Below are positions 1-20,000 of a stretch of 20,000 bases of DNA, one piece after another. Made by a program: the position numbers and the translations under genes. How positions within the stretch are numbered: the stretch's first letter is position 1; each line of letters starts with the position of its first letter. This DNA comes from an uncultured virus (IMG/VR IMGVR_UViG_3300045391_003788) (taxonomy: Duplodnaviria > Heunggongvirae > Uroviricota > Caudoviricetes): IMG/VR virus record IMGVR_UViG_3300045391_003788. One strand, given 5' to 3'. A model generated the notes under the pieces. That model was not told the origin of the DNA. It ran no database searches and was given only the letters and a program-made list of their open reading frames with translations.

Positions 1-101
1 ATGGCGGCCCACATCGTGCCGTCCGGGGCGATCTCCAGCCGCTTCTCCGGGGAGCCGGAAATGGCGTCCTGATGGTTGGACGTCGTGATCTGGGTGGCCA
101 C
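1..101 (-). CDS. 5' part of the gene after the tape measure (probable minor tail protein), truncated by the window edge
   Basis: Read manually: GTG at 101 preceded by AAAGGAG; frame open to position 1 (MATQITTSNHQDAISGSPEKRLEIAPDGTMWAA...). The product call rests on position only. Confidence 0.7.
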   Translation of the reverse strand, partial: MATQITTSNHQDAISGSPEKRLEIAPDGTMWAA

Positions 102-124
102 CCGGAATCTCCTTTACAGCCCGG

Positions 125-3100
125 TCAGAGTCTTTGCAGGCGCATCAGAATCTGGCGGGCCAGATCGTCACCACCGGTTGCGACAACACCCTGGACGGCA
201 TCCGCAGTTGCTCCGGCACCGACGCTCAATTGAACCGCGCCAGCCCCGACCTGGATGACGGTACTAGCGGAGTTGTTGCTGATTCGAGGAATCCCAGAAC
301 CGGTTGTCGGCAGCCCTCCGGAGATCAGTTGAGCCGACTTACCCATTGCCACCTCGACCTGCGGCATGGCGTCATAAATACCTTCGGCGAAGTTCTGCAT
401 CATGCGCTGGCCGCGCAGCAGGGTGTAACCCTTGCCGGACAGCGGACCCCATTCGGCGGGCGAACCCGGCAGGCCACCGGCGGCGGCACCGACCACACTG
501 GCGACCGCCGAGACCACGGAGCCGACCCGAGAGGCGATACCGGCGGCGAAGCCCTCGACCAATGCGGCCCCGGCGGACACGAATCGGCCCACCGCGCCGC
601 TGATGGCGGCCACCGCCTGGGCGATCATGTTGTTGATCGCGCCGACGATGGAGCCGATCGCCCCGGTCACAGCGGCGGTGAACCTCGGCCAGATCCCCGT
701 CCAGTTGGTCAACATCTGTTGGGTTCCGGTGGCAATCGTCGCCTCCGCCCGGGCGATGAAGGTTCCGATGTTGGCGACGATGTTGGACCAGGTGGTAATC
801 AGGAATGTGAGGATTGCATTCCAGATGGCATTCCATCCGGACTGAATGGCAGCCAGTCCGGTGGCGATAATCGAACCGGTTTGGGTGACGTGCCCCTGGG
901 TGTCCCCGACAATTCCAGTCCAGATGGTGTTCAGAAATGTTCGGATGGCGTTCCAGGTGTCGGTGAAGATTGCCTGGAAACCGGTGAGCCCGGCCTGAAT
1001 AATTGCGCCGATTACGGCCAGTTGGGTCGTCACGAACGGACCGAGAGCCGACCAGAATGCTTCCCAAATAGTTCTCAGTACAGCCACACCGGCCGCAAGC
1101 AGAGTATTCAGGATGGACATATTTCCGGCAACGGCTGCCTGAATGATGGCAAATGCTGACGTCACCGGCGGAATGAGCAGTTGCCATTGGGTCTGCCAAA
1201 TGGCGATCAGTCCGGCACCGGAGTTCGTGAAGATCGCGGTGAGCCCGTTGAAGCCGTTGGTGACCGCCGTGGTGACGTTGTCCCAGGAAATGCCGGTCTG
1301 AGCCTCGACACCGAGCCAGATCGTGGTCCATGCCGAATTGATCGCCGCGCCGACCACCGCCAGGATGCCGACAAAGATCTGAGTCAGGCCCTGGCCCCAG
1401 GTCGCGAGCCAACTGACCCAGTCCGTGAAGATCTTCTTGACGCCCTCCCAGACCAGCGTCCAGTCGCCAGCGAGCAAGCCGACGAAGATCTCGACCAGGG
1501 CGCGAATCTGTGCGAGACCGCCGCTGACAATGCCCTGGATGATCGTCCAGACGCCGGAAAGAATGGTCGACAGGCCGGGCCAAACCGTATTCCAGATGTC
1601 CTGGATGGCCAGCAGGCCGAGTTGGAACGCGCCGACCAACGTCGTGATGGCGCCTTCGACGTTGGTGAAAATGTTCTGGATATCCGTGGAAATCTGCTGG
1701 CCGTCGGACGCCCACCAGTCGCGGAACTTCTGGACCTCTTGCAGGGCGAATTGCCAGACCTGCTGGAATCCCGGGCCGAAGGTGGTGACCAGCCAGTTCG
1801 CAACGTCCTGGGCCCGCTGCCAGAAGTCCTGGAGGAATTGAACGATCTGCGGCCAGACCTGCTGGGCCAGGGAGACGATGTTGTTCCAGGCGTCGGTGAC
1901 CAGCCGTCGAAAGGTCTCCGAATTCTGCCAGGCGAGAATGAAGGCGCCGACCAGCAGGGCGATCAGACCGAGCACGATGCCGACCGGTCCGGCCAGCGCC
2001 GTGAGCACCGGGCCAAGTTCCTGGAACGTCTTGAAGAAGGTCAGAAGCGGACCGAGGACATTCAGCAGAACGCCCAGAATGCCACCGATAGCCAATGCGA
2101 TGGACAGCAAGTTCGGACTGGTGTCATTCAACTTGACGATGAAGTCGAAGACCGCCTTCAGGGCGGGCACCAACTTCTCGCCGATGGGGGCGGCGGCCTC
2201 GACGATGGCCAGAAGCGCATCCCAGAACGATCGCAGCAGCCCCATGACGTTCGGCAGGTTGTCCTGGACGTACTGAATGAAGGCCTTGAATCCGGCGTTC
2301 TGGGAGAGCGTGGTGCCCCAGGTCTTGAACTTCTCGGTCAACTTGACCAGGCCGTCACCGAACGAGATGGAGAACGGCATGAAGGCGTCCAGGACGCCCG
2401 CCAATCCCTCGATGATGTTTCCGGTGGCCTGAAGGAATTGCTTCGCGCTGGTCGCGGCGAACCTGTCGATGTCGGAGAAGAACTGCGACCAGAAGGGCCC
2501 CTGAAGCGCCCGGATGGCGTTTCGCTCCAGGTCCAGGAGGACATCTGCAACGCCCTGGAGGACGCCCTTGGTTCGGGGCAGGTTGTCAATCAGGAACTGG
2601 AGGCCCTCCTTGACCATCGTGAACTGGGTGTTCGCGATAGAAGAAGCAACCTGCTTCCAGACCTCACGGAAATCCATGATGGTTCCGAGAACCTGGCGCT
2701 GCACCGGGTCAAGGGCCTGGTAGGCCTCCTTCATCTTCTGAAGGGCGTCCTCCTTGTCCTTGCTGGTCACCGCCTTCGCGTATTCGTCCTCAGCCTTGAT
2801 GATCTTGTCGTATTCCAACTTGATCGGGTGGAAGTTCGTGACGAATGCCGCCGCGAACAGTCCGACCCCGGTGGTCCCGGCGGTCAGGGCAGCGCCGATC
2901 GTGCCGATGCCACCCGCCGCCACGGCGCCTGCGGTCACGGCGACCGGACCCAGCCCGAGGATGGCGGTAGCCAGCAGGCTGACCTGGTTGGAGGCCCGCA
3001 GGGCGACCTGGGTGAGGGAGTCCAGGTCACGCCAGGCCGACCGATCCTTGTCCACCTCGACGGTGACCGTCTCGTCGGGGATGGCCTTCAGGGCCGCCTC

Positions 3101-3529
3101 CAGGGCGGCCAGGTGCGCCAGTCCGGCGCCGATGTCGACATCTACCGCGACGTTGGCGTTCTGAAGGGAGAGCAGGATCGAGCGGAAGATCTGGATCTGG
3201 GCCAGCGCCTTGCCGGTGTCCACGTCGACCCCGACCGCGATCTTCTTGGTCAGCGCGTCCAGGGCGGCTCGCAACTGGACGATATGCGCCTCGGCGGCGC
3301 CGCTGTCGATGTCGACCGGGACCTTGATGTCCTCGGCGTCGACTTCCTTCATCTTGGTTTCGAGGTCGTCGAGTTCGGCGATGACCTCGGCGAAGTTCGT
3401 CTCGACGTGCGCGTCGGCTGTTTCCGCCCCCAGCCGACGCAGCCGCTCGTCCAGCCGGTCCAGTTCGGCCATCGCCTCGGTGACGCCAGTGATTTCGACG
3501 TCGACACTGAGTTCTGCGACCGTGGGCAC
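125..3529 (-). CDS. tape measure protein
   Basis: 1134 aa, Ala/Gly/Ile/Leu-rich and helical-looking, periodic Trp/Phe, hydrophobic central stretch, C-terminal LPGSPAEWGPLSGKG motif typical of actinophage tape measures; directly follows the chaperone pair. Confidence 0.95.
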   Translation of the reverse strand: MPTVAELSVDVEITGVTEAMAELDRLDERLRRLGAETADAHVETNFAEVIAELDDLETKMKEVDAEDIKVPVDIDSGAAEAHIVQLRAALDALTKKIAVGVDVDTGKALAQIQIFRSILLSLQNANVAVDVDIGAGLAHLAALEAALKAIPDETVTVEVDKDRSAWRDLDSLTQVALRASNQVSLLATAILGLGPVAVTAGAVAAGGIGTIGAALTAGTTGVGLFAAAFVTNFHPIKLEYDKIIKAEDEYAKAVTSKDKEDALQKMKEAYQALDPVQRQVLGTIMDFREVWKQVASSIANTQFTMVKEGLQFLIDNLPRTKGVLQGVADVLLDLERNAIRALQGPFWSQFFSDIDRFAATSAKQFLQATGNIIEGLAGVLDAFMPFSISFGDGLVKLTEKFKTWGTTLSQNAGFKAFIQYVQDNLPNVMGLLRSFWDALLAIVEAAAPIGEKLVPALKAVFDFIVKLNDTSPNLLSIALAIGGILGVLLNVLGPLLTFFKTFQELGPVLTALAGPVGIVLGLIALLVGAFILAWQNSETFRRLVTDAWNNIVSLAQQVWPQIVQFLQDFWQRAQDVANWLVTTFGPGFQQVWQFALQEVQKFRDWWASDGQQISTDIQNIFTNVEGAITTLVGAFQLGLLAIQDIWNTVWPGLSTILSGVWTIIQGIVSGGLAQIRALVEIFVGLLAGDWTLVWEGVKKIFTDWVSWLATWGQGLTQIFVGILAVVGAAINSAWTTIWLGVEAQTGISWDNVTTAVTNGFNGLTAIFTNSGAGLIAIWQTQWQLLIPPVTSAFAIIQAAVAGNMSILNTLLAAGVAVLRTIWEAFWSALGPFVTTQLAVIGAIIQAGLTGFQAIFTDTWNAIRTFLNTIWTGIVGDTQGHVTQTGSIIATGLAAIQSGWNAIWNAILTFLITTWSNIVANIGTFIARAEATIATGTQQMLTNWTGIWPRFTAAVTGAIGSIVGAINNMIAQAVAAISGAVGRFVSAGAALVEGFAAGIASRVGSVVSAVASVVGAAAGGLPGSPAEWGPLSGKGYTLLRGQRMMQNFAEGIYDAMPQVEVAMGKSAQLISGGLPTTGSGIPRISNNSASTVIQVGAGAVQLSVGAGATADAVQGVVATGGDDLARQILMRLQRL

Positions 3530-3551
3530 CGGCGCGATCCGCCTTTACTTT

Positions 3552-3755
3552 TTAGGGCTTTGGTTTATTCCGGCGGTTTTGCTCATCCTGCTCGGCCTTC
3601 ATGGCGGCCAAACCAATTCTCATCCACCACACCGGCTTTTGTGCCAGGTCCCATGGTGGCACGCGCAGGTAACGCGATGCCTGAATCAGTCCCCACCATT
3701 CCGGCGGCTCACCCATTTCACCCTCGGTCGCGAGCCAACGACCGAGGGATCTCAT
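3552..3755 (-). CDS. C-terminal part of the frameshifted tail assembly chaperone (gpT/gpGT-like)
   Basis: Lies in the -1 frame of the upstream ORF, entered at GGGGGAA (3761-3755); short ORF with a xxPWDL motif directly before the tape measure. Confidence 0.85.
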   Translation of the reverse strand: MRSLGRWLATEGEMGEPPEWWGLIQASRYLRVPPWDLAQKPVWWMRIGLAAMKAEQDEQNRRNKPKP

Positions 3756-3761
3756 TCCCCC
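3721..3761 (-). promoter_or_regulatory. programmed -1 ribosomal frameshift signal (slippery GGGGGAA plus downstream hairpin)
   Basis: Minus strand reads GCG GGG GAA TGA, then a 6-nt spacer after the heptamer and a perfect 10-bp stem CCCTCGGTCG/CGACCGAGGG (3721-3730 with 3739-3748, 8-nt loop). Confidence 0.85.
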
Positions 3762-4093
3762 GCTTCCTGGTCCTCGTTCACGGCCTTGATGATGTGGGTG
3801 AGCAGACGCACCGGGACCTTGCTGGCAATCGGATCGTTCGCCAGGTCGGCCGGGTCGACCGGAGCGTCCAGCGGGATGTCCTCGCCGTCGGAGTCCTTCA
3901 AATCCCAGGTCACGATGATGTCGCGGATCATCCGGGCGATCCGACCGGCGTCCTTGCGCGCCTCGGCGGTGAGCGCGGAGATCTGGGCGATGGTCATAGA
4001 ACTGGGTCGGTACCGGACGTTGAGAACGGCACCCCCAGGAAACGAGATGGCCAGGTCCTTTTCCCCGGACGAAAGGGCTTCGTCAATGCGCAT
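3752..4093 (-). CDS. tail assembly chaperone (gpG-like)
   Basis: Between major tail and tape measure; IVTWDLKDSDGEDIPL motif typical of chaperones. Start moved to ATG 4093 because the longer start at 4156 lies inside a hairpin. Confidence 0.85.
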   Translation of the reverse strand: MRIDEALSSGEKDLAISFPGGAVLNVRYRPSSMTIAQISALTAEARKDAGRIARMIRDIIVTWDLKDSDGEDIPLDAPVDPADLANDPIASKVPVRLLTHIIKAVNEDQEAGE

Positions 4094-4139
4094 GGGCCGA
4101 AGTCTGTCATAGCGAATGCAGCGAACGGGGCAAAATGCA

Positions 4140-4184
4140 GAACGGAGCATTCCCACCCGCGCACCAGATGGGAATGCTCCGTTC
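4140..4184 (-). terminator. probable intrinsic terminator after the major tail gene
   Basis: Perfect 16-bp stem GAACGGAGCATTCCCA (4140-4155) / TGGGAATGCTCCGTTC (4169-4184), followed on the minus strand by TGCATTTTG; starts 12 nt after the stop codon. Confidence 0.7.
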
Positions 4185-4196
4185 GCTCGTATCGGA

Positions 4197-5201
4197 CTAG
4201 AGCGCTGAGGTGGTGGTGACGACCTTCACCTGGAATGCCTTGCCCCAGGTGGTGTCGTGCACCGCCGAGAAGTCCCAGGTAATGGCGTAGACGCCGTCCT
4301 GGTCCTCGAAGGGCTCGATGTCCGAAATCATCCCGGCCATGTCGATGGTGAACTTGTGATTCACCGTGATACCGCCGGTGTAGAGGGCCGGGCCGACCGC
4401 CTCCAGCCGCATGAACTTGATCGTGCCGTTGCGCATCGCGGTGAGGTTGGCCATCGCCGCCGCGTCCGCCATCTGCATGATCGAGAACTCGACCTTGGGC
4501 TCGATCTCGATCGTGTTGACGAACGACGACTGTGCCGCGTCCACGACCCACAGCGGGCCGAACCGGTCGGCGATCTTGATGTCACCCTTCAGGGCGCGGG
4601 TCAACTTGGTGGTGCCCAGGCCCGCCGCCGTGTCGTCCAGGTAGACCGAGAACTGGGTCGGCCGGACCGGGATCTGCGCCAGCGAGGTCGGCGAGGCGGT
4701 CATCGTGATGCCGTCCTGGATCGCCGTGCCGAGCAGAGTGCCGCCGATCTTGCACTCCTCGCGCGACCAGTCCATCGACCACTCGGTGATGATCCCGTTG
4801 GTGACCTTGTGAGCCCGGACCGAGGAGCCCTGCTCCAGGGTGTAGGTCTTCGGAGTGTCCGCGTTGAAGGTGTTCGAGTCGAACGTCCAGGTGTAGCCAC
4901 CGGACGGCGTGCCACCGTCCATGACCTGAACCACCGACGTGGCGGTGCTCATCAGCGACGAGAAGATGTACGGCAGTTCGGTGTAGACCGGCCAGCCCTC
5001 GATCTCGGCCTCGGACCATTCCTTACCGACAACGGCAAGAGTCGGGTACTTCTGGCCAATCGGCAGCACCATGTTCGACTCGACCTTGGGGCCGATCGAG
5101 AAGCCGATGCTGGCCAACTTCTTGTTGGCGGCGACCGACGTGCCCGGAGTGGTCTCGACGCCGATCTGCACTGTCTGGCTAATAGTGCTGCGCTCCGCCA
5201 C
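4197..5201 (-). CDS. major tail (tube) protein
   Basis: 334 aa, Thr/Ser-rich beta-type composition, N-terminal QIGVETTPGT motif typical of tail tubes, GAAGGAG RBS, upstream of the chaperone and tape measure. Confidence 0.85.
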   Translation of the reverse strand: MAERSTISQTVQIGVETTPGTSVAANKKLASIGFSIGPKVESNMVLPIGQKYPTLAVVGKEWSEAEIEGWPVYTELPYIFSSLMSTATSVVQVMDGGTPSGGYTWTFDSNTFNADTPKTYTLEQGSSVRAHKVTNGIITEWSMDWSREECKIGGTLLGTAIQDGITMTASPTSLAQIPVRPTQFSVYLDDTAAGLGTTKLTRALKGDIKIADRFGPLWVVDAAQSSFVNTIEIEPKVEFSIMQMADAAAMANLTAMRNGTIKFMRLEAVGPALYTGGITVNHKFTIDMAGMISDIEPFEDQDGVYAITWDFSAVHDTTWGKAFQVKVVTTTSAL

Positions 5202-5378
5202 GGCGGGGCTCCTTCCACGACGGAATGATTCGTCATGGAGTTTCTCAATTCGAGTTCACCGGACGACCTCTTGCGCAGCCGGTTACAATCCCTCGCCGCT
5301 TCACGGGCTTTCCAGGCTCGCTGAGTATCCTTCGCCCGGAATGGTGTTTCAATCGCCCCGATTGAGGAGACCGTACCG

Positions 5379-6659
5379 GTGGACGAATACACCTGGGCTG
5401 CGAAGCGCGTTTCTGATGGGCAATCCGTGCAATTGCGCATGGGGCTGGAATTGCTCGCCACTCCCCTCACCGATCCACCGGTCGATCCGCCGACTCCGCC
5501 CGTCGACACCGTTCTGGTGCCCGAGGGAACGAACGCCGTGAAACTCGGCGCGACGGTACTGAAGGTCGACCATGTCAACCCGACGTCGACCGACTTCCCC
5601 GGCGGGCGTGGTACCAACGAACTGGTGATCTACACCCCGGCCATCGGGCCGGTGACCAGGACCAATCAGTACGGCGTCGAGGTCGTCGTGGGATCCGACT
5701 CGCTGGTCCACTCGATCAGCGACCGGGAGTCGTACGGCAAGGTGGACGGCACCGCCGTCCCGGTCGACGGGTATGTCATCAGCGGTCACGGAACAGCCGG
5801 AGAGGCGCTTCTCGCCGCCGCCACGGTCGGCGGCCCGGCGCTCGCCTACAAGGCCACCGAGATGCCGCCGGGGCCCCAACTGCCGCCGTCCGGGAACGTC
5901 ACCCGGGAGTCCAACATCGCGGTCTGGGTGATGATGTGGCCCAACTCCCCGAAGGCCACCCCGCTGGACCAGATGCCCGCCTCGGTCGACGAGATCCGGG
6001 TGTCGTTTGCGATCAACGACGGGCAACTCGTCGGCGACGGCCCGTACGGGTTCGCCGAATTCCAGCGCCAGTGCAAGGGCTTCCTGTCCGCCCGGAGCGG
6101 GAGATTCATTTCCATCGCGGTCGGCGGCGGCGGCTACACCATTTCCATTCCGTCGGTCGATGCCTACATCAAGAACATCAAAGCAATCGAGATGAGGTAT
6201 GGGTTCACCTTCGGCGGCATTAACTGGGACTGGGAGTCCTCGGACTTCAAAAAGAATGCCACCAATTGCGTCGCGGTGAGCCGGGCATTCAGGGCGGAGC
6301 GGCCGAACTTCTACGTCTCGTGGTCGCCGAACGGCACCTTCAAAGGCGACTACGCGGCGGTATGTCAGGCGAACCCTGACGTCGTGGACGAACTCGGATT
6401 CCAGAACTACGACACCCCGGTCGACTACAAGACGGCCACCGACGTCATCGACCTACTCCAGGGCACGTCCCTGAAGCCCGCCCAGATGGGCGCCGCCATG
6501 ATGATCGGCGCAGGCGCGAACTACTGGACCTTGCAGACCTGCATCAACAACGCGGCCCGACTGCGGGCCGACAAGGGCATCCGCAAGGTCGCCCTGTGGG
6601 AAGGTGGCAACTCCGAGGCCACCGCGTGGTACGCCGCCATGCAGAAGATCGTCCGCTGA
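5379..6659 (+). CDS. multidomain protein with a C-terminal GH18-like (chitinase/endoglycosidase) TIM-barrel domain
   Basis: GAGGAG RBS. C-terminal domain has SIAVGG (SxGG-like), FGGINWDWE (variant DxxDxDxE, 6210-6236), FQNYD and a terminal ALWE. The middle beta domain (RGTNELVIYTP...TRTNQYGVEVVV...VPVDGYVISGHG) resembles accessory domains of NAGPA/GHL10-type proteins. Pro-rich linkers; no signal peptide. Confidence 0.75.
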   Translation: MDEYTWAAKRVSDGQSVQLRMGLELLATPLTDPPVDPPTPPVDTVLVPEGTNAVKLGATVLKVDHVNPTSTDFPGGRGTNELVIYTPAIGPVTRTNQYGVEVVVGSDSLVHSISDRESYGKVDGTAVPVDGYVISGHGTAGEALLAAATVGGPALAYKATEMPPGPQLPPSGNVTRESNIAVWVMMWPNSPKATPLDQMPASVDEIRVSFAINDGQLVGDGPYGFAEFQRQCKGFLSARSGRFISIAVGGGGYTISIPSVDAYIKNIKAIEMRYGFTFGGINWDWESSDFKKNATNCVAVSRAFRAERPNFYVSWSPNGTFKGDYAAVCQANPDVVDELGFQNYDTPVDYKTATDVIDLLQGTSLKPAQMGAAMMIGAGANYWTLQTCINNAARLRADKGIRKVALWEGGNSEATAWYAAMQKIVR

Positions 6660-6675
6660 GGCAACAGCGGACATA

Positions 6676-6732
6676 GTGAACGCCCCCCGGTGTCGGCCCG
6701 GTCTCGGAGGACAGGGACCGGGGGGCGTTCGC
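6676..6732. terminator. long hairpin, probable bidirectional terminator between convergent genes
   Basis: Perfect 14-bp stem GAACGCCCCCCGGT (6678-6691) / ACCGGGGGGCGTTC (6717-6730), between the stops at 6659 (+) and 6741 (-). Confidence 0.7.
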
Positions 6733-6740
6733 GCGCCAGC

Positions 6741-6917
6741 CTACCCCTGGAAGTGGATGCGCACCTGACGGCGGATCTCCTGGTCGGTGCCCCAGTACGA
6801 CGTCCAGCGCGGCAACCGCCCCGCCGGGTGCCAGGACACCTGGACCCAGCCGCAGCGGCAGAACCGCCAGTGGAACGCCCCGGTCGTGGCGTGGGCGCGA
6901 GCGTGATGGATGTGCAT
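6741..6917 (-). CDS. 58-aa hypothetical protein with His-rich N-terminus and CxCG motif (below the ORF-track cutoff)
   Basis: MHIHHARAHATTGAFHWRFCRCGWVQVSWHPAGRLPRWTSYWGTDQEIRRQVRIHFQG; AGGGGG upstream; nearly all codons end in G/C; fits between two hairpins. Confidence 0.6.
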   Translation of the reverse strand: MHIHHARAHATTGAFHWRFCRCGWVQVSWHPAGRLPRWTSYWGTDQEIRRQVRIHFQG

Positions 6918-6944
6918 GCGACCCCCTGGGCATCCCCAGCCGAA

Positions 6945-6999
6945 CGAACGCCCCCGTAGCCATCCGGGGCTTCGGTTCCGAATGGTACGGGGGCGTTCG
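6945..6999. terminator. long hairpin (terminator-like) downstream of the tail terminator gene
   Basis: Perfect 14-bp outer stem CGAACGCCCCCGTA (6945-6958) / TACGGGGGCGTTCG (6986-6999); inner CCAT/ATGG and CGGGGC-TTCG-GTTCCG. Confidence 0.6.
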
Positions 7000-7046
7000 C
7001 GTCGGAGAAGGCCACTCCTTCGACGTGCCGTGAGACTACCCCACTG

Positions 7047-7487
7047 CTAGTCCCGCGAGCATCGGATCCGGTAGGACCCGCCGAGGTGGCGGTACACGAG
7101 ACCCTCGTGCACCTCAGTGCGCTGAAGGATGGACTCCCGGACGCAGGTTAGCGACCCACCGCCGACGAAGGTGTACACAGTCTTGTGGATGAGGCTGTGG
7201 ATACGGGCCGCCAGCGGCTGGACCACTCCGAACGAGTCGCCGACCTGGATCGCCTCGACGTCGTAGAGCGAGTTCGTGTCGATGATCGTGCCGTCGGTGG
7301 TGGTGACGTCCCGGCTGACCACACACTGGAAATGGATCTTCGGGAGGGTCAGCGCGGGCGTGATCGGGCCGACCGTGTTCTCGATCCGGCCGGTCGCACC
7401 GAGCAGTGAGGTGATCGTCCCATCACCGGACAGCACGCCGTACAACCAGGCGTCGACCAGTTCGGTCGTCTCGATCTGGGCGGTCAT
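7047..7487 (-). CDS. tail terminator / tail completion protein (DUF3168-like)
   Basis: 146 aa; N-terminal LYGVLSGDGTITSLLG, later LAARIHSLIH and C-terminal YRHLGGSYRI patterns; follows the HK97-gp10-like gene. Confidence 0.75.
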   Translation of the reverse strand: MTAQIETTELVDAWLYGVLSGDGTITSLLGATGRIENTVGPITPALTLPKIHFQCVVSRDVTTTDGTIIDTNSLYDVEAIQVGDSFGVVQPLAARIHSLIHKTVYTFVGGGSLTCVRESILQRTEVHEGLVYRHLGGSYRIRCSRD

Positions 7488-7837
7488 ACCCGGCTCGCTC
7501 TCTTCAGGGCGTCCTCGACGTAGCGGGCGAAGATCGGCTCGAACGTGAAGGCCCCGGGTCGGACCACCGGACGGGCCCCCTGGTGCACGGTGCCGAACTC
7601 CTGGAAGCCGGAGTAGAAGCCCTCGCCGCCGACCCAGCCCACGGTGACCTGAATCTTCCAGTCGCCGGTGTCATGCCAGTCCACGGAGTCGGCGATAAAT
7701 CCCAGCCGCTTCCAGACCGTGGCCCGGTAGTAGTCGACCAGGTCATCTCCGGCATTCCGCAGGGAATCGTCGAGTTCCTTTTCCATGGCCTCGCGGACCT
7801 TGGGAACCTTGTTCGAGATGACCCGGATGCCGCTCAT
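7484..7837 (-). CDS. HK97 gp10-like tail component
   Basis: 117 aa with the family motif YSGFQEFGTVHQGARPVVRPG; expected position in the head-tail block. Confidence 0.8.
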   Translation of the reverse strand: MSGIRVISNKVPKVREAMEKELDDSLRNAGDDLVDYYRATVWKRLGFIADSVDWHDTGDWKIQVTVGWVGGEGFYSGFQEFGTVHQGARPVVRPGAFTFEPIFARYVEDALKRASRV

Positions 7838-8218
7838 TCACATCTCCCGGGCGGTAAAACGGGCCGAGGTTGCCATCGCCGACTGAGAGGCGACGTTGCC
7901 GATCACCAGCCAGACCTTGCCGGTGGCCTCGTTGACGATCTGGTCGCTCTCCATCACGTCCGTGCCGTAGGCGAAGATGATGAGGCAGGTCGCGGCGGCG
8001 TACACCGTGTCGGCCACCCGGGCGGTGTGCAGGGCGTCCGGCTTCAGGTCCTGCGGTGTGCCGAACCGGCAGGGCACCGCCGTGGCGTGGTTCGTCCAGG
8101 TCGGCGTCGTGCCGCCCGCGCCGTCCGAGACCTGAGCCCGTCGCTTGATCGTGGCGGTATCGAGCAACGTCGTCTCGACCAGACGTCGCCCGGACTCCAC
8201 GGCGGACTCGATGCTCAC
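7838..8218 (-). CDS. head closure / head-to-tail stopper
   Basis: 126 aa; DTATIKRRAQVSDGAGGTTPTW...VPCRF and GTDVMESDQI are typical SPP1 gp16-like patterns. Confidence 0.8.
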   Translation of the reverse strand: MSIESAVESGRRLVETTLLDTATIKRRAQVSDGAGGTTPTWTNHATAVPCRFGTPQDLKPDALHTARVADTVYAAATCLIIFAYGTDVMESDQIVNEATGKVWLVIGNVASQSAMATSARFTAREM

Positions 8219-8251
8219 GGCGGACCCTCAGTTCTCCGATTGACTCTCGGA

Positions 8252-8383
8252 TCAGTTTTCGGGATAGGGCGGGTAGACCTCTTCCAGCGGAACGGGCTTC
8301 TCCCAGTAGCCGGTGGGGGTGTTCTCCTCGACCGGGCCGCCCGCAGGCTCCACGGACTCCTCGGCCTTCTTCTTGTCGGTCAC
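8252..8383 (-). CDS. 43-aa acidic, Pro-rich hypothetical protein (not in the ORF track)
   Basis: Strong AAGGAGG RBS and GTG start; MTDKKKAEESVEPAGGPVEENTPTGYWEKPVPLEEVYPPYPEN; fills the gap in the operon. Confidence 0.7.
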   Translation of the reverse strand: MTDKKKAEESVEPAGGPVEENTPTGYWEKPVPLEEVYPPYPEN

Positions 8384-8393
8384 GGTTCCTCCT

Positions 8394-8687
8394 TCAGATC
8401 GAGAACGACGACGGCTGGACGCTGATCTGCGTTTCGCTGGCAGCGTCTACGACACCGGCGGCGTCCCCTCGGAAAATCCAGGTACCCGGGATGTCGACGT
8501 CCACCGACATCTCGAAGAACCCGATGTCGCGCCGGGTGAATTCGGTCGTCGGGTAGGTGATGACCGTCTCGGACCCGGTCGGGTCCTTGATGAAACATCG
8601 GGCGACGACCGGGTCGGTGGGCACACCCAGCAGGTAGAACTTGATCTCTACGGTGATTCGCTGCCCGGGGTAGATCAGGTCGGCCAT
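8394..8687 (-). CDS. small Ig-like virion/adaptor protein
   Basis: 97 aa, beta-strand pattern (PTDP...IKDPTG...GFFE...PGTWIFR); tightly coupled to its neighbours. Confidence 0.6.
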   Translation of the reverse strand: MADLIYPGQRITVEIKFYLLGVPTDPVVARCFIKDPTGSETVITYPTTEFTRRDIGFFEMSVDVDIPGTWIFRGDAAGVVDAASETQISVQPSSFSI

Positions 8688-8688
8688 C

Positions 8689-9747
8689 TCAACTCCGTCG
8701 CACGCGAATGATGACTTCGGATGCCTTCAGGGCGACCACCCGGGCGATACCCGGCCGACCGAAGACGCGACCCAGTGGGGTCAGAGCCAGTGTGCCAACA
8801 GATGTGATGGAGCCGGTGAATAGGCGAATGAACTTCTTCGAATACGTACCGACCGCTGTCGTGCTACCGATGAAGGGATTCTTCAGAATCGTCTTCCGCA
8901 GTGTTGCAGTTGTCGAGATTGTCCCGGTCAGCACCTTGTTGGCCCGCTTCAGGAAGGCCCCGGTCGCGGTGCATGAACCGGTGAAGACCTTGACGACGAC
9001 CTTCAGGAACGTGGCCGCACCGGTTGCCGTCGATGAGCCGGTGAACGGGTTCTTCGTGACGTTCTTCTTGAAGGCGCCGGTCGCGGTGACCGACCCGGTG
9101 AAGTTCTGGACGTTGCCGGGCCGCAGCGCAACGGTGATGCCGGTCATCGACACCGCTGCCGACGGGTTGACCGACCAGGTCTTGGTGCCGACGCTACCCG
9201 CCGTGGCGCGCAGTTCCTGATACATCGCCCCGCATCGGCCGGTACCGGCAGCGGAGTACGCCTTGACCAGGGTCGATCCGGACGGCGGGACCACCGTACG
9301 AGTCGCGGTGTCCGCTCCGAACAGGTACAGCGCCATCGCGCCGTTGGTCACCGTGCTGTAGGCGCCGACCGTGATCGAGGTCGAGTTGTTGCCGCCGGTC
9401 ACCGCCGTCGCGTCGACCGGCGTGGTGGGGTGCACGCCACCGTAGGCCTGCACGATGGCCGTCATCCGGTCGGCGGTCTGCCCGGAGGAGGCGGACGGGG
9501 CGGTCAGCGACCCGTTGTCGAACTTGTAGTAGGTCGCCACCGTGACCGGGTCGGCCGAACCGAAGGCGACCGGCGTATGCAATTGCGTCCAGCCCGACGG
9601 GCCGGTCAAAGTGCCGGTTGCGTCGAACGTCATGATGAATTGGGCAACGACGAGGTCGCCGGTCACCCTGTCCGAGGGCAGGGAGCCGCTGATCGATGTG
9701 GTCGAGGAATTCTCGGCCACCGTCGCCGTGCGACCGGTGATCGCCAT
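8689..9747 (-). CDS. putative virion fibre/appendage protein (N-terminal Thr/Ser-rich beta domain plus six C-terminal repeats)
   Basis: 352 aa; GDLVVA...PSGWT...YYK...AYGGV domain followed by six FTGSxTATG-like repeats. Confidence 0.6.
   Translation of the reverse strand: MAITGRTATVAENSSTTSISGSLPSDRVTGDLVVAQFIMTFDATGTLTGPSGWTQLHTPVAFGSADPVTVATYYKFDNGSLTAPSASSGQTADRMTAIVQAYGGVHPTTPVDATAVTGGNNSTSITVGAYSTVTNGAMALYLFGADTATRTVVPPSGSTLVKAYSAAGTGRCGAMYQELRATAGSVGTKTWSVNPSAAVSMTGITVALRPGNVQNFTGSVTATGAFKKNVTKNPFTGSSTATGAATFLKVVVKVFTGSCTATGAFLKRANKVLTGTISTTATLRKTILKNPFIGSTTAVGTYSKKFIRLFTGSITSVGTLALTPLGRVFGRPGIARVVALKASEVIIRVRRS
8775..9102 (-). repeat. six imperfect 18-20 aa tandem protein repeats
   Basis: Repeat starts: FTGSVTATGAFKK / FTGSSTATGAATF / FTGSCTATGAFLK / LTGTISTTATLRK / FIGSTTAVGTYSK / FTGSITSVGTLAL. 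Confidence 0.8.
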
Positions 9748-9772
9748 TTTTTCTTACCCCTAGGGGTTTAAA

Positions 9773-10471
9773 TCAGCCGCCCGACGGGAAGGTAAGTTGG
9801 TAGGTGGCCGCAATCGACTCGGACGAGGCCAGGTTGACCACCGAGAACAACGAGCGGTCCAGCATGACGCCCGAGCCCGACGTCGCGACGGAGAAGATGC
9901 CGTGCTCGGTGGCGGCGACCGTCGCGGAGACGGTGATGGTGGCAGTGGTTTCGTACGTCTTGGAATCACCGGACTTCTCGCCGAGCGTTCCAGTCGGGCG
10001 AGTGTTCGACGACGAATACTGGGTGGTCAGTTCGGTGACCAACGCGGTCTGGGCGGCGGACTCGGCGGTTGTGCCGGTGCCCAGGCCGTGGAACTTCATG
10101 TTCTCCAGTTCCACCAGGTTCTGGAAGGCATCCACGATGTAGCCGACACCGGTGTCCGTCACCACCCGGCACGAGGCCAGACCGAGGTCTTCCATCGTCC
10201 CGTCGTTGCGGAACACGCTCAGCCACAGGTGACCGATGGCGAACAGACGACCGTGGTCAAAAGCGTCCTGGTCGACCAGGGAGCGCTCGAAGTTCTCGTC
10301 GAGGTTGGCCTGCTGCCAGGCCCGACGCATCGCCGCCATGCGGTCCCAGAAGCGGATGGACCGCTGCGGGGTGCCGTAGCGAACGGCGTCGTCGAGGTTG
10401 CGGATGACGGGACGCACCGGAGGGACCAGGCGCCGCATCGACACATTGCCGGTGGGCTGGCTCGTGCTCAT
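9773..10471 (-). CDS. putative collar/fibre-attachment structural protein
   Basis: Start reassigned to ATG 10471 (GGGAAGAAGGAA upstream; avoids overlap with the adaptor). Motifs HGLGTGTT...TALVTE...TEHGIF...GVMLDRSLF...ATYQLTF resemble tail-collar/fibre N-terminal domains. Confidence 0.6.
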   Translation of the reverse strand: MSTSQPTGNVSMRRLVPPVRPVIRNLDDAVRYGTPQRSIRFWDRMAAMRRAWQQANLDENFERSLVDQDAFDHGRLFAIGHLWLSVFRNDGTMEDLGLASCRVVTDTGVGYIVDAFQNLVELENMKFHGLGTGTTAESAAQTALVTELTTQYSSSNTRPTGTLGEKSGDSKTYETTATITVSATVAATEHGIFSVATSGSGVMLDRSLFSVVNLASSESIAATYQLTFPSGG

Positions 10472-10484
10472 TTCCTTCTTCCCG

Positions 10485-11006
10485 TCAACTGGTGTGGTTA
10501 ATGACCACGGAGTCAGTAACCGACGCATTCGGCGTTAGATCGCTCGCCTCACTGTCGTCAATGTCATACCTACCAGACCCGTATGCGGCCGAGCGGGTCC
10601 AGCGCGTGGAGTTCACGGTGCGCAAAGAACCGGTTGTCCCGGTCCCATAACCGGCCGCCGCCATGGCCTGATCGATATTTGCGAAATCGAGAATGGAAAG
10701 CACCATTCTCGGACGAGGAGTGTCCCGCTGGAATTGCCAGCCGATGGACACACCGCCGTCGGAGGTGACCGACTGCTGGGACAACAGGTCGGGATTGGCC
10801 AACACCCGGATGACCGCCTCGCAGACCGTCATGACGACGACCCGCTCGGGCACCGACCCGTTCGCCACGGCGGCGGCCAGGGACGGGCGGTTGATGTCGA
10901 TCAGGGTGATGGCGTCATCGATCAAGGTGACCGCGACGTCCGATTCCGCGACCGAAAGGGGACGCCAGCGCTGCTCGATGTCGGGAGTGCCGACGGAGTA
11001 GGTCAC
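10485..11006 (-). CDS. head-to-tail adaptor (gp15/gp6-like connector)
   Basis: DIEQRWRPLS..E...A.TLIDDA and V.CEAVIRVLANPD motifs of actinophage Gp19/Gp15/Gp42-type adaptors; AAAGGGG RBS. Confidence 0.85.
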   Translation of the reverse strand: MTYSVGTPDIEQRWRPLSVAESDVAVTLIDDAITLIDINRPSLAAAVANGSVPERVVVMTVCEAVIRVLANPDLLSQQSVTSDGGVSIGWQFQRDTPRPRMVLSILDFANIDQAMAAAGYGTGTTGSLRTVNSTRWTRSAAYGSGRYDIDDSEASDLTPNASVTDSVVINHTS

Positions 11007-11030
11007 TGGCGTCCCCTTTCGCTAGATCAC

Positions 11031-11438
11031 TCAGGCGGTGCGGGTGACGACGACCTCGACCTCGCCGCCCGGGTCGGTGATCCCGGTGCCGACGTGGAGG
11101 CTCTGGAACTGGAGGATGTCGCCAGCGGCCACGACGAGGTTCGCGGCGGTGCCCGAGAGGGTCACCGCGATCTCGTCGAACGCCACCAGGTTGGTGCCGG
11201 ACACCAGCGCGAGGCTGGCGACCGACGTGGAACCGGCACCGGTCTGACCCTTGTTGACCAGGTTCAGGGTGCGGCTGTTGGTGTTCGCGCCGGACAGCGC
11301 GGCCACAGGCGAGTAAGAAACCGAGGAAACGGTGCCCGCCTCGGTGACCTTGATGGAATACGAGGCGTCGTTACCGGCCGTCGAAACGGCGGCAGTCTGC
11401 GCCCGGTAGACCGTGGTCTTGGCAGCCAGGTCGGCCAT
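11031..11438 (-). CDS. probable capsid decoration/cement protein
   Basis: 135 aa, Ala/Thr/Ser/Val-rich beta protein directly after the major capsid gene; GAGGGG RBS. Confidence 0.55.
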   Translation of the reverse strand: MADLAAKTTVYRAQTAAVSTAGNDASYSIKVTEAGTVSSVSYSPVAALSGANTNSRTLNLVNKGQTGAGSTSVASLALVSGTNLVAFDEIAVTLSGTAANLVVAAGDILQFQSLHVGTGITDPGGEVEVVVTRTA

Positions 11439-11456
11439 GACTAAGTCAGTCCCCTC

Positions 11457-12470
11457 TCACGGAAGCGCGATGTAGGCGACCGGGTAACGGCTCGCCTCCA
11501 CCGGACGGTCGTTGTTGATGGTGTTCACGACCTGCCAGCCCACGCGGAAGGTCAGACGCACGGCGGTCATGTCCTGCTGAGCGAGGTTGAACATGATCGC
11601 GCCGGTGTTGTCCTGAATGACGGCCTCGGTGAGGATCTTCAGGCTGATGTCCTTGCGGACCGCGACGACGAACTGCGAGAAATCGCCACCGATGACCCGG
11701 GGAGAACCCGAAGAAGTCGCCCAGAGACCACGCATCGGGTACGAGATGGGGTGCCCGTCGAGGGTCCGCAGGTCGGCGCCGATGCGCACGCCGCCGTCGG
11801 TGCGGTCGCCGAGGGTGTTGCGGGTCTTGCGCAACTTGGTCCGCAGCGAGGTGGCACCGACCCAGCCGGACAGTTCGAAACCGTCCTGCTCGACCTTGTC
11901 GTAGAGGTCGTCCACGTCACCGAGGAAGCCACCGGCCGCCGCCGCGTTCGTGCCCTCCGTGACCGAGTTGGACGCCGAGTTGGCGGCCGACACGACGTAG
12001 GTGGGGAACGAGGAGGGAGCGTTAGTGCCGAAGAAGACCGCCTGGTCCAGCACTCGGGCGAAGGCCTCCGCAAGAAGCGGCTGCGCCTCGTCCCAGATGT
12101 TCGCGTCCACGTCGTCCAGGACGTTGTCCGGGACCGGCATGATGACGGCGATCTCTTCGATGTTCAGGTACTTGTTCGACCACGCCATCTCGGTGGTCTG
12201 CTTCATGCCCGAATCGCCCGCAACCCAGTAGGCGGCCGGGAGAGCCGACAGAACAGGGAATCGGATCTGTGCCCGGGCGACCGGGATGTGGCGGAACAGG
12301 GAAAGGGTCGCCGAGGACTCGACGGCCTTCCCGAGCATGATGTCGCTGACTTCCTCGGGAATGAGGGCAGCGGCGTCGGTCCGGTTGGTGCTGTTGTTGT
12401 ACGCACCACCGGAGTACGGGTAGATCGGGGTCCCGTCGGCTCGGTAGCCGATCGGCGTGAGGCTCGACAC
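11457..12470 (-). CDS. major capsid protein (HK97 fold)
   Basis: 337 aa; ALIPEEVS, AYWVAG.S..K, EEIAVIMPVP..VLDD, FARVLDQAVFFG, GDFSQ, NLAQQDMTAVRL motifs; GGAGG RBS 7 nt before the GTG. Confidence 0.95.
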   Translation of the reverse strand: MSSLTPIGYRADGTPIYPYSGGAYNNSTNRTDAAALIPEEVSDIMLGKAVESSATLSLFRHIPVARAQIRFPVLSALPAAYWVAGDSGMKQTTEMAWSNKYLNIEEIAVIMPVPDNVLDDVDANIWDEAQPLLAEAFARVLDQAVFFGTNAPSSFPTYVVSAANSASNSVTEGTNAAAAGGFLGDVDDLYDKVEQDGFELSGWVGATSLRTKLRKTRNTLGDRTDGGVRIGADLRTLDGHPISYPMRGLWATSSGSPRVIGGDFSQFVVAVRKDISLKILTEAVIQDNTGAIMFNLAQQDMTAVRLTFRVGWQVVNTINNDRPVEASRYPVAYIALP

Positions 12471-12535
12471 GACAGACCTCCAAGGGTGAATTCAGGGGTG
12501 GTGCAGCCCCAGTCGTGTCGGGTGCTGGCGCTGCG

Positions 12536-13201
12536 TTAACGGCGTCCGCGACCTGCTGCATCACGGATGATGTCGTTCATGCTCCGAGGCTTCCCAGAAG
12601 TGGGGCCCCGAACACCGCCCTCGAAATCGACCCTGCGTGAAACCTTGGCCAGGTGGGGCTTTTCGCGAAGTAGATCCGAGAGATCCCGCTCGATCGACCG
12701 GGAGTCGACCTCGCCGTCCTCGTCTACGTCGTAATCGCCCGCGTTCAGGAACTTGACCGCATCCCTGGGGTCGGCGAACTTGTCCGCCGCCAGGGCCCGA
12801 ATCTCCGCATTGACGATCCGGGTGTTGGCCTTGTCGAGAATTTCTCGCTGGACTTGGCGGACATCCACCTCGTCCTGCTTCTTCTCGGCCTTGTCGGTCT
12901 TCGCCGCCAGCGCCGCCCGGACCTCGTCCGGTGACGTGACGCCCAGTTCCTTCGCCAGGACCCGCCAGGGACGAAGTGCATCCCGGGCCGCCTTGGCCGC
13001 CGCACGCTCTGCCTCGATCGCCTTCCGCCCACCGGGCGTCAGGCCATCTCCGGTTTCGTTCTCCTCGTCCTCGTTCTCTTCCTCGGATTCCTCGCCCCCC
13101 TCTTCGCCTTCGGCTCCGTGGTATCCCCAGAAGGGGGTGCCATCGGCCCGCAGGCCCAGGGGAACGATTTCCTCGGTGGTCTCAGACAAGTCGAACTGCA
13201 T
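12536..13201 (-). CDS. capsid scaffolding protein
   Basis: 221 aa; acidic N-terminal tract, GRKAIEAERAA coiled coil, FADPRDAVKFL, LLREKPHLA, C-terminal MNDIIRDAAGR; GAAGGAG RBS. Confidence 0.9.
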   Translation of the reverse strand: MQFDLSETTEEIVPLGLRADGTPFWGYHGAEGEEGGEESEEENEDEENETGDGLTPGGRKAIEAERAAAKAARDALRPWRVLAKELGVTSPDEVRAALAAKTDKAEKKQDEVDVRQVQREILDKANTRIVNAEIRALAADKFADPRDAVKFLNAGDYDVDEDGEVDSRSIERDLSDLLREKPHLAKVSRRVDFEGGVRGPTSGKPRSMNDIIRDAAGRGRR

Positions 13202-13265
13202 GATTTCTCCTTCGGGGGCTACGGCATCACGCCGTTGATTCCTGGAGCCTCACGCTCATCAGGGA

Positions 13266-14339
13266 TCAACGCAGAATGTACCCGAACCGAGTAAGCGAAC
13301 GGCGAACTTCGTCACTGTTCCCGTGAGCATCCCGAATGATCTGCCAAGGTGTTGGCCGAGGAGTCCTGCCTCCATTTGTGTTCAGACCCCTGGTCCCGGT
13401 CGTGGTATATCGCCGACCGTCACCAGCAATGGTGATCCCGCCCTTGCGACCCACATTGACAACCGATGACATGCTCGCGCCCTGGCGGATGGCCTCGGCA
13501 TCCGCCTTGCCGAAGACGGCGTCCTGCTGGCGCGGCTCCAGGGACTTGAAGTACGTCTCCGGATCAGTAATGAATTCGTCGGCAATCTCTTGATTGACCG
13601 GAATATGGCGACAATCGCATCTCAAATGCCGCTCGAACCCCGCACTCCACCGGTAGAAACGCCCGGCCAGGATGATGCAGCGCGAGCACGACGGAGTGAC
13701 CAGGACCCGGGTGTAGCCGAGTTGGGGGTGCCGGGAGCGGGACCGGCGGCTTACCTTCGTCAGGCGGGCACCGGTAGGAGATGTCGAGGGTGAGCCGGTG
13801 CTCGCACCAGCCAAGGCCACCTGATCCGCCGCCCGACCGGCGTCCGGGATCTCCGAGGTGACCACCGCACGCAGAAACGACTCGCCTGCCTCCCGCGCCA
13901 CGGCGGGGCTGTCGCCACGCCGGGTCCGGATCGAGGCCTGGATCGGGGCACCCGCGAGCAGGGACTCCAGGTTCCGGCCATCCGCCGCCCGGCCCGCGAA
14001 CGACGACGGCACCACCTGCGGCACGTCCGCCCAGTCCGTGCCGCCGACCTCCAGTGCGGTCCGGACGTAGGCGGTCGCGTCGGCCGCCGCCGACTCCTGG
14101 GCAAGCGCGAGCAACACGAAGATCCGCTCGCCGAGGCCCCGGGTGAACCACGACCCGAACCAGTCGGCGGTCTCCACCTGAGCCCAGACGGCAAGGATCG
14201 CGGTCAGCGTGGCGACGGTGAGGGCGCCCTGCTCGGCCTGATGGGCATCGGCGACGGTCTGGACGGCCTGGACCTGTTGCTGGACCTGTTGCTGGACCTG
14301 AGGATTGGGCGCCGGGCGTTCACCCGGCCCCGTCGTCAT
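13266..14339 (-). CDS. MuF-like minor capsid / capsid maturation protein
   Basis: Between portal and scaffold; DAGRAA...GYTRVL..PSCSRCIILAGRFY...FERHLRCDCRHIP (CxxC...HxxCxC) signature. Confidence 0.8.
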   Translation of the reverse strand: MTTGPGERPAPNPQVQQQVQQQVQAVQTVADAHQAEQGALTVATLTAILAVWAQVETADWFGSWFTRGLGERIFVLLALAQESAAADATAYVRTALEVGGTDWADVPQVVPSSFAGRAADGRNLESLLAGAPIQASIRTRRGDSPAVAREAGESFLRAVVTSEIPDAGRAADQVALAGASTGSPSTSPTGARLTKVSRRSRSRHPQLGYTRVLVTPSCSRCIILAGRFYRWSAGFERHLRCDCRHIPVNQEIADEFITDPETYFKSLEPRQQDAVFGKADAEAIRQGASMSSVVNVGRKGGITIAGDGRRYTTTGTRGLNTNGGRTPRPTPWQIIRDAHGNSDEVRRSLTRFGYILR

Positions 14340-16066
14340 CCGCCGCTACCGGACGACGAGCCTCCGCCTCGGGGTCGGCCGTTCTTCCCCGGACGCCCTT
14401 GCTGCCCTGAGGCACCGGGTGCGGTGCCGGGTGTCTGCCGGTTGTTGTTGACGGGGTTCTTGCCGGTGCCGCCGTTGTTCACGCCCGCCGTGGCGGTTCC
14501 GCCCGGACCGTTGGGACTACCGGGCGGAGTCAGCGGGATCGGCGAGTTGCCACCGGCGAGCGCCCGGTACCGGGACGCCAGGATCTTGGTCTCGTCGTTG
14601 GCGTTCGCCCGCGAGGCGGCGTCGTCCTGCATCCGCTTCCAGCGCTCGCGCTCCGGCGGGGTGGCACCCCAGCGCTCCCACAGCGCCTCCTGCGGGACGC
14701 CGAGAGTCGACATCTTGGTCAGTGCGTCGACCAACTCGCCCTCGGTGCGGTGCTCGGGGTTGCGCCAGATCGTCTCGATCGTCTCGCCGTCCGGGGTCGG
14801 CAGACCGGCCAGTTTCCGGGCGGTGCGCATCGCCCGCTCCAGCGGGTCGTCGATGTTGCGCATCCGCTGCCGGACCTTGGCGACCAGGCCAGACTCCGAC
14901 GCCTTCAGGGTCTGCCCGTTGACGTTGCTCATCTCGCCCAGCAGGTACTGAGCGGGCGTGCGAGTGCGGGAGGCAATGTCCTTGACATCCTCCTTCTTCG
15001 CCGACGAATACGGGTCGAGAGCGGCGGCTTCCCACTGGCCGAAGTTAGTTTCCACCACCTCGGTGGTGACAATCCGGTTCCGCCCGGTCTCGATAGTGGG
15101 ATTGGGATTGCCATTCGAATCGTGCGTCGGCCAACCCGAGATCCACTTTTGCGGGAATGCCCCGTAGTCCTGGGTTACCAGGCGGTCGGCAATGGTCTTG
15201 TTGATTCGATCCTGAATATCGGTAATGTCTTCCAATTCACTACGACCACCGGTTAGTAGTCGCGGATTGTTCGGGAGTTCATAGATCGGCACCTCATCGA
15301 GGTCCGTTGGCGCAGGCCATGATTCACCCGCGACCTCGCGCTGAGTCCACAGCGGCTGGATGAGTTGCTGGAGACGAAGCCGCTTCTCCAGATCGTCAAG
15401 GGGCACCCGGCTCTGCGCATCCTTCGGCCTGTTCTGCTTGTACTTGTAGACGCTGACCGAACCGTCCGCCTCGACCATGTACAGAACCGCGTGCACGGTC
15501 GCGGTCCAGTCGTCGTCGTAGACCTTCAGCGCCGCCGCCACCTCGCGCCGGTTGGTGCCCGGCACGTGCTCGACGATCGTCTGCATCGGGTGCTCGACGT
15601 ACATCAGCGGCGTGCTCGGATCCTTCACGTTCGGCAGCACGCACAGGTAGGAGACGCCCGCGATGGCGGCCTCCAGCAAGCCCTTGTCGAACTCGCTGTC
15701 CATGTTGTTCGCGGTCCAGATGCGCCACGTGTCCGGGTCCGAATCCGGCGCGATATCGGCCTGCGAGGCGGACTCGTTCGGTCGGTCGGCGCCACGGCGG
15801 GAGGGCGAGCCGAGGCGGAAGCCGTCGACCATCATGCGCTCGACCTGCGCGTCCACCACGAGTCCGCAGTAGTTCGACCGAGACATGTGCAGGATCTGCC
15901 GGAATTCGTCCTCGGCCTCGGGGTGCAGCCAGGGCAGGGGGTGCTGACCGGTGTAGTAGTCGTTGTAGAACTCGATCCGCTGATTCCGGCGCACCAGTTG
16001 GCACCACAGGCGGTGAGCCCACCACTCCGGGCTCAGGGGCTCCAGAACAACCCGATCGACCGCCAC
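14336..16066 (-). CDS. portal protein (SPP1 gp6-like)
   Basis: 576 aa; YYTGQHPL, NYCGLVVDAQVERM..DGFR, WRIWTANNMD, NNPRL..GRSE, IQDRINKT, AFPQKW, ALWERWG motifs; follows TerL. Confidence 0.95.
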   Translation of the reverse strand: MAVDRVVLEPLSPEWWAHRLWCQLVRRNQRIEFYNDYYTGQHPLPWLHPEAEDEFRQILHMSRSNYCGLVVDAQVERMMVDGFRLGSPSRRGADRPNESASQADIAPDSDPDTWRIWTANNMDSEFDKGLLEAAIAGVSYLCVLPNVKDPSTPLMYVEHPMQTIVEHVPGTNRREVAAALKVYDDDWTATVHAVLYMVEADGSVSVYKYKQNRPKDAQSRVPLDDLEKRLRLQQLIQPLWTQREVAGESWPAPTDLDEVPIYELPNNPRLLTGGRSELEDITDIQDRINKTIADRLVTQDYGAFPQKWISGWPTHDSNGNPNPTIETGRNRIVTTEVVETNFGQWEAAALDPYSSAKKEDVKDIASRTRTPAQYLLGEMSNVNGQTLKASESGLVAKVRQRMRNIDDPLERAMRTARKLAGLPTPDGETIETIWRNPEHRTEGELVDALTKMSTLGVPQEALWERWGATPPERERWKRMQDDAASRANANDETKILASRYRALAGGNSPIPLTPPGSPNGPGGTATAGVNNGGTGKNPVNNNRQTPGTAPGASGQQGRPGKNGRPRGGGSSSGSGG

Positions 16067-16094
16067 GGATGCTCCATTTCGCCCGGACCTTCAA

Positions 16095-17768
16095 CTAGCC
16101 GAGGTGAACGGCACCAACGGCCCGCGTATACCGCGACGGGGAACCCCACTTCTTTTCCTCGGTCAGGGTTGCAGCCGCCTCGTGCGCCAAGATACCGGCC
16201 ATTGCTACGTCAATGTGCCTATGCGCATCGGGCTTCGACAGGATGTATCGGTCGGAAGGCTTGGCGGCCTTCCGGCAATTCGCCAGGTGATCCTCGGCGA
16301 TCGGATCACCATCGTGCTTGATTCGCCCGGTCTTGAAATCGGCCAGGGAGCGGACCAACGCATTGTGCATGGGGATGATTCGGTAGGTCGGCCAAGAAAT
16401 TACGACCTCTTCGCCGTACTTCACGCTCCAGGCGCCGATCTCCGAATGCCAGTCCTTCGGGTCGCAGAACATCATCCGGACCGTGTACTTACGGAAGATC
16501 TCGTCCACGGCGGCGTCGACCTCCGCGCGGGGGATCTCACCGCCCCACTCACTCGGGTCCCAGTAGGTCGGCCGGGCGTCCGGACCGTAGGTCGGGGTGA
16601 ACAGATAGTTGTCTTGGGTAACCAACCGGATGGCGGTCCAGTCCGAGGTCTCCGAACCGTCGAACCCGGCGGCGACCGGCGTGCCCCGGGGGACGATCTT
16701 CGGCGAGCGGGTGGCGTCGATCACACCGTCCGGTAGCCAGGCCCCCTGGCCCGCGACGATCCGGTTCCCGTAGAACCGCTCCGCCTGGGCCGGGTCCTCC
16801 AGCATGATCTCCATCGCCTCGGCCTCGATGGCGTTCAAGTCGACCCACCAGCAGCCTCGGTAGACGTGCTTCAGGATCTTGCGGCGGTCGCGCTGGTTGC
16901 CGAAGGACAGGTTGGCTGGGGCCAGCCGGTGGAACCGGAAGATGTCCGGGCGGCGCAGGGCGTTGCGGGCCGTCTTCTGGGCGACCGAGTTCTCCGACGG
17001 GTCCCAGCCGTTGGTCGTTTCCGTCGACCGGCCGGACATGCCCGAGAGGCCTCGCCGCTGGGTCGTGGCGACCTTGTCCATTTTGTTCTGAACTAACCAG
17101 ATTCCCGTCTCGTCCTGCGGCACAAAAGTGACACGCTGACCCAATCGGGACTGGTTGGACGAAGTAACGGTGTCGATCCGGCCGTCATTGTCCAGGCGGG
17201 TGAACTCCTCACCGATCCGGACGACAACCTCAGCGAGCGGGCCGTTCTCCACCATCGGCTTGAAGGCGCCGTAGATGTTGAAGGTCTGCTCCTCCGAATA
17301 CGCCGTGATCTGAATGAGCGGCGTCGGCCAGGGCGCACCCATCGGCTCGCCCGGGGCGTATTCGTAGACCCAGCCACAACCGCATCGATGATCGCGGCAG
17401 TCGTACTTTTCCCCGCCCCGGGCGAACCCGGCGAACATCGCCGGACCCATGCCCTCCAGGCAGACCTGGGCAGCCGTCATCGGGCCCTTACCGGCCTTCT
17501 GGGGCATGACGATCTGCGACCGGCGGTAGAAGAATGCGGGGGCGCCGATCAGAGGTCGCTCGTTGGTCGGGGCGGGTGCGTCAGACCGAATGCGGTAGTG
17601 GTTCGCGAAGACCCAGGCCTGCCAGTCGGCGAGGATGTACGGGTTGCCCTTGTGAAAACCGTCCGGGATGACGCAGTGTCGCTCCACCCATTCCAGGGCT
17701 ACCCACAGGACCGGGAAATCTACGCGGTACTCATCCTCGGTCGTCGGCGGCGATAGCACTTGGGACAT
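16095..17768 (-). CDS. terL: terminase large subunit
   Basis: 557 aa; LADWQ, Walker A-like PQKAGKG, Walker B FVPQDE, nuclease motifs GFDGSETSD, CDP and IDVAMA. Confidence 0.95.
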   Translation of the reverse strand: MSQVLSPPTTEDEYRVDFPVLWVALEWVERHCVIPDGFHKGNPYILADWQAWVFANHYRIRSDAPAPTNERPLIGAPAFFYRRSQIVMPQKAGKGPMTAAQVCLEGMGPAMFAGFARGGEKYDCRDHRCGCGWVYEYAPGEPMGAPWPTPLIQITAYSEEQTFNIYGAFKPMVENGPLAEVVVRIGEEFTRLDNDGRIDTVTSSNQSRLGQRVTFVPQDETGIWLVQNKMDKVATTQRRGLSGMSGRSTETTNGWDPSENSVAQKTARNALRRPDIFRFHRLAPANLSFGNQRDRRKILKHVYRGCWWVDLNAIEAEAMEIMLEDPAQAERFYGNRIVAGQGAWLPDGVIDATRSPKIVPRGTPVAAGFDGSETSDWTAIRLVTQDNYLFTPTYGPDARPTYWDPSEWGGEIPRAEVDAAVDEIFRKYTVRMMFCDPKDWHSEIGAWSVKYGEEVVISWPTYRIIPMHNALVRSLADFKTGRIKHDGDPIAEDHLANCRKAAKPSDRYILSKPDAHRHIDVAMAGILAHEAAATLTEEKKWGSPSRYTRAVGAVHLG

Positions 17769-18033
17769 GGAATGACTCCGGTACCTCGACGGTCCAACGA
17801 CTTGCCCAAAGCAACCAGTTTCCGCCGAGCAATGGATGGGCTGCTACCTGCGGATTGGTGAATTCGGGTGAGGTGTCGGTGACGACGTATCCCCCGGCCT
17901 CGGCGGCCTTCTGGTCGGCCTGCCGCCGCATGTACTCCATGCCCTCGCGCCAGAACCGCTCGTCCTGCATCTGGGTCAGGTCGTCCTCGGACATCGGGAT
18001 TTCCAGCCGGACCTCGACCTTTTCCCGCTTCAC
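17731..18033 (-). CDS. hypothetical protein between TerS and TerL
   Basis: 100 aa; GTG start overlaps the TerS stop (GTGA); coding-like composition; overlaps the TerL start by 38 nt. Confidence 0.6.
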   Translation of the reverse strand: MKREKVEVRLEIPMSEDDLTQMQDERFWREGMEYMRRQADQKAAEAGGYVVTDTSPEFTNPQVAAHPLLGGNWLLWASRWTVEVPESFHVPSAIAADDRG

Positions 18034-18611
18034 TCGTCGTCACCCACGTAGTCACCGTCGAATCCGTCGTTCTCGTCGTCCTCGTCCAGGTCGTCACTGG
18101 AACGGGAGATGACGGCCTGGCCCTTCAGCCGGTCACGGATCGTGCCGCCGTCGATGCTGATGACCGGGGCGATACCGAATTGGCCGCCATGTTCGTCCAG
18201 CGGCTCCTCGATCTTCTCGTCGATGACGCACCGGGCGGCCCGCAGCGCGAGCGGGGCGATCAACAGTTCCTGACCCATCTGCCGGAACGTGGTCAGCAGG
18301 GAGGCCTGGGCGTTCGTGCTCGCGCAGGTCAGCGCCGTCCGGACGTACGCCGCGACGTGCATCTCCATCCGCTGGCGCTTCCAAATGTGCGCCTGCGGGT
18401 ACTCGGTCCAGATGCGATTCCAGTACGCAATTTCCCGGACGGTGAGTGGAATGTCTTCGTCAATGGCCTCGATCGGCCATTCGGGCGCTTCCTTCAGGCC
18501 CCGGGCGGGAAGACGGGTCCAACTCGCCGCGTCATTCGGGCGGTTCCGGTTGAGCGCGCTGGGATCGGGGGCAGGTCCGGACGCGCCGGAACGAAATTGC
18601 TGTCGGGGCAT
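18030..18611 (-). CDS. terS: terminase small subunit
   Basis: SGPAPDPSAL.R.R, W..LPA, P.WP, W.RIW...PQAHIW and L.IAPLALRA motifs of actinophage small terminases; acidic tail. Start moved to ATG 18611 because the upstream extension crosses a long hairpin. Confidence 0.85.
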   Translation of the reverse strand: MPRQQFRSGASGPAPDPSALNRNRPNDAASWTRLPARGLKEAPEWPIEAIDEDIPLTVREIAYWNRIWTEYPQAHIWKRQRMEMHVAAYVRTALTCASTNAQASLLTTFRQMGQELLIAPLALRAARCVIDEKIEEPLDEHGGQFGIAPVISIDGGTIRDRLKGQAVISRSSDDLDEDDENDGFDGDYVGDDE

Positions 18612-18639
18612 GAAACAGAGCGTACGAAACACGGATGCA

Positions 18640-18691
18640 CGAAGGCCCCGGTTCGCTCTGCCCTGCGGAACGGAGCGAATCGGGGCCTTCG
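18640..18691. terminator. 21-bp hairpin upstream of terS
   Basis: 18640-18660 pairs with 18671-18691 (two G-U pairs when read on the + strand), 10-nt loop. Confidence 0.55.
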
Positions 18692-18780
18692 CGGGGATTC
18701 CCACGCACGACGAGCGTGGCGCCGCGCTGGACGCGCAACAACCACCCAGGTTGTGTGTATGGAGCGGCCAGGCTACGACA

Positions 18781-18939
18781 TCAGGTCAGATCGAGTACCT
18801 CAATACCGAGAACTTCACCGTCTGGTCCGAGGTCGAGGCTCACATTCGACCGCAACGCCATCGTCCGGACGATGTCCAGGTCGTCCCGCAACCGGATGTA
18901 GGCAGCCCGAGCCTCGATGTCGATCTCTACTCGGATCAT
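18781..18939 (-). CDS. DUF2283-like small protein (52 aa, not in the ORF track)
   Basis: MIRVEIDIEARAAYIRLRDDLDIVRTMALRSNVSLDLGPDGEVLGIEVLDLT matches the DUF2283 pattern D..A.AAYI.L...T...V.LD...DG.V.GIE.L. Confidence 0.75.
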   Translation of the reverse strand: MIRVEIDIEARAAYIRLRDDLDIVRTMALRSNVSLDLGPDGEVLGIEVLDLT

Positions 18940-18946
18940 GATTTGA

Positions 18947-19402
18947 TCACGAGTCGATCGAAGTGACGTCTAGGGCCAGCCGGTACTTCATGCTCCGGTA
19001 GGCATCCGCCGAGATCAGGTTCGTGGTGGCCGTCTTCCCGGCGCCGACGTGGTTCACCGCACCGGACAGGGTCGCCACCGGGTCCTCACCGTCCGGCGGA
19101 AGGATCGTCACCGTGATGAGCGCCGACCGGACGTGATCCGCCGTGTTGGTGATCCGGATCGTGCCACCCCAGTTCCCCAGGCTCGACTTCAGCGAATTGC
19201 CCGCCACCTGCCAGCCGTCCGCCTCCAGCACCTTCGGCACCGACGGGGCAGGCCTCGTGGACGTCTTCGGCGCCACGGCGGGCTGGGCCGCAGAACGGGT
19301 TGTCCGGACACTCCCGGTGGGGTCACTGGCCGACCCGGCAGAAGCCGCGCATCCGGCCAGCAGGAGGGCCAGCGGCAGCGTTACGAGCATGATCTTCTTC
19401 AT
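18947..19402 (-). CDS. lipoprotein with an Ig-like (FxLYD-like) domain
   Basis: MKK, hydrophobic core and lipobox LAG-C; Ser/Thr/Pro linker; GGTIRITNT...VNHVGAGKT beta domain. Confidence 0.8.
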   Translation of the reverse strand: MKKIMLVTLPLALLLAGCAASAGSASDPTGSVRTTRSAAQPAVAPKTSTRPAPSVPKVLEADGWQVAGNSLKSSLGNWGGTIRITNTADHVRSALITVTILPPDGEDPVATLSGAVNHVGAGKTATTNLISADAYRSMKYRLALDVTSIDS

Positions 19403-19641
19403 CAGAGTCGGTCCCAGATCGCGTTGTAGAGGTATCGGTCGCCGAACAGGTGGATATAGACGGACCGCTCGACCAGGTCGTCTGCCATGTCCGGCAGCGG
19501 CATCCTCTGGAAGTCGGTCGCCAGCAGGCCGCGCGCCGGGCGGGCGACGAAGATCCGTGGGGTCGCTCGGGGAACCATCATCTGGTGGCCGTCCATCGGG
19601 CCACCGATCAAGGTGACCATCACGCCCGTAGTGATCGACAT
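19402..19641 (-). CDS. small hypothetical phage protein with a GGPxDG motif
   Basis: GGGGAGG RBS before ATG 19641; LIGGPMDG motif common in small phage proteins; its stop overlaps the lipoprotein start (TGATG). Confidence 0.7.
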   Translation of the reverse strand: MSITTGVMVTLIGGPMDGHQMMVPRATPRIFVARPARGLLATDFQRMPLPDMADDLVERSVYIHLFGDRYLYNAIWDRL

Positions 19642-19665
19642 GGCTGTGACCTCCCCAAACGCAAA

Positions 19666-19731
19666 CGGCGATCGTTGCGAACGACGCTCATGGGCCGGAG
19701 TCAGTAGCCCCACCGTTCGCAACGATCGCCG
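19666..19731 (-). terminator. 18-bp perfect hairpin with U-rich tail directly upstream of an RBS
   Basis: CGGCGATCGTTGCGAACG (19666-19683) / CGTTCGCAACGATCGCCG (19714-19731); the minus strand continues TTTGCGTTT-GGGGAGG. Confidence 0.65.
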
Positions 19732-19927
19732 GATTGTGGTGCCCCCGTGTTGCGCACGGCCGGGGGCCACGCCGATGGCAGACCATGATCACGTCCATGC
19801 TTGCAGGCTCGCCGTGATCATGCCGCGCAGGTGCCTCGTGGTGCGCGGGACGAGGCTCGCCCGCATGCCGGACCTCGGCCGCAACGAGGTACGCCGTGAG
19901 AGCGGGCTGCGGAGAGGTTGCGAGGTC

Positions 19928-19964
19928 AGTGTGCCAGAACGGTGCACATTGTCAAGAACTTGAC
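19928..19964 (-). promoter_or_regulatory. candidate SigA-type promoter with an overlapping operator-like palindrome
   Basis: Minus strand TTGACA (19955-19950), 16-nt spacer ending TGG, then CACACT (19933-19928); palindrome GTCAAG-AA-CTTGAC (19951-19964) covers the -35. Confidence 0.45.
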
Positions 19965-20000
19965 CATGCCATGTTGTAAACCGGCGCACAGAAAATTGCC

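Follow-up and report, generated by a model that had tools for sequence, protein, structure and literature searches.

Proteolytic head maturation belongs to the textbook account of tailed-phage assembly, and the enzymes responsible are, to our knowledge, serine proteases (HK97, T4 and ClpP types), with one case of a host cysteine protease, Prp. The Prp-dependent leader of staphylococcal phage 80alpha copies ribosomal protein L27. JAMM/JAB deubiquitinase-type metalloproteases (PF14464/PF01398) act on ubiquitin-like proteins, after their G-G tail; the JAMM class is otherwise tied to ubiquitin-like systems, and complexes of JAMM enzymes with ubiquitin tails have already been solved. A literature search returned no paper giving JAMM, JAB or MPN proteins a role in the phage capsid or in head maturation; a 'Gly-Gly' match in the ArV2 paper deals with M23 peptidases and has no bearing here. 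For 80alpha, the available text of the published account describes a leader on both capsid and scaffold proteins, of the type considered here, that is cut by host Prp (PMC5744158). The mycobacteriophage Patience, an actinobacteriophage, encodes a Prok-JAB protein (gp19, E = 6.8e-10), a scaffold-like protein with ..PIFGG at residues 30-34 (gp21) and a capsid protein that bears PIFGG-T too (gp23). By mass spectrometry, the N-terminal-most peptides of gp21 begin at residue 35, after Gly, and a capsid cut was reported at 82/83, not after PIFGG; the available text of that paper draws no link between gp19 and the gp21 cut (PMC4324244).

The DNA analyzed here (hereafter the window) is the whole 20,000-nucleotide stretch from an uncultured virus of the Caudoviricetes (IMG/VR IMGVR_UViG_3300045391_003788). 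Its genes for terminase, portal, minor capsid protein, scaffold and capsid follow the same order as in 80alpha (Table 1). The capsid protein matched PF05065 (E = 1.6e-24, residues 35-316) and phrog_10 in profile searches and, judged by a profile that spans the whole fold, is an HK97-fold major capsid protein. Its family is homologous to that of 80alpha, with 25% identity in the alignment; the tblastn matches included 114 records of Staphylococcus phages. The closest isolated phages were those of the Arthrobacter Eileen/Bridgette group, whose capsids share 64.7% identity from residue 24 onward and whose capsid and scaffold proteins lack the leader motif described below. Isolated phages matched the scaffold by tblastn only in Streptomyces phage Dubu (34% coverage). 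Past its leader, the aligned scaffold runs directly into an acidic Gly-rich linker, then into a helical body and a C-terminal region with conserved ..F[ED]GG.R... One N-terminal motif common to capsid and scaffold, with an acidic Gly-rich linker after the scaffold copy, is again as in 80alpha. Unlike the 80alpha tag of about 9 residues ending in F, the tag found here is about 18 residues long and ends in G-G; it lacks the L27-type ..LNLQxF/A and has nothing in common with the 80alpha CP and SP leaders.

Table 1. Head-gene features of the window (positions in nucleotides; a slash marks a predicted scissile bond)
Feature	Position	Strand	Remarks
Capsid gene	11457-12470	(-)	start GTG 12470; residues 6-23 at 12455-12402
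Predicted mature major capsid protein, residues 23-337 plus stop	11457..12404	(-)	HK97 fold, Bobi/Bridgette/Muddy-like family
Capsid leader, residues 1-22, motif P6..G22	12405..12470	(-)	predicted scissile bond G22/A23
Shine-Dalgarno GGAGG, capsid gene	12477..12481	(-)	6 nt ahead of GTG
Scaffold gene	12536-13201	(-)	start ATG 13201; residues 14-31 at 13162-13109
Scaffolding protein remainder	12536..13111	(-)	phrog_4708 E = 6.4e-29
Scaffold leader, residues 1-30, motif P14..A30	13112..13201	(-)	predicted scissile bond A30/E31
Shine-Dalgarno AAGGAG, scaffold gene	13207..13212	(-)	5 nt ahead of ATG
Probable MuF-like minor capsid protein (VG15-type), CxxC...RHxxCDC cluster	13266..14339	(-)	profiles and AF2 model
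SPP1-type portal protein	14336..16066	(-)	PF05133 E = 4e-28, phrog_104
Terminase large subunit	16095..17768	(-)	phrog_19179, phrog_21277, phrog_9

Capsid residues 6-23 and scaffold residues 14-31 were aligned without gaps, and 10 of the first 16 positions were identical, with the shared consensus P-[IL]-G-x-R-x-[DN]-G-x-P-[IF]-[YWF]-x-[YFM]-x-G-[GAS]. The placement and the identity given in the preliminary description were both reproduced. Across the full length of the two proteins, this leader match was the top 16-mer diagonal (10 identities). When both proteins were shuffled for 1000 rounds and the best 16-mer diagonal was scored, values of 6 to 9 were obtained and 10 was reached in none of the 1000. 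A six-frame search placed 'DGTP' only in the capsid and scaffold leaders of the window, and 'R.DG.P' gave one extra match, at 10202, in an overlapping and probably non-coding frame. Different codons are used at 6 of the 10 shared residues, so the conservation is at the protein level, as had been argued from the sequence. Strong ribosome-binding sites precede both starts, as previously noted, and a GTG with a GGAG-type site upstream of the leader recurred in 13 related loci. The capsid gene contains no in-frame start codon from its GTG to residue 45, and the capsid leader must therefore be translated, which the preliminary description had considered probable for both leaders.

We propose that capsid residues 1-22 and scaffold residues 1-30 are two versions of one flexible leader. 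Its first half, P-[IL]-G-x-R-x-[DN]-G-x-P-[IF]-[YWF], is probably a beta-hairpin, and the second, [YFM]-x-G-[GAS], matches in register the L-R-G-G tail found on ubiquitin-like proteins. An AF2 model of the full-length window capsid protein had a pLDDT of 73 overall and about 30-50 in the leader, which was predicted to be disordered and had no confident structure.

Conservation was determined in related loci. Among the first loci, obtained with capsid queries, the capsid leader was present in 6 of 33, and the scaffold motif accompanied all six. Two further samples were picked by C-terminal capsid patterns, blind to the leader. The metagenome sample held 4 leader capsids among 72 readable N-termini, with the scaffold motif in 3/3 leader capsids that had a readable scaffold start vs 0/68 leaderless ones; the viral sample held 10 among 76, with the motif in 9/9 leader capsids that had a readable scaffold vs 0/66 leaderless. 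The leader is thus a genuine N-terminal feature, conserved at the protein level and paired on scaffold and capsid, and the conservation in both proteins of relatives on which the preliminary description depended was observed. One near-complete relative (G002) carried the motif on its capsid and scaffold and nowhere else in the genome. The leader was kept in 26 aligned capsids, with P6, G8, R10, G13, P15, I16, G21 and A23 invariant and the tail [YFV]-x-G-[GAS] followed by A in 26/26; the scaffold tail was [YFM]-x-G-[GAS] throughout the aligned scaffolds, several of which had A or S at P1. Mean identity was 71% in the capsid leader vs 67% in the capsid body, and across 13 scaffolds was 64% in the motif, 25% in the linker and 38% in the body.

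A profile of 22 motif positions, searched against 1.84 billion representatives (cut-off E <= 0.001), returned 17 matches: 13 scaffold-like proteins, one 70-aa fragment and 3 unrelated repeat proteins. The motif lay inside the first 55 residues of all 13 scaffold-like proteins, in agreement with the N-terminal restriction foreseen in the preliminary description. The capsid leader itself turned up in 15 proteins, each of them a PF05065 capsid of 336-348 aa. Six loci carried a variant motif on the scaffold only, and their capsids were unrelated. Host proteins with the same leader, which had also been suggested, were sought with this profile; no host-type family was among the 17 matches, and a leader that mimics a host protein was rejected on that result.

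Homologues of the same capsid family that have no leader start M/V-[AP]-[YF]-[ND]-[NS], precisely past the G-G position, and their M-AYNN start falls at the residue equivalent to A23 of the window capsid. Two low-GC homologues (L130 and L132) have Prp-type leaders, ..LNLQLF/T and ..LDLQRF/A, at this same junction, and one of them has a Prp-type leader on the scaffold as well. 'AYNN' as the natural mature capsid start, the reading offered in the preliminary description, is supported by these alignments because leaderless homologues begin M/V-AYNN. The analogy that it drew with 80alpha was also apt, given the homologous capsid families and the Prp-type leader at the same junction in low-GC members. 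We judge it probable that the tag is removed from both capsid and scaffold during head assembly. Such predicted removal of an N-terminal capsid part and of the scaffold resembles that in HK97-type (S78), ClpP-type and T4 gp21-type systems, whereas the leader here has 22 residues against a delta domain of about 100, and the scaffold has a separate gene.

Alternatively, the motif may stay on the proteins uncut, as an assembly or interaction module that binds the portal, the MuF-like protein or a chaperone, or that pairs scaffold with capsid N-arms. The available text on 80alpha gives a precedent, with a scaffold N-terminal sequence essential to assembly and a dispensable cleavage (PMC5744158). 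The six loci with the motif on the scaffold alone and other capsid families, among them a complete example without JAB (see below), also favor a retained module, as do the MuF-like and portal genes as constant neighbors. We regard a retained module as rather unlikely, since leaderless homologues within this capsid family begin precisely at the junction, a cleavable Prp-type leader occupies it in other relatives, the capsid tail [YFM]-x-G-[GAS] followed by A is invariant in type and looks like a processing site, and the leader alone was predicted to be disordered.

The preliminary description had recognized no canonical prohead protease in the window, and profile searches bore this out, with no protease gene recognized in the 20 kb and none (S78, ClpP S14) between the portal and capsid genes. 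Unlike in the HK97, ClpP and T4 types, Peptidase_S78 was found in 0/5 leader-bearing records (one of them complete) and ClpP in 0/5 records that included three near-complete leader genomes; Prp (PF04327) was not found in five records either, the three near-complete leader-bearing phage genomes among them. Family profiles for JAB had no match in the window, nor did its six frames contain a JAMM signature (H.H..S..D). Prok-JAB (PF14464) was present in 3/3 leader-bearing genomes at least 98% complete (G002, G016 and G017) and in 0/12 leaderless genomes (11 viral records at least 90% complete plus phage Eileen), which does not amount to 15 independent observations, as the three JAB-bearing genomes are one lineage of 76-81 kb vs 41-65 kb. 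JAB in these relatives is a better protease candidate than the MuF-like protein named in the preliminary description. Seven fragmentary leader-bearing records had no JAB, but at 13-52% completeness they are uninformative on its presence.

Residues E26, H83, H85, S93 and D96 were invariant and the JAMM signature was intact in all three near-complete relatives. The viral collection contained 35 JAB loci, and only those on the G002, G016 and G017 contigs encoded the full-length protein of 273-274 aa. The tblastn search of isolated phages with the G002 JAB gave a single weak match, to a tail protein of a Pseudomonas phage, and hence no relative of this subfamily in a cultured phage. We infer from these relatives that the phage of the window also carries a JAB gene, which would lie outside the window. 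In each of the three complete relatives, about 40 kb separated the gene from the head module, and it always adjoined a gene for a YdjM-like membrane hydrolase, near replication-type genes, a setting that fits other roles, for example counter-defense against ubiquitin-like systems.

A complex was modeled between the JAB of G002 and residues 1-45 of the capsid protein. The score was 0.89, against 0.09 for the best of 3 controls, none of which contained a GG peptide, and the model passed a mark reached by 116/157 solved complexes and 2/215 mismatched pairs. Runs shared at least 73% of contacts, and partner pLDDT was at least 60. The modeled interface joins JAB residues 26, 28-29, 81, 83-88 and 93-96 with leader residues 14-26; F19 (P4) sits in a pocket, residues 20-21 (P3-P2) pair with the JAB 54-57 strand, and the [F]-x-G-G tail is placed in the active site. 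The model supports JAB-leader binding, short of demonstrating it, and because JAMM-ubiquitin-tail complexes have been solved, the pass may reflect likeness to these and not specificity.

The best explanation of the data as a whole, to which we give a rough probability of 0.5, is that the shared G-G leader is recognized and cut by a phage-encoded JAB/JAMM metalloprotease. This zinc enzyme would recognize the capsid and the scaffold copy of the leader alike and cleave each after G-[GAS]; the capsid protein so freed would begin A-Y-N-N, the register of leaderless relatives after Met removal, and the scaffold would begin at its acidic linker. The scheme would parallel that of 80alpha, where host Prp cuts both leaders, but would share neither the tag nor the class of enzyme, the candidate being a phage JAMM metalloprotease and not a host cysteine protease. 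Taken singly, the identification of JAB as the cleaving enzyme has, in our estimate, slightly less than an even chance. Several observations run against it: the distance of JAB from the head genes, the absence of JAB from two scaffold-only variant-motif genomes, one 100% complete (G007) and one 88% complete, the A or S at P1 in several scaffolds, and the Patience capsid cut reported away from PIFGG.

Cleavage of a removable leader by a host protease, with JAB doing something else such as counter-defense, is distinctly unlikely in our estimate. Such an arrangement follows the precedent of the 80alpha leaders and Prp, for which the available text names a host enzyme (PMC5744158), and would suit both the remote position of JAB beside a YdjM-like gene and the complete scaffold-only genome G007, in which no JAB was found. 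Against a host enzyme stand the co-occurrence of JAB with the leader, the modeled placement of the G-G tail at the JAMM site, and the motif profile, which matched no host-type family at its cut-off whereas the 80alpha leader copies a ribosomal protein.

Cleavage by JAB can also be viewed in a wider frame. Patience resembles the present phages in having a hydrophobic-x-G-G tag near the N-termini of a scaffold-like protein and a capsid protein, together with a JAB gene, found here in near-complete relatives. It differs in that its JAB has 147 aa and is encoded next to MuF within the head module, whereas the relatives' JAB is extended by a C-terminal domain and encoded at a distance from the head genes (27% identity over 102 residues between the two); the capsid family also differs (gp23 had no PF05065 match), and the present tag is longer and includes a conserved hairpin half. 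As in JAMM deubiquitinases, E...HxH...S..D is intact and P4 to P1 of the proposed substrate are hydrophobic-x-G-G, whereas the 'ubiquitin-like' part would be an 18-residue peptide that an ordinary peptide bond joins to the N-terminal end of a virion protein. Tentatively, and at odds that fall short of even, we suggest that a group of high-GC siphophages tags capsid and scaffold with a mini ubiquitin-tail mimic (hairpin plus hydrophobic-x-G-G) that is removed by a JAMM/JAB encoded outside the head module. Considered along with Patience-like phages, JAMM enzymes would then be a new class of phage head-maturation protease, and the 80alpha strategy of a shared leader would have arisen more than once at one junction of a single capsid family, whose members have a Prp-type, a G-G-type or no pairing of tag and enzyme there.

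A single capsid family thus has three interchangeable N-terminal states at one junction residue (none, a Prp-type leader and the new G-G-type leader), the G-G capsid leader was always paired on the scaffold where starts were readable in the samples examined, and JAMM is a testable enzyme candidate. If the JAB reading is true, mature capsid N-termini could be predicted by a simple rule in many uncultured actinophage-like genomes, a small, portable pair of tag and protease would be available, and the 'capsid maturation protease' labels that MuF-like proteins widely carry would have to be corrected.

Those labels bear on the last candidate, the MuF-like Cys/His protein of the window, which both the preliminary description and database labels put forward as the leader protease. 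It matched phrog_1522, labeled 'head maturation protease', has invariant Cys and His residues, and always adjoins the scaffold gene. The VG15 profile (PF25310) scored 17.6 bits on the window protein, under the 26-bit cut-off, and matched 17/17 relatives at E <= 1 (best 4.5e-9); PF04233 had no match to the window protein. The AF2 model (pLDDT 81.7) had zero PDB matches at E <= 0.001, only helical bundles being found (Z < 8) and no protease fold, and its BFVD matches were MuF-like minor capsid proteins (E about 1e-5, TM 0.45-0.58). The candidate was rejected, and is very improbable as the leader protease, on the grounds of these structural matches and of the invariant CxxC...RHxxCDC motif, which was unchanged in leader-bearing, scaffold-only and leaderless loci alike and whose four Cys and one His would resemble a structural zinc site. 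The 'protease' label is itself not used consistently: the RefSeq record of Patience names gp18 and gp20 (MuF) as head maturation proteases and the JAB protein gp19 as a tail protein.

All genes of the window lie on the minus strand and make up the structural arm of a siphophage, tail and connector genes included. Capsid residues 6-23 aligned without gaps to scaffold residues 14-31. Of the leading 16 positions 10 were identical, and this match was the top 16-residue diagonal between the two entire proteins. Ten identities were reached by 0 of 1000 shuffles (maximum 9, seen 6 times), different codons were used at 6 of the 10 common residues, and 'DGTP' was confined to these two sites across the six frames of the window. 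Good Shine-Dalgarno sites were present on both genes. The protein-level match and the strong ribosome-binding sites of the preliminary description were both borne out. The motif is a real, conserved and paired N-terminal leader.

Principal genes and ORFs of the window
Feature	Position	Strand	Remark
Tape measure gene	125-3529	-	
352-aa ORF	8689-9747	-	C-terminal half: about five degenerate repeats of the type ..FTGS.TATGA..
Adaptor	10485-11006	-	
135-aa protein	11031-11438	-	directly after the capsid gene
Major capsid protein	11457-12470	-	
Scaffold	12536-13201	-	
MuF-like protein	13266-14339	-	
SPP1-type portal	14336-16066	-	
Large terminase	16095-17768	-	

The first sample of capsid relatives comprised 5 loci from genomes and 28 from viral contigs. 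The leader was found in 6 loci, one identical to the window, and the scaffold N-terminal motif in 6/6; the remaining loci, two of them without the capsid N-terminus, had no motif-pattern match on capsid or scaffold. Two further samples relied on patterns lying in the C-terminal region of the capsid, and were therefore blind to the leader. For the metagenome sample (80 loci, 72 readable N-termini, 4 with leader), the scaffold motif was present in all 3 leader loci with a readable scaffold start (one with L for P) and in 0/68 leaderless loci. For the viral sample (80 loci, 76 readable, 10 with leader), it was present in 9/9 readable starts, eight by pattern and locus L185 by eye (PYW), and in 0/66 leaderless loci. 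A scaffold-seeded scan added nine paired contigs, together with six loci (L050-L055) in which only the scaffold bears a motif, in variant form, and the capsids are unrelated. Twelve aligned leaders gave P-[IL]-G-x-R-x-[DN]-G-x-P-[IF]-[YWF]-x-[YFM]-x-G-[GA]; P, G, R, G, P and G did not vary. Leader conservation at least equaled that of the protein carrying it (capsids, 71% vs. 67%; scaffolds, 64% vs. 38%). As scaffold motifs were closer to those of other scaffolds than to that of their own capsid, both copies are old and vertically inherited, with no recent copying.

A search of 1.84 billion representatives with a 22-position motif profile gave 17 matches at E ≤ 0.001: 13 scaffold-like proteins (212-248 aa, motif inside the first 55 residues), one 70-aa fragment and three unrelated repeat proteins, with no ribosomal or other cellular family at that cut-off. 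With the capsid leader as query, a word-based search returned 15 proteins, each a PF05065 capsid of 336-348 aa. One profile match, P0017 (487 aa), is an unrelated, secreted-looking repeat protein with seven copies of ..FGDLADGRPFW.., a chance look-alike of the motif's hairpin half.

Three N-terminal states of one capsid family, leaderless, G-G leader and 80alpha/Prp-type leader, were joined at a single point. Readable leaderless capsids of the first sample begin M/V-[AP]-[YF]-[ND]-[NS], the exact leader end, Eileen-type extensions excepted, and 80alpha/Prp-type leaders occupy the same junction in two low-GC contigs (L130, ..LNLQLF|T; L132, ..LDLQRF|A). According to PMC5744158, host Prp cuts the 80alpha capsid protein (CP) and scaffold (SP) between F and A; assembly cannot proceed without the SP N-terminus, while cleavage is dispensable. 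The 80alpha scaffold, like that of the window, has an acidic Gly-rich linker after its leader when the sequences are compared. The three-state junction together with 80alpha provides the strongest comparative argument for a removable tag with AYNN as the mature start. Most likely the leader serves as a removable G-G tag, whose cleavage we infer, and is functionally analogous to the 80alpha/Prp system without belonging to it. Eileen-type capsids retain a different 14-residue extension. The ORF following the L130 capsid opens with an identical 13-residue leader (2456-3439, 3501-4154), and a scaffold-like ORF of L132 also bears the Prp-type motif (542-1276, 1302-2276).

No recognizable protease was encoded in the window, in agreement with the earlier remark that a canonical prohead protease was missing, and the JAMM signature was absent from its six frames. 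None of 5 leader-bearing records, one of them complete, gave an S78 match, and neither Prp nor ClpP was found in three near-complete leader genomes. The MuF-like protein, the protease candidate of the preliminary description, is labeled 'head maturation protease' in PHROGs. It was rejected: its CxxC...RHxxCDC motif was invariant in leader-bearing, scaffold-only and leaderless loci alike, and its AF2 model (pLDDT 81.7) matched MuF-like minor capsid proteins in BFVD and had no PDB match at E ≤ 0.001, with just generic helical-bundle matches (Z < 8). For MuF-like proteins, the label 'capsid maturation protease' seems to be a habit of annotation that no protease fold underlies.

The leading candidate enzyme is a phage JAB metalloprotease (Prok-JAB, PF14464), whose gene in this phage would lie outside the window. 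In G002, a complete leader-bearing genome of 77.9 kb (138 of 140 candidate ORFs scanned, two spanning fetch boundaries left out), the motif was present on capsid and scaffold only, and the peptidase-type matches were a cell-wall M15 peptidase and a 274-aa Prok-JAB protein. PF14464 was found in 3/3 leader-bearing records at least 98% complete (G002, G016, G017), and was not found in 11 leaderless viral records at least 90% complete or in phage Eileen; with relatedness ignored this is 1 chance in 455, which overstates the evidence because the three positives are one lineage. It was not found in seven fragmentary leader-bearing records, as expected for a gene ~40 kb from the head genes. Among 35 JAB loci of the viral collection, the full-length protein (273-274 aa) was present only on these three leader contigs; its JAMM residues are invariant, and in each case its gene directly follows one for a YdjM-like membrane hydrolase (G002 = L056 7926-9244; L223 915-2286; L224 1021-2400).

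The G002 JAB (alignment of 6) and capsid residues 1-45 (alignment of 24) were modeled as a complex, which scored 0.89 against 0.09 for the best of 3 controls, a mark attained by 116/157 solved complexes and 2/215 mismatched pairs, although the pass may partly reflect ubiquitin likeness, because JAMM-ubiquitin complexes have been solved. Runs agreed in at least 73% of contacts, with partner pLDDT of at least 60. In the model, JAB residues 26, 28-29, 81, 83-88 and 93-96 (the JAMM site) face leader residues 14-26, with the P4 aromatic in a pocket and P3-P2 paired to JAB 54-57, in the register of the ubiquitin tail; the leader alone was predicted to be disordered. The model supports, and does not show, JAB-leader binding.

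Mycobacteriophage Patience encodes a Prok-JAB protein (gp19), with ..PIFGG at residues 30-34 of gp21 and PIFGG-T at 15-20 of capsid gp23. The gp21 peptides closest to the N-terminus are reported to begin at residue 35, following a Gly, and the capsid is reported to be cut at 82/83 and not behind its PIFGG (PMC4324244). In the available text of PMC4324244, gp19 is listed as 'Protease' and is not connected with the gp21/gp23 ends. The literature search turned up no paper that gives a JAMM/JAB enzyme this role in head maturation. Patience RefSeq names (L062, NC_023691.1 11000-15400) look shuffled, gp18 and MuF-like gp20 being named 'head maturation protease' and gp19 'tail protein'.

The genomic context of JAB would be compatible with a role in counter-defence as well. 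The 78-kb G002 phage genome, which has terminal repeats, further encodes FtsK/SpoIIIE+HNH, AAA_10, ArdC-N, Prim-Pol and a zeta-toxin-like AAA_33 kinase, a repertoire reminiscent of plasmids or conjugation systems. Because Prok-JAB was not found in G007, a 100% complete genome of the scaffold-only class, the motif's hairpin half may itself contribute to assembly, by analogy with the 80alpha SP N-terminus.

The scaffold-only variant of L050-L055 reads [AV]-[LIV]-G-x-R-x-D-G-R-P-I-W-P-x-x-G-[GA], with a conserved HP-x-TG segment ahead of it; the ORFs lie at about 3440-4230 in each locus, and the capsids are of other families, without the motif. L070 (1531-2340, 2370-3371; 75.6-kb metagenome contig) has a short 13-residue variant on a homologous capsid, ..AFAGG then AYDN, and an upstream scaffold-like ORF with ..FGLVGA ahead of an acidic linker. 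The L172 capsid (2468-3502; record 43% complete, JAB not found) has a degenerate leader, ..RADGRRIHKYSYS then AYNS, with P and G positions lost and an upstream scaffold-like ORF without the motif, and looks like a leader in decay.

Most relatives have the 135-aa ORF behind their capsid gene as well (47-66% identity); it had no similarity to the Eileen locus (blastp, 1e-4); this position is occupied in phage Bridgette by decoration protein gp7 (bioRxiv capsid paper). The 352-aa ORF had no PHROG match, and may be the major tail or a tail-decoration protein.
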